Positions 1 to 64,000 of a DNA stretch of 64,000 nt are shown piece by piece (within the stretch, counting starts at the first letter, position 1; every line of letters starts with the position of its first letter). Position numbers and translations under genes: made by a program. The notes beneath the pieces are model-generated. The model ran no database searches. It saw nothing but the letters and a program-made list of their open reading frames with translations, and was not told where the DNA came from. Source of the DNA: an uncultured Planctomycetota bacterium (lineage in GTDB: Bacteria; Planctomycetota; Planctomycetia; Isosphaerales; Isosphaeraceae); assembly GCA_963845755.1 (NCBI GenBank), contig CAWJTV010000021.1:19239-83238 (forward strand). The letters are read 5' to 3'.

Positions 1-448
1 GTTGGGTGCCCTGGTACGCCAAGCAATTGACCAGATATCCGCTTCCCGTCCGATCCGGCGTGAAGCTCGGGCACGCGGTCACGAACAAGGCAGAAAGGGC
101 CGGCAGATACAACAAGACCGCGAAGGCACCCGTGATCATCAGCAAGGCGGTCCGGCGCGGGTAGACCGGAAATGACCCCTGGCGGATCGCATCGGTCGTC
201 GAGGTCACATGACTGAGGAACGCAAACGCGAAGAAGCTCCAGCCGACCCAGGTTCCCCATGTCAATATCCCGGCCGCCACCGCGAAGGCGAACGAGCCCA
301 GCAGGACCCAGCCGCGCTCGCGTTGTCCCCAGGCGAACTGCGGCCAGCCGGGGACGAGTACCCGCGCCCCGGCCGGGGAATCGAATGGGAGACGGTCGAG
401 CGGCCAACTCTTGCCTCGAGCCGAAACACGCCTGATGGCGCGGGTCAT
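1..448 (-). CDS. Hypothetical membrane protein, runs off window edge
   Basis: Manual translation from ATG at 448: ...LVPGWPQFAWGQRERGWVLLGSFAFAVAAGILTWGTWVGWSFFAFAFL..., several hydrophobic segments, no stop before base 1. Confidence 0.6.
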   Translation of the reverse strand, partial: MTRAIRRVSARGKSWPLDRLPFDSPAGARVLVPGWPQFAWGQRERGWVLLGSFAFAVAAGILTWGTWVGWSFFAFAFLSHVTSTTDAIRQGSFPVYPRRTALLMITGAFAVLLYLPALSALFVTACPSFTPDRTGSGYLVNCLAYQGTQ

Positions 449-811
449 TAGTGGTTCCCTCGTATCAGGATGATCGCCGAACCGGGAGTGCACCGATCCG
501 AAGCTAGGCCGGAAAGTCAAGCGGGCTGGGAGGGCGAATAAACCAGGGATCGCGATCCTGTCCTCATTCTCAATGGATAGGACACCGTCCCTTGAGTATA
601 TCTCGGCGTCAGGAACGTTCGCTATGCCCCCTCCCAAATAGCTTTTCGGGCGCCGGAATGAAAAATTCCAGGCGCCCCTCCCGGATCGGCGGTTCGGGCG
701 GAGCCCTCGCCAGAGTCCGCGCCGGCCGGGAAAAACGGGGAATTCCCCACGGAATCCGCCAACCGCACCCATCCGGAGTGCGTATAATCCCATTAACGAC
801 CCGGTTAGGGC

Positions 812-839
812 TTGACCTCATGTGGGGGGTCGTTAGAAT
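812..839 (+). promoter_or_regulatory. Candidate sigma70 promoter for fusA
   Basis: TTGACC-N16-TAGAAT; overlapped by inverted repeat TAACGACCC (794-802) / GGGTCGTTA (827-835). Confidence 0.45.
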
Positions 840-1077
840 ATCTTGCTCGCATTCACAAGGTCTACTTGGACTCTTCCCATGCCTCACACCAAAATGGATT
901 AGTGTCTTACAGATCGGTTTTGGTGTGCCCCCGATTCTCGCCCCTGGCATGCCCTTCAGCCCGCGTTGGAACGGCGGGTTGATCTGAACCCGTCTTAATC
1001 ACTGACGACGTGGGTTCGTGGCCCCGGTCAAAGGGCGTTCCACCCTTTGCTCGACGGCTGCTGAGTGTACTTCGATC

Positions 1078-3168
1078 ATGGAAAACCTTCGCAACGTACG
1101 CAATATCGGCATCTCGGCGCACATCGACTCGGGCAAGACCACGCTGACCGAGCGGGTCCTGTATTACACCGGCCGCACCCACGTGATCAAGGAGGTCAAG
1201 GGTGAGGGGGCGGTGATGGACCACATGGAGCTGGAGCGCGAGCGCGGGATCACGATCACCTCGGCGGCCACCACGGTCCACTGGGAAGACCACAAGATCA
1301 ATATCATCGACACTCCGGGCCACGTGGATTTCACGGTCGAGGTCGAGCGATCGCTGCGCGTCCTCGACGGGGCCGTGCTGGTCCTCTGCGCGGTAGCCGG
1401 GGTGCAATCGCAGTCAATCACGGTCGATCGCCAGATGAAGCGATACGCGGTGCCGCGGATCGCCTTCATCAACAAGATGGACCGCACCGGCGCCAACCCG
1501 GCCAATGTGATCCAGCAGCTCGAGACCAAGCTTGGCTTGACGGCCATTCCGCTGCAACTTCCGATCGGGTTGGAGTCGAATTTCGCGGGAGTGATCGACC
1601 TGATCGATCGTAAGGCAGTCTACTTCGATGGCGAGAAGGGGGAGACGGTCCGGGTCGAGCCAATCCCGGCCGACATGGTCGAGGCGGCCGAGCGCGCCCG
1701 CCAGGGGATGCTCGAGGCCCTCTCGATGCTCTCCGACGAGATCATGGGCCTGCTCCTGGAGGAGCAGGAGGTTCCTCTGGAGCTGATCCACAAGACGATC
1801 CGCGAGGGGACGATCGCCCAGCAGATCTGCCCGGTGATGGTGGGAACGGCCTATCGCAACAAGGGGGTCCAGTCCCTGCTCGACGCGGTGAACCGGTACC
1901 TGCCCAGCCCGCTAGACCGCGAGATCTTCGCCAAGGACCATTCCAACGGCGGGGCCGAGATGCCGCTGGCTCCCGACCCCGATGCGCCCCTGGTCGCCAT
2001 GGCGTTCAAGCTGGTGGAGGAGCCATTCGGACAGGTCACGTTCGTCCGGATCTATCAGGGTACGCTCGCGAAGGGGAGCTTTTACTATAACACCCGGCAG
2101 AAGAAGCGGGCGCGAATCAGCCGCATCCTCCGCGTCCACGCCGATCAGAAAGAAGACATCAGCTCGGCCTCCGCGGGCGACATCGTGGCCGTGATGGGCA
2201 TCGAGTGCGCCACCGGCGACACGTATTGCTCCGAGGGGAGCGAACTCTCGCTGGAGAGCATCTACGCCGCCGAGCCGGTCATCGACCTGTCGATCCAGCC
2301 GGCCAAGCGCGCCGACTACGATAAACTCGCCAAGGCCCTCAACCGGTTCATGCGCGAGGACCCGACGTTCCGCGTCCACGTCGACCACGAGACCAGCGAG
2401 ACGATCATCTCGGGGATGGGCGAGCTCCACCTGGAGATCTACGTCGAACGGATCCGCCGCGAGTACAAGGTCGAGTGCACCGTCGGGGCACCGAAGGTCA
2501 GCTATCGCGAGGCGCCCACCCGCGAGACCCCGTTCAACTACAAGCACAAGAAGCAGACCGGCGGAGCGGGGCAATACGCCCACATCGTCGGCAAACTGAT
2601 CCCCCTGGACCCGCAGTCGCCCGAGGCGTTCGTCTTCGAAAACAAGGTCACCGGCGGCCGGATCCCCACGGAGTACATCCCCTCGGTGGAGAAGGGCTTC
2701 CGCGAATCGATGCATAAGGGACCGGTCGCTGGCTACGAGGTCATGGGCGTCCACATGCGGCTCGAGGACGGCACGTACCACGATGTCGATTCCTCGACCA
2801 TGGCCTTCGAGATCTGCGCCCGCGACTGCTTCCGCGAGACCTTCAAGAAGGCCGATCCGGTCCTTCTCGAGCCGATCATGAAGGTCGAGGTCGAGATCCC
2901 GACCGAATTCCAGGGCCCGGTCACCGGCGCACTCTCGGCGAAGCGGGGCGTCATCCTCGGCACTGAATCCCGCTCGGGTTACACCGTCATCACAGCGGAA
3001 GTCCCCCTCGCCGAGATGTTCGGCTACTCCAACGACTTGAGGAGCTCGACCCAGGGCAAGGGTAGCTTCAGTATGGAGTTCCTCAAGTACCAGAAGGTGC
3101 CCTCGCGATTCCAGGAAGAGATCGTCAAGAAGGCTCAGACCCTGGCCAAGGTCGGCGCCAAGGGTTGA
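1078..3168 (+). CDS. fusA: Elongation factor G (stand-alone, mtEFG1/spdEFG1-like)
   Basis: [47 protein letters not shown] motifs. Confidence 0.97.
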
Positions 3169-3701
3169 GCGGACTCATCCCGGGGCGGCTGAACGTCACA
3201 GACGGGTCGGAGATCGAAAACGGAATCGGTTCCCGACCCGTGACGCTTTCCCTGATCGCTTAACACTTTTGGCAGACACGCGCACGCCGGAAGGATCTCC
3301 CGACGAAGAGTCTGGCGTGGCCTCGGGGCGTAACCTCAACAGAGATTCCGAACTCCCGATTCCCAGGGGTCTGGTCTGGGAATCCGACATTCCGGCGTTT
3401 TGCGCACGACGCAGGAGTCTTCCCGGCGCAGGCTCAACGCGCGATCGCCGTTTTCATGCGCGTCAAGCCAGTCCACGAAACACATCGAGGGCCACGCCGT
3501 CAACCGAGAGCGGGGTACCGAATCGCCTGTTCCCGAGTCTGTGGTAATCGCCATCGGGGTCACCCGGGATTCGCGTCATGCGTTCTACCCGCTTGGCCGG
3601 GAGCGGGGAGCTGACTTAGAATGGTCGTCTGGGACTTTCGTCGTTGACGGGGTCCTGCGTGACCGTTCCTGACCGATCGATCCCAGAGAGGATTCTCCCG
3701 C

Positions 3702-6475
3702 ATGTGCACCCAACATCGGCAATCATCGATCGGGACGCGGCTCCCGCGGAGTTTCGGGCCTTTGGTCATCGTGCTGGTGGCGCTGTGGGTCACGGCCGGG
3801 CGCGGCGAGGACCAGCCGACGAGCCCGCCGCCGCAGGCGGTGCTGAACCTGGCCAACGGCGGTTACGCGGCCGGTGAGATCCGGCCGTCGACCCAACCGG
3901 CAGTCCTGCGCTGGCAGGCCGAGTCGTTCGTCTCGCCGTTCGATTTCGCCTGGAACGAGGTGAACGCCGTGCAGTGGCCGCCGCCGGCCACGCAGGCCAA
4001 ACCCGGGGGTGACTACTGCTTCGAGCTGGCCGCCGGTGACGTGTTGTTCGGCTCGCTGCTGGCCCTGGACGACCAGAGGGCCGAGCTGGATATACCGCGG
4101 CTGGGCCGCATCCACGTTCAACGATCCAACCTCCATCGCGTCTACCGATGGCGGGATGGTGCCGATTTGATCTATGTCGGTCCCAACGGCCTGGTCGGCT
4201 GGCGCGAGCCGACGGGCCAGAAGAACTGGCGCGACGACTCGGGCCAACCGATGACCGACCGGGAAGGCGCGTCGATCCGGGGCGACTTCGGGCTCCCCGA
4301 TCGCGCCAGTATCGAGTTCGAGATCTCCTGGAAATCCAAGCCGGACTTCGTTTTCGCCCTGGGCGTGGACGACAAGGAGAACACGGTCAAGCGGGCCTTC
4401 CGGTTCGAGGCCTGGGGCGGCGACCTGGTCGTCCAGCGCGAGCTCGAGCAGGAGGCGGACCTGGCGGTCGTGCAGGAGGTCGCGCCGGGCCCCGGCCGGA
4501 CCCATCTTCAGGCGTACCTCGACCAGGAAAAGGGGCGGATCCTGGTGTTCTCGCCCGGTGGCAAGCAGTTGGCCGACCTCAAGGTCGTCGGCACCAAGCC
4601 GACCGTGCTGACGGGGCTGTACCTGGCGAACATCCGGGGCGACGTGCGCCTGGAGTGGCTGAGAATCGGCCGATGGAACGGCGAGATTCCTCGCGAGGTG
4701 CGCACCGATAAGGCGCGGATCCACCGCGCCGACGGCTCGATCCTCTACGGTCAACTGACTGCCCTGGACTCCAGCTCGAAGGAATTCGTCTTCAAGACCG
4801 AGAAGGGTGAGTCTCGGGTCCCGGAGAAGCAGACTTCCAGCGTTTTCCTCTCGGTCCCCCGGGATGAGGCGCCTCGGATGATCCGAGCCGTCTACCAGGA
4901 CGGCACGCGCGTCAGCGGCGAGCTGAGCAAGGTGGAGGACGGCGCGCTCGCCATGACGGTACCCGGGATCCCGAAACCGTTGCGACTCCCGCTGGCCGGG
5001 CTCCGATCGCTGGTGGTCCTCCGCCACGACAACGCGGAGCTGAAGATCGCCTCGGCGGCCCGGCTCGAGATGGAGGGCATCCACCTGAGTGGCCGGTTGG
5101 TCAACGGACGCGAACGGCCCGACGCGAGCTGCCTGACGTGGCACCCCGTCGGCAGCGCGACCGCCAGTCCGTTGCGACCCGGGACGTCGGGAAAGATCGT
5201 CTATCGAGAGCCCCCCCACCGCGTACTCAGCAGGTCGCCGTGAACCAACGGCGTGTCCAGCAAAATGGTGCCGGCGGCTTCGCACTTCGCTTCGCCCAGG
5301 CCCTTGCCGAGGCCCCTTCGACCGATTCGACCGCGGAGCGCCGGTCGCTGTTCCTTCGCAGTGGAGACGTCATCCCTTCTGTGATCACCGGCATCAACGA
5401 AGAGGGCGTGACGTTCCAGACGTCGATGTCCAGCAGCACGTTCGTCTCCCACGACAAGGTCAAGGCCGTAGAGCTGGCCCCCGAGTCCACTCCGGTCGCG
5501 GTCCGGCTGAGTTCGACGAAGCGCGTGCGATTGCTTACGGTTCCCCGGATGCAGAAGGCCACGCCGCCTACCCACCTGATCCGCTCCAAGAACGGCGACT
5601 ACCTGCGCGGGCGGGTCGTGCTGATGGACCAGAAGCGGCTGCAGGTCGAGACCCGTCTGGAGAGCAAGGACCTGCCGCGCGACCGGATCTCGCGGATCAT
5701 CTGGATGCACGCCGACGAGATCGATCCCTCGAAGAAGCCGGTCCCGGCGTCGCGCGCCACCCGAGTGCAAGCGGTCCGCAACGACGGCGTCCGCGTCACG
5801 TTCTGGCCCGAACAGGTCGCGAACGACACGTTATCGGGCAAGAGCGACGTGCTTGGTGCCTGTCGCGTGCGCATCGGCGATGTGGACCAGTTCCTCTTCG
5901 GCAGCGGCATCGAGGCGGCGGCCGCCCTTCTCACTTACGGGCAATGGAAGCTCCAGAACGCCCCCGAGCCCACGCTCCCCTCCGACGGAGGCGCGGGCGG
6001 CGGCAACGGCACTGAGTCGCCACTGGTCGGCAAGCCGGCCCCCGACTTCGAGCTGGACCTCCTGGACGGGAAGCGGTTCCACCTGGCCGACGCCAAGGGA
6101 AAGGTCGTCGTGCTCGACTTCTGGGCTACCTGGTGCGGTCCCTGCATCCAGGCGATGCCGCAGGTCGAGAAGGCCGCCGGCTCGTTCCCGGAGAAGGATG
6201 TCCTACTTGTTGCCGTGAACCTCCAGGAATCGCCCGCGGAGATCAAGGCCATGATGGAGCGGCACCAGCTCCACGCGCCGCGGGTCGCCCTCGACAAGGA
6301 CGGCTTGATTGCCGAGAAGTACCAGGCCAACGCCATTCCCCAGACGGTCATCATCGGCCGCGAGGGGAACGTCGCGCGGTTGTTCGTCGGTGGCAGCTCG
6401 GACCTTGAAGACCGGCTCAAGGACGCAATCAAGGCCACACTCTCGGGCGAGAAGCCGGAAGAGACGAAGAAGTAG
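3702..6475 (+). CDS. Large exported protein with C-terminal TlpA/ResA-type thioredoxin domain (frameshift ~5215)
   Basis: ORFs 3702-5243 and 5138-6475 join at a C7 run; signal-peptide-like N-terminus; GKPAPDFEL...LDFWATWCGPC. Confidence 0.8.
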
Positions 6476-6645
6476 CAGACCGAGCGCTCGGCGAGGGTGA
6501 GGCGCGAACTGGGCCCGACGTCGTTCAGCTCTAAAGCGGAGCTCTGGAGGTATCCGGAGTGACGTCGATCGTCTCGTAGAGTTCGCTTTGTCCATGTATC
6601 GCACCGGGTCGAGCAGCAGCATCGAAAACCGGTACGCAGGACTTC

Positions 6646-6906
6646 GTGATGTGGGTCCGGAGTATCCGTTTCATTCTGGCGCCGCCGATCATCCTCGCGG
6701 GCCTGTTCTTCATTTTCCTTCCGTTTGGATTCGCAACCATGTTGGATGGCGACCCCGATAAACCGTTGGGTTGGCCTGACTATCTCCGCATCGTAATCAC
6801 GAGCCGAGATGGCGTTGGAACTTTGGCGATCGGTATGGTTGCCATTATTCTCGGAATTTACATTGCGTCTCCAGGACGTTCTGCTACCCCGGGACCTCAC
6901 AGATGA
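6646..6906 (+). CDS. Small hypothetical membrane protein
   Basis: 86 aa with two hydrophobic segments. Confidence 0.45.
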   Translation: MMWVRSIRFILAPPIILAGLFFIFLPFGFATMLDGDPDKPLGWPDYLRIVITSRDGVGTLAIGMVAIILGIYIASPGRSATPGPHR

Positions 6907-7293
6907 CGCGAAGATCGTATAGTGAGGTTGAGCGTCTCGCAGCGGCGTGAGGCACGCCGATTTCCTGTCCACGTCGAAGGTGTTCTCGCTGCGAAGAATC
7001 GCATATCGACTCGACCCAATGACGGTTCGATCCAATCGGCCGCCAACGGCGCTCGATCCCGCAATCAACTCAGGGCCACTACAGCGGCCAAGCCGGTGAG
7101 AGCGACCACCGTCACCATGCCTGAAGCGAGACCCGTGGGATCGCTCTCGACCATCGATACCAAAATATAACTCGGGTAGGGCGGTCCTCCATTTCCGGTT
7201 GAAGCAAAGCATTTCAAGTGGCGTGAGCGCACGGATTGCGTCGAGGGAGAGTTATTCGCATTCAGGGACAAACACGCAGGAGTCAACCCGCGA

Positions 7294-7749
7294 CTACCGC
7301 GCCGAAAACGATTCTTCGAGATCCTGCCCGTCGATCTTCACGCGGATTCTTCCTGCAAGACCACCGGGAAAGCTGCTTGCCGCCGAGACGAAGCGGTTGG
7401 GTGTGGTCGGGTCGGCATCAAGAGCCACGGTCCTGAGGTCGGCGGTTTTCGATCGGAGACTTTCGAGCTCGAAAACAACTTCGGTTGGGGGCGGGGTCAT
7501 GGGGGTTGAACCGTCGTTTTGGAAAAAGACGGCGACGATCTTCGTTGTCCGCAGCTTCGTTTTCACCGCACCAGAGGGATTCGCCATTTCCGTCTTGATC
7601 GCAACCAAGCCCGCGTCGTGCGGTAAGCGAACCATCGCGCCGCCGACTGGAGAAGGTTTAACCGTCGCCTTCTGATTGCCCGACTCAGCACCACATCCGA
7701 TGATTGAGCTGAGGGAAAACAAGACAAGCCAGAGGCAGTTCGAACGCAT
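7294..7749 (-). CDS. Hypothetical lipoprotein downstream of DUF1559 gene
   Basis: MRSNCLWLVLFSLSSIIGC lipobox-like signal. Confidence 0.65.
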   Translation of the reverse strand: MRSNCLWLVLFSLSSIIGCGAESGNQKATVKPSPVGGAMVRLPHDAGLVAIKTEMANPSGAVKTKLRTTKIVAVFFQNDGSTPMTPPPTEVVFELESLRSKTADLRTVALDADPTTPNRFVSAASSFPGGLAGRIRVKIDGQDLEESFSAR

Positions 7750-7848
7750 TTTGATTTGATGCTCCTTACAATAAACAAGTAAATGACCAGCGTAAACTAC
7801 GTCGAAGCACACCAACAGAATAAAAGCAGAAATTGCCTTTCAACTGAC

Positions 7849-7871
7849 GCCCGGGGCTTGCGGCCCCGGGC
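7849..7871. terminator. GC-rich hairpin after DUF1559 gene
   Basis: GCCCGGGGC-TTGCG-GCCCCGGGC perfect 9-bp stem; no clear U-tract. Confidence 0.4.
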
Positions 7872-7913
7872 AATCAGGCTGGCTCACGCTAGCAATTCAA
7901 TCTTGATAATCAA

Positions 7914-9064
7914 TCAATAAGCATCAGAACTGATGACTTCTCCCGCGGCCCTGGTACCAAGGCTCCACCAGACGTTGCGGGCGATCGAATCCTTGACGAA
8001 CCGAACGCTGCCGTCGGCGAACAGGGTGTTGACTCCCGCAGGGTGGAAGCTGGTGGCGGGGAGGGAATTGCTGCCGTTGTCGCTCTGGCTCGGGTTACCC
8101 TGGCCTCGGCAGACGTTCACGGGATACTGATGGTCGTTCGGCGTCTGGGCGACGTTGAAGGCGGACCCTTCGGAGAACGATGCCCAGAACCATCCGCGGT
8201 GGCTCGTGATGAGCACTGAGTTCGGGTTTGCAAACTCCGCGGCGCAAAGTTGTAGGCCGGTGTAGGTGTTCGCCAAGTTGGAGGCGCTCGACGTAAAGTC
8301 GTCATACTGATAAGGCAGCGCGGCGTTGACCACGACGCCATTGCCGCGGTAGTGGCTGCCGGGCGTCGAGGTGCCGATGCCACGGCCATGGGCGCTCTCG
8401 TTGCCCTTATTGTCACCAACAAGCGCTTCGGCGAAGAGCAGGGTGTTCGAGGTACCGTCGGTCGCGCTTTGTATCCCGTAGCTCAACCACACGGCGAACA
8501 TCCCGGTGCTGCCATGGCCGTCGGCGTTCTGCATGCTGGTGTATGGCGAGGTATCCAGACCGCTCGGCCAGTCGGTCGTGGTACCATAGCAAGCATGATA
8601 GTTATTGAGCCCAGTTTGCCCGACATATGGATCGGAAGGACACATATATTGATTAATCTTTGTGAGGATGGCAGTCGCATTCTGGGGCGCTGGAGTGTTG
8701 TCGTGAATCTCTTCCGCCATGTTGAAATTAATGGCGTTGTAGAGCGCCGATTGTTCCGTGAACGGCAGCGACGTCGCGAGTGTGCTCCATCCGCGCCAGT
8801 CGGCATAGCCAGGGCAGGTCGAAGCAGGATCGGCGTTGCAATTCTTGGACGCGGCCATCGGGAACACGCCGTTGGCACTGTGATAGTTGTGCATGGCCAG
8901 CCCGATTTGTTTGAGGTTATTGGTGCACTGGATGCGACGGGCGGCTTCGCCGCGGATTGTACGGCGGGCAAAAGCAGCGCGATCAACACGGCGATGATCG
9001 CGATGACGACCAAGAGTTCGATCAAGGTGAAGCCTGAAGTCGTACGACGATCGGAACGTTCCAT
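7914..9064 (-). CDS. DUF1559 (prepilin-type N-terminus, H-X9-DG C-terminus) protein, frameshift ~8950
   Basis: [46 protein letters not shown]. Confidence 0.9.
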
Positions 9065-9434
9065 GGCGTTAATTCTCCGGGGGATGCGCCCCGACCAAGG
9101 CCGGGGAACAGATAGGCCCTTCGATCACAGGAGCCGTTTTATAGCACAAGTTAGCGAAATAATAAAGTAAATGTTCGGTTAATAGCTTATGATGGTCTTA
9201 AGTAGCTCAGTGAAAATCGCTTTGCCTCGTCGCTTGGTCGGTTTCCCAAGTGGTTCCAGGGAACGGTCCACGTGAAGCTTAACGGCGAAGAGGTTGAGGA
9301 GTCGTTCTCCACGCTGTGACAGGACGGCTAGATGAAGGGCCTTCTTCGGTCCCAGCATGCGAGCGGTTCCTCGACTCCTTCACGAGACGACCGTCCGACC
9401 TGGGTCCTTCCGACCGCGGGGTCTCTCCGACTCT

Positions 9435-11991
9435 TTATCGAGCCGTTTTGTCCGAACCCTCCGCCCGGTAGGCAATTGCCCGCCGGACCGCCGGAGGAAG
9501 CGGTGCGTTCTTTCCCTTGATCGACCGCCAGAGGATTTCGTTGAGCTCGAAGTCGTCGATCTTGTCGTACTCGTCGAAGTTCATGCGGGCAGACCGATCG
9601 GCGCCGTAGGCCGTTGTTGTATTGAGTTCGTTCACATTGATTCGGGCGGGCTCGTGAGTATACGTCGCGAGATCGGCTTGATCGGTGAACGCGTCGAATA
9701 GGGGCCGGGCTGCCGCGTCATACTGGGACAGCGGGGGAAGTCCCAGGATCAACTCCATCGTGCGGATCATGCCGACCGTACTGTACTGGTTGCTGTCGAG
9801 ATACCTGCGTTTGGTGTAGGGGCTGATGACCAGTCCAATGGTCCGATGCGCGTCAACGTGATCCGGCCCGTTCTGAGCATCATCTTCGATGACGAATATC
9901 GCGATCTCGGGCCAGTATTTGCTCCTGGTGACGGCGTCAACGATCCGCCCGAGAGCCAGGTCGTTGCTAGCCACACAGGCCTTCGGGGTAAAGGTGCCGG
10001 GTCGAGTGCCCGTGGTGTGATCCTCTCCCAGGCTCATGATCATGAGCCGGGGAAGGTTGCCGTTCTCCTCGAATCCGCGGAATTCTCGGAGGAAGGCTTC
10101 TCGCATTGTCGGTGTCGCGTGCACGCCGGCCGCGCACCCGTGAAAGGCCATAATCGGGGCACATGTGGCCGATCAGACCGGGCACCGCTCCTTCCATCCG
10201 GAACGATCCATCCGGCTGGCTGACCCGGCGTCCGAACTCGCCATAATTGCGATAGGCATAGCCGGCGCAGGCGCAGGCATCCCAGAGATAGCCCGAGGGC
10301 GCATTGGAAAGGTCTCCTTCGTCATCGTCTTCGATCCCGGACCGGCTCGAGTAGGTCAAAGCCCAGTTGCGGGCTACGTAGTCCGTATGGTAGGCCATGG
10401 TCAACCAGGGGTGGCCGTCCGCCGAGACGTGCCCGTTGCAATACAGGTTATCCATCAGCACGAACTCCTCGGCGAGCTTGTGCTGGTTGGGAGTCACCTC
10501 GCGACCGAACATCACCAGCGAGGGATCGCCATTGCCACGAGGGATGTCACCGAAGACCTGGTCGTAGGTCCGGTTCTCCTTGATGATGTAAAGGACATGC
10601 TTGATCGGCGACGGATCTCCGACCTTGGTCGGAATGGCTGTTTTTCGGGAGTAGGGGGCGTTGGTGAGCAACTTGTCGGAATACGGGCAATTCTTGTAGA
10701 CCGTCTCGGTATACTCGGCGAGTGTCTTATCGTCGGGCACTGGGACGATCGTAAGCGATCCGGAGAGCGTTGCACCAACGTGAGGGTGTCGGGGATCGCG
10801 GTCTGTCCGCTCCTTCGTCATTTCCGCCCTGGCTTTCGCCTCGTACTCGGATTTCAACTTGCCAAGGAGGGCCGCGGGGATCGGGTTCGCCCTGGATTGA
10901 AGCCCTTTGCCGACCCCGATCAGGAGCTGTTTGCCGTCGGGGCTGACCGCCACGGCCGTCGGGTACCAGCCGGTCGGAATGAATCCCTTCACCTGGCTCC
11001 GGTCGGGTATGGCGATGTCGATGACGGCGACATCGTTATTGTCAGCGTTGGCCACGAAGAGCGTCTTGCCATCGGGCGCGATCGTCAGCGCGACCGGGGT
11101 GCTTCCCTCGGGGGCCCTCGGAAACAAAGCCGTGTGAATCGTTTCGGTGACGATCCCGCGCCGGGTTTCGATCACCGAGACGCAGTCGCTCGAGGCACAC
11201 GCGACGAAGATGCGATCGTCCCTGGGATGAACGGCGATCTGGTTAGGATGCTCGCCCACAGCAATCTTGGAGACGGTTCGGAGATCGCCTATTCGGAGGA
11301 CTCTCACGACACGTCCGGCCCAATCGGAGACGAAGAGCTGCTCGCCGTTGCGAGACAGGGCGACATCATAAGGCCGCGTGCCTGCCGTCGCGGTTTTCAG
11401 CTCCTCGCGACCCGTCAGGTCAAGAGCGGAGATCGTGCCGCCATCCACGTCCAGCGAATACAGCACCTTGCGAGCCGAGTCGAGCGCGAGACCACCGCGA
11501 AAGTGGGATCGTGCTTTCTTTTCCGCTCCCGGAGACCGGGCTGGTAGTTCCAGGTCTTCCGCGGGGCCCAGTCTACCATCCAGCAGGTGAAACGCGTGTA
11601 CCGTGTTTCCTCCGCCCCCCGACCACCAGATCTTGTCGCCTTCAGGCGATAGGGCCAGACCGAACCAACTCTGCCGGACCTCCTGATGATCGATCACCTT
11701 CTTCTGATTTATGTCGATGAGTGACAGTTCATGGGCGTTGTAACCGCTGGTGGCGACGAGGACCTGGCGATTGTCCGCCAGGGGGAAGATGTTCAGCGGC
11801 AAGTCGGATTGCGGAATATGTTGACCGGCGGGCTTCAAGGTCCACCCATTCGGAAGGAGAAATCCCCGGTCCGTCGGCCCCGAAAAACGGGGAGCGTCCT
11901 GGGCTCGAGCCGGGGGCATTACGATCAAGGTCAGCACCCAGGCCGCAACACTTGCCCGAACGGCGGAAAACACGATCCGTCGATTTCTCAT
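9435..11991 (-). CDS. YVTN/YncE beta-propeller plus phosphoesterase (alkaline-phosphatase superfamily) protein, frameshift ~10100
   Basis: IAVGEHPNQ, IPTGWYP, IIKENRTYDQVFGD, EDDAQNGPDHVDAHR. Confidence 0.85.
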
Positions 11992-12254
11992 GGAACTGAC
12001 CACTCCACACGAAGGATGTCGCTTTGGGTCGCATCAACCAGCAAACATAGTGAACGATCACGGCTGGCTCGTCCAATGAGGTTTCGATGGAGATTTAGTT
12101 CGGCTTCGAAGAAGGATGGCCAATAATCGTGATCCCCGAATGCGAGCCAAGAATTCATCAATTATTTACTTTGCCATGGTCGTTCCTGGCATATAATCGA
12201 CCGACTATCGAACTTCGAGCGGTTCCGGCATCTGCGGGCCATGAGGACGGGCTG

Positions 12255-13190
12255 ATGAGACGATTCGAAGTCGGGCGGCGGGGTTTGCATCCGAGAGGCT
12301 TTACCCTGATCGAGCTCCTGGTGGTCATCGCGATCATCAGTGTGCTGATCGCCCTACTCTTGCCGGCCGTGCAGGCCGCGCGAGAGGGGGCCAGGCGGGC
12401 GTCCTGCCAGAATAACCTCAAGCAGATCGGCCTGGCCATGCATAATTACCAATCGATCAACGATGTCTTCCCGATCGGGTACGTCGCCTGGGCGAACGCG
12501 GACACGAACGTCACGTCACCGGGCTGGGGCTGGGCCTCCGCAGTCCTACCGCAGATGGAGCAGCAAGTGCTCTACAGCGCGACGAATCTCGCCTTGCCTA
12601 TCGAGAATCCGAGCAACCTCACGAGCCGGACCACGACATTGGGAGTTCTCGTCTGCCCGACCGACCGGTTCACGGGCCGGTTCGCGGTGACCGACGCCAA
12701 TAACCAGCCGATCGCCGACGCCGAGACGAACAGCTACGCGGGCAATTTTGGGCGAGACGTCAATATCTCCAAGAGCCCCGAGGGCGGCAATGGCCTTCTG
12801 ATGCGCAATCATGCCTATGGGGCACGTGACGTGATCGACGGGATGAGTCAGACCGTCCTTGCCGGTGAGCGGGGTAGTGTTCTCACTCAGGTCCCCTGGG
12901 CCGGTGCGATCAACGGGGGAATCTGCCGCGTCACGCCCGGTTCGCCCAGCCTGAGCACCAGGACCAAGACCGCGCCGATCGAGCCCTTGGCCCGCGCGGA
13001 TACCGGCGGCGGCACCTCGGACAACCTCTTCTTCGACCCCGACGACTTCTTCGGTCCCCATCCCGCCGGCCTCTACTTCCTCCGATGCGACGGGTCGGTC
13101 CTTTTCATCAAGACGGGCATCACTCCGAACGTCTACGGCGCCCTGTGTAGCCGGAATCTTGGGGAGGTCGTCAGCTCCGACAGTTTCTAA
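12255..13190 (+). CDS. DUF1559 family protein
   Basis: [47 protein letters not shown]...CDGSV. Confidence 0.92.
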
Positions 13191-13221
13191 CCAACGCAAT
13201 CGAGTGAGCCGGAGCTCGGGA

Positions 13222-14958
13222 CTATCGATCGACCCCGCCCAACCAACTCAGGGCCACCACGGCGGCCAGCCCGGCCATCCCAATCACGGCCAGCATGACC
13301 AGCGCGACGCCCGCGAGGTCGCTCGCGACACCCGTGTGCAGTAGGCCCCAGAGGAACACCGACATGGGCTCGATGCCGGGCGGATAGACCTGGTTGGTGG
13401 CGGGGAGCTCGCCCAGTCCGAGCGCCAGGGCGACCATCCAGGCGGCCAGGACCGCGCACCATGACAACGGGAAGGCGACGCGGAACAACTGGCCCCAGGG
13501 GCCATAACCATCGAGCGCGGCGGCATCGAGATAGTCCTGCGGGAATGCGCGCAGGAACGGCCACAGGACGAGCAGGGTGAACGGAAGCGCGCAGAGCGCC
13601 TGCGCCATCACGATGATCGCCGAGGAATCATAAAGGGCAGGCCAATCGCGGTAGGCCAGGACCAACGCCCGTCCGGCAACCGGTCCCGGCGTGGCCAGTG
13701 CGACGATCATCGTCGCCAGCATCACCCATCGCCAGGCGCACGACCGCCGGGCGGCCCAGGCCAGGCCATAGGCGATCGCGGTCGTCGCCGTGGCGGCCAG
13801 CGCGGCCCAGAAGAGGCTGGCGAATAACGGGTCCCGCGTCTCGCCGGCCGCGAGCTGCAGCGTGCCCATCAATCCGCCGAAAGACCACGTCGGCGGTCTC
13901 CCCAGGTTCGCGCGGCCGCCGACGCGGCCCGCGCGCCAGAGCAAGCCATAAAGGGGAAACGCAATCGTGTTTCCGATCACGGCGATGAGCAGGATCCCAC
14001 CAGGAATCCGCCAGGCTCCGAGTCGCCAGGTTCTGGCCCGGGAGAAAGATGAGATCAATCGAGCCGGGTCGAGGCGCGACAGGGCCCGGCCCACGAGCAG
14101 GATCATCAGCGCGAGGATGACCATCGGCGGCAGCGCGACGATCGCCGCATCGGCGAGTCCGTGTCCGAGGATGAATTGGACGAACGTCTCCTCGGCATAG
14201 GTGCGAATCTGGAGTAGGTCCGTGACGGTCATGTCGCCGGCCGTGAGCACGGCGACTGCCAGCGCGGCCGCCGCGATCGCGCCGATGGCCCGCCGGATCG
14301 TGACCTGAGTCCAGACGCGCCATGGCCCGAATTCCAGGCGGCGGATTCTTCCAGCTCCGGCTCGACTCGCGCACAGGCCGACGCCCGCCAGCAGCACGAC
14401 CCAGGGAAGGGCCGCCAGCGCATGCACGACCGCCGCACCGAACCGGCCGACCAGGATCGGCCGCATGCCCAATACCTGCATCCGACCGGCATTCCCCAGC
14501 GCCCCCAGCCACGCCGTCGCCTGTAACGGCAGCGGGACGAACGCCGTGATGGCGACGAGCGCCAGCATCACCCGACGGCCCCAGATATCCGTCCGGAACA
14601 GGAAGATCGCCAGCAAGACGCCGATGGGCAGGGCCAAGGCCTCGGCGGCCAGGACCAGCCCGGTCGTCTCCAGGCCGAGCCGGACCGGCCGCGCCAGCCC
14701 TCGGGTCTCGCGGAGTAACGCCGCCGTCCCGGCCGGGTCCAGCGCGGCGACAGGTTCGTCGTCGTCCGAGAACTCGATCTCCTTCCACTGGTCCAGGGCG
14801 TCCGCGAGCCTGGTCCAGCCCGATCGGCGGAGCGATCCCTCCAGCTTGGCGACGGCTCGCGTCGCCTCCAGGACAGTCGCCACGACCGGCCAACCAACGA
14901 GGAACATCAGCGCGAAGGACAAGGTGAGCCCGGCCAGGAGCCCCCATGCCCGGCTCAC
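13222..14958 (-). CDS. ABC transporter permease, FbpB/ThiP-like with two permease domains
   Basis: Multi-TM; EAA-like loop DAAALDGYGPWGQLFRVAFP; first EAA region looks locally frameshifted. Confidence 0.8.
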   Translation of the reverse strand: MSRAWGLLAGLTLSFALMFLVGWPVVATVLEATRAVAKLEGSLRRSGWTRLADALDQWKEIEFSDDDEPVAALDPAGTAALLRETRGLARPVRLGLETTGLVLAAEALALPIGVLLAIFLFRTDIWGRRVMLALVAITAFVPLPLQATAWLGALGNAGRMQVLGMRPILVGRFGAAVVHALAALPWVVLLAGVGLCASRAGAGRIRRLEFGPWRVWTQVTIRRAIGAIAAAALAVAVLTAGDMTVTDLLQIRTYAEETFVQFILGHGLADAAIVALPPMVILALMILLVGRALSRLDPARLISSFSRARTWRLGAWRIPGGILLIAVIGNTIAFPLYGLLWRAGRVGGRANLGRPPTWSFGGLMGTLQLAAGETRDPLFASLFWAALAATATTAIAYGLAWAARRSCAWRWVMLATMIVALATPGPVAGRALVLAYRDWPALYDSSAIIVMAQALCALPFTLLVLWPFLRAFPQDYLDAAALDGYGPWGQLFRVAFPLSWCAVLAAWMVALALGLGELPATNQVYPPGIEPMSVFLWGLLHTGVASDLAGVALVMLAVIGMAGLAAVVALSWLGGVDR

Positions 14959-15785
14959 GGTCGCAGTCCCGCCGCTCGCATCAGGGCGGCCGTTTTCTCA
15001 TACGCCTCACGGACCCATTCCACGATCCTGGACGGTTCCGGCGAGTACTCCAGCTCGATCGAGATCGTCGCGTCGGGGATCGCCAGGTCCTTGATCGCGT
15101 TCAAGTACGGCGCGAAGTCTACGACCCCGCGGCCCGGCGGCAGGTCGCCATGGACCTTGCCGTCACAGTCGGAGATGTGCACATGGGCGACGCGGCCCCT
15201 CAAGGTCTCGATCAACGCGGCGGGTTGCCGCGAGAGGACCAGGTGCGAGATGTCCAGGTTGGCTCTCACCGAGGGATGGTCCACCTCGGACAGGAACCGC
15301 GCCATACTCGCGACGTCATGCAGCAGCGACAGGTGGAACGGCTCGAGCTCCAGGGCGAGCTCCAGGCCGAGCCCGCAGGCATACTGGCCGAGATCACGCA
15401 CGTTCTTGACAGCGGCCGCCCACTGATGGGCCGGCGGGATCACCTCCTGCTGCCAGATGTACTCGCCCAGGACCAGTAACACGTTTCTCGCCTCGAACAG
15501 GTATGCCATATCGAGATAGGCCCGGACCCGGTCGAGGTGGAATCGCTGGACGCTCGGGTTGAAGTCGACCAGCCCCACGGCGACGCAGGCGAGGCTGATG
15601 ATCGGCAGCCCGGCGTCGTCGCATTCGTCCTTGATCAGCCGCTTCTCCTTGACGTCGATGTCGAGCGGATCGGCGAAGATGTCGATCGAGTCGAACCCGA
15701 GCTCCCGCGTCTTATGGATACCGAACGACGTCCCGCGTCCCGATTGAACCCACGCGGAATTGATCAGGCCGAGTTTCATGGGCAT
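14955..15785 (-). CDS. Sugar phosphate isomerase/epimerase (xylose isomerase-like TIM barrel)
   Basis: LALELEP, NLDISH, HVHISD, GDLPPGRG, SIELE. Confidence 0.88.
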   Translation of the reverse strand: MPMKLGLINSAWVQSGRGTSFGIHKTRELGFDSIDIFADPLDIDVKEKRLIKDECDDAGLPIISLACVAVGLVDFNPSVQRFHLDRVRAYLDMAYLFEARNVLLVLGEYIWQQEVIPPAHQWAAAVKNVRDLGQYACGLGLELALELEPFHLSLLHDVASMARFLSEVDHPSVRANLDISHLVLSRQPAALIETLRGRVAHVHISDCDGKVHGDLPPGRGVVDFAPYLNAIKDLAIPDATISIELEYSPEPSRIVEWVREAYEKTAALMRAAGLRP

Positions 15786-15824
15786 GGGTCTCCATCATGG
15801 GGCTTCTTTGCGAGTGCAAACGGA

Positions 15825-15974
15825 CTCCAGATTCAAAAACCGGGAATCATCCGATCGAGAGTCGAAACCTATCTAAGATGCGTGCAACACGGAAAGATCA
15901 TAACGAGGAAGATTGTATTTGGAATTTTAAATCTGGAATCTCGATTTGTGAATCGGAAATTCCGAGTTTCAAAC
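15825..15974. repeat. Degenerate 7-bp periodic repeats, two opposed tracts
   Basis: ACTCCAG ATTCAAA AACCGGG ... TTGGAAT TTTAAAT CTGGAAT CTCGATT TGTGAAT CGGAAAT TCCGAGT. Confidence 0.6.
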
Positions 15975-17488
15975 AACGCCCTGCGCCGCGGATGATACCT
16001 GGCCGGCACCAGGACGCTTCGGCTGCAAGGGGATGCGGACCGTGAAGCGAGATCCTTGGCCCAGAGTGGATTGGACTTCGATGGTCCCGTGGTGCTCCTG
16101 GACGATCCCGTAGCTGATCGAGAGGCCCAGGCCGGTCCCCTCGCCCAGCGGCTTGGTGGTGAAGAACGGGTCGAAGATCCGTTCGCGGACGGCCGGCTCG
16201 ATGCCGGAACCAGTGTCGGCGATCTCGAACCGGATTCCACCCCGCTCGGGATCGGTCCCGGTCCGCATCGTGACCGTGCCGTTGTTCCCGCAGGCGTCGA
16301 TCGCATTCATCAATAAGTTGACTACGACTTGATGGAGCCTCGCGGCGCGGCAGCGGACCGGGGGCAAGGCACCCAGCTCCATAACGACCTTGACCCCGTG
16401 CTTACGGGCGTAGCCTTGGACCATGTTCACCGAGGATTCGATGCCGGGATTCAGGTCGACCTCGTTCCATTCCCCCTCGTCAACACGGGCGAACAGCCGG
16501 AGATCCTTGACGATCCGCTCGATCCGTCGCAGGCCCTCGCGGCTGCGCTCGAAGATCCTCGGCAGGTTCTCCAGGCAGTAATCCAGGTCGAGCTGCTCGG
16601 AAAGATGGGCGACCTGTTCTTCCAGGGGAGCCCGCTCTCCGTCGCGCGCATTCGCAAGACGACGGTAGAGGCCGACGAGGGCGACGAGGTCGAGCAGGTC
16701 GCGTTCCAGCACGGCCACATTGTTGCTGACGAATGCAAGTGGATTGTTGATCTCGTGCGCCACGCCGGCCACGAGCTGGCCGAGGCTGGCAAGTTTCTCG
16801 GTTTCCACCATCCGGCTCTGCGCCGCCTTGAGGGCGTCGTGGGCCTGGTGTTCCGATTCCGCCAGCTCCTGGAGCGTGACGTTCTGCTCCTTGAGCTTTT
16901 CTTCGGCGCTGCATGCGCTCGGTTACGTCCCAGAAGATGCCCTGAATACCGATGGCCACGCCGTCGGGGCCGAACAGCGGCGTTTTCATCGTCTGGACGT
17001 AGAGTTTCTCCCCCTTGGGCGTGACGTGCTGCTCGACGACGTCGAGGACCTTGCCACTCGCGATGACCCGTTGATCGTCGGCGCGGTATTTTTCGGCGAG
17101 CTCGGGTGGGAAGAAATCGAGGTCGGTCTTTCCCTTGATCTGTTCCAGCGTCGTCCCGAGCTCCGCGCAGAACTTCTGGTTGGCGAACGTGAATCGGCCG
17201 TCGAGGTCCTTGCAGAGGATCATCTGGGGGATCGTCTCGACGAGCGAGTGATAGAAGACCTCGGTCTGGCGCAAGGCGCTCGGCCCGGCGCCGCTGCGAT
17301 GCCTGGGCACGAAGCAGGGAGAAGCGGTTGACGCGTCGTGCCCGCCAGGAGCGGAGCCGGACCAGGGCGAGTGCACCAATTGTCATCCCCAGCGCCACGG
17401 CCCCGGCGACGAACGGCCATGTTGCATCTGCGGGCCATGGCAGCGCCCCGTGCGCGACCTGCGTCAATCCTGGGACGGCAAGTAACAT
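15969..17488 (-). CDS. PAS-domain sensor histidine kinase (frameshifted)
   Basis: N-terminal TM; PAS ([15 protein letters not shown]); H-box [12 protein letters not shown]1, F, G2 boxes ([20 protein letters not shown]). Confidence 0.88.
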
Positions 17489-17498
17489 CAAGGTGAGC

Positions 17499-18588
17499 CT
17501 ACCCTGTGAATTCGTCCGGCCGCGCGACGCCGTCTCCGCGCGCCGCGGACCGGACGGCCTCGCAGAGCGCGATCGTCTTGAGATTGTCCCGACCGGAGAT
17601 GTCCGGCGCCTTGCCCGTTTCCAGGGCCTTCAGCAGACCTCCCATCGTACCGGCAAATGCGTCCGGGAACCAGTTCGCCGACGATCGCGGTCGGTGCCAG
17701 GCACCCTGGTTGCGGATCGTCGTATAGTCGATCGTGCTCGGCACCCGATCCGGCCACGAGGGCCAGCCGATCTCGCCGAGAGCCATTCCCTCGGTCCCTT
17801 CGAAACGCCATCTCACGGTCGCGTTCGACCCCGCTCCCTCGCGCCGGCCCCGACCAGACGTCGTCCCAGCCCGACGCACGCGCGCCGTTCTCATACTCGA
17901 GGATATATAAATTGATTCCGTCTTCGTGGGGAAACGGGGTTCTCGGATCGGGACGCGTGCTCGCCAGCACCCGGAGCGGATCGCCGAGCCAGTATCGGAA
18001 TGTGTCCAGGTGGTGGATGCTCATGACGAACGTGGAGAGGGACCGCCCCTCTCGCGCCCAGGGCATCCAGTGGGGGATCGCGCGCAGCTCGATCGTCGCC
18101 AGCACCGGTCGGCCCAGTTCACCGCGGTCGAGCAGCGTCTTCAAGGCCCTCACCGAGGGATCATACCGCATGTTCTGGTTGACCTGGAGGACCACGCCGG
18201 CGAGTTCGCACGTGTTGACGATCGTCGCGGCCTCGGCATACGACATTGCCAGCGGCTTCTGGGCCAGGATGCCCCGCATGCGGCGAGGATGAGCGAGAAT
18301 CCGCCGGATGACGGCCGGTTGAGCGTTGGGCGGCACCGCGACGTCCACGACTTCGATCGCCGGGTCGTCGAGCATTTCCTCTAGCGATGGGTAGACCTTC
18401 GAGATTTGCCGCAGAGCGGCGACTTCGCGCGCGGCCTCGATGGTCCGCGAGGTGATCCCGGCGACGCGGAACCCGGCATCCGCGTAGGCCACCAGGTGGC
18501 AATCGCGGACGATGAACCCCGCGCCAACGACGCCGATGCCGATGTTGCATTTGGGGAGATCGTGTGTATCGGTTTCCTCGACGGGCAT
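17499..18588 (-). CDS. Gfo/Idh/MocA family oxidoreductase (frameshift ~17840)
   Basis: GVVGAGFI, AQKPLA, NQNMRY, IHHLD. Confidence 0.87.
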
Positions 18589-18621
18589 TCAAACTCGTCC
18601 GATCCAGGTTCAAGCGGCAGG

Positions 18622-19579
18622 TCACGCCCGGGGCCGGGAGAATTCGGGACTGTCACCGTTCGTTGATACAACGCTGTTGGCGCGATGTCCAGGGGTTGCC
18701 ACATCAGGTGGCAAGAGCAACTCGTGGCCTTCCGCCGCGCCGAACGGTCGAAACCATCTCACGAATTCGTCTTCGACGGACCGACGATGAACCGCGCGGT
18801 GCGATTCGCGCCATGGCGAGCAACGGCGCGGCAATCCCGAATGCGGCGACGCCGTTCTGCCAGAGGGTCAGCCAGATCGAGGGAGACCCGATCGCCAGCG
18901 CCGCCATGACGGTCAACCCAAGCAACACGACGTGAGGTTCGCACGCCTTGTAGGCCGGCCACGTGATTGCGGCGAGGCCCCGGTGCGGCCAGGCGGCGGG
19001 CGGCTGAGGCCGGCCGCCGGCACCACCATCGATGCGGTAGCTTCCCGTCGCGGCCTTGAGCCGCTGGAAGAACGCCTTGTAGCGGCAGTCGTTGTGGAGG
19101 CTCAAGAGCGACCAGCCGATGCCGATCGCGAAGCCGGCGATCGACCAGCGAGGGTCTCCCGATCGCGCCGACAGGCCATAACCCAGCGCGAAGCCCATCG
19201 CCAGGTTCGCAGCGTGATGCATGAGGTAATCGAGGTAGACGCCATCCAGACTCGCCGTCCCGCGCCAGCGGGCGACCTGGCCGTCGACATGGTCGAGCCA
19301 GAACGCCAGGTGCGCTAGCGCAACGCCCACGACGAACATCCACTGTTCGCCCGTGCCGATGGCCAGGGCCGCCGCGAGCGATGACAGCCAGGCCGCCGCG
19401 GTCACCTGGTGCGCGGAGAGTCCCAGCCGGATGGCCAGCCAGCAGCCATAGACGGCGCTCGGCCGGGCGACCCGGCGCGCTAGCCAGTTGCCGATCTCAT
19501 GGTGCCGGCCTTTCTGGACGCATCCCCTCAGCTCGGCGAGCGTCGGCCGACTGAGCCTCTCGTTCATCGTGATCGTCAT
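18622..19579 (-). CDS. CDP-alcohol phosphatidyltransferase family protein (frameshift ~18810)
   Basis: DHVDGQVARWRGTASLDGVYLD matches DxxDGxxAR...G..LD. Confidence 0.88.
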
Positions 19580-21467
19580 CGTGTGGGACCTTGCGCGGGA
19601 TGGGATGCCAGGCGATTATTCGAAAGGTCATAGATCGCATAGCGGCGGAGGACGCCGTCGCCGTCGGTCAAGTCTTCGCGATAGACCGGAACCCGGCCGG
19701 CCAGCCAGGGGGCCAGCAGACAGCCAAGGGTCGGGTCGAACTCGATCGCCGTCTCGGGGACCGGCGGGCAGAGCATCAGGTGGGTGAACCCGGATTCCCG
19801 GAGCCGAGCGACGATCTCCGCGGACGACTCGCCATGGCGGCCCAAGCCGGTCCTGCGGCGGTGGGCCAGCTCCATCGTGTAAGGACGCGGGATATAAAAG
19901 CCCCGATGGTCCTGTCCGATCAGGTGAGCCGTCGCGGGCAGGTTTCGCCCGGCCCATCGCCCCACGACGTAGGTCGGCTCGCGACGCGCCAGCAACGACT
20001 CGGCTGATTCGCGCCCCGCCACCAGGCCCAGCATGTGGCGGCTCCGCGCCAGGGCCAGGCCCGCCTCGAGTCCCAGTGCTGCCAGCAGGACTCCCATCAA
20101 CAACCGCGCCGGCACCGTCCTTCGATCGCACCAGGCGCTGGCGCCTTGTGCTACAGCGATGGCCAATGGTCCCAGCGCGATCAGGACGAACCGCATGCTC
20201 TGTCTCTGCGTCAGGCAGAGCATCAGGAAGAGATATGCCAGCGCCGCCAGGCCGAGCACGCGACGCGGCAATCGCTCCATCAGGGCCACCGGGAGGAAGA
20301 GCAGGAAGATCGGTCCGAACTGGTGCGAGAAGCTGTCGAAGCGGTCGGGCTGGAGGGTGAGCGGGCCCAGGGCCAGGAGCAGCTTCCACGGAGTGACGGC
20401 CAGAGGCCGCTTGATCGGGTCGAGCACTTCATCCAGTCCCGCCCCACCGAAGACCTGCCGGAAGAATGGATAGACGGGGTTGCCGGTGTGAAGATACGCC
20501 CGCAAGTACCAGCAGCCTCCCACCGCAATCGCGACCGCGGCATAGATCGCCGTCAACGCCAGCCACGACCGGCGCGGGTGCATGTCCCCTTTCGGACGCT
20601 CTCGCAGGCGCTGAAACGCCGTCGCCGCGACCAGCAGGACAAAGAGGATGAGCGCCGGGTACTTCACGCCGGCCGCCAGCCCGGCGAAGACCCCCGCGAC
20701 GGCCGCCGCCGCAATGCTCGGCCGGTCCAACAGCCGAACCCAGGCGAAGACCGCGGCCGTCCCGAATGCAGCCAGCGCCACGTCGTTGAGCGGGGCCGAC
20801 ATCCCATTGGAGACCGCCGGGGCTAGCAAAACGATCGCGCCGGCCCACCAGGCTCGGCGACCCAGGCTCGGCCGCGCCAGCGCCGTCAGATTGGCGAACC
20901 ACGCGAGTCCGAGCGCCACTGGATCCATCGGCATGCGACCGGCCCTCGAAACTCGAGCGCCGGCAGGTAGGTCAGCTCCGTCACCAGAGGATAGACCGTC
21001 TCATGCAGGTCGGGGTCGAACCCGACGGCCCGATGCATGAGGAATTCCTTTGGCACCTGGAGGTGATAGCATAGCGCATCGCCGTCGGTCACCGGGCCGG
21101 CCGCGACGAGGGCCGTCCCGAGAAGGACCGTTCCCAGGCAGGACGCCAGTACACGGCTCGCGGTCGATCGGTCGCGTTCCTCGGCACGATCGCAAATCCA
21201 CCCCCATAGCTCCCGGAGGAGCCGGACTGCCGGGCCGACGCCCATCTCCATCCACACTGCTAGCAAGACCGACAATCCCAGTCCGTTCAACCAGCCCAGT
21301 TCACCCAGCACGAGCGTCCCCAGGGCCATCAGGCCCATGCCGAGCGGCAGCGCCAGGGCGATCGCCTCCAGCGGATGCTCCGGCGCCTGACCGGCTCGGT
21401 CGAGGATCCGTTTGCCGGTTCCCAGGGAGATCAACGCCAGGAAGATCGCAAAGAGCAGGTCGATCAT
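19576..21467 (-). CDS. GT-C/ArnT-like polytopic membrane glycosyltransferase (frameshifted ~20900-20960)
   Basis: DALCYHL, NDVALA, GVKY, WYLRAYLHTGNPVYPF; many TMs. Confidence 0.72.
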
Positions 21468-21472
21468 GCCGT

Positions 21473-21511
21473 GGAGAGTGGGGAGTGGAGATTGGAGAGT
21501 CGATAGTGGCC
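21473..21511. repeat. Heptamer repeat tract
   Basis: GAGAGTG GGGAGTG GAGATTG GAGAGTC GATAGTG. Confidence 0.5.
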
Positions 21512-21521
21512 ACGCTCGCCA

Positions 21522-22233
21522 CTACCCGAGCACAGCGACGCAGAACTGCGAAGACCGGGGATCAGGGTCCACGGGGATCGGTCCGGATTCGCCCAGGGGG
21601 ATTCCTTGCGCGATACCAGGCGGAAATATCATAGCCGTAACGGTTATAGCTGCGGCTCGTCTCCTCGTTATGGGCTGCGAACCGCCGGGCGACGCGGAGG
21701 ATCTCCTTGCGGATCCGTTCAGCGGCCGGCGGCGGATTATGCAGGATGACCGCCGAGGTGACGACCAAGTCGAAGGAATCGTCGGGGAATGGCAGGCATT
21801 CGCCGCAGCCCAGGAGCAGCGCGATGGAGTCGTCGCCGCCCAGGTAATCGCGAGCGAGCTGCAACTGCGTGGGACTGAAGTCAATACCCGTCAAGGGGAT
21901 GTCGAGCCGATCGCGGATCTCGCGCAAGAGCTTGCCGTACCCGCAGCCGACTTCCAGGACGGAGCGCGGTTGATAGCCAACCAGCCGCTCGGCGATCCAC
22001 TCGGCACGCCGGCTCCGTGCCGGCTGGCCCTCTTGTTCCCGAAAATAATCATCCCCGCCACGGAGTGTCCAATAACGGCGGGGGTCGGCGTATAACCAGC
22101 GTCGTTTCCAGGCAGGCCAGCGGCCGAGGCTCCGTCGGAGTAGCTTGTGCCAGGCATACTGGGCGCCGCGAGTCCGCCAGGCTCTCCAGGCGCGAGTGGG
22201 GAGGGCGGGATACGAGCGAACGTTCAGGTCCAT
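21522..22233 (-). CDS. Class I SAM-dependent methyltransferase (frameshift ~21600)
   Basis: VLEVGCGYG, GIDFS, LPFPDDSFDLV. Confidence 0.87.
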
Positions 22234-22659
22234 GGTACCTTCCCTGGTAAACCGATGTTCCCGGGCGCATCGCGAACGGGTCGAGGCGAAATGATGAAAG
22301 ACGGGATCGGCGCATCGGAAAGCCCCACCGCGGATGGGCAGGCGACGAGTCATCGCCGCCGGGAGTCTACGGGGCCGACGCCTTGCGGTCAAGGCGGTCT
22401 GATCGGCACGCGTCCCGAGGGGGCGCCCGCGCGGGAATGAAAGCGCGTCAACGGGGCGGGGCGGGGCGGGTGACGCGATCCATTGCCCCATACCACGGGC
22501 TGGGTTACGAGCGATCGCCGACGCGGCCATCGGATCGACTTACGCCCGGGCGGTTCGCGACGTATAATGAATTCGATAGGTACGATACGGTCGTCGTTCG
22601 TCCGGAGCCTTGGGGGATTGGCGGTAAATCGGCACCAGCGGGAAAGGACTTGCCTGAAT

Positions 22660-23223
22660 ATGGGCGTGAGTTCCGGGCGATCGCGGGTCGCCGACCTATC
22701 GTTTCAGGTCTTTCATCGCTCCCTGCATCCCGAGTGGTTCGCCACGCGGGCGTTTCGCCGAGTCGAGCGACAGGGCTGGGGGGCGGACCTCCGGATCACC
22801 GAGGGGGGACATGTCGTCCTGTTTCGCTCTGGTACCATCGGACTCACAGAGATCCTGTCCGGTCCCGAGACGGTCTTGCCCGAGGCCGGCCTGCTCTTCC
22901 ACTGTCATCCTCGCCACGAACGATCCACCCACTTGCGTCCCGGAGGCCTGATCGACTATCAGAGTTGCGTCGAGGTCGAGCGGGTGGACCTCGAGATCTT
23001 CCGCCACCTTTGCGAGGAGATGACCCTAGACGCGTCCCAGGACTCGCTCTTCCACCGCTACCGTTCGGCCAATCGCTTCGCCCCGCCGCCGATCACCCAT
23101 ATCCACATCGATGTCCGAGCCGGCGGGCTTGCGATCCAGTCGTTCCACACCTTTCCCGATGAGTGCGCCATCGTGCGGACCCAATCCCTGTTCGAGCTGA
23201 CGTCGTCGCTCTCCAAGCGTTGA
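22660..23223 (+). CDS. DUF2617-like protein
   Basis: RSLHPEWF ... FHTFPDECAIVRTQSLFE resembles DUF2617 (from recall). Confidence 0.65.
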   Translation: MGVSSGRSRVADLSFQVFHRSLHPEWFATRAFRRVERQGWGADLRITEGGHVVLFRSGTIGLTEILSGPETVLPEAGLLFHCHPRHERSTHLRPGGLIDYQSCVEVERVDLEIFRHLCEEMTLDASQDSLFHRYRSANRFAPPPITHIHIDVRAGGLAIQSFHTFPDECAIVRTQSLFELTSSLSKR

Positions 23224-23792
23224 GCCGGACTGATCGCGCCTACCGGGAGAATCACGGAAGATGGTTCACCAAAAAGGTGTCTCGAGTCGTCGCTTCGTAG
23301 CGGTCCCCCCGGTTGGACGAAGTCTGTCATGGCACCGAGTCGATTCGCTCCGCCGAAATTGGGACGCCGCGACTCGGCGCGTCGATAAAACGTCCGTTGG
23401 CCTCGGAGCGGACGCCGCGTCGCCCGGAATCTACCTGTCGCCGAGAGATGGACGGCGCCTCGCGTTCCAGTCGCCAGGAGGTATCGGATCTGTTCAGATG
23501 GATATCAAAGACACATAAGGAGATCGGTTTGAGCCGTCTGCGAGGACTCCACGGGAGAAAAATCGGTGAAAGTTTCAAAAAAAATCGTGCGGGGTTGGCA
23601 GCGATCCTAAGTGATGGCTGGATCACGCGCCGGTAGTGCCATACCAGCGTCGTGAATGGTGGAATGTCGGGCCGAAAGAGAGATTTCGATTGGCGTCACC
23701 GGGGCAGGCGGTTATCTTTCGGTTCGTTTGGCCGAGTCGAAATCGCCCCCCGATTCGGGTGTGCGGTTTGGCATCCGAGGAGCACTGCCACG

Positions 23793-24977
23793 ATGCCTCA
23801 TCTGTCTCGAGTTGATCGTGTTCGAGGGTGCTTGCTGGGCTTAGCCGTGGGGGACGCCTTGGGCGCCCCTCTGGAGGGGCTGAGTTCCCAGCAAATCCAA
23901 TCGCACTACGGTCGCGTGAGAAACTACGTCGATGGAGTCCAAGCATGGAAACGGAAGCCGTACCGATGGCGGTTGAGGGGGCTGTATTCCGATGATACAC
24001 AGCAGGCCCTCGCGTTGTGCGACGTGCTGATCGACCATCAACGCGTGGACCCGGAGCGGCTGGCCGATATCTACCTGGCGCTGGCGACTCCCAAAGGTTC
24101 GTTCGTCGGCGCCCACCGGGGCGTGGGCCGGAGCTTCCGCCAGGTCCTCGCCGCGCTGGAGCGGGGAGTGCCGGCGCATCTGGCCGGGCAGACGACCGCC
24201 GGCATCGGAGCGGCGATGCGCATTGCGCCGGTGCCCCTGTTCTTCGGTGATGAGCTGGACGCGCTGTTCCGCTCGGTGATGGCCGCCAGCCTGATGACCC
24301 ACCGCGATATCCGGAGTTTGAGCGGCGCCTTGGCCGTCGCCCACGCGGTCCGCCGCCTGGTCGCCGCGGAGCCACGCGAACCCAGCTTGCTGCTGTGGGT
24401 GGCATCCGATCTGGTCAAGGACGAGAAACGCATTGCGACGGATCACGGCAACCTGGTGATCAAGCTCGGCAAGCATGGAGGAAGTCTATCGCGGACCCTC
24501 GCCCATGCCGAATCCCTGCTCGATTCGCCCCGAGAACGGGTCCTGGCGGCGCTCGTCGATGAGGCCAATCGTCACGGTGCGGAACCGTCGTGCAAACGCC
24601 CTACCCAAGGGTTTCCACCCGCCTGCATCCCGACCTGCTTCTATCTCCTCTTGACCACCGACAGCTTCGAGGAAGCCGTCACGGATGTCGTGAACCTCGG
24701 CGGCGACGCCGATACCGCAGGGGCCATCCTCGGCGCCATGGCCGGCGCCGATTACGGAGCCGAGGCGATCCCCAAGCGATGGCTCGATGGACTCCAGAAC
24801 CGCGATGGGATCGAGGCCCGAGCCCTGGCCCTGGCGAAGCGATCCGGGGCCGGAATCCAGATCCCCGACCTGATCGCCACCGAACACGAATTGACTCGAA
24901 AGGAAGGCGCGATTCTCGAGCAGTTCATGTCGTTCGCTCGCGACGGCGGTGATCGCGGCGCCAACCACGTGCTCTGA
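23793..24977 (+). CDS. ADP-ribosylglycohydrolase family protein
   Basis: GLAVGDALG, YSDDT, GAAMRIAP, GGDADTAGAILG. Confidence 0.93.
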   Translation: MPHLSRVDRVRGCLLGLAVGDALGAPLEGLSSQQIQSHYGRVRNYVDGVQAWKRKPYRWRLRGLYSDDTQQALALCDVLIDHQRVDPERLADIYLALATPKGSFVGAHRGVGRSFRQVLAALERGVPAHLAGQTTAGIGAAMRIAPVPLFFGDELDALFRSVMAASLMTHRDIRSLSGALAVAHAVRRLVAAEPREPSLLLWVASDLVKDEKRIATDHGNLVIKLGKHGGSLSRTLAHAESLLDSPRERVLAALVDEANRHGAEPSCKRPTQGFPPACIPTCFYLLLTTDSFEEAVTDVVNLGGDADTAGAILGAMAGADYGAEAIPKRWLDGLQNRDGIEARALALAKRSGAGIQIPDLIATEHELTRKEGAILEQFMSFARDGGDRGANHVL

Positions 24978-25379
24978 CCCCGAAGTCTTAGCGAGGGCTC
25001 CGGCCAAGCCGCTGTCTTAGAAGCCGTGAACGCCTCAGTTCCCGAATCACGGATTCCCGGGACAGTGGACGTAAATCTCAGGATCTCTGGGCATTACGTT
25101 CATTGTACTCGGAATCTTCGATTCCGCGCTTTCCCGTTTTTTCCGGGAGGCGATTGTTGCCCTGGAGCATCCCTGGCCGCTGCGCATTCAGGTCGTACCT
25201 TTTCGGGGGCGGGATCTTGGGGTAAACTACAAGCAACTTCCGAGAACACATGCGTCCTACGGGAGGTCCGGCGGTCGCCGAGCCGTCATATCCCAATCAC
25301 CCTGGGAGTCCGGTGAATCGGTTGCATCCCACCGGCTTGCGCGGCTCATGGCTCCGGACTTCTGGGAGACCGCTCGCCG

Positions 25380-25905
25380 ATGAGTCGGATCAGTCGCGAC
25401 CGGATCCGGAGGCTGCTCGACGAGGCCGAGGGCTACTTGATGCTCGACCTTCCCGCACGCGCCGTGGAGATCCTCGACAGCCGGTCGGATTGGGCGACCA
25501 TGCAGTTCGAGGCCAGCTTGCTCAAAGGGGAAGCCCTTCGCTGCCTGGACCGTTATCGCGAGGCCCTCAAGCCGCTGGAAATCGCCGCGGCCTTGAAACC
25601 CAGCGACACGCGCGGTCGCACTAGCACTGGGCTGGTGCTACAAGCGCACTAATCGGCTCGCGCAGGCCATCGACTCGCTCCAGCGCGCGCTCCGGGCCCA
25701 TGCCGACGAGCCCCTTCTGCACTACAACCTGGCTTGCTACTGGAGTCTGGCAGGCAACAGCGCCAAGGCACTCAACGCGCTCGCCACCGCGCTCGACCTG
25801 GATCCGGACCTGCGTTCCCTCATCGCCGAGGAGTCCGACTTCGATCAACTCCGCGGCAATCCGGAATTCGACCGTCTCGTCCTCGGCTCCGCGCCTTTGA
25901 CGTGA
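25380..25905 (+). CDS. TPR-repeat protein (frameshift ~25615)
   Basis: EAEGYL, KGEALR, LGWCYKR, HYNLACYWSL, ESDFDQLR. Confidence 0.8.
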
Positions 25906-25966
25906 CGGATTCGCTCTCGGTCCTCAACCGCTTCTCTAGCCAGGCTTTCCCGCCGGACGCGATGTC

Positions 25967-26310
25967 CTAGACCTCGTCCAGGATTCGCTGTGTGATCTCG
26001 CGTTCGCAGATCTTGCACCACTTCCAGTGGCGCCTGCCGACCATGTCCTCCAGGTACTTGACTGCCACGCGAATGGAGCGGAACCAGATTTTGGTCTCCG
26101 TCTCGCCGACCTTCTCCAATTTCGAGCAGCGGGCGAAGTGGAGCAAGTTTGGCCGGGGAGCGGGAGGCGTTGCGTTTGCCGTTGGACTCTGCGAGAGTTC
26201 CGTGGAAAATGAATCCGATGGCTTCCAATCGCGACTCGGAGAAATCCTCGGCTGTTCTGGATCGTACGGACGCCTGGAACCTCTTGCATCAGCATGAAGG
26301 TTTCCCCCAT
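25967..26310 (-). CDS. Small hypothetical protein, probably frameshifted
   Basis: C-terminal frame LLHFARCSKLE...WKWCKICEREITQRILDEV*; N-terminus uncertain. Confidence 0.45.
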
Positions 26311-26502
26311 CGATCGACTTTCTCCGTTTGAATCATAAATGATAGTTTAACCAAATCCCCTCACGGCCGCAAGACGAAGACCGAGAAAGTCGTCCCCGGA
26401 CCGGTCGTGGCCGATCGAGATCGGGTCGCCGACCGGGTTCCGGGATGATCGGGCGTGTTGGCCGGTGTAGAATCGTCTCAGGGAGGAATTCGTGCACAGC
26501 GC

Positions 26503-26596
26503 ATCCGGGAATCCTCGATTCGACATTCAAGATTCAACCTTCAAGATGGAAGCGCTCCCGGGTTCTGGAATCTTGAAGCTCGGAACTTGAATTCCG
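26503..26596. repeat. Opposed heptamer tracts
   Basis: GATTCGA CATTCAA GATTCAA CCTTCAA ... TTCTGGA ATCTTGA AGCTCGG AACTTGA. Confidence 0.6.
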
Positions 26597-26652
26597 CTTG
26601 GGTTGCGGCAAGGTCGCATGAGGGCTTCCGTCGCAGGAGAAGGGCGTGCCGC

Positions 26653-28297
26653 GTGATTCGAGAAACGGTCGGTCATCTCCGCGACCTGCCGCGCTACCGG
26701 CAGATATTGACCACCTTGATGCGGTACGGCTATCAGGACGTGGTCGCTGCGCTGCACCTGGAGGGTCTGGTGCGGCCGATCGAGCGGGTGGCGCTGGGGG
26801 AAGGCGTCCCGCCCCAGGACCGTGCGCGGCGACTGCGACTGGTCTGCGAGGATCTGGGGCCGACGTTCGTGAAGCTTGGCCAACTGCTGAGCACACGGCC
26901 GGACTTGCTTCCGGAGTCGTATGTCAACGAGCTGGCAGGGTCTGCGCGACGACGTCCGCCCGTTCCCGTTCGACCAGGTCGAGAAGATCCTGAGAGAGGA
27001 GTATGGTCGTCCGACCTCGGAGCTCTTCGCGTCGATCGACCCGATCCCGGTCGCCTCCGCGTCGATCTCCCAGGTCCATCGGGCGGTCCTCCGGGACGGC
27101 CGGACCATTGCTCTGAAGGTCCGGCGGCCGGAGATCGTCAAGGTCGTGCAGGCCGACCTGGATATCATCAAGAACCTGGCGCACCTGCTGGAACGCCGGT
27201 TGCCGATGCTGGCAGCCTATCGTCCCGCCGGCCTGGCGCGCGAGTTCGAACGCACCTTGAAGCGCGAGCTTGATTTCTCGGCCGAACGCCGGACCATGCA
27301 GCGCTGTCGCATCCAGTTCGCCAGCGATCCGACGGCCCACATCCCGTTGGTCTTCGAGGAATTCTCGACGTCGCGCGTGATCGCCATGGAATTCATCGCC
27401 GGCGTTGCGATCAACGATCTGGAGGGGATCCGCTCCCTCGGAGCAAACCCCGCCGACATCGCCGTGACCGGCGCGCGGATCCTGCTCAAGCAGATCTTCG
27501 AGCTGGGTTTCTTCCACGCCGATCCCCACCCGGGGAATCTCCGCGTGCTGTCGGGCGGGGTCATCGCCCCGCTCGACTACGGCATGTTCGGGCGGCTCGA
27601 CGGAGTGACCCGGGAACGGATCGCCGATCTCCTGATCGGCTTGCTCGCCCAGGACACCGATCGCGTCCTTCGGGCGCTCGATGGGCTCGATGTCCGCGGC
27701 GAGCCGCTGGACCCCCGAGGATTTCACCGCGACCTCGGCGAGCTGGTCGCCTCCTATTCCGAGCTGAACCTCAAGACGATCGCGCTGGGCCCGCTGCTCC
27801 GCGAACTAATCGGGTTCGTCCGCGCCCACCACCTGCACATCCCGCCGGAGTTGGTCCTGCTGGTCCGATCGCTGGTCACCATCGAGGGCGTCGGACGCCA
27901 TCTCGATCCTCAGTTCGACATCGCGCGCGAGCTCGAGCCGTTCCTGCGCACACTGGCCGCGCGACGATTCCATCCCTATCGGATCCTCAGCCAGACGATT
28001 CGCACCACTGAAGATCTGCGCCGCATCGCCACCCTCTTGCCCGACTTGCTCAGCCAGTCCCTGGATTCGATCAAGCGCGGCGAGATGAGGGTCCATTTCG
28101 ACCTTCATGGCTTCGGACGGCTGGTGCGTCAGCTCACGCGGGCCAGCAATACCCTGGCGGTCGGCATCATCATCGCCGGCCTGTCCGTCGCCTCGGCTCT
28201 GGTCCTCCGCGACGGGCCGGCCCCGCTGGCATACACGGGCTTCATCCTCGCCGCCGTCCTCGGCCTCTGGCTGGTCTGGAACATGTCTCGCGGTTGA
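26653..28297 (+). CDS. ABC1/UbiB/AarF atypical kinase (frameshift ~26938)
   Basis: LGPTFVKLGQLLSTRPD, ASASISQVH, ALKVRRP, FFHADPHPGN, LDYGM; C-terminal TMs. Confidence 0.92.
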
Positions 28298-28346
28298 ATG
28301 TAGTGCGAGTTGCGAGTACGTAAACCGGTCTTCCTCGCGCTCGCAA

Positions 28347-29759
28347 CTACGTTCGAATCTGTCCCCAGCGCAAGGTTGCGATGACTCCGAAGCCCATCAG
28401 TGGCCCCCAGGCCGTCATCGCCGGAGGAACCATGGCGAACGTACCGAGATACTGGGTGAAGATCAAGGATCCGTAAAAGATGGCCGAGTTCCCCAGGGCG
28501 AAGCCCAGGTTGATGAACATGTTGCGACCGTAGCCTCCGAGGACCAGCGGCAGGCTCATGAACAACAAGACCAGACCCAGGAATGGCCGGAGGAGCCGGA
28601 GATGAACGAAGATCGCCACGTCGGTCCCCTCGGAGCCCTCGGTCGAGGGATCGGTCAAGCTCTCCAGGAGGTCTCGGGTCGTAGCAAACTGGTACCAGTC
28701 CTTCGGCTTGCGCGTCATGGCCTGAAAGGTCAGGCTCGACCGCAGGAAATAGGTACCCCGGTCGACGTCCATCCGTCGATCCAGCAGGATCTGGGTGCGC
28801 CAGATGTCGAACTTCAGGGATAAGGGCAGGGGGGGGAGCGAGGCCAGGTAGGCGATCTCGGAATGCGGCGTGAGGCTCCCAGGTGCGGCAACCTCCGAAG
28901 TGCGTGGTTGCGTGGGGTCCATCTTGTCCGCCTTGATGGTCACGGGCAACGGCGGAGGGAAACCGGTGGTGTCCGTGACGCACGAGAGGATCCCGCGGTT
29001 GTCGAGGAGCGTCTTGTCTTCGATGGGAGGGTTGATCGTCGCGTCGCGCACCAGCCAGCCCCCGTTGAGGGGGGCGGTGGGATGGTCGGGTGGGATGTAG
29101 GTGGCCTGTTGCCCATCGAGCGACAGGATCTGGCCGAAGATCTTGACGTCGGTCGTCGCATAGAACGACGTGATTGTCTTGGTGGCCCGATCCGCCTGCT
29201 TGCCCTGGATCATCGTCTTGCTCGAATCGTAGCGGCTGGAGACGTTGACTCTCTGTTCGCCGTCATCGTCGTGGCGCCGGGCCAGCTCCTCCCCGAAATG
29301 AGGGATGACCGCCTCCTGGTTGACCATCGCGAGTGCACTCACGATCACGGAGGAAACCAGGACCGGGAGGATCGCGCGATGCGTACTGACGCCGGCGGCG
29401 AGCATGGCGAGCTGCTCGTTGTTCCGCTGCATCCAGGTGACCGTGAAGATCGCCGCCATCATGCCGATCACGCCGCAGAGCTGGTCAAAGAACTGGCTCT
29501 GGTGGATCAGGTAGTAACGGCTCATGATCTGGAAGAGCTCGATGGTCGTGTCGGCGCGCTTGGTGAACTCGTCCAGATTCGAAAAGGCGTCGATGACGAC
29601 ATACAGGCCGACGAGCGAGACATAGCAGATCACGTAAGCCTTCAGGAACGCCCAGTAGCGCTGGCGGTCGAGGATGCTCAGCAGCGCGATCAGTCTCCAG
29701 GCCAGGACCGCGGTCAGGATCGCGGCCGCGAGAATCAACGGAACGCCGACGCTTGGCAC
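28347..29759 (-). CDS. LptF/LptG (YjgP/YjgQ) permease
   Basis: ILDRQRY, RNNEQLAMLAAGVS; 3 TM + periplasmic + 3 TM layout; paired with the adjacent paralog. Confidence 0.8.
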   Translation of the reverse strand: MPSVGVPLILAAAILTAVLAWRLIALLSILDRQRYWAFLKAYVICYVSLVGLYVVIDAFSNLDEFTKRADTTIELFQIMSRYYLIHQSQFFDQLCGVIGMMAAIFTVTWMQRNNEQLAMLAAGVSTHRAILPVLVSSVIVSALAMVNQEAVIPHFGEELARRHDDDGEQRVNVSSRYDSSKTMIQGKQADRATKTITSFYATTDVKIFGQILSLDGQQATYIPPDHPTAPLNGGWLVRDATINPPIEDKTLLDNRGILSCVTDTTGFPPPLPVTIKADKMDPTQPRTSEVAAPGSLTPHSEIAYLASLPPLPLSLKFDIWRTQILLDRRMDVDRGTYFLRSSLTFQAMTRKPKDWYQFATTRDLLESLTDPSTEGSEGTDVAIFVHLRLLRPFLGLVLLFMSLPLVLGGYGRNMFINLGFALGNSAIFYGSLIFTQYLGTFAMVPPAMTAWGPLMGFGVIATLRWGQIRT

Positions 29760-29827
29760 GATCGTCCTCCCACTCTCTTCCCGCGACGTGATTCAATGCG
29801 ACCCGGCCGCGCCGCACGCCGGCGTGC

Positions 29828-31027
29828 TTAATGCCGGATGACCGACGGCAAGGTGAGACCCGCCAGGACGGCCAGGATGAAATTGCCGATCCAGAGCGAG
29901 ACGTAGGGCGGCATCAGATCTTCCTTGCTCAAGTTCACCCCGACCAGCATGAGCGGATAGTACAAGGTGATGATCGGCAAGAAGCAGGTCATAAATGCGC
30001 TCAAAAAGTCGCGGCGGGCGAAGAGGATGCCGACCGGGGCGCCGAGGATCACGAACATCAGGCTACCGCAGGCCATCGAGATACGGAGCCACCATTCGGT
30101 CTCATATTCACGGCAGAGCCGGCGGTTGTAGCCGTGATTGACGAACGCGTCCTTGACGTCCCACCAGTTGATCTGATCGGTGCGACCCGTGGCGAAGGCG
30201 AATCCGGCCTTGATGGCCTGTTGTCTCCGCTCGGTCACCAGCAGACGCCGCGTGGTACGGAGCTCGTTCATGAGGTCCTGGTTGGTGAACTCCTGGATCT
30301 TCTTCTCCACGCGGAGCTGGCTATCCGGGGGGATGGGGATCACGAGGATCCGGTTATCGATCAGGACGACATCCGCGTCATGCCGGGAAAGCTGGACCTC
30401 GGCCTCATCGAAATAGATGCGGACGACCTTCGCGTCCAGGTCGAAGTGGAGCTCGGCCTCCTTGGCCCGGATCACCAGGTCGTAGTCGTCTCCCCCCTTG
30501 ACTTTGTGCTTGAAGGTCGGGTCGATCATCTTCTGGCCCTTCACGTCGCGCACCTTGATCATGAAGGGCCAGGCCCGGCTGTTGAACTCGCGATCCCGCT
30601 TGAGCAGCTTGTAGAAGGTGTCTTCGAGGTCCCTGAACAGGACCAGCTTGGCGAGTTGCGTACAGTGAGGGATCCAGTTCCCGCTCAGATGGAGGAGGGT
30701 CAGGCTCATGGCGATGGCCAGGAAAAACGTCGGCCAGAGGACCTTCATCACGCTCAAACCGGCGGTCTTGACGGCGATGATCTCGTTATCGCCGGCCAGG
30801 CGGCCATAGACGACCGTCACGGCGAAGAGCAGCGACACGGGGATGGTGTAAGGGAGCGTGCTGGGGATGACGTACGGGACTAGCTCAACGATGTCCTGTG
30901 GCGAAAGGCCGATGTCCCGGGCCTGGGCCGCCACCATGAACAGGACGAAGATCGCGGTCATGGTCAGCAGCGCCAGTGAAAAGGCGCGGGCGACCTCGAT
31001 CATCACGTATCGCTGGAGGATTTTCAA
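29828..31027 (-). CDS. LptF/LptG permease
   Basis: ILQRYV, YGRLAGDNEIIAVKTAGLS, LGAPVG. Confidence 0.87.
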   Translation of the reverse strand: MKILQRYVMIEVARAFSLALLTMTAIFVLFMVAAQARDIGLSPQDIVELVPYVIPSTLPYTIPVSLLFAVTVVYGRLAGDNEIIAVKTAGLSVMKVLWPTFFLAIAMSLTLLHLSGNWIPHCTQLAKLVLFRDLEDTFYKLLKRDREFNSRAWPFMIKVRDVKGQKMIDPTFKHKVKGGDDYDLVIRAKEAELHFDLDAKVVRIYFDEAEVQLSRHDADVVLIDNRILVIPIPPDSQLRVEKKIQEFTNQDLMNELRTTRRLLVTERRQQAIKAGFAFATGRTDQINWWDVKDAFVNHGYNRRLCREYETEWWLRISMACGSLMFVILGAPVGILFARRDFLSAFMTCFLPIITLYYPLMLVGVNLSKEDLMPPYVSLWIGNFILAVLAGLTLPSVIRH

Positions 31028-31267
31028 AGCGACGGCCCCCGTGTCAGCGTCCTTGCCCCCGGTCCACCGTTCCGACCCAATCGACTTGGCCTGGCGTGGA
31101 TCTCGGCCCCTCGTCCATGGGGCTGACCTCAGGGGGTGTGAAAGGCCCGATTCAATATCGCAAGTTCAGGATAAAAAACGGATGTCGTAACGCTCGGCAT
31201 AAGAGTTACACCTATTGAATCTGGAATCTTGGATCCGGAATCGCCCGTCCGATTCTTTCCCATGCTC

Positions 31268-32554
31268 TCAGGCGACCGGGACCAGGCACGAACTGAGCGC
31301 CGCGGCAAGGCGGCGTGAGCCCTCGACCAGCTCGGCTTCGCTGGGGACTCCGAACGTGAGGCGGATGTGATTCCTCGGCCGTGGCGCCGGCTCGGCCGCG
31401 AAGGCGAATTCGCCGGGCACGTAAAGCACCCCCTCGCGGACGCAGCGCGGGAACAGCGGCCCCTCGAAGCCGGTATCCAGGCCCTCGGGGACCGTCATCC
31501 AGACGAACAACCCTCCCTCGGGCCGGGTCCAGGAGACCTCGGAGTCTAGCACGCCGACCTGCTCCTCCAACGCCGACAGGAACACCTCGCATTTCCGCCC
31601 ATACAGGCCATTCAGCCGGGCGAGATGACGGTCGTAGCTGCCATCGGCCAGCACCTGGTCCAGCAGGCGCTGATTGATGTTCGCCGAGCCGAAATCGTGA
31701 TTTCCTTTCAGGTATAGGATCGGATCGATCAAGCCCTCCGGTAAGACACCATAACCCACCTTCATTCCGGGACTGAAGGTCTTGCTGAACGTGCGGGCGA
31801 GGATGACGGTGTCCGCCTCGCGATCGTGGCTCCAGATGCTGGGCGGTTCGCCGGCTCCGAATGATAACCCCCGATAAGCGGCGTCTTCCAGCACGAAGAT
31901 CCGCTGCGTTTTCGACCATCGCCGCGCCAGCTCGACCAGCGGCCGCCGACGGTCGGCGGCGAGGCTGATCCCGGTCGGATTAGCATGCTCGGGGATGGTA
32001 TAGATCAGCTTGACTCGATCCAGCTCACCCTGGGCCTCCAGCCGCTCTAGCGTCGCTTCCAGCTCATCGAGGCGGAGCCCCTCCTCATCGATCGGCACTC
32101 GGATCGCCCGGGCCCCGCGGGTCTCGACCGGCCCCAGGAATACGAAGTACGTCGGCGATTCCACCAGCACGATATCGCCCGGATCCAGCAGGGCCTCGCA
32201 GACCAGGTAGATCAACTGGGCCGAGCCGGTCGTGACGACGGTCCGGGATACGACCTCCTGATAGGACCCCTTCGGCCGCCCTTCCTCTCGCTCCAGGTTC
32301 TCGACCAACCGGGCGCGCAAGGTCTGGTCGCCGATCGTCGTTCCGTACTGGAGCGCGCGTCGTCCCGCGATCGGGTCGCCGAAGAGTTCGGCAGCGGCCT
32401 GTCCCGCAATCTCGACCGGCAACGACCGCTGATCCACGAAACCGGCGGCCAGCGAAACGATCTCGGGATTCTCCAAGGCCGTCTGCATCAAGTGGCTGAT
32501 CGAAGGGGGGTTGGTTCGGATGGCGGACGAGCTGAGGGGAATCGGGGGTGTCAT
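31268..32554 (-). CDS. PLP-dependent aminotransferase class I (LysN/ARO8-like)
   Basis: SLAAG, VESPTY, NPTG, EDAAY, TFSKTFSPGMKVG. Confidence 0.92.
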   Translation of the reverse strand: MTPPIPLSSSAIRTNPPSISHLMQTALENPEIVSLAAGFVDQRSLPVEIAGQAAAELFGDPIAGRRALQYGTTIGDQTLRARLVENLEREEGRPKGSYQEVVSRTVVTTGSAQLIYLVCEALLDPGDIVLVESPTYFVFLGPVETRGARAIRVPIDEEGLRLDELEATLERLEAQGELDRVKLIYTIPEHANPTGISLAADRRRPLVELARRWSKTQRIFVLEDAAYRGLSFGAGEPPSIWSHDREADTVILARTFSKTFSPGMKVGYGVLPEGLIDPILYLKGNHDFGSANINQRLLDQVLADGSYDRHLARLNGLYGRKCEVFLSALEEQVGVLDSEVSWTRPEGGLFVWMTVPEGLDTGFEGPLFPRCVREGVLYVPGEFAFAAEPAPRPRNHIRLTFGVPSEAELVEGSRRLAAALSSCLVPVA

Positions 32555-32689
32555 CGTTGCGAGTGGCCGATTCGGGGGATCAACAAGGCACTGCATGTCC
32601 GCTAGAACTTTAGCGACGCGGACACGAGTGTCAAGCTCGGTTCGGAATGCGACACGCCACGCGAGTGTCGATGGACGGAATCCAGAGCA

Positions 32690-33050
32690 TCAACGAGCCA
32701 GCCGATTCTCCGGTCGCCTCACCGCCAGGGCACCTCGCCGGACACCCCCAAAGGCTCCCGGGTTCGCGAGGATCGGGCCGGCCGTGGTCTCATCCGGCCT
32801 GCCTATCGAATCATAAGTGACCTCGGCACATCGCCGCAAGAGCCTGGCCGTCGGGTCGGCCTGCGACCGCGACCCGGTACGCGGCGACAGCACGCTTGAC
32901 GCGGCTTTCATCCGAATACCCTCTGCGTCCCTTGATCTCCTGCATGATCTCATCCAGTGGCCGATCCTGGACGACGAACCGGTCGATCCCCAATCACGGC
33001 CAGCCGGCCAGCGAACGGTTCATCAGGTCATTGACAAACGTCGGAGGATG
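32690..33050 (-). pseudogene. Decayed duplicate of the 3' end of the phosphatase-like gene at 39066-40442
   Basis: GIDRFVVQDRPLDEIMQEIKGRRGY vs GIYRFVVEGRPLNEIMQEIERHRGY; ADPTARLLRRCA vs ADPTAMLLRRCA; indels present. Confidence 0.8.
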
Positions 33051-33058
33051 GACATAAT
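33031..33058 (+). promoter_or_regulatory. Candidate sigma70 promoter for the P450
   Basis: TTGACA-N16-CATAAT, ~65 bp upstream of ATG 33124. Confidence 0.5.
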
Positions 33059-33123
33059 CTCAGAGGTTCCGGGCCGGGTCCATCGGTTGGGGCGAGGTGG
33101 CCGCCCCGGGGCGGGAGCGATCC

Positions 33124-34503
33124 ATGTCGAGCGGAATCCTTGCCGGGCGGAAGACGGCTCCGGGGGTGCGTCAACTTTTACCGATACCCGGCTTCGGGTT
33201 GATGGCCCGGTCGCGGCGTGATCCGCTCGGGTTCTTGCTCGAGGGGCGACAACGGTATGGCGACGTGTTCCGTTACCAGTTGGGCCCACTGGTATTTCAT
33301 CTGGTCGCGCACCCCGACCATGTCAAGCATGTGCTGGTGGACCACGCGAAGAACTATCCCCGGAGCTGGTATTACCATCGCACCAAAGTGGTCGTCGGCG
33401 ACGGGTTGGTGACGACCGAGGGGACGGCTTGGCGCCGGCCTCGCCGGCTGACCCAGCCGGCTTTCCATCACCAGCGAGTCGCGGCCCTCGCGGGGTTGAT
33501 GACCGATTGCGCAGGGGCGATGCTCGGACGATGGCAGGAGCATGCCCGCAGCGGGGAGCCGCTCGAAGTCGCGGCCGAGTTCGTGGGGTTGACGCTCCGG
33601 ATCGTAGGTCGGACGCTCCTGAGTATCGACCTTGCCGGCGAGGCCGACCGGGTCGGTCGGGCCGTGACGACCGCGCTGGAGTATCTCGAGCGCCGGCTCA
33701 GTCACCTGCTGATCGTGCCGCCGGGCGTACCCACTCCGGGGAACCTTCGGGCGCGCCGGGCTCTCCGGACGCTGGATACCCTGGTCTTCGACATCATTGC
33801 CTCACGACGCCGCGAGCCGGACCGCGTCGTTGACGATCTCCTCTCGATGCTCCTGGCGGTCCGCGATGAGGAGACGGGCGAAGCGTTCAGCGACGTCGAG
33901 CTGCGCGACCAGATCCTGACGTTCATCGGGGCCGGCCACGAGACGACGGCCGTCGCGCTGGCCTGGACCGTCTACCTGCTCAGCCGATACCCCGCGGCCG
34001 AGAGCCGGCTCCGAGCCGAGGTGGCCGCGACCCTCGGAGACAGGACGCCCACGGCGGAGGACCTGCCAAGGCTGTTGTATACGCGCCGGGTGCTCGAGGA
34101 GTCGTTGCGCCTCTATCCGCCGGTGTATGCGGTAGCCCGCGACGCGGTGGCCGAGGACGAGATCGGCGGCTTTCGTATCCCGGCCCGGTCGATGATCGTC
34201 CTGAGCCCGTACGTGACCCACCGCCATCCTGCGGTCTGGACAGATCCCGAGGCGTTCGATCCCGATCGTTTCACCTCAGAACGCGCCGCGGGCCGGTCGC
34301 GCTTCGCCTGGTTCCCGTTCCTGGGCGGCCCGCACCAGTGCATTGGCCAGGAGTTCGCGATGATGGAGATGACCCTGGTCATCGCCATGGTGATCCAGTC
34401 GTTCCGCTTCCGGACCGCCCCCGGTGCCCGTGTCCAACCCAGGCCGATGCTCTCGCTTCGGCCCTGTTACGGCCTGCCCATGATTCTCGAGCCCGCGAGA
34501 TGA
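33124..34503 (+). CDS. Cytochrome P450
   Basis: AGHETT, EESLR, FDPDRF, FLGGPHQCIG heme motif. Confidence 0.96.
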   Translation: MSSGILAGRKTAPGVRQLLPIPGFGLMARSRRDPLGFLLEGRQRYGDVFRYQLGPLVFHLVAHPDHVKHVLVDHAKNYPRSWYYHRTKVVVGDGLVTTEGTAWRRPRRLTQPAFHHQRVAALAGLMTDCAGAMLGRWQEHARSGEPLEVAAEFVGLTLRIVGRTLLSIDLAGEADRVGRAVTTALEYLERRLSHLLIVPPGVPTPGNLRARRALRTLDTLVFDIIASRRREPDRVVDDLLSMLLAVRDEETGEAFSDVELRDQILTFIGAGHETTAVALAWTVYLLSRYPAAESRLRAEVAATLGDRTPTAEDLPRLLYTRRVLEESLRLYPPVYAVARDAVAEDEIGGFRIPARSMIVLSPYVTHRHPAVWTDPEAFDPDRFTSERAAGRSRFAWFPFLGGPHQCIGQEFAMMEMTLVIAMVIQSFRFRTAPGARVQPRPMLSLRPCYGLPMILEPAR

Positions 34504-35052
34504 GGGGCGTTAAACTACTCCCGCCTAACCAGTTGCACGGATCCCATCGTGATATCTTTGCCGTGACTATAAGTATCAACCGACACCTTGATCTTCAATT
34601 CTCGCAAACCTGTCGGCACCCTCTGGTAGTGATTGACCGCGAATTGTTATAAGCGTCATAATATGCGTTCACGTGATTATTCTTACAAGGTTATAGCAAG
34701 CGACGCCAAGCCACCAGACGTCAAATGGTTAAGCTATCAGGGAAGAAACCGCTGGCGTCGCGGCACCGCACGTGCCGGCGGATATTTCGGTCGATAACAT
34801 CGAAGCTGCGCTGGACGATCGGTAAAGGCCGCTGTAAGTCCCATACGGCTCACCACCCCGTGCGACTATGAAGGGCCTGTACACGGGAGGCCCGGACCTG
34901 GCCTCTTGCCGCTCAGGGGCAATGAGTCGCCTGACGGTGTACGGTAACCATGCGTGTCGGATGGCAGCCCGGCCGCCCGCCGCTCTGGCGAAGCTCATTA
35001 GCGCTTGCTATGACAACGACGTATCGTGTCCCGAGATCCCGGCAAGCGGATG

Positions 35053-37311
35053 CTATTCTGCGTGGGTCTTGAGTTTTCCAATTACTTTTCCGGGGGAACG
35101 AAACTCGTATTCCACCTTCTCGCCGTCGCGAACCTGTCGGATCCCCTCGAGAACGATCCTATCGCCCGGAGTCACACCGACTCCCTTCTGAATGACGAAG
35201 ATGTCGTCCGTCTCGTGCTGGACGACGATCCCGCGCCGATGCGCCACGTCATCTTTGTCGACGGCGTAAACGTACCGCTTGTCCATCATTTCGTAAGTCG
35301 CCCGCATCGGGATGACGATGGCGTCATGCAACTTTCGGTGGATCAGGATGGTGCCGGTCTGACCGTGACGCAGCAGGCTGGCCGGGTTCGGAAAATCCGC
35401 CCTGAACGCGATGTTCCCGGTCTCATTCTTGAATTCGGCCTCGATCGCACCGAGGCGGCCGGGCTGCGGGAACCTGGTCTGGTTCGCCAGCACGAGTTCG
35501 ATTTTGTCCTCCGCCTCATGCTGCTTCCGATTTGCCATGTATTCGAGGTATTGTTTCTCGGGTACACTGAAATAAACCCAAATCACGCTGTTATCCGACA
35601 ACGTTGTGAGGGTGTCGCCCTCCTTGACGAGGCTACCCAGTTGCTCGTGCCGGCGGCCGAGGATGCCGTCGAAAGGTGCTCTGACGAAGGTCCAGTTCAA
35701 TTCGGCCTTCGCCATGTACGCCTTGGCCTGGGCCTTTGCCAGTTTGGCCTGAAACAGTTTCACCTCATTCTGAGAGACGACCGGCGGTTTTTGCTTGGAC
35801 AACTTCTCGGCGTTATTGAGCTCCAGTTGCGCGACCTGGACCTCGGCCAGCTCGGCGTCCAGCTTTGCCTGGTTGACATTTGGTGCGATCTGGAACATCA
35901 GATCGCCCTTCTTTACCGCCTGGCCCTCCCTGACGTTGATCTGGTTGAGATACCCGTTCACCAAGGCACGGACGTTGATGTGGCGCCAAGAGTGGATCTG
36001 GCCGACATATGGCTCGGTGATGTCAACGTCCATTGCCTTCGGGCTGGTGAGCACGATCTTAAGGCGCTCCTGGTCGTTCCCAGATCGGGAGGGATTCGCA
36101 CCCGAGGGGTTCGCAGCGTTCTGTTTCTGGCTTGCCGGACCGACAATCTCAATGGGTCGTCTCCCGGCAGCGTCCGCCGGAGATCGGCCCGTTTTCTCGT
36201 CGGCGACCTCGACTCGAGTGTCGCCGTGACGCCTTTCCCCGGCAGTCTGGCGATCGGGCTCGCCGTCGCGCTTGGGCTGAAAGAGAATGAGCGCGCCTGG
36301 TGCGTCGACGCGTATCGGTGTGTCGCCGGTCATCTCGACGACCGCCACCTTGCGCGGCGGCTCGCCGTTGCGAGAGACCAGAATGTGGTAGGTCCAGCCC
36401 GGTGAGACGACGTGCTTGGGCTTGACGGTCCCCTCCTTCGGTCTACCGATTCCCGATTGGGCGAGAGCGACAGCACCGGCCGCGAGCGCTGCCACGACCG
36501 CTGCGGCCGTCATCACGAGTCTGACCTTGCGCAGGAACATGGATATGAGGACTCCTTCGGTAATGACAGCGACCGATGTAGGGACGGCGCACGGCGATGC
36601 CGCGTAAGCGACCGTCGACTCTGTCAAGCCTGTCGGCACAACCGCGCGAGCGGCGCCGCCGGCGGATGCGGCCGCCAACGCCCCCGCGGGTGCCACGCCC
36701 CGACGCACGAGCCGTCCGCGCAGCCTTTTCCTTCCCCGGGCGAGGCGGCTCTTGACTGTTCCGACCGCGCATCCCAGATGACGCGCGGCCTGCTCGTGGG
36801 TGCGGCCCTCGAGATCACAGAGCACCACCGCAGCTCGGAAGCGACCCGGCAGGCGGTCGATCTCCTCATGGATGAGCTTCTCGAGGTCGTCATCGTTGGC
36901 ATGATGCGGCGGCGCCGCCGATCCTGGGCGGAGCGCGGCCGCCGCCTGTTCGTGCGAGCGGCGCCGGATTGCCGCCGATCGGTCGTGAAGCGCTGCCCGA
37001 TAGGCGGCCTGATGCAGCCACGGGGCCAGTGAGTCTTGTGTCCAGAGCGATGCGGCCTTGCGAGCCAGGGCCAAGAACGTTGCCTGAAATGCGTCTTCGG
37101 CCGCGTTCTCGTCGCGCAGGACGGAACGACAAACGCGCAGGACAAACGGCCCGTGGCGCTCGACCAGCGCGGCAAAGGCCAACTCTCTCGGCTCACCGCG
37201 GCCGGTGGCGAACCGCTCGAGCAACTGGCCGTCGGAGCGCGCGCCGATCGCGCCCTCGTTGAAGAGCGTCTGCAGTTGCAAGAGCGCGTTGCCGCTGTTC
37301 TTGACCGCCAT
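35053..37311 (-). CDS. ECF sigma factor fused via a TM segment to an RND efflux periplasmic adaptor (MFP) domain
   Basis: AEDAFQATFL, GTVKSRLARGR; TM ~aa 265-285; VRALVNGYL..VREGQAVKKGD, VRAPFDG, LLRHGQ. Confidence 0.88.
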   Translation of the reverse strand: MAVKNSGNALLQLQTLFNEGAIGARSDGQLLERFATGRGEPRELAFAALVERHGPFVLRVCRSVLRDENAAEDAFQATFLALARKAASLWTQDSLAPWLHQAAYRAALHDRSAAIRRRSHEQAAAALRPGSAAPPHHANDDDLEKLIHEEIDRLPGRFRAAVVLCDLEGRTHEQAARHLGCAVGTVKSRLARGRKRLRGRLVRRGVAPAGALAAASAGGAARAVVPTGLTESTVAYAASPCAVPTSVAVITEGVLISMFLRKVRLVMTAAAVVAALAAGAVALAQSGIGRPKEGTVKPKHVVSPGWTYHILVSRNGEPPRKVAVVEMTGDTPIRVDAPGALILFQPKRDGEPDRQTAGERRHGDTRVEVADEKTGRSPADAAGRRPIEIVGPASQKQNAANPSGANPSRSGNDQERLKIVLTSPKAMDVDITEPYVGQIHSWRHINVRALVNGYLNQINVREGQAVKKGDLMFQIAPNVNQAKLDAELAEVQVAQLELNNAEKLSKQKPPVVSQNEVKLFQAKLAKAQAKAYMAKAELNWTFVRAPFDGILGRRHEQLGSLVKEGDTLTTLSDNSVIWVYFSVPEKQYLEYMANRKQHEAEDKIELVLANQTRFPQPGRLGAIEAEFKNETGNIAFRADFPNPASLLRHGQTGTILIHRKLHDAIVIPMRATYEMMDKRYVYAVDKDDVAHRRGIVVQHETDDIFVIQKGVGVTPGDRIVLEGIRQVRDGEKVEYEFRSPGKVIGKLKTHAE

Positions 37312-37351
37312 GAGTCGTCACTTCCGGTCGGGTTTCCGCAAATCTCACAAG

Positions 37352-37381
37352 TAAACGCCGCGAGCGGCCTCGCGCGTTCCC
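37352..37381 (-). promoter_or_regulatory. Candidate ECF-type promoter upstream of the ECF-MFP gene
   Basis: Minus strand GGAAC-N18-CGTTTA, ~40 bp before ATG. Confidence 0.35.
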
Positions 37382-37835
37382 GATTTTGTTGCTCGCCAAA
37401 TGATTTTAAGTCCAGGTTCGGAGTTACCGGGGACACCATGTCTGCCGGCGTTACCGCTGGTGCTGAACCGAGACACCGAGGTTACTACTATTATTGCGCG
37501 GCCCACGGCGTAGAAGTCAGATGCTCGCGCTCCGAATGCGCTCGATCCTCAGTGTCACTCGCCAGCATGGTGACAAGGATCGACCCGCTAACTCGAGCGA
37601 TAAATCGCCGCAAACGGCTAGCCGGATGGCTTTCCGTCTCGATCCGTTGACAGCGAATTCAACCGGGAATTCGAGGCGGCGTGAAACAAGACCGCATCTC
37701 ACTTAGACGTAAGTCATTACGATTAAGACGCCATGCCTTAAAATAACAGGCACCTTGCCTTAGAATCGAGCATGGTGCGAAACAAGCGTGGTGCGAAAGC
37801 CGAAGACGAGTCCGTTCTCGAGGAAAGGAAATCTC

Positions 37836-38858
37836 ATGATGACCGAAATGTTCCCTGTTCGTTTCTGGATCACGCTCACAGTCGCGGCCCTGTCCCTCTC
37901 TCCGGCGACGCTTTCCGCCGACGATCAGGAAATTCAGAATCCTGGAAAATCCGTGCGACTCATCTGGTTTCCGCGATTCTCGCCCGATGGCAAACGGCTG
38001 ATCACGGCGCACGGCAGTTGGGACGCGAACCAAGGGGGCGAAGTCCGTCTGTGGGAGGCAGAAACGGGCAAGCCGAAATTTGTCATCACGACCGAGCGCG
38101 GTGTGCGGACTGTCGCATGGGCTCCGAATGGGAAATCATTCGTGTCGGGCGATTACGGGGGAAGCATCTTCTTCTACGACGCCGAGACGGGGAACCAAAC
38201 CGATCAGATCAAACTTCCCAGAAATGTCGAGGTGCTGCAGTGTTCTCCCGACGGAAAACGTCTCTTTGCCGCCGTTGGAGACGGTTCCGTTCGGGTGTGG
38301 GAAGTCCCCTCGAAAAATCAGGTTTACACCTGGAAGATGCTTCATCGGGGAGGCATCTGGGGGATGGCCCTGTCGCCCAACGGCAAGATGCTCGCCACCG
38401 CAGGGCAAGATCATTTCGCGCGCCTCCTGGACACCGAGAATTTCAAAGTTCTGCACGAATTCGAACATCCCGCGGACGTCAACGGCGTCGTCTTCTCAAA
38501 TGATAACAAAACACTGCTGACCGGCTGCGGTGACGCGGCGATTCGGGTCTTTGACGTCGCATCGAGCCACGAGATCCGCAAACTCGAGGGGCACACCCCC
38601 GGCAGCGTCACAGATCTGGATTTCTCGCCCGACGGCAAGTTCCTGGCAAGTGGCGCCATGGATCGCACCGTTCGCATCTGGGATCTGGTCGATTTCGAAA
38701 GTCCGAAAGTGAAGTCCACGGTCGGCGGCTTCAATGATTTTGTCTTCGGCGTCGCCATTTCTCCGAACGGGAAATGGCTGGCCGCCGTCGGCTGGGACGA
38801 TCAGATCAAGCTTCTGGACCTCTCGACGGTGGAAGAAAAATGGTCTTGGAAGCGGTGA
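37836..38858 (+). CDS. Exported WD40 beta-propeller protein
   Basis: SD AGGAAAGGA; signal peptide; repeats FSPDGK...RIWD. Confidence 0.9.
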   Translation: MMTEMFPVRFWITLTVAALSLSPATLSADDQEIQNPGKSVRLIWFPRFSPDGKRLITAHGSWDANQGGEVRLWEAETGKPKFVITTERGVRTVAWAPNGKSFVSGDYGGSIFFYDAETGNQTDQIKLPRNVEVLQCSPDGKRLFAAVGDGSVRVWEVPSKNQVYTWKMLHRGGIWGMALSPNGKMLATAGQDHFARLLDTENFKVLHEFEHPADVNGVVFSNDNKTLLTGCGDAAIRVFDVASSHEIRKLEGHTPGSVTDLDFSPDGKFLASGAMDRTVRIWDLVDFESPKVKSTVGGFNDFVFGVAISPNGKWLAAVGWDDQIKLLDLSTVEEKWSWKR

Positions 38859-39065
38859 TTTCAATATGCCCCGCGGCTTTGCCAGCGCGCCCCGAAATTC
38901 CATCCTGTCGCAGGCGCTCGTGAACGATGATCCCGATCCGTGGACAGCGGTTGACACCATCCCGTAACGCCTGTCAGCCTCGGGCCGGAAGTTCAGTGAC
39001 TCCGCCGAACTCATCGCCGAGGACCGTCTCCGATGATCGAAATAGGAGCTGACGGGAACGGACCG

Positions 39066-40442
39066 TCAACGAGACCGTCGCTGTGGCGGATCGCCATTGT
39101 CCGGTTTGTGACCAGGATGGCCGGCCGCGAGGTCGTCCGGGCTCCGAGTTGGATCGTAAGTGCCCGCGGCACATCGGCGCAAGAGCATCGCCGTCGGGTC
39201 GGCCGAGTAGCGTTCCCCGGCGGCGGGGGCAGGACGCGATTGTATAGTAAGATCACCGAGGCTTTCGGCCGGTATCCGCGGTGCCGTTCGATCTCCTGCA
39301 TGATCTCATTCAGCGGCCGGCCCTCAACGACGAAGCGGTAGATCCCCATCCAGGCTGGTGAACGATCCATGCAGCCGTGACAATGCACGAGGATCGGCCA
39401 GGCCGATGGATCCTGCGCCAGCGCCAATGTCTGGTCGAGGAAGGCATTGGATGCCGCCGGCGAGGGATCGGAGGGGCTGGCAAGGTATCGGATCCCGTGC
39501 TCGCGAATGAACTTCAGCTCGTCGCCCAGGATCGGACTACGCTGGGCGGTTTCTTCGGGAAAGAGGTTGATGATCGTGCGGAAGTGCCGGCGTTCCTGGG
39601 CGATCTCCAGACCGCGACGGGTGGGCATGGCGCTGAGGTAGATCCGATCTGGTACGACGACCTTGAGCCGGGCCAGCGGGCGGTGATACCACGTCAGGTC
39701 GATCCCCAACACCACCAGGATCAGCCATGCCGCCGGCGCGAGGACGCCCACAACCCACCGGCTCCGCCGCGACTTCAGTCGTGGTAACAGCTCGATCAGG
39801 AGACCCAGGTCGAAGGCCAGGACGCCCAGATCATCGCCCAGCGGGGCCAGTAGCCGCGGGGCTCGATGCCCGGGATCTCAAATTGACGGGCGACTGCGAG
39901 CAAGACGGCTGCAACCCAGAGCCAGCCCGTTCCCCGGGCACGCGAGGTGTGCCAGCACTCACGCAGTCGATCCCTGCATCGCCAGGCTGTTCCCGCAATG
40001 ACGGCGGTCAGCACCAGTGCGGCCGCCAGCAGGGCCCCGCGCACGCCCAGGGCGCGCGGGGATCGGCGATCGTCCGCCAGCCCAGGCCATGCCAGCCGTT
40101 GACCGTCGGGCCTGGCGTCGCGCTGTACCACAGACCGGCCAGGCCGATCGCCAATGCGGCTGGCCAGGATCCACGGTCCCGGATGACCGCAAGGCCGCCG
40201 GCCGCCAGGACCACGCTCGCCGCGGCGAAGTAGAGCTCGATCCGATCCAGCGTATCTCCCGGCTCCGCAAGACGGTACGCCGCGGGCGGCACGATGCTGA
40301 ACCACGGCCGCTCGACCTTGGGAAACTCCGGGTCGATGTCCTCGTCGAAGTCCAGGACGTGCCAGACCGCCGGAATGATCGTCAGGGCCAGGACCAGCCA
40401 GGGCCATTGTCTTCGCAATCCCTTCAAGCCATCCCGGCTCAT
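39066..40442 (-). CDS. Membrane protein with C-terminal Cys-dependent (PTP/DSP-like) phosphatase domain; several frameshifts
   Basis: TM-rich N-terminus; RTIINL; ILVHCHGCMDRSP as CX5R loop. Confidence 0.7.
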
Positions 40443-40583
40443 GCACGTCTCCTGATGGGAAGTCCTCTGCAGTAGGGTGAGGTGATCTGCGAGCAATGAT
40501 ATCGATCTCGGAGGCGACAATTGGTGCTCACATAGCAAACCAAGACCTTGCGTCAGAGCGAGCAGAGCCGCGCCCCTCCCGGA

Positions 40584-41516
40584 TCATGCCACCTCGTTGA
40601 GGTTGTTCGATCCGTCCCAGAAAAAATAATCATTGCTGTTGGACGGATACTGCCGGACCTGATCCTCGAGGATTTCGAGGAAGTGGCGCACCCACTGGCC
40701 GGTTTCGCCCTTCTCGGGAGCGTCCTTGGGGACGTGGAAGGCGGGTCGGAACTCGATGTGGTAGCGGCCGTCGGGCTCCATCCGGCAGAAGACCATCACG
40801 ACCGGCGCCTCGGTCATCGCGGCGAGGACGACCCAGGTCGTGGAGAACCGCATGGTCTTGCCCAGGAACGGAGCTTCCTCAGTGAGCTGACCAGTCCATC
40901 GGACGTCACCGGCGAGATAGAGCAGCAACCCGGCCTTGAGTGCGCGGGCCGCTCGGAGGATCGAGCTGGCCGAGTCGGCCGGGACCCCCTGCCGGGAAAT
41001 GAACAATTTGTCCTGACCGAGCGGCCCCTCCGTCTCGAAGTGCCGGGCCATGTACCGCGAGATGTGCCGGGGACGCTCCATGTAGAACCGGACGGGGAAG
41101 TTCTCGCGGAACAGCCAATGCGCCGGCAGCAGATGGGCTCCGAAGTGGCTGGCCAGCACGATTCCGCCGCGACCCAGGCCGTATGCCGCGTCCAGGTGCT
41201 CGCGCCCCGACACGCGGAACATCGCGTTCGCGCGGCGGTCGGGGACGCCGTCGAGGAGCAGGTCCCGCGTCCGCCACAGCACGTGATTCCCGGCCAGCTC
41301 CCGGCTCACCTCCGGCACGTCCCACCGGCAGCCGAGGAGGGATTGCCCGCGGTTGACCGCCTGCTGGAACGTCGACCTCAGCCGGTGCGAGACACGGTAC
41401 TCCATCCGCCCGATCCCCGAGACGAACCGCGATGCCACGGGCAGCGGCAGGCCGCGAATGATCGGCAACCACATCCTGAGAAAGCCCTTACGGATGTTGA
41501 GCCCGCGTCGTTCCAT
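40584..41516 (-). CDS. LpxL/HtrB-type lipid acyltransferase
   Basis: VSGREHL, LASHFG, LKAG...LAGD, QYPSN..YF. Confidence 0.82.
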   Translation of the reverse strand: MERRGLNIRKGFLRMWLPIIRGLPLPVASRFVSGIGRMEYRVSHRLRSTFQQAVNRGQSLLGCRWDVPEVSRELAGNHVLWRTRDLLLDGVPDRRANAMFRVSGREHLDAAYGLGRGGIVLASHFGAHLLPAHWLFRENFPVRFYMERPRHISRYMARHFETEGPLGQDKLFISRQGVPADSASSILRAARALKAGLLLYLAGDVRWTGQLTEEAPFLGKTMRFSTTWVVLAAMTEAPVVMVFCRMEPDGRYHIEFRPAFHVPKDAPEKGETGQWVRHFLEILEDQVRQYPSNSNDYFFWDGSNNLNEVA

Positions 41517-41600
41517 CGACGACCCCTCCCCACCCCATCATGCAGGATCTCTTGCGAAGTCGTCCGCGAGGGGATTCCTTCCCCCCCGGTGCGACGAATC

Positions 41601-41870
41601 TCAAGAGCCAGCCGATTCGCGCCGTTCCGTCAAGTAAGCCGCCAGGTCGGCGACCCGGCATAAGTTTGGCACAGCATCCTCCTCGATGGCAACGTCAAAA
41701 TCATCCTGGAGCTGGAGGATCAGGCCGACCAGGTCGAGGGAATCGATCGCCAGGTCTTCCACCAGGCGCGAGTCGCCGGTGATCGGGAGGCCGGCCGGGA
41801 CCCTCGCGGCCTTCCGGATGACGTTGACCACCTGGGCGAGCAGGGCTGACTTGGTCATGGCCGGTGTCAT
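41601..41870 (-). CDS. Acyl carrier protein
   Basis: EDLAIDSLDLV phosphopantetheine motif; ATG overlaps the KS stop. Confidence 0.88.
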   Translation of the reverse strand: MTPAMTKSALLAQVVNVIRKAARVPAGLPITGDSRLVEDLAIDSLDLVGLILQLQDDFDVAIEEDAVPNLCRVADLAAYLTERRESAGS

Positions 41871-43128
41871 GCTGGGATTCTCCTGAGGATCAGGGCGTTG
41901 TTGGTGCCACCGAATCCAAACGATGCGGTCAGGACGTGATCGAGTCGGGCGGCGCTGCGCCTGGTTGGGCACATAATCCAGGTCGAGCTCCGGATCGGGA
42001 AGATAGTTAATGGTCGGGGGAATGACCTGGTCGCGGAGCGCCCGGACGGAGACAGCCGCCTCGATGGCCGAGGCGGCGCCGAGGCTGTGTCCCAGTGCCC
42101 CCTTGATGGAGCTGATGGGCAGCCGCCGAGCGGCGTCCCCGAAGACCTCCTTGAGAACCCGGGTCTCCACTTGATCGTTGAGGATCGTGCTGGTGCCGTG
42201 GGCGTTATAGTAATCGATCGACGGCGGGTCCAGCCCGGCACGCTGTAACACCGTGGCGAGACAGCGCACAATTCGCTCGTGGCAGGGCATCGCCATGTGG
42301 TAACCGTCGGAATTGGTTGACCAGGCCAGGAGCTCGGCCTGGGGCTCGAGCCCCAGTCGTCCGACGGCGGTCTCCGTGGCCAGGACTCAGCGCCCCCGCT
42401 CCCTCGGCGAGGACGAAGCCGGCACGGTCCGCGCTGAAGGGGCGGCTGGCCAGGGCCGGATCCTGCTCCGAACGATCGCCGGGCTTGCGTCCCAACAGAG
42501 CCTTCATCGTCGCGAAGCCGTTGACCACCGGCGGCGTGAATGCACTCTCCCCCGCGCCGCAAAGGGCCACATCAGCCTCGCCCGCACGCAGGAACAGCGC
42601 ACCCAGGGCCACCGCGTGGCCGCCCGATGCACAGGCGTTGGCCGGCGCGGCACTAGGGCCATAGAGCCGAAGGTGCTGGGCGATCTGTCCGGCGGCCTGA
42701 TTGATGATCATCGCCGGGACCAGGTACGGGCTGATCGCCGGGCTCCGGCGTTTGATCATGCGCGCCTGCTCGGCCTCCAGCAGGTCGAGTCCACCGAAGG
42801 CCGAACCCATCACCACCGCGGCCCGATGAGGGTCCAGTTCGGCCTCCCGACGGTCCAGCCCCGACTCGGACCACGCCGACCGGGCCACCGCCATCGCCAG
42901 ATGAAGGAACCGCGCCGAGAGCTTCGAAATCGCCGGATCCTCCGTGGCCGTCCCAGGCCCGAGATCGGTCACCATTCCCCCGATATCCTGGAGGAATGTC
43001 TCCGAGACCAGCGCAGGGTGCCGGCCGATCCCTGACCGCCCCGCAATCAGGCCGCGCCAGGTCGAATCCATATCGCGACCCAGGCAGGTTACTGCGGCGT
43101 GCCCCACGACGAATATCCGCTCCGTCAT
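41867..43128 (-). CDS. FabF-type beta-ketoacyl-ACP synthase (frameshifts ~42390, ~41955)
   Basis: NACASG (Cys), SRPF..DRAGFVLAEGAG, NAHGTST, KGALGHSLGA, SFGFGGTN. Confidence 0.9.
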
Positions 43129-43348
43129 CCCGGCCTCCCACTCCGGTTCTCGGTTCCGATCCGGCCAGTCACGCCATCAACCGGCATGCCGAAAAACCGC
43201 AAGTTTCATAATAATCGTCAGATTACTCGCAATCCCTTGAGTCGATTTCCCCGCCAGCCTGTTGATCTCACGAGGATTCTCCATTACCGAGGAACGTGCG
43301 AACCGTGCCAGATCCCATTCCCCGGCCATCAGTGATAGGCGCAAAACC

Positions 43349-44212
43349 ATGCAGCTCATCAAGTTTACTACTCACGACGACCCTACGCCCCACGTGGGTC
43401 TCGTTCAAGATGATCAGATCATTCCCCTCTTCGCGGGAAATCAATGCCTCAGTGACTTGTTGCATGCGTCCGATCGCGAGGCGGCCGTTCGTAGTCGATT
43501 GGCCGGTGCACCCGCGCCAGTGGCGGTCGGGAGGGTCCGGATCCTGGCACCTCTGGATGAGCAGGAGGTTTGGGGGGCCGGTGTGACGTATGAGCGGAGC
43601 AAGGTGGCCAGGCAGGAGGAATCGGAGCGCGGTGCCACGTTTTACGATCAGGTGTACACAGCCCCGCGTCCCGAGCTGTTCTTCAAGGCGACTTGCAGCC
43701 GGGTGGCGAACCCGGGCGAGCCGATCCGGGTCCGGCGCGACTCGAACTGGTCGGTGCCCGAGCCCGAGTTGGCCCTGGTCTTGAGTCCGGCGCTGGAGCT
43801 GGTCGGATTCACGATCGGCAACGATGTCAGCGCCCGGGACATCGAAGGGGAGAATCCGCTCTATCTTCCGCAAGCCAAGGTCTATGACGCCTGCTGCGCC
43901 CTCGGCCCGTCGATCACGCTGGCCGGCGCCATGCCGCCGCGTGCGGAGATCGGCATTCGCCTGGACATCGACCGGGCGGGTGAGTGCGTCTATTCGGGTG
44001 CGACCTTCGTCGCCCGAATGGCCCGGCGATTCGAGGAGTTGATCGACTGGCTCGGCCGGGACAATCGATTCCCGAACGGAGTAATCCTCCTGACCGGGAC
44101 CGGGATCGTGCCACCGGACGAATTCCATCTGGAGGCTGGCGATACGGTCCGCATCACCATCGATGGGGTTGGCACACTGGTCAACCCGGTCATCCGGGGC
44201 GATGCGCCGTGA
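43349..44212 (+). CDS. Fumarylacetoacetate hydrolase family protein (2-keto-3-deoxy-pentonate dehydratase-like)
   Basis: EVWGAGVTY, RPELFFK, VPEPEL, GNDVSARDIEGENPLYLPQAK, LTGTG. Confidence 0.9.
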   Translation: MQLIKFTTHDDPTPHVGLVQDDQIIPLFAGNQCLSDLLHASDREAAVRSRLAGAPAPVAVGRVRILAPLDEQEVWGAGVTYERSKVARQEESERGATFYDQVYTAPRPELFFKATCSRVANPGEPIRVRRDSNWSVPEPELALVLSPALELVGFTIGNDVSARDIEGENPLYLPQAKVYDACCALGPSITLAGAMPPRAEIGIRLDIDRAGECVYSGATFVARMARRFEELIDWLGRDNRFPNGVILLTGTGIVPPDEFHLEAGDTVRITIDGVGTLVNPVIRGDAP

Positions 44213-44361
44213 ACCGGTTGCGCACGGCAGGCTTCAATATGAAACCAGCCGTGCCCTCCCTGGCGGGAGGACACGGCCGTCGAACACGTCTTCGGTAGAT
44301 CCGAGGATGCGTGGAGTCAATCTAATTGGCGACACATCGAGCCGCCCATCCGTCTCTGCAA

Positions 44362-44571
44362 TCACTTCGGCTTTTCAGCCGCAGGGCCCGCCGGCGCAGG
44401 GGCCGGAGCCTTGTTCTCGGAGCCGCCAGGAGCCTTGGGAGCTCCGGCGGGAGCTCCGGCCGGAGACGTGCCCGAGGGGGTGGATTCTTCGTTGCAGCCG
44501 GCAATCACGACGAGCGACAGCATCATGCTCGAAAGGATTGAGAACACCTTGATTCCGAGCTTGATTCTCAC
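44362..44571 (-). CDS. Small Pro/Ala-rich lipoprotein
   Basis: GTG start after AAGGAG; VVIAGC lipobox. Confidence 0.65.
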   Translation of the reverse strand: MRIKLGIKVFSILSSMMLSLVVIAGCNEESTPSGTSPAGAPAGAPKAPGGSENKAPAPAPAGPAAEKPK

Positions 44572-45121
44572 TGTGGTTCTCCTTCGAAAAGGCGCATCGC
44601 GGCCGGACGACTCAAGATTGTTCACCCAGGCGGCACACACGCCGCAACGCCGTAACTCGGTGTGATATTACGGGAGAGACTCTGGCCGCGTCTCATCACG
44701 GGGTCGGATTATAGTGAAGGACAGCTCCCGTTCGCAACGGATTAATTCGTTTTTCCTTCCGGATCGGCCGAAGTTGCCCGTCTGTCTTCGTGACCTGCGC
44801 CCGATCCGATCGCATACGGGCTCTCCATGCATCACCTTCCGAACGCGACGTCTTTGGGGCCTCCTACCGGCTCGATCCGCAGGGCCGTTGCATCGCGACG
44901 TCTTTCTCCCCGTCGGCGACGCTTCTCGGTCAAGATGGTCCTGTAACGAGTTCGATGTTGAATCGGCGAGACCTGCCGTGCGGCCCACGCCGTGAGATTC
45001 CACCGGTGCGGGCCGTGAGCTCGACCCTCCGCTCAAAACGATCACGGCGGGACGTCGGGATGTTTCCATGATGGACTCCAGCCGCAGGAGTTCTTGACTC
45101 CCTCTCGACCGGAGGCGTGCC

Positions 45122-45403
45122 ATGAAATCGACCGTCAATCGAACTGCTACCGGGCCCTTCGAGATGATGGATATGATCGCGGAAATCATCCGGAGCATCT
45201 CGGCCCGGGCACGGACCGCGACGATCACGGCGGATTCGCTCTTGCTCGAAGACCTCGCTTTGGACTCACTCGATCTGGTTGCGGTCATCCTCCGGGCTCA
45301 AGACCATTTCGAGGTGGAGATCGACCCCGACGAGATCACGGAGCTCCGATCCGTCAACGACCTCGTCGCCAGCCTCACCGAGCACTTGCGCAAGGCCGCC
45401 TGA
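45122..45403 (+). CDS. Acyl carrier protein (second)
   Basis: SD GGAGG; EDLALDSLDLV. Confidence 0.88.
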   Translation: MKSTVNRTATGPFEMMDMIAEIIRSISARARTATITADSLLLEDLALDSLDLVAVILRAQDHFEVEIDPDEITELRSVNDLVASLTEHLRKAA

Positions 45404-45682
45404 GACATTTCCTCGTCCAGTCGTCCGTGTCCCGTTGGTCAACGCCTCCGAGTTCGCCGGGATCCCGGCGGGAGCCAAGGACTCAAGGACTCGAGGATGA
45501 ATGGACAAGCTCGTATGGTTCTGGCACTCTAGACGCGGCACGAGCTGAACTGCAGCGAGTTCCTCCCTCGGGGCATTCCTGCGGGCCCTAGGCGGCGCGG
45601 GAGGCCGCCGGCGCGCCCGGTCTGACGATTTGCTACACCGTGCGGATGGAACCTTCAATCCTCCTATCCAGACGTATGCTCC

Positions 45683-46438
45683 ATGGGCCTCTGGACGTTC
45701 CTCATCCTGACTTTCTTGCTCCTGATCGTTCCCCGCTGTCTTCTGTCCTCATCGCAACGGGCCCGGTATGCGGGATCCATGCACGAGATTCAGGGGCCGC
45801 TCCGTCTCTTGTACCGGGCCTTTCAGGTCTATTGCCGCTTCTGGCACCAGCTTCGCACCGAAGGCCCCGCGCCTCTCCCCGAGTCCGGGCCCGCGATCTT
45901 GATCGCCAACCACACGTGCGGAATCGACCACCTCCTTCTTCAAGTCTCGAGTCGCCGCCTGCTGGGATTCATGATCGCTCGGGAGTATTACGAGTCGCGC
46001 TGGCTCCGTGGAATCTGCTCGTATATCGGTTGCATCCCGGTCAATCGCAACGGTCGGGATCATGCGGCGATCCGGGCGGCTCTGAAGGCCCTCGAGGAGG
46101 GTCGCGTCCTGCCAATTTTTCCGGAGGGTCGCATCGTGCCGGCCTCGGGCCGCCGGCTGGAAACCATGAAGCCGGGAAGTGCCTACATCGCGATTCGTGC
46201 CCGCGTGCCGGTCGTGCCGGCCTACATTTTCGGCACGCCGCCGACGGATGAGATCCTGGATTCCCTGCTCATGCCCTCGAAGTCTCGGGTGATCTTCGGG
46301 GCACCGATCGATCTTTCGGACCTCTCGACGCGCCAGGCCGGCAATAAAGCGGTGCAGGCGGAGGTCAGCGAACGATTCAAGAACGCCCTCCTGGCCCTCC
46401 AGGCGCGGGCGCTGGCGGACGGTGAGGGAGCGGGCTAA
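45683..46438 (+). CDS. PlsC-type lysophospholipid acyltransferase
   Basis: NHTCGID (HX4D), IPVNR, FPEG, VPVVP. Confidence 0.92.
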   Translation: MGLWTFLILTFLLLIVPRCLLSSSQRARYAGSMHEIQGPLRLLYRAFQVYCRFWHQLRTEGPAPLPESGPAILIANHTCGIDHLLLQVSSRRLLGFMIAREYYESRWLRGICSYIGCIPVNRNGRDHAAIRAALKALEEGRVLPIFPEGRIVPASGRRLETMKPGSAYIAIRARVPVVPAYIFGTPPTDEILDSLLMPSKSRVIFGAPIDLSDLSTRQAGNKAVQAEVSERFKNALLALQARALADGEGAG

Positions 46439-46469
46439 TCGGGGTACACTTGCCCGAGTCGAGCGAATC

Positions 46470-47474
46470 GTGAAGGCTCACGCCATCGACGAGATCCTGG
46501 AGCACTACTCGCAACGGTACTACCCGCTGGCCCAGCCCGTATCGCTAGGCGGGGCCGGCGGGCTCAGCGGGGCCCGACTCTGGAAATACCGCTCGTCGGC
46601 GGGTCACCTGGTATTGCGCGCCTGGCCGCCCCATGGACCCAGTCGCGACCCTCTGGAGCGGATCCATGGCTGGCTGTCGCAGGCGGCCGGACTGGGGTTC
46701 ATCCCGGCGCCGATCCGGGACCGGGCCGGAAACACCCTTCAGGAACACGAGGGCCGATTCTGGGAACTGGCGCCCTGGATGGCCGGGACCACCGATCCCT
46801 CTCGTCCTCCCTCACCGGTCCGCCTCCGATCGGCGTTCACGGCCCTCGCCGCGTTCCATCAGAGTCTTATCGATGACCGGCGTCAGAGCGTATCCCCGGG
46901 CCTCGGGAATCGGTATCACGCCGTATTGCAACTGCTCCAGGGTGGCCTCGACACGCTCGAGCAGGCGATCGCGCTCGCGGGTGGACCTGGCCAGGCCGAG
47001 CTCCGAGACGCAGCGATGCGATGGACCGCCCTGGCCAGGCTTCTCGCCCCTCGGCTCCGGGCTCCACTCCACGAGGCAGCCAGCCGCGTCGTGCCCCTCC
47101 AGCCGTGCCTGCGGGACGCTAGGCCGGAGCACTTCCTCTTCGAAGGCGATCGAATCAGCGGACTGGTCAACTTCGGCGCGATGGGAGTGGACTGCATCGC
47201 CGGAGACCTCGCGCGCCTGATGGGCGAGTGGCTCGATGACGATCCGGCGGCTCGCGCGGAGGCTCTGAACGCCTACGAACGCGTCCGGCACCTGGAAACC
47301 GCCGAGGCTGGTCTCATCGCCGCTTTCGAGTCGGGTTCGGCCCTCCTGATCGGCGAACACTGGATCCGCTGGCATTATGTCGAGAACCGCCGATTCGACG
47401 ACCCGCGAGCGATCGCGCAAGGGATCGACCGCGGACTGGAGCGACTGGAGGACCTGGTGCGCCAGGTAGTTTGA
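46470..47474 (+). CDS. APH/homoserine-kinase type II-like phosphotransferase
   Basis: GGLSG, WELAPWMAG, LRDARPEHFLF...LVNFG, DLARL. Confidence 0.8.
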   Translation: MKAHAIDEILEHYSQRYYPLAQPVSLGGAGGLSGARLWKYRSSAGHLVLRAWPPHGPSRDPLERIHGWLSQAAGLGFIPAPIRDRAGNTLQEHEGRFWELAPWMAGTTDPSRPPSPVRLRSAFTALAAFHQSLIDDRRQSVSPGLGNRYHAVLQLLQGGLDTLEQAIALAGGPGQAELRDAAMRWTALARLLAPRLRAPLHEAASRVVPLQPCLRDARPEHFLFEGDRISGLVNFGAMGVDCIAGDLARLMGEWLDDDPAARAEALNAYERVRHLETAEAGLIAAFESGSALLIGEHWIRWHYVENRRFDDPRAIAQGIDRGLERLEDLVRQVV

Positions 47475-47496
47475 ATCTCGAATCGGGATCGTAGGG

Positions 47497-50400
47497 TCAG
47501 TCCCGCGGCCCGGTTTCCCAGAGTCGGACGACTCCGTCGGCCGAGGCCGCGGCGAGACCGGTGCCGTCGGGGCTGAAGGCGACCCCGAATACGCGATCGC
47601 TCGGGCCTCGCAGAGTCAATACGTCCCGAGCCCGGGCCGGGTCCCAGACGCGGACGGTCTGATCGGCTCCGGCCGAGGCCAGCCGGGTCCCGTCAGGGTT
47701 GAAGGCCAGGCCCATGACCCAGTGGGAATGGCCGACGAGGGTCTGGAGCAATCGGCCCGTGACCGCATCCCAGATGCGGATCGATCGATCGGCTCCGGCG
47801 GATGCCAGTTGCGTTCCACCCGGGCGGAATGCCAGAGCAAAGACCGCGCCGGTGTGTCCTTCAAGCGCCAAGAGAAGTCGGCCTGTCTCGGGGTCCCAGA
47901 TGCGGACGGTCTGATCGGCGCCGGCGGAGGCCAGCCTGGCTCCGTCTGGGCGAAACGCCAGTGCATGGACTGAGCCCACGTGGCCGGTCAGGGCGCGTAT
48001 CTCGCGATGCGTAGCCAGGTCCCAGAGTCGGATCGTCCGCCCGGCCGACTCCGGGCGCGGAGACTTGGCGAGGGGTTCCTGGATCACTTCCGGCGGATCC
48101 CCGCCTCCGGTGGCCATCCGTTGCCCGTCGGGCCGGAACGCGAGGCTGGAAAACCCTTCGCGTTGATCGGAGAACTGGATCGGATCGTCGTCGGTCCGGA
48201 TGTCCCACAACCGAATGATCCGATCGCTCCCCGCGGCCGCCAACCGCGTGCCGGCGGGATCGTAATGGACGGCGAAGAACGTCCCCCAACTGTCCCGGAG
48301 CTTGCGCACAGATGACCGCCCGCAACGCTCCAGATGGCGATGATGTGATCGGTACCCGCCGCGGCCAGCTCGCCGCCCCATGGGGCGAACGCCACACCTC
48401 CGACCCACCGCGGATGGGCGGCCGGTAATGTGTCGTCGCCCCCGCGCGCGCGCCCACCACCCGACGTCGCTTCGAAACGGAACTGCCGCACGGCCGGCTC
48501 GGAATCCGGGTCCCAGACCTTGATCGTCGCATCCTGACTGGCCGAGACCAGAACCTTCCCATCAGGGCTGAATCCGACGTACAGGATCGCGTAGGCGTGC
48601 CCGGGGTAATCGACGATCGGCCGGCCCGTCGCGATGTCCCAGATCGCCACGGAATGGTCGAGACCGCCGACGGCGAGCGTCGCGCCGTTCGGGCTGAACC
48701 CCAGCGCATTGATGCGGCTCGTCGAGGCCGGGAACTGTAAGACCTCGCGGCCCTTCGCTATGTCCCAGATCCGCACGCGACGATCGGCCCCGCCCGACGC
48801 CAGACGCTTCCCGTCCGGGTGGAAGGCCACGCTGATCACCTCGCCCACATGACCACGCAGGATCGAGGTCGCACGCGAATCCGCGCGGCCCGGCTCCCAG
48901 ATCCGGACCGTCCCATCCGATCCGGCCGAGGCGAGTTTCGACCCGTCCGCGCTGAAGGCGACGCCGAAGACCTTCCCGGCGTGGCCGTCGAGCGTCTTCA
49001 CGGGCAACGCGCCGTCCGGATCGGAATCGGCCGCGGATCCCACGTTCCAGATCCGGATCGTCCCGTCCTCTCCGGTCGAAGCGAGCTGAGTGCCGTCGGG
49101 GCGAAACGCAACCCCCATCGCCCAGCCGTCGTGGCCGCGGAACAGATCGCTCAGCTTGCCCGTGCGGATGTTCCACACCCTGATGACCCCGTCCGGGCCG
49201 GTCGTCGCGACCCGGTTCCCCGCACGATCGAAGGTCAGCCCGTACGCCGCGCCGTCGGGCCCGTGGATGTGGTGTTCGAATGAACTGGCGCGTGTGTCCC
49301 AGATCGGGGCCATCAGCACGCCGAGCTTGCATGAGGCCTGGGCGTGTGAGCCCGGTGCGAAGTCGGTGGCGCAGAGCATCGCCGTATGGCCCCGAATCTC
49401 ATGAATCTCGGGATGCAGCCGCCGCTTCAACTGATGCCATTCCCAGTTTCGCAGCCGCTCCGGGCATTCCTCGAGCTTTCGCCCGGCCTGGTCCGGATCG
49501 TGGTTCGCAATCGCCTGCTCCGCGGCGAGGATCCGGTCGAAATACTGGTCCTCCTCCATCCGCTGCTTGCGCTCTCGCGATTGCAACAATTGCGATCGAA
49601 TCCGAGCGAGATCCTGGCCTTTAAGGTCAACCACCTGCTGGAGCCGGGAGGTGGAGAGCAGGGCACGGACGGCCACGACGGTGGCGGATACGGCAACGAC
49701 TCCGACGACCAGCAAGGCGGCGATCCACGGCCGGCGGCGGACCCACTTGGCCAGGCGGCCGGGGATCGTCGCGGGCCGGGCGCGGATCGGCAGGTGAACC
49801 AGCCAGCGCCTCCAGGTCCTCGGCCAGGTCCTCGGCCGAGGCATAGCGCCGCGATGGGGCTTTCTCCAGGCATTTCAGGACGATCGTCTCGAGGTCGCGA
49901 TCGACCCGGGAAGTGAGCGACCGAGGCCGCGCCGGCTCCTGCTCGCGGACGGATCGGAGCGTCTCGAGCGCCGTCTCGGCGCGAAAGGGAGATCGGCCGG
50001 TCAGCAGCTCGTACAGGATCACGCCCAGGGCGTGGATGTCGAACGGCCGTGGTGATGGCCTCGCGGGTCCCCTCGGCCTGCTCGGGTGCCATGTAGCTGG
50101 GCGTGCCCACAATCGAGCCGGATTGGGTCAACTCGCTGGCCATCGGGCCGCCGACCCGCTTGGCCAGGCCGAAGTCCGTGACCAGCGGGGTCCACTGGTC
50201 GAGCGCCGGCTCGGCCAGGCCGCTCAGGAGGATATTCGCCGGTTTCAGGTCCCGGTGGAGGATGCCCCTTTGGTGGGCATAGTGCACCGCGCGGGCGACC
50301 GTCGCTACCAGCTTCGCCGCGGCGCGGGGATCGGTCACGAAGCGCCCGGAATGCGCCGCGAGATTGCCGCCGTCGACCAGCTTCATGCTGAAGTAATGAT

Positions 50401-51040
50401 GCCCCTCGTGCTCGCCGACCTCGTAGATCGGGACGATGTGGGGATGGTCCAGATGCGCCGCGGCCTCGGCTTCCAGGCGAAACCGCTGGAGGTCGTCGGT
50501 CGTGGCGAACCGCCCGGCCCGGACCATCTTCAGCGCCAGCACGCGGTCCAGGCTGACTTGCCGGGCCTTGAAGACGACGCCCATCCCGCCTTCCGCGATG
50601 ATCTCGATCAGCTCATAATCGCCGAAGTAGCAGACGCGCCCTGCCGCGAGCGATGGGTTGTCCATCTCGCCGCTTGCGGCGTCGGGCACGCCGAGATCCC
50701 CGCCCTTTCCCGGAGATTCCACCCGGACGGCCTTCCGTAATGGAAGCACGGCCGGCGTCCGATCCGACGGATCGGCCTGGAGCGGCAGACGCGGCGAATC
50801 GCCGGCCATCCGCCGGTCGCGGAGTGGCGCCGTCATCCGATCGAGATGCTCCTGGTTCGCGAAGAACGACGCCAGCTCGGCGGCCAGGTCGGGATGCTCC
50901 GCCAGCAGCGCCGATCGGTCCGGTGCCCGGGCCGCCTCGAGCGCTTCCAGGTAGGCCGCGATCACCTCGTTGAGTCGCGTCTCGCGATCGTCTTCGGGAC
51001 CTCGGCGGTAACTTCGAGAACTCGCGGGAATGCCGGCCAT
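47497..51040 (-). CDS. Ser/Thr protein kinase with TM segment and C-terminal WD40 repeats (several frameshifts)
   Basis: [42 protein letters not shown]; many GH...WD repeats. Confidence 0.92.
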
Positions 51041-51318
51041 GCCTTCGCCTCAGGGATGATGGGAGCGCTTCACGAATGAGTTGCGCACGCCACGTTGCGG
51101 GTGTGGCACCCGCGCGACACGAGCGCGGGCGCCCGAGGGCCATCCGCCTGATAACAGGTGGAGGAACAGGTGCGTCGACCGAACCACGATTTATCACCTT
51201 CAATATTATAAATAATTTATTCAGATATTAACATAGATTGTGTCATCCGATTTATGTTAGCCCTGGCATCGTGAATCCTGGATCTCGAATCCGGTCTCCG
51301 ACGCCGCCAACCGGGCCT

Positions 51319-51921
51319 CTACGCCGGATCGAGTCGCATCCGAAGCGACTTCATCCCTCGGTGGAGCTGTCCGGCTACGGCCGCCTTGGTGGAGCCGAGC
51401 TCGGCGGCGATCTCGGCCAGCGGCATGCCGTGGAGGTGATGCAGCTCGATGGCGCGGCGCTGGGCTTCGGGCAGTCCGGCCAGGACCTCGGCCAACCGCA
51501 GCAGCTCCTCCTGGCGGATGGCTCGCTGGCTCGGCGACGACTGCTCCGCGGCCAGCCACCGTTCCAGGCGCGAGGCCGATCGCTCGAGAGCGGCGTCCAG
51601 CGACCATTCCCGACGGACATCTCGTTTCTGGGCCGCCAGCTTGCGGAGCGAGTCGGCCAGGTTGTGGCTCAGGATCGAGCGCAGCCACGCGATGGTGACC
51701 TGGTCGGTTTGCTCCCGGTTCGGACGATCCTTAAGTGCTTCATGAGCCTCGAGAAGCGTCTGCTGCACCACGCCGGATAAATCCACCTTGTTACGGAGCG
51801 AGGGAACGACCTCCAACCGGGCCAGGAGGCCCAGGTAAGCGCGGAACCGCTCCAGCTCGTCAACCTGCAATAGCCGTCCCGTCGATCGCTGTGCTTCGCC
51901 GGTTGGAGGCATCGGGGTCAC
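51319..51921 (-). CDS. ECF sigma factor, planctomycete kinase-associated type
   Basis: DLSGVVQQTLLEAH, WLRSIL, SSPSQ, LPEAQR, EIAAELG. Confidence 0.92.
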   Translation of the reverse strand: MTPMPPTGEAQRSTGRLLQVDELERFRAYLGLLARLEVVPSLRNKVDLSGVVQQTLLEAHEALKDRPNREQTDQVTIAWLRSILSHNLADSLRKLAAQKRDVRREWSLDAALERSASRLERWLAAEQSSPSQRAIRQEELLRLAEVLAGLPEAQRRAIELHHLHGMPLAEIAAELGSTKAAVAGQLHRGMKSLRMRLDPA

Positions 51922-52035
51922 TGTTGTCCTCTCGGCCGACGGATTGAGAATAACCAGAGGGCGGCGCCGACCTTTCAGGATAATCGGTAGGCGGCGCCCC
52001 GTGTCCAGAGATCCGAACGCGAATCGCGGTCGATC

Positions 52036-54017
52036 TCACAATTTCGGGAGGATTGCCCCGGATGCCGATGCGGCGTTCAGTTCGACCTGGCCCCGGAGTG
52101 TCGCCCACTCCGTCTCGGCCCGGTCAGAATGGCCCTGGGCGTCGAGTAACAGAACCAAGAGCACGCGACGGACGCGATCGTCGGTCGGTTGGGAGCAGCC
52201 GACCGAGCCACGATCGACCTTGTCCTGGAGCGCGTCGATCGTCCGATCGGCCTGACCGCTCCGCACCAGGCACTGGGCGTAGGCGCGACCAACCCACCAG
52301 TCGCGGAGCCACGCGGATGCTGCGGGGTTCGGATTGACGAGGATCGATCGGACCTGGCCATCGAGCCGGCGGGCATACTCTTCGGCGGCACGACGATCGT
52401 CGCCCATCGCCTCGTAGAGGGCGGCCCGGATCTCCAGCGTGCCGGGATCATCGGCCTGAGCGGATTTCGACGGCTCAGGGCGGCTCCGGATCTCTCGCCA
52501 CAAGACGGTCGCTTCGGCGCGGGCCTCGTCGGCCATCCCGATCTCGCGGAGCAATCGCGCCAGCTGGATGCGAATCTGCATGGGGTCGGTGTTGAGCCGC
52601 TTACCGTCGGTCGCATCGTGAACTGCGGCCCGGAGATCGGTCACCATTTCGGTGAGGAGCAGCCGGCGGCAGACCTGGCGCACGCGGTCGTCGCGCGTGG
52701 TCCTGGCGATCCGTCGCACGATCGGCTCGACATAACGGCCCTGGTCGCGGAGATACGCGAACGACTCCCGACGCCGTGCCGCGTCCGTCCCGGCCAGGTC
52801 GCGCACTGCGGCCTCGGCCCGATACTCCCGATCGGCGCTGAGCAGCTCCAGGCGGCCGACCATGACCCGCACCACCTCCCGCGGCTTCGGCGCGATCGAG
52901 ATCGGAATGAACGCATCGGTCCACGACTGCGGGAGCACGAAGAGGATTCGGATCCCTTCGTTCTGGAAGTAGCTGGTCTTCCAGGTGTTGACCATCGCGC
53001 GCGCCTCCTTGGCATAGAGCCCCGATTCGGTCAATTTGGCGGCGAGCGCGTCGGCGAGTCTCTCCGTGAACTCGGCCATCGGTCGGGCATGATCCATCGA
53101 TGGGATCACGCCCGTCGCCTGCTCGCCGGGCCGGAGGGCAGGGCGGTAGCCAAAGGACCCACGACCGTTCTCGACTCTGAGGATAAAGATGTGCCGGACC
53201 CCTTCGCCGAGCGAAGGCTCGCGCTCGAGTCCCAGCGTCCCGCCATCTTGGGCATCGGCCCGCATCGGCATCCGCGCCTGGCCCAGGCCGCGGTAGAACA
53301 GGAACCGCTCGTACTCGGGGTGCGAGGGCTCATTGGTCCCATCTATGGTCTTGACGAACGCCGCATCGACGTCCCGCGCGTAGTTCCAGAGTGCCTCGCT
53401 GCCGGCCTCCGGCAGGGCGAACGTGGTCGGCAGGGCGCGGCCCCGTACCGCTTGTGGGTTTGCATCGGGACCTGCGAGGCGGGGATCACGTCGGCGAACC
53501 AGCAGATCCGGCCGTCTTTCAGGCGATCCGGCGCCTGGGCCTGTTCCAGCAGCGAGGGTCGGACCACTGCGGCCTGCGGATACCACTGCGTCCAGATGCC
53601 CTCACGAAAACCGACGCCGACCCGCACGCGCAACGGTCGCGACGTGTAGAAGAAGATCACCGGCGTCTCGCCTTTGAGCAACATGATCGGAAGGCGCAGT
53701 TGATCGCGGGACCGGCTGTGCACGAACGACGGCAGGGCATGCTCCTCGTGATACATGCCATCCAGCCCCGTCCCATCCGAGGCGTTCATCCCGAGAAACG
53801 TCCCCCACTCGTGGACGACCAGGTCGCTAGCACCGGGATTGGCGGCCTGCGCCGCGATCGAGACGACCGGCACCGTCAGAGACCCCGACTTCCCCTTTCC
53901 GGGATCGTCCGAGCCCGACGGCGACGACGTGGCCATCGTCCCCACCACGGCGATCGAAGCGATCGCCAGCACGGTCCACGTGATCCCTCGACGACAAACG
54001 TGACGAATCCCAACCAT
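52036..54017 (-). CDS. Conserved exported hypothetical protein (frameshift ~53440)
   Basis: Signal peptide; VHEWGTF, ETPVIFFY, TQWYP, FLFYRGLG, GLYAKEARAMVNTW. Confidence 0.75.
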
Positions 54018-54212
54018 TGCCGGCTCCTTTCAGTCACCTCAGCACTCCACCGCGATCGGCCGGGGGCCACGCTGGCCGGACCGGACTCTTGCTCGATCGA
54101 GCTGTCGCGGGACGATCGCTGTTGCAGTCGTCTATCCACTGAGGCGGAGAACGTCGGTCGGGAGAGCGCGTAATCCCCGAGAAAGTCCACCGCACTCCGA
54201 GTCGGTTCCCAA

Positions 54213-54423
54213 AGCCCCGGCGGGGCGACCGGACGTAGCCAGGGACGTGAACCCCTGGACGATCGGCCGCCACCCCCCTCGACCGTCTTCGAGGCCCGGA
54301 GGGGCGACAGAAATCCCCAGGAGCACAGGGTTTCTGTCGCCCCGCCGGGGCTTTCCCCAACGGAGTCTCCTCGTCGAGGGGCTCACGCCCCTCGCTACGG
54401 GTTTCCGCCCCCATTCAGGGGCT
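54213..54423. repeat. REP/REPIN-like nested palindrome
   Basis: Outer arms AGCCCC..GGGGCG..GTAGCCAGGG..CCCCTGGAC / GTCGAGGGG..CCCTCGCTAC..CGCCCC..GGGGCT; inner pair GGGGCGACAGAAA / TTTCTGTCGCCCC. Confidence 0.75.
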
Positions 54424-54910
54424 CGGGAAAGGTCTTCATGGAACCGACTCTCAGTCGTCTTGCCCCGGACACTTCTTCCGCACCGCGATCGTCCTGTTGA
54501 TTCGCAGGAGGCGATATCACCTGATGACCGATTGGAATCGCACGGAACCGCACGCCTCGCGGAACGCCAGGGATGCTTCAAACCCACTCCATCTCACGGT
54601 TTCGGAAGCGCCTAGCGTCGAATCGTGGCGATGATTGGCGGGCCGCGCGAAAAAATTCCTGTTTTCAGGAACAACCCTCTTGCATTCCCCCGTGCAGGGA
54701 GATACAACGCACTTTCCAATATCACCAAGCCGATCTCGACCGCATGGGGGTTGCATTCCGATCGCCCCGATTGCCGCGGTGATTGCCGATTCTGACCCCT
54801 TCGGATCCCGACCGACTCGTCCAGCTTGTCGTGCTGACTCTTGATCACGTCTCTTGCGGCGTGGAAGATCCGCGCCGTGGACTGCCGCTTGAAGTCATTG
54901 AGGAAACAGC

Positions 54911-55227
54911 ATGCATTTGCGGTGGCGATTTCGGAGCTGGGTCCTTTTCATCGTCTTTGTGGCTCTGGTAATGAGCGTAATTGCCGGAGTCTTGCGCCGT
55001 CGGGAGGGGTTCGATCGCATCAGACGTTATCATCGAATGGCTTGGATTCATCTTGATTTCGTAGCCCAGTGGGTGGCCGGTGGTCGTCGAGGGGATTACT
55101 TTGGCGATCGTGAGATTCTGGGGATCGCGCAAGAAAGGGGAATCAGAACAGAGGAAGTCACTGACGACTATCTCGAGCGGTTACTCTCAGACGCGTCAGA
55201 TTATCGCAGAAGATTGACCGAAACATA
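54911..55227 (+). pseudogene. Hypothetical protein (N-terminal TM) truncated by IS630
   Basis: MHLRWRFRSWVLFIVFVALV...; ORF reads into the IS end at a TA. Confidence 0.55.
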
Positions 55228-55568
55228 TTACGGGGAGCAGGTTGTATTGGACAAATTCATCCCTGTGCGTACTTGGTTGACCGATGGCGAAAGTAACTCC
55301 TCACGATCTCCGGATGTCCCTGGGTACTGCGCAGGTACGAGCGGAGGTCCAGCATCATTTCCGGCTTGTTGTGTGGTCGCCGCCGTCGCACGGCATTGCT
55401 CTTGACATCTTGGTTCAGATACTCGTCGGGGTTCAGCTCCGGGCTGTAGGTCGGCAGAGGAAACACCTCGATCCGAGCTGCGTGACCCCGCAACCAGCGC
55501 TCGACCGCCGCCGCTTCATGCACCGGATGCCGATCCCAGATCAGAAAGATCTTCTGCTTCGCTTGCCG
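55226..55568 (-). mobile_element. IS630-family remnant (transposase 3' end plus right end)
   Basis: IFLIWDRHPVH...LPTYSPELNPDEYLN (DDE_3); terminal ...CTCCCCGTAATA. Confidence 0.8.
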
Positions 55569-55781
55569 GAGTGCGTCCGGTGAACCACATCTTCAAAGCG
55601 GTTCACGGGCGTGAGATGATGTTCGGGGCACCGTCTTGATTCTTTCACTGTGCTCGGCGCACGCGATCATCCCGCGCTCGCGCCGGGCCGAGACGAACTT
55701 GGGGCGGGACAAACCTTGAGGGGCGCGCGCAATCGCCCCGCGCTCGTCCGGGGTGACGAGGAGCGCGGGGCTCGGGTGCGG

Positions 55782-57356
55782 TCACTCAGTCCCGTCGGCG
55801 CCGGCCTGGTGCAACTCCTGCCAGCGGTCCGGCAGCAGTTCGTCGATCCGCTTCGCCGGGTGCGTGCTGATCCGATCGAGCCCATCGCGGAGGTAAGCCT
55901 GGGGGTCGATCCCCAGATTCTTGCAGGTCGTGCACAAGCTCATCAACACGGCCGCCGTCTGGCCTCCCTGGTCGCTCCCCGCGAATAACCAGTTCTTCCG
56001 TCCCAGCGCCACGGGCTTGAACGCGCGCGCGCACGCACCGTTGTCCAGTTCGAGGAACCCGGCCTCCAACGGACGCTTCAGGGCCTCCCAATGGTTCAAG
56101 GCATACTGGATCGCTTCGCCGATCGGACTCTTGGGCAGAACCTTGGGCTGCTCGGCTTCCAGCCAGGCGTGAAACTTGTCGAAGATCGAACGCGATCGCT
56201 CGTTTCGCAGTTCGTGCCGGAACGCGACGAAGGCCTCGTAGTCCGCGGTCGTGCGCTTCTTGGCGTCGCGTTCGACGTCGTAGAGCAGGCTGATCCATGC
56301 CAGCGCCTGATGGGACCGTTGCGGGTTGACGGTCCGCGCCTCGTAGAACTTCCGTCGCGCGTGCATCATGCAGCCGACCTCGATAATCTCGCCCGACTTG
56401 TACAGGCCGTCGTAGGCCGAATAGGCGTCGGCCTGGAGATAACCCTGGAAGTCCTTGAAGATCTCCCGGGGCCCGGTGGCGCTGCGGTCCGGCGTGTAGC
56501 GATAGACCACGTAAGGATGGCCGCGGTCGCCGACGGAGACCCAGAGCCGGCCGGTCTTGATCCCCTTGCCGTCGTGGTCCTGCACCGGCACCGTCGTGTC
56601 GTCGTTCTGGACGACCCTGGAGCTGAGGATCTTCTTCAGCATCAGATCGACGATCGGCTTGAGCAGATCGGCGATCGTGGCCATCCAGTCGCACATCGTT
56701 GACCGCGACAACTCGACGCCCGAGCGATCGAGGATTCCCTCGAGGCGATAGAGCGGCAAGTGATCGGCATATTTGCTGACGGCGACGTAAGCCAGCAGCC
56801 CCGGGCCTGGCAGGCCCTTGTCGATCGGCTCGGGGAGCACGTCGGCGATCACGACGTTGGCCTGGCAGTCCTGGCAAGCGTACTTGGGGCGGATGTGTTC
56901 GAGGATGACCAGGCGGGCGGGGATGAATTCGAGTTGCTCGCGGACTTCCCGGCCGATGCAGGTGCGCTCGGCGCCGCAGTCGGGGCAAGTGCGTTGTTCG
57001 GGCGGGACGTCGTGCAAGACCGGCACTCGGGGCAGGCTCGCCGGCAACGGCTTGCGTCCGTGGCCCTTCTTCTGGGCCGCACTCGGAGCGGGCGTCGGGG
57101 CCGGGGCCGGCTCCGGGGTCGGGGCGGGTGTCGGCGCCGCCTCGGCCTGCTCCAGGATCTCCCGGGCGAAGAGCAAGAGCTGGGCCGGGTCGATCCGCTC
57201 CCCTTTGGGACCGTAGCGCTGGCGGAGGAGCTGCTCGAGCTGGTGCTGGAGCTTCTCGTTGAGATGGACCTGCTGGGCGAGCGACTTGAGCAGCTCACGG
57301 ATGAGCTGATGGGCCGCCTCCAGGTCGTCCGGGAGTGGGTCCGCGAGGGTGATCAT
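55782..57356 (-). CDS. tnpC: IS66 DDE transposase TnpC
   Basis: CPDCG, KYADHLPLYR, DDT, LQADAY, CMMHARRKF, DNG..AR..K, GRKNWLFAGS. Confidence 0.95.
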   Translation of the reverse strand: MITLADPLPDDLEAAHQLIRELLKSLAQQVHLNEKLQHQLEQLLRQRYGPKGERIDPAQLLLFAREILEQAEAAPTPAPTPEPAPAPTPAPSAAQKKGHGRKPLPASLPRVPVLHDVPPEQRTCPDCGAERTCIGREVREQLEFIPARLVILEHIRPKYACQDCQANVVIADVLPEPIDKGLPGPGLLAYVAVSKYADHLPLYRLEGILDRSGVELSRSTMCDWMATIADLLKPIVDLMLKKILSSRVVQNDDTTVPVQDHDGKGIKTGRLWVSVGDRGHPYVVYRYTPDRSATGPREIFKDFQGYLQADAYSAYDGLYKSGEIIEVGCMMHARRKFYEARTVNPQRSHQALAWISLLYDVERDAKKRTTADYEAFVAFRHELRNERSRSIFDKFHAWLEAEQPKVLPKSPIGEAIQYALNHWEALKRPLEAGFLELDNGACARAFKPVALGRKNWLFAGSDQGGQTAAVLMSLCTTCKNLGIDPQAYLRDGLDRISTHPAKRIDELLPDRWQELHQAGADGTE

Positions 57357-57395
57357 ACCCTATACTACGTTGACGGGTGCTCGATTGTTGGCGCA

Positions 57396-57582
57396 TTATG
57401 CTCCTGTCGGTAGATTATTCTCCGAATTTCGAAGGGGAGTGGCGGGCCGCGAGTAGCGGACGCGCCGTCGGGCCTTGTCCAGATCGATGCCGGCCAGGAG
57501 GGCGGCGAGTTCGGCGGTGGTCATCTCGACGCGATCGGCCGCCGCGTCCGGGATGCGGAAGGTGCCGCGTTCGAGCCTCTTG
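57396..57582 (-). pseudogene. tnpB: IS66 TnpB 3' half
   Basis: KRLERGTF...AELAALLAGIDL. Confidence 0.88.
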
Positions 57583-57672
57583 ATGCTGGCATCACAGGAC
57601 CCTCGTTCTTGTGGCGTTACACAAATCCTGAGACGTTGGGCTACTGCCGCCACGAATCGGCGGCCTCTCTTG

Positions 57673-59852
57673 CTACCGGTCGGGACGGTCCTTGGGAACG
57701 ACCAACTCAGGGTGCCGGGCGGCGATCCAGGAGTTCTTTCGTCTGGCCAGTTGTCGCAGGCGACGAACCTCGTCCTTGTCGGCCCACACGATCAGATGCT
57801 TTCCCGAAGGCGTACGCCGCGAATGGACCCAACCCTGCTTGATCCAATAATGGACCTTCTGGGCGATGACGCCGAGTTTCCCGGCCAAGTCGGGGATCCA
57901 CCACTCGTCCTGGCCGACGAGGTCGTCGCGGAACAGTTCTCCGACCAGCCCAAGTTCACGGACCAACGCCCCGATCGTTCCCGCCGTGAACACGCCGCGA
58001 CGGCGCGGCGGGACGAAGCCCTCGGCATTGAGCCGCGCGGCGATCTGCGACAGGTGAAGTCCTTCTCGATGGAGTTGCTTGATTCGTTCCGTGAGGCGTC
58101 GAAAATCCTTCAATTGCTCATACCTGCCGACTGGCCTCGCGACCTGCTGTTGGGTTGTCATGCCGCCGAGCCAAACGATCGTTACCTCGTTGAGCTCAGT
58201 CGCCTTGTCGGCCACGACAATGACCCGCTCCACCGCGCAGCGCACGATCTGCTTGCGATCCATCGCCGACGTGCCTGGTGCGTGCCAGAGCGCGGCGACG
58301 CTCTCGGAGAGCGATCGAATCCGTTGGCGATCGGCGTCGTTCAGCGTCGCCGGCAGTCTCGTCAGGAACCGATGGTAATCCTCCTCCGTTTGACGCTGCT
58401 TCTTCAGCGCGTCCTCCCACCGCGCCTCGAGTGTCCGCGCCACGAGTCGGTTCTCGGGCTCCACGGCCTGATACTGCCGCTCGGCCCTCTCGACCTCCTG
58501 GCGTGCGCGTTCCAGAGTCTGACGCCAATGGTCGTGGAGGCGCTTCGCTCTCGCTCGGCGTTCTCGATCGCGCGTAGGCTCAGGTCCAGCGCAGCGGGCT
58601 CCAACGCGCGGAGCACTTCCTTCGCGACCAGGTCGTCCAGCGTCTTTGCCGAGATGCACCCGCACGGCTCGTCCAGGGCCAGCCGCCAATACTCGCCGCA
58701 GTGATAGCCGGGCTTCTTGTCGGCCTTGTATCGCGTCGTCATGTGGCGGCCGCATTTCCCACAGACGACCAGGCCGGGCAGCAAGGCCTCGCCGCGTTTG
58801 GGCACGCCCCGCGTGTCGTGGAGCGATCGATTCTGTTTGAGGCGTTCCTGATTCGCGAGATAGCGATCCCAGCTAATGTACGCTGGGAGCCGATCCGGCA
58901 GGAACACGGCCAACTCCTCGGGCGGCACGAACCACTTGCCGCCTTCGGCTCGACCCGTCGTGGGATTCTTCGTCCCCGCGCGATGTAGGCCATAAGCGTA
59001 TGCCCCCGCATAGATGGGGTGTCGCAAGATCGACAGGACTCGACTGGGAGAGGCTGGCTTCCACTCCAGCTCCCCAATGCGCCCACCGCGATGACGGCGA
59101 AATCCCAGTTGCAGGTTGTTCACGACCAGGTAACGGAAGACCGCGTAGGCGGAACCGAGTTCCTCGAACTTCTCGAACACCAACTGAATCATTCCACGCG
59201 CCTGCTCGTCAGGCTCTTGAATGATCTCGCCCGTGGCCGTCTTGAGGTATCCCAGCGGAACGGCCAGGAACAGCTCGCCGCGCTCCGCTTTGTTCCGACT
59301 GCCTCGAAGCAAACGATTGTACATAGTAATCAATTCGTATTCGCTCATTGCGCTTTTCATGCCAAGGAGGAGACGATCGTTACTGTCCAAGGCATCGTAG
59401 ACGCCATCTTGATCGCATAGCAGGGTGCGAAAGATGCCGCAGACGTCGATAAGACGATGCCATTCGGTATTCGACCGCGACACCCTGCTAAGCTCCAACC
59501 CCAGCACGATCCCCACGTGGTTCAAGCTCACTTCCGTCATCAACCGCTGGAAGCCCGTGCGATGGTCGGTCAACTTGCCGCCGTGGCCCTGATCCTCGTC
59601 GATGATCACCACCCGCTCTGCGGGCCAACCGAGCCGTTGCGCGAACTGCGCCAGAGCATACTGCCGTTCGCGAGACTCGCGGTTCTCGAGGACTTGCTGC
59701 GGCGTTGACTGCCGCACGTACACGATCGCGAGTCGATCGAGATGCCGATCGCCAATCTTCGAGCTCGACCTCTGGCCGAAGGTGGAGGTCGATGGAGTCT
59801 CGTCGATTGATCTGTCCGTGCGATTGACGGCCCGTGCATCACGAGATTTCAT
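57673..59852 (-). CDS. Large serine recombinase (resolvase + recombinase + Zn ribbon + coiled coil + C-terminal extension), frameshift ~58545
   Basis: YVRQS, ELSRVSR, ILRHPIYAG, CGKCG..YHC..C, AERQYQAVEPENRLVA. Confidence 0.92.
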
Positions 59853-60036
59853 CGCGCACCTCCTGAGCGGTGCGAGGCGCGCCGAGTTGTCGAGTCACGA
59901 TGTCGCTGAGGGTGAGCAGCGTTCGTTGACGCTGCTCGTCCGTCAGTCGGCTCCAGAGTTGGTCCAGCACCGACGGCCGAACGACCGACGTGGCGCGGGG
60001 GGAGCAACGAGTCCGGCGTCTCGCGACATGGGGCAC
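59839..60036 (-). CDS. Small ORF overlapping the recombinase start
   Basis: SD AGGAGGT; LDQLWSRLTDEQRQRTLLTLSDIVTRQL...EVRDEIS. Confidence 0.6.
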   Translation of the reverse strand: MPHVARRRTRCSPRATSVVRPSVLDQLWSRLTDEQRQRTLLTLSDIVTRQLGAPRTAQEVRDEIS

Positions 60037-60163
60037 CTCCTTGGATCACGGGGTGTTGAGCTTCGATCCATTCCGCCAGCCGCATCAGGCCGGCCAGCGC
60101 GATTATGGGGGTGTCCGACGATTCCTGTAAAGTCGAGAGGATGGGGGCAGTCTTACTCGTACT

Positions 60164-60371
60164 TCTTGGCCCAGACGGCCAGGCCATCGCGATCCCAGTA
60201 CAGGATCTTGATGCGGTCGCGGCGCTTGTTGACGAAGACGAAGAGATGACCGGAGAGGGGATCTAGCGCCAGGCTGCCTGATGCCAGGGCGGCCAGGCCG
60301 TCAAAGCTCTTGCGCATGTCGGCCGGCTGTTTGGCGAGATAGACGCGGACCGCGGCGCTCAGTCCGAACAT
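60164..60371 (-). pseudogene. tnpB: IS66 TnpB 5' half
   Basis: MFGL...DMRKSFDGL...LFVFVNKRRDRIKILYWDRDGLAVWAK. Confidence 0.92.
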
Positions 60372-60724
60372 GGGCGTCCCTCCACGACCGCGATGAGATG
60401 GCGGAGGGTCAGGGGGTCGAATCCGGGGGCGACGGCGATCCGACGTCCGTTGGAGAGGATGAGTTCGAGGTGGGGTCCCGAGGCGGCGCTCGGCGGGATG
60501 GGATCGGGAAGGATAGTGACCGGGAGGAAATGGCGGTCGGCACTGGCGAAAGGACGATCGTCGCTGGGAGTGCGATCGGCCGGGGCGGGCTGGTAGAGAT
60601 GCTTTCGGAAGGAGTGAAGCGAGATTTGGCGAAGGCGGCAGAACTCGGCTTGAGTCAGACCGCTCCTGCGGAAATCGTTGAGGAGGGCATTCCATCGTAG
60701 ATCGATGGTTCGGCTTCGAGACAC
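60359..60724 (-). CDS. tnpA: IS66 accessory protein TnpA
   Basis: RSGLTQAEFCR, FLPV, LELILSNGRRIAV..GFD; overlaps tnpB start. Confidence 0.88.
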   Translation of the reverse strand: MSRSRTIDLRWNALLNDFRRSGLTQAEFCRLRQISLHSFRKHLYQPAPADRTPSDDRPFASADRHFLPVTILPDPIPPSAASGPHLELILSNGRRIAVAPGFDPLTLRHLIAVVEGRPCSD

Positions 60725-60817
60725 GGCGTGATCTCCCTGACGGGACCACTGGCCCCGACAGCACTATCATCGCGGGGAGTCACGCCGCTTTGTAGATGCA
60801 CTTCACCGGACGGACAC

Positions 60818-61037
60818 CTTGAACTTGAAGGGGGACAGGGGTTTGAGCATTCTCAATGAGGAAGGGAAGGGAGCCCTTGGGCTAGGGAGAACAAAGAGGG
60901 ATGAGCGGGGACTTGCCATCATGGATCTCGACGGCAGGCCGAAGGTTGGGATGTTTTTGATGCCGGATGGTAGCTCATCCATCCTGACCGGGGGCGAAAA
61001 GCAGGCGAGGCCGAATCAAGGCAAAAGCCTACCGTGA
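60818..61037 (+). pseudogene. 3' fragment of a hypothetical gene cut by IS66
   Basis: Open frame starts exactly at the IS66 end with no start signal. Confidence 0.45.
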
Positions 61038-61085
61038 TGGTTTTGCGGGAGAGAAAGCCTGCCAAGAGGAAGTCGGGGTCAAGAG

Positions 61086-61348
61086 GGGTGCAATCGCGCC
61101 GATGCCAGCGATTATGCGGCCTTTGAGGTCCTTCCCTTCGCTGTAGTCCCTTGACTCCGCATCACGAGTGTCGCCTTCGATCCCAGGTAGGATTGATACA
61201 CCTCGCTCCAGACCCCGCTCAAGTGGATCACCCGTAGGTTGACGATCCACTGACCACTCTCGACTTTCCAGCTCATCTCCGACTGCTTCAGCCACTGGGT
61301 GAACACCGTCTTGCACGCCGCCTCCGTCACCCCGCTGCCGGTCGGCAA
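61086..61348 (-). mobile_element. ISKra4/ISLre2-like transposase 3' remnant
   Basis: LPTGSGVTEAACK...LKQSEMSW...LR; truncated exactly at the tandem array. Confidence 0.75.
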
Positions 61349-61511
61349 GTGAGTTGGGGGTCAAACTTGGGTGAGTTGGGGGTCAAACTTTGTTTTTGTT
61401 TTTTGTGGGTGAGTTGGGGTCAAACTTTGTTTTTGTGGGTGAGTTGGGGTCAAACTTTGTTTTTTGGGGGTCGGTGGGTGAGTTGGGGTCAAACTTTGTT
61501 TTTTGGGGGTC
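61349..61511 (+). repeat. Five tandem copies of GTGAGTTGGGG(G)TCAAACTT with variable T/G tails
   Basis: Unit starts 61349, 61371, 61409, 61439, 61478. Confidence 0.92.
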
Positions 61512-61534
61512 GGGGTGCAGACCGAGTTTCCCGT

Positions 61535-61971
61535 TCACTCGATCTCGGAGGTGATGCCGGTGGGATCGCGGGGGATGACCCGCTGGGCCGAGGAGTCCAC
61601 CAGCAGATCGAGGTCTTCCAGGACGATAGCACCCATCAGGGCGGTTTCGCGCTTCGGCTCGCAAATCGCGGAGAAGGTCCCGTGACGACCCAGAAGCTGG
61701 ACGTAGACCCGATCCACACCCTTGCGGCGGGCCCGTCGGCCGTCGGCATAACGGACGTTGACCGGGTCGCCCAGCGGCAGGCCCAGGCGCTGACCAGCGC
61801 CGCGGGCAATACCAGCTTCGTCGCACCGGAATCCACCAGGGCCGGGATTGTCTCGCGGCGGACCTGGTCGGCGGGTATGTGTCCGCCCTGGGCGAGGATC
61901 AAGTCCGCATCGTTGACGACCTCGATCTCGACGCTGAACCGCCCCCCGCCGTCGTCTCCTCGGGTTTGCAT
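61535..61971 (-). CDS. Clan AA (retropepsin-like) aspartic protease, frameshift ~61790
   Basis: ALVDSGAT; LMGAIVLEDLDLLVD; SD AAGGAG. Confidence 0.85.
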
Positions 61972-62340
61972 GGCGTTGCTCCTTCCGATCGGACTCGGAT
62001 GATTCTCCGTCTCTCTGGATGATACGCGTTCCTCACAGGCCCGGCAACAAAAGGGGAAACTGGCGTCGCTTCATCTTTCCAGGCGCCGAAAGGAGGCAGA
62101 GGTGCGAGAATTGGCAGGGAGTATGTCGGGGTCAGACCGAGTTCCCGGTTGTTTCGCCGCTGCGATGTCACGGCAATTCTGGGTCGAGCCGGATCAGGCC
62201 GGCGCCCCGCGGCGGGCCGGTGTACCTCTCGTATTGCCGCGAGGAACAGGAGGCGCGGTGATGCTTTGGAGGGGGGCCGGGCCAGCCCCCATAACGAAGA
62301 ACATGGCCATCGGCGCGAGCGGTTTCGAGGCCGGGGAGGC

Positions 62341-62585
62341 TCAATCGTTGGTCTCGTCACCACATTCTTCTTCAGGCTCGTCGCCCGCCTCAAGGCCGAA
62401 ATCCTCTGCCAGATTGCCGGCAATGTCGCGTGCCCCGTGCAGGACGCGAAAGACCTCGATGCCGTCGAGAATCGGCCGATAGAAGACCACGTACCTGGTA
62501 AAGCGATCGATGGGAAAGGAGCGCAGCACGGCATAGAGCGGCTCATCCGGCTCGTCGCGCGTACCCAGGCCGGGCATCCTGGCTA
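62341..62585 (-). pseudogene. RelE/ParE toxin 3' part, interrupted by IS630
   Basis: LARMPGLG...LRSFPI..F..YVVFYR...IEVFRVLHGARD. Confidence 0.85.
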
Positions 62586-64000
62586 GACCGACAATCCTCA
62601 ATTGAGTGAGCATGAGCAAGGTGGCTTCTCCATCCTTGGTCGTTTGCCTCTTTTCACGCCACCTTCACCCGCAGCGGGCGACCGGTGTAGGTCCAGTGGA
62701 ACGGCTTGGCAAACACCCGATTGAAATACGCGATGAAGTTCCACAGCTTGCTCTGCAGGTCGTCCACCGAACTGAACGAGCCGCGCCGAATCACCTTCCT
62801 CATGATTACTCCGAAGACCGTCTCGATCTGGTTCAGCCACGAACTGTGCTTCGGCGTGTACACGAACCGGATCCGGTGGCCCTTCTCCGACAGGAACGCT
62901 TGCCGGCTGGCCACCGACTTGAGGATCCCGCGCACGTTCTTCCTCCCCAACGGCTCCGCGATCCCGCACGCCTTGGCCACCAACCGCACCAGCATCTCCG
63001 AGCCATGGATGTTCAAATTATCCACCACGAAGATCCACCCCGCCTCCGGGTCGGTCGCCACCGTGTGCGCGATGTGTTCGACGAAATCCAACTCCGTCCG
63101 CGTCGGGCCGATCGTGGGGGTGATCAACTCGCCGGTCGTCACGTCGAAGTTGCCGATCAGAGTCAGCGTCCCATGCCGCGTATATTCGGCCTCGATCCGC
63201 TCGGGCCTCCCGTAGGTCATCGGCTGATCGGGGGCACTCCGCTCCAGTGCTTGCAACCCGGTCATCTCATCGGTGCTGACGGTGTGCGTCCCCTGGTCCC
63301 TCGCCAGGGCCGGCGCCTCCTGGTAGGTGTCACAGACCGCCTGGACCCGCCCCGCAAAGACCACCGGATCTTTCTCGCGGGTGTTGAGCCAATACCGCTT
63401 CTTGTGCGGCTGCAAGGCGGCCTCGCGGAGATAGCGACCCACTTGAGTGACCGAGATCGAGGGCACGATGCCGCGCTTGATGGCCTCGTCGGCCAACTCC
63501 TTGGCCGTCCAGTGAGTGATCGGCCGGCCGGACTTCTCCGGGGGCTCGCAGGCCAGTGCCAGGATCGCCACGACCTGCTCGGGAGTGAACTTGCCGGAGG
63601 AGCCGGCGCGGGGCTCATCGCGGAGGACCTGCTCGACGGCCCGGCGCAACGCGGCGTGGGTCTGGGTGCACTCGATGCGGATGAGCCGCTCCCAGGCATC
63701 GGCCCAACGTCGTCGCCAGGTGCTGACCTGCCGCCGCGACAGCCCGACTGCGGCGGCGATCTCCGCGTTGTCCCGCTTCTGGAAGGCCCAGAGGATGATG
63801 GCCGCACGCTGGCGGAGTTGAGACGAGGCGGTGGGGGCCTTGTGGATCGTCTCCAGGAGATCGTGTTGACGTTCGGTGATGGTGACCTTGGCCGTCTTGC
63901 CCGGCATGGCGAGAGCCTCCCTGGTGGTTGCGAAGCTAGCGAATCCGGGTAATTCTAGCCGGGTCATCAAGCTGTTGGTGTCTCAATTGAGGATTGTCGG
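62586..64000 (-). mobile_element. IS630-family element inserted at a TA (CTAG); far end just outside the window
   Basis: TIR CCGACAATCCTCAATTGAG (62588) / CTCAATTGAGGATTGTCGG (63982-64000). Confidence 0.92.
62654..63907 (-). CDS. IS630 transposase
   Basis: HTH N-terminus; STDE, EYTRHGT, VDNLNIH, YTPKHSSWLNQIE. Confidence 0.95.
   Translation of the reverse strand: MPGKTAKVTITERQHDLLETIHKAPTASSQLRQRAAIILWAFQKRDNAEIAAAVGLSRRQVSTWRRRWADAWERLIRIECTQTHAALRRAVEQVLRDEPRAGSSGKFTPEQVVAILALACEPPEKSGRPITHWTAKELADEAIKRGIVPSISVTQVGRYLREAALQPHKKRYWLNTREKDPVVFAGRVQAVCDTYQEAPALARDQGTHTVSTDEMTGLQALERSAPDQPMTYGRPERIEAEYTRHGTLTLIGNFDVTTGELITPTIGPTRTELDFVEHIAHTVATDPEAGWIFVVDNLNIHGSEMLVRLVAKACGIAEPLGRKNVRGILKSVASRQAFLSEKGHRIRFVYTPKHSSWLNQIETVFGVIMRKVIRRGSFSSVDDLQSKLWNFIAYFNRVFAKPFHWTYTGRPLRVKVA

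Follow-up and report, generated by a model that had tools for sequence, protein, structure and literature searches.

Organization of the composite element

The features described here lie on the minus strand of the window, which is the whole 64,000-nucleotide stretch of DNA that was analysed. The locus consists of a 2663-bp IS66-family element that carries a 2586-bp insert, and the two form a composite of 5249 bp (55569-60817) whose ends are imperfect terminal inverted repeats. The host element encodes tnpA (60359-60724, 121 aa), located upstream of tnpB, followed by the interrupted tnpB and by tnpC (55782-57356), a DDE transposase of 524 aa matching the Pfam families DDE_Tnp_IS66, zf-IS66, LZ_Tnp_IS66 and DDE_Tnp_IS66_C. 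No Pfam match was found for TnpA; tnpA-like tblastn matches were observed to adjoin tnpB in three of the related loci described below (L035, L036 and L052). The tnpA-tnpB-tnpC arrangement, the DDE_Tnp_IS66 domain, the terminal inverted repeats and an 8-bp duplication assign the host element to the IS66 family.

The tnpB gene is split into a 5' part of 69 codons (60165-60371), the last of which is the lysine codon AAG at 60167-60165, and a 3' part (57396-57581) that begins with the lysine codon at 57581-57579 and continues as RLERGTF up to its stop codon. Out of the 101 positions of the Pfam TnpB_IS66 profile, the upstream piece covers 2-64 and the downstream piece 60-100. In the integrated state, the 5' part continues for three codons into the insert before a stop is reached. 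The plus-strand sequence TCTTG at 57578-57582 is repeated at 60164-60168, and the boundary of the element (57583-60168) can be placed anywhere inside this 5-bp repeat. Scripted deletion of these 2586 bp produced a single open 129-aa TnpB; the target is rebuilt once the insert is taken out and no target duplication is left, as found for conservative insertions. An earlier sequence-only reading had proposed that the insert splits tnpB and that its removal restores the gene, and both the deletion and the Pfam half-matches confirm this. A tblastn match between the downstream end of the insert and TnpB residues 41-68 was dropped, since the ungapped DNA identity (41/120) is about background.

The insert carries a small ORF and, downstream of it, a gene with Resolvase, Recombinase and Zn_ribbon_recom domains. 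Pfam detected no domains of the DDE, phage or conjugation type in the insert ORFs scanned, and none of the 25 longest inverted-repeat pairs listed joins the two termini, in agreement with the sequence-only reading. The same reading had described the content as a large serine recombinase (LSR) plus an ORF of about 65 aa. Both are present, but the 65-aa ORF is just a part of the upstream coding region. In addition, a promoter-like site (TTTACA-18-CATAAT, 10/12 matches) is located near the upstream end of the element at 60102-60131. Three such sites were found in the scan where 0.4 were expected, and the CTTTACAG anchor, which includes the first hexamer of the site, is present in 72 of 102 related loci when one mismatch is allowed.

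The genome is 88% complete and divided into 49 contigs, and its copies of the composite differ mostly by single-base indels, which point to consensus errors. The nested structure might accordingly have arisen by misassembly in a noisy metagenome bin built from long reads. We regard the probability of this as negligible because one 3555-nt contig from the public run X1 crosses both junctions (57139-60692) with only two letters different, and junctions of the tnpB type occur at 71 loci from other assemblies.

Large serine recombinase

The LSR gene (57673-59852) encodes 726 aa when intact, and the window copy lacks one base after position 58545. This frameshift is specific to the window copy: the other eight genomic copies have one base more (alignment column 1628), and contigs of three public runs (X1, X2 and X5) have an extra G after 58545. 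The reference copy L001:1546-3726 contains the uninterrupted 726-aa reading frame. Pfam domains were assigned to Resolvase (residues 42-193, E 5.5e-16), Recombinase (PF07508, 221-341) and Zn_ribbon_recom (PF13408, 357-413); the catalytic motif VRQS is found at residues 46-49 of L001:1546-3726, and the C-terminal part has both the recombinase and the zinc ribbon domains that characterize LSRs. Residues 430-726 have no Pfam family above the cut-off and DUF4368 was not matched by Pfam. A sequence search of the PDB with this LSR gave a 167-aa resolvase fragment (3guv, E 2.7e-5) as the sole match.

Target site in related elements

Related elements were collected from other genomes and metagenomes as 95 loci with LSRs of 67-87% identity. 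Out of 102 loci, 33 have no upstream and 44 no downstream junction call, as the anchor motif was absent or the contig ended, and the right junctions of L073 and L078 were left out of the counts as the anchor motif had matched elsewhere. With LSR identity of at least 67%, the tnpB type with an AA core accounts for 57 of the 69 upstream junctions that could be read and for 48 of the 58 downstream ones; of the 85 loci where one junction or both could be read, 71 are of the tnpB type. The same lysine codon of W-x-K-R-L-E is the shared target in 57/69 readable upstream junctions. Of the 67 upstream flanks scanned, 57 (12/13 + 45/54) have a TnpB_IS66 match that stops at profile position 62, and the downstream flanks that match this family begin at position 62. 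The host-side arms comprise 50 distinct sequences out of 62, the median length between the two AA is 2587 bp and all 57 AA-core tnpB insertions are oriented the same way. Besides the window, dozens of other soil and water bacteria have the element at this one tnpB codon. Mapping the flanks of homologs against the KRLE codons was the check suggested by the sequence-only reading, and its outcome is positive. It supports the idea of a minimal integrative element whose attB is the KRLE-coding part of tnpB, with the qualification that targeting of tnpB is strong, not absolute. Four upstream AA-core junctions lie outside tnpB; L043, L044 and L115 are in unrelated sequence, and L068 is bordered on one side by a DNA polymerase gene.

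The only invariant letters common to both junctions across the relatives are AA, the first two bases of the lysine codon. Every junction of the AA group (61 upstream and 51 downstream) has these two letters; the length common to both sides ranges from 2 to 5 bp, down to AA alone in, for example, L035, L043 and L051. We infer that the crossover takes place at this dinucleotide (60167-60166 and 57581-57580), in which case the 5-bp core CAAGA of the sequence-only reading would be a local coincidence; it is not kept throughout the relatives. Furthermore, 18 of 30 consensus positions are dyad-symmetric in the arms on the element side, as found for attP half-sites, compared with 7 of 30 on the host side.

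The 5-bp direct repeat around the insert would also be produced by cut-and-paste transposition with a target duplication of CAAGA. This explanation is highly improbable: neither a DDE nor any other transposase domain is found in the insert, the inverted-repeat pairs listed do not include a terminal one, the letters shared by the junctions number 2-5 and shrink to AA in relatives, and the tnpB frame is restored exactly on dropping one copy of the repeat, as in conservative recombination.

A sister subgroup with the palindromic core TA was found to target a DNA ligase gene, where both orientations are seen. Insertion in both orientations with a TA core and one-way insertion with AA is the behaviour expected of a central dinucleotide.

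Copies in the genome and independent mobility

Eight copies of the composite were found in the genome by blastn, seven full and one partial, with 99.5-99.9% identity and ends at 55569 and 60817. The 8-bp duplications at the composite ends are clean in contig C22, exchanged between two inverted copies in C20 and offset by one base in C19. All eight IS66 copies are filled, no empty copy of this IS66 being present in the assembly, and this together with the IS66-type duplications indicates that the element rides on IS66, as the sequence-only reading had suggested in proposing that it hitchhikes on its host. The insert itself is present in nine copies with an identical junction in all. The ninth, in contig C13, is diverged, with the element 97.2% identical and the IS arms 92.5-96.0% identical; it was considered as evidence for a second integration and rejected, since these values do not tell a second integration from co-divergence. 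An unoccupied tnpB with a good match to the target consensus is located on contig C9. Overall, a single old insertion after which the composite transposed would explain the genome data, which give no sign of recent integration.

The sequence was also found in 20 listed public runs, all of them soil or rhizosphere metagenomes (contigs) with no RNA run among them. Neither a circle junction nor an exact empty site was found in contigs of four runs (X1, X2, X5 and X6), where assemblies drop rare forms. In one X6 contig with a likeness of about 93%, 13 other letters stand in place of 57405-60199; this contig was rejected as a restored site since it lacks the 3' part of tnpB as well as the insert.

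Identical junctions in every genomic copy, the IS66-type duplications flanking the composite and the parallel divergence of element and arms in C13 are all compatible with a simpler history where the recombinase and small ORF are passengers of one IS66 variant, acquired once and with no mobility of their own, so that all occurrences are descendants. The relatives make this very unlikely. Within single MAGs, elements with 99.3-99.96% identity were observed in IS66 arms of only 75-82% identity, in arms that could not be aligned, or outside IS66. For example, the elements L035 and L036 share 99.3% identity, their upstream IS arms 81.9%, and their downstream arms do not match; L034 and L037 are 99.7% identical with arms at 75-81%; and L043, L044 and L046, at 99.9% identity, each have a different context. 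Independent mobility is shown by this occurrence of nearly the same element in diverged IS66 hosts, and in non-IS66 sites, of one MAG. In addition, identity to the window proteins is lower for the host (TnpC 35-60%, TnpB N-halves 42-67%) than for the LSRs (67-87%).

Upstream reading frame

An unshifted reading frame of about 105 codons (59849-60164) extends from the junction to a TGA that overlaps the recombinase ATG. From the junction to the SD region this frame is open in all 54 unique elements, compared with 2/54 and 21/54 for the other frames, and the whole frame is free of stops before the recombinase start in all but one element (L135). In 48 of the 54, the frame ends within an ATGA or GTGATG that includes the recombinase start. 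The share of synonymous differences is 0.56 at nt 60-90. The synonymous excess is absent (0.17-0.21) from the first 60 nt past the junction, a stretch that also carries the att arm and the promoter.

No conserved start codon was found for this frame within the element. At the downstream end, a ribosome-binding-like GAGGG followed after 7 nt by an ATG (57590-57604) reads outward over the junction; this ATG, or an adjoining GTG, is retained in the right ends listed and is in frame with the upstream reading frame if the ends are joined as a circle. The same arrangement of ribosome-binding-like sequence and ATG was observed in the distant lineage L137, and the G025 lineage has a Met-less frame of 110 codons from the junction to the LSR with GGAGGG-ATG at the opposite end. 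Since the only conserved start codon lies at the other end of the element, the frame would be complete only in the excised circle, and its expression may be tied to the circular state. Besides the lack of a synonymous excess next to the junction, two observations count against a circle-completed frame: the promoter-like site would begin transcripts about 75 nt inside it, and the LSR has its own AGGAGG-ATG.

A run of C residues at 59997-60002 (G on the plus strand) is the site of a +1 change in the conserved coding frame. The run has six residues in the window but seven in the X1, X5 and X6 contigs and in L001; these contigs differ from the window at 59993/59996, with the net length unchanged. 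In 42 of 46 readable unique elements, the frame is offset by +1 where a C7-C9 run precedes GCGC. The conserved C7 run marks a +1 frame change, at which some ribosomes or transcripts may be diverted. The 65-aa ORF (59839-60036) spans this region and has coding-type conservation limited to its C-terminal 45 or so residues (LDQLW..LTDEQRQRTL..); at nt 210-300 the share of synonymous differences is 0.42-0.49 in its frame and at most 0.29 in the others. An AF2 model of the small protein consists of two helices only, with pLDDT of 88-97 across residues 21-50. The protein was not assigned to a Pfam family, the Atlas had no usable match for the G025 form, and no recombination directionality factor was recognised.

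Proposed mechanism

We propose, with a probability of roughly 0.85, that 57583-60168 is a minimal integrative element whose two attP-derived ends enclose a promoter, a short coding region and, downstream of it, one LSR gene, and which integrates at the tnpB lysine codon and is copied together with IS66. Judging from LSR chemistry, the recombinase would join attP of the circle with attB, the W-x-K-R-L-E coding stretch of IS66 tnpB, with the crossover predicted at the AA of the lysine codon. Such a crossover would account for conservative entry without target duplication and always in the direction of tnpB. Once inside IS66, the element multiplies along with it, here as the 5249-bp composite, which has spread to eight places with IS66-type 8-bp duplications. 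In the circle, the ribosome-binding site and ATG of the downstream end would be read across attP into the 105-codon frame that ends on the recombinase ATG, and the C7 run may shift some ribosomes or transcripts by +1 into the conserved helical C-terminal part. Excision would rebuild tnpB exactly, and the element might then act as the excisable off-switch for IS66 that the sequence-only reading had put forward.

The exact insertion, the constant position in tnpB and the prospect of restoring the gene would also be found in a domesticated developmental or regulatory switch, where tnpB is kept off until the LSR excises the element. IS66 transposition requires TnpB. An in-frame start from which the C-terminal half of TnpB could be made is missing from 21 of 34 unique downstream ends, which makes the split gene probably non-functional. 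We nevertheless consider this explanation unlikely. The composite reached eight copies with tnpB split and no restored copy is seen in the assembly, the same element also enters sites other than IS66, and the contigs of the four runs gave no excision product, to the extent that assemblies retain rare forms. Furthermore, the sister lineages use unrelated genes, which fits a selfish element that chooses conserved sequences.

Comparison with known systems

The clostridial elements Tn4451/Tn4453 (TnpX) and Tn5397 (TndX) are also of the LSR type and are moved by the LSR alone via an excised circle with a 2-bp crossover. They are 6-21 kb in length, contain cargo genes and cross over at a GA dinucleotide in loosely defined targets, whereas the present element is 2.6 kb, has no cargo, crosses over at AA and has one codon of one gene family as its main target. 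Its circle would provide a start codon instead of a promoter. With no DUF4368, an AA crossover and one main target, it does not belong to the Tn4451 type.

In the skin element (SpoIVCA) in sigK and SPbeta in spsM, an LSR element likewise splits a coding sequence exactly, such that excision would rebuild the gene. Those elements are 48-135 kb, prophage-derived and found in chromosomal genes of one host lineage, while a two-gene element in the gene of another mobile element, over many diverged hosts, is seen here. IS607 is similar in being an IS-sized element moved by a serine recombinase. Its TnpA belongs to the small serine recombinases, has its DNA-binding domain at the N-terminus and is hardly selective for its target; proteins of this type have about 200 aa and no LSR C-terminal domains, compared with 726 aa, Recombinase and Zn_ribbon_recom domains and a fixed target in the present case. 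The element also resembles bacterial group II introns, selfish elements that land harmlessly in genes of other mobile DNA and spread along. These introns live in other mobile elements and splice at the RNA level, leaving the host gene functional, whereas the element described here is DNA-only and tnpB stays split unless it is excised.

Among surveyed serine integrases of phages and ICEs, there are LSR clusters directed at a conserved site in a single gene family, and the target may be retained or changed between related LSRs, as the text of Durrant et al. (10.1101/2021.11.05.467528) describes. The same text states that most multi-targeting LSRs carry Pfam DUF4368 (10.1101/2021.11.05.467528). 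No IS gene is named as a target in the passages considered, and the supplements of that survey may list such genes. We found no description of an element like the present one in the literature searched on serine recombinases or integrases with IS66, tnpB, transposase genes or Planctomycetes; a paper on phage WO in which these terms occur deals with a different subject.

Implications and sister lineages

The element represents a mobile element specialised on another mobile element through site-specific recombination. The codon that it chooses is hard for the host IS to change, and the element would then multiply free on IS transposition, which adds a layer to how insertion sequences get invaded and perhaps restrained. 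With one recombinase, a short region upstream of it and some 60 bp of ends, the element is close to the minimum for a self-contained LSR system. As dozens of natural orthologs with attL/attR pairs are available, the attB and attP of every one of them can be derived and are directly testable. The split frame together with the C7 frame change suggests that integrase expression may be translationally coupled to the circular state.

We tentatively extend this to a wider proposal, whose chance of being right in full we put at slightly under even. It is that planctomycete LSR mini-elements of about 2.5-2.6 kb form a clade parasitic on mobile elements, where the attB of each lineage is a conserved coding motif of a mobile-element gene. 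IS66 tnpB K-R-L-E and an IS701-like DDE_5 gene are shown or suggested targets, group II intron reverse transcriptase and IS21 istB are probable ones, and one lineage would have moved to the DNA ligase gene. Such elements would also sense their own state, as the gene upstream of the integrase would be cut by integration and rebuilt with a start codon only in the excised circle, and a programmed +1 shift at the C7 run would set the ratio of two products. Sister lineages that differ by one letter of the dinucleotide (AA or TA) and in their target provide a natural series for the evolution of target choice in LSRs. In the sister lineage with the IS701-like target, the element lies in the DDE_5 transposase gene between the residues R-W and I-E.

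Structure of the insert

The composite at window 55569-60817 (minus strand, 5249 bp) was recognized from the ORF list and Pfam matches as an IS66-family element carrying an insert. Its tnpA (60359-60724, minus strand) was taken from the ORF list, and its tnpC (55782-57356, minus strand) matches the Pfam families DDE_Tnp_IS66, zf-IS66, LZ_Tnp_IS66 and DDE_Tnp_IS66_C. The tnpB gene is interrupted by 2586 bp (57583-60168, minus strand), with the plus-strand letters TCTTG present at each of the two insert junctions. The Pfam half-matches in the two tnpB pieces (profile positions 2-64 and 60-100 of 101) come together at the point of interruption, and rejoining the flanks by script was found to restore a single TnpB of 129 aa. 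The exact split of tnpB by a large serine recombinase (LSR) insert, as first read from the sequence alone, is thereby confirmed.

The insert carries a short coding region and, downstream of it, a gene whose product has Resolvase, Recombinase and Zn_ribbon_recom domains. Pfam detected no domains of transposases, phages or conjugation systems in the insert, and none of the repeats listed was an inverted repeat connecting its termini, which agrees with the sequence-only reading that it lacks phage genes, conjugation genes and TIRs. An imperfect tandem-repeat array (61349-61513), with 20-39-nt units based on GTGAGTTGGGGTCAAAC and T runs, lies just beyond the IS66 end.

Target site and crossover

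LSR homologs with 35-55% identity were found in 22 of 60 related genomes, where IS66 genes were present in the flanks of 0 of the 29 loci fetched. Two collection scans supplied closer relatives, of which 24 loci are in species-representative genomes and 78 on metagenome contigs, and LSR identity is 67-87% in 95 of these 102 loci. Junctions were located by two conserved end motifs and then read. A tnpB-type AA core was observed at 57 of the 69 readable upstream junctions, a TA core at 8 and an AA core elsewhere at 4, while the 58 readable downstream junctions comprise 48, 7 and 3 of these types respectively. Counted by locus, 71 of the 85 with at least one readable junction are of the tnpB type; both junctions were found in 34 loci and the median length is 2587 bp. 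Pfam TnpB_IS66 was matched in 57 of the 67 upstream flanks scanned (12/13 and 45/54), with the match ending at profile position 62 each time. Four of the 13 short downstream flanks scanned reach E 0.01 for the same family and all four start at position 62. All the tnpB insertions run in the same direction as tnpB. The flanks of the recombinase homologs thus support the interpretation of a serine-recombinase element that targets IS66 tnpB. Four AA-group elements (L043, L044, L115 and L068) were observed outside tnpB. In L068 the upstream flank holds a DNA polymerase A gene and the downstream flank is of the tnpB type, and these mixed flanks suggest a rearrangement between copies.

The 5-bp CAAGA core proposed earlier did not hold across the relatives. 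Our junctions show that the letters common to both ends vary from 2 to 5 and that the sole constant is AA, the first two bases of a Lys codon; five letters are shared in the window because the codons on either side are by chance GCC and AGG. The crossover is therefore refined to AA. Dyad symmetry was found at 18 of 30 consensus positions in the element-side arms versus 7 of 30 in the host-side arms. A sister subgroup with a TA core (L074, L075, L082, L085, L107-L110, L122, L127 and L133; LSR 68-73% identical to that of the window) has an ATP-dependent DNA ligase gene as its target, with DNA_ligase_A_M upstream in L075 and L127 and DNA_ligase_A_C downstream in L074. This subgroup occurs in both orientations, L074, L075, L108 and L127 lying one way and L107 and L109 the other. 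In serine recombination, a palindromic central dinucleotide removes orientation control. The finding of TA elements in both orientations and of AA elements in only one therefore places the crossover where it was inferred.

Mobility of the element and its IS66 host

Divergence is much greater among the host IS66 proteins than in the element, with TnpB N-terminal halves 42-67% and TnpC 35-60% identical to those of the window, and 50 distinct sequences were counted among 62 host-side arms. Single MAGs were found to hold near-identical elements in diverged hosts. For example, the elements of L035 and L036 are 99.3% identical but identity between their IS66 copies is 81.9% upstream, with no match downstream; those of L034 and L037 are 99.7% identical with arms at 75-81%; and those of L043, L044 and L046 are 99.9% identical in three contexts, of which only L046 is tnpB. 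These comparisons show that the element is mobile independently of IS66, has a preference for the tnpB site and is at the same time a target-specific passenger of IS66. The tnpB insertions across genomes are independent integrations. We infer that the element may also excise and form circles, that its small protein may have a role and that IS66 activity may be affected.

Nine insert copies were found in the source genome assembly (14.27 Mb, 49 contigs, 88% complete). The downstream junction, on the 3' tnpB side, is identical in all nine, the eight near-identical copies share the same flanking sequence at both ends, and no empty copy of the window's IS66 was found in this genome. It is the entire composite (55569-60817) that recurs, with copies 99.5-99.9% identical. 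Within this genome the findings are consistent with a single old insertion and later transposition of the whole composite, and the hitchhiking on IS66 that had been proposed is upheld despite the split tnpB. Duplications of 8 bp are typical of IS66. A clean one was observed at the composite ends on contig C22 and one offset by one base on C19; the window's own composite has no 8-bp duplication at its ends. Two composites on C20 (G000:C20:715080-720330 and 738507-743758), inverted to each other, have exchanged their duplications, which points to inversion of the ~18-kb segment between them by homologous recombination.

The ninth copy, on C13, is truncated, with the element 97.2% and the IS arms 92.5-96.0% identical. 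This diverged composite (C13:343105-351972, L002) adjoins a second copy starting at the equivalent of window 56499, and its missing piece (55569-56495) is found on contig C9 (G000:C9:1396-2321); the arrangement may reflect either a rearrangement or a break in the assembly. The source genome has just one further tnpB (G000:C9:4503-4811, L003); it is 55% identical at the protein level and unoccupied though its DNA fits the target consensus. A contig from a public run (X6) carries a related IS66 (~93% alike, matching 57006-57404 and 60200-60310) in which 13 other letters replace the insert as well as the 3' tnpB segment.

Probable sequence errors in the recombinase gene

The nine copies differ mainly by scattered single-base indels. 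Singleton one-base indels break the recombinase gene in eight of them and tnpC in the C20 copy, where the recombinase has an uninterrupted 726-aa reading (L001:1546-3726). The base absent after window 58545 is present in the other eight genomic copies and in contigs from three public runs, and the frameshift in the window's recombinase gene is not real biology of the family. Such singletons are a typical mark of consensus errors in long reads, and apparent pseudogenes in this assembly call for caution.

The region upstream of the recombinase gene

A promoter-like TTTACA-18-CATAAT was found by motif scan at 60131-60102 (minus strand), and the anchor CTTTACAG, which contains its first hexamer, occurs in 72 of the 102 related loci with one mismatch allowed. 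Codon positions were tested in 54 unique elements. The frame of the 65-aa ORF noted earlier is conserved at nt 210-300 after the junction (LDQLW..LTDEQRQRTL.., the +1 frame; synonymous share 0.42-0.49), but the region is not simply that ORF as a second frame is conserved at about nt 60-150 (..PIIALAGL.RLAEW..QGG.PC..; 0.56 and 0.33). One frame gives way to the other at a conserved stretch of 7-9 C that precedes GCGC (window 59997-60002; for example L038, L039, L050 and L051). The +1 offset was observed in 42 of 46 readable unique elements, including short-read assemblies; of the four elements that stay in frame, three belong to long-read MAGs. The position of the C run exactly at the frame change is suggestive of programmed frameshifting or transcriptional slippage there, which would yield two products, one ending on the recombinase ATG and the other bearing a helical C-terminal part. 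An AF2 model of that part has two helices (pLDDT 88-97 over residues 21-50).

Between the junction and the SD region the first frame has no stop in 54/54 elements, compared with 2/54 and 21/54 for the other frames. It spans ~105 codons (59849-60164), and in 48/54 its stop lies within ATGA or GTGATG where the recombinase gene starts. It lacks ATG, GTG and TTG inside the element in 14/54, and 23 of 55 distinct integrated contexts supply no in-frame start from the host either. At the element's other end, ten bases from the crossover, lies the one start codon that is conserved, an ATG or the GTG next to it; it follows a ribosome-binding-like GAGGG (57590-57604 for the two together) and is in frame with the first frame across the joined ends. 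The upstream gene may accordingly be complete only in the excised circle. Against this reading, the first 60 nt have no synonymous excess, the promoter-like site would start transcripts within the frame, and the recombinase has its own AGGAGG-ATG. The same arrangement was seen in a distant lineage with a different target in the relative genome G025 (LSR 43-49% identical), where 110 codons free of Met are open from the junction up to the start of the recombinase gene (L137:2210-2539) and GGAGGG-ATG lies at the far end of the element (L137 about 4700-4730). This layout, in which the gene would be whole only in the circle, is shared by two lineages with different targets.

Related recombinases

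The nearest relatives in kind are the LSR-moved transposons Tn4451 and Tn5397, gene-interrupting LSR elements and elements in large LSR surveys. The main-text LSR survey passages of the Durrant preprint (10.1101/2021.11.05.467528) name no IS gene as target. Full-text literature searches, with limited coverage of subscription journals and none of ISfinder, turned up neither an account of an LSR element residing in IS66 tnpB nor a paper that links 'IS66' in this way to 'large serine recombinase' or 'serine integrase'; provisionally, such an element is not yet in print.

The G025 relatives (L136-L139) together with L005 and L031 have LSRs 43-55% identical and form 2.5-2.7-kb repeats. All of these are inserted in DDE_5 (IS701-like) transposase genes between R-W and I-E..F...K codons. 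Other homologs (34-55% identity) often have genes of other mobile elements in their flanks, namely group II intron reverse transcriptase, partial IstB_IS21, DDE_Tnp_1, DDE_3, Nterm_IS4 and ISL3. The reverse transcriptase is apparently split in L141 (G000:C11:962700-969700) of the same source genome. These flanking genes are suggestive of an association of other LSR lineages with mobile-element genes. Distant paralogs or homologs adjoining or apparently inside mobile-element genes were also noticed in L140 (G000:C48:14900-22100), L007, L018, L020, L022, L026 and L033.
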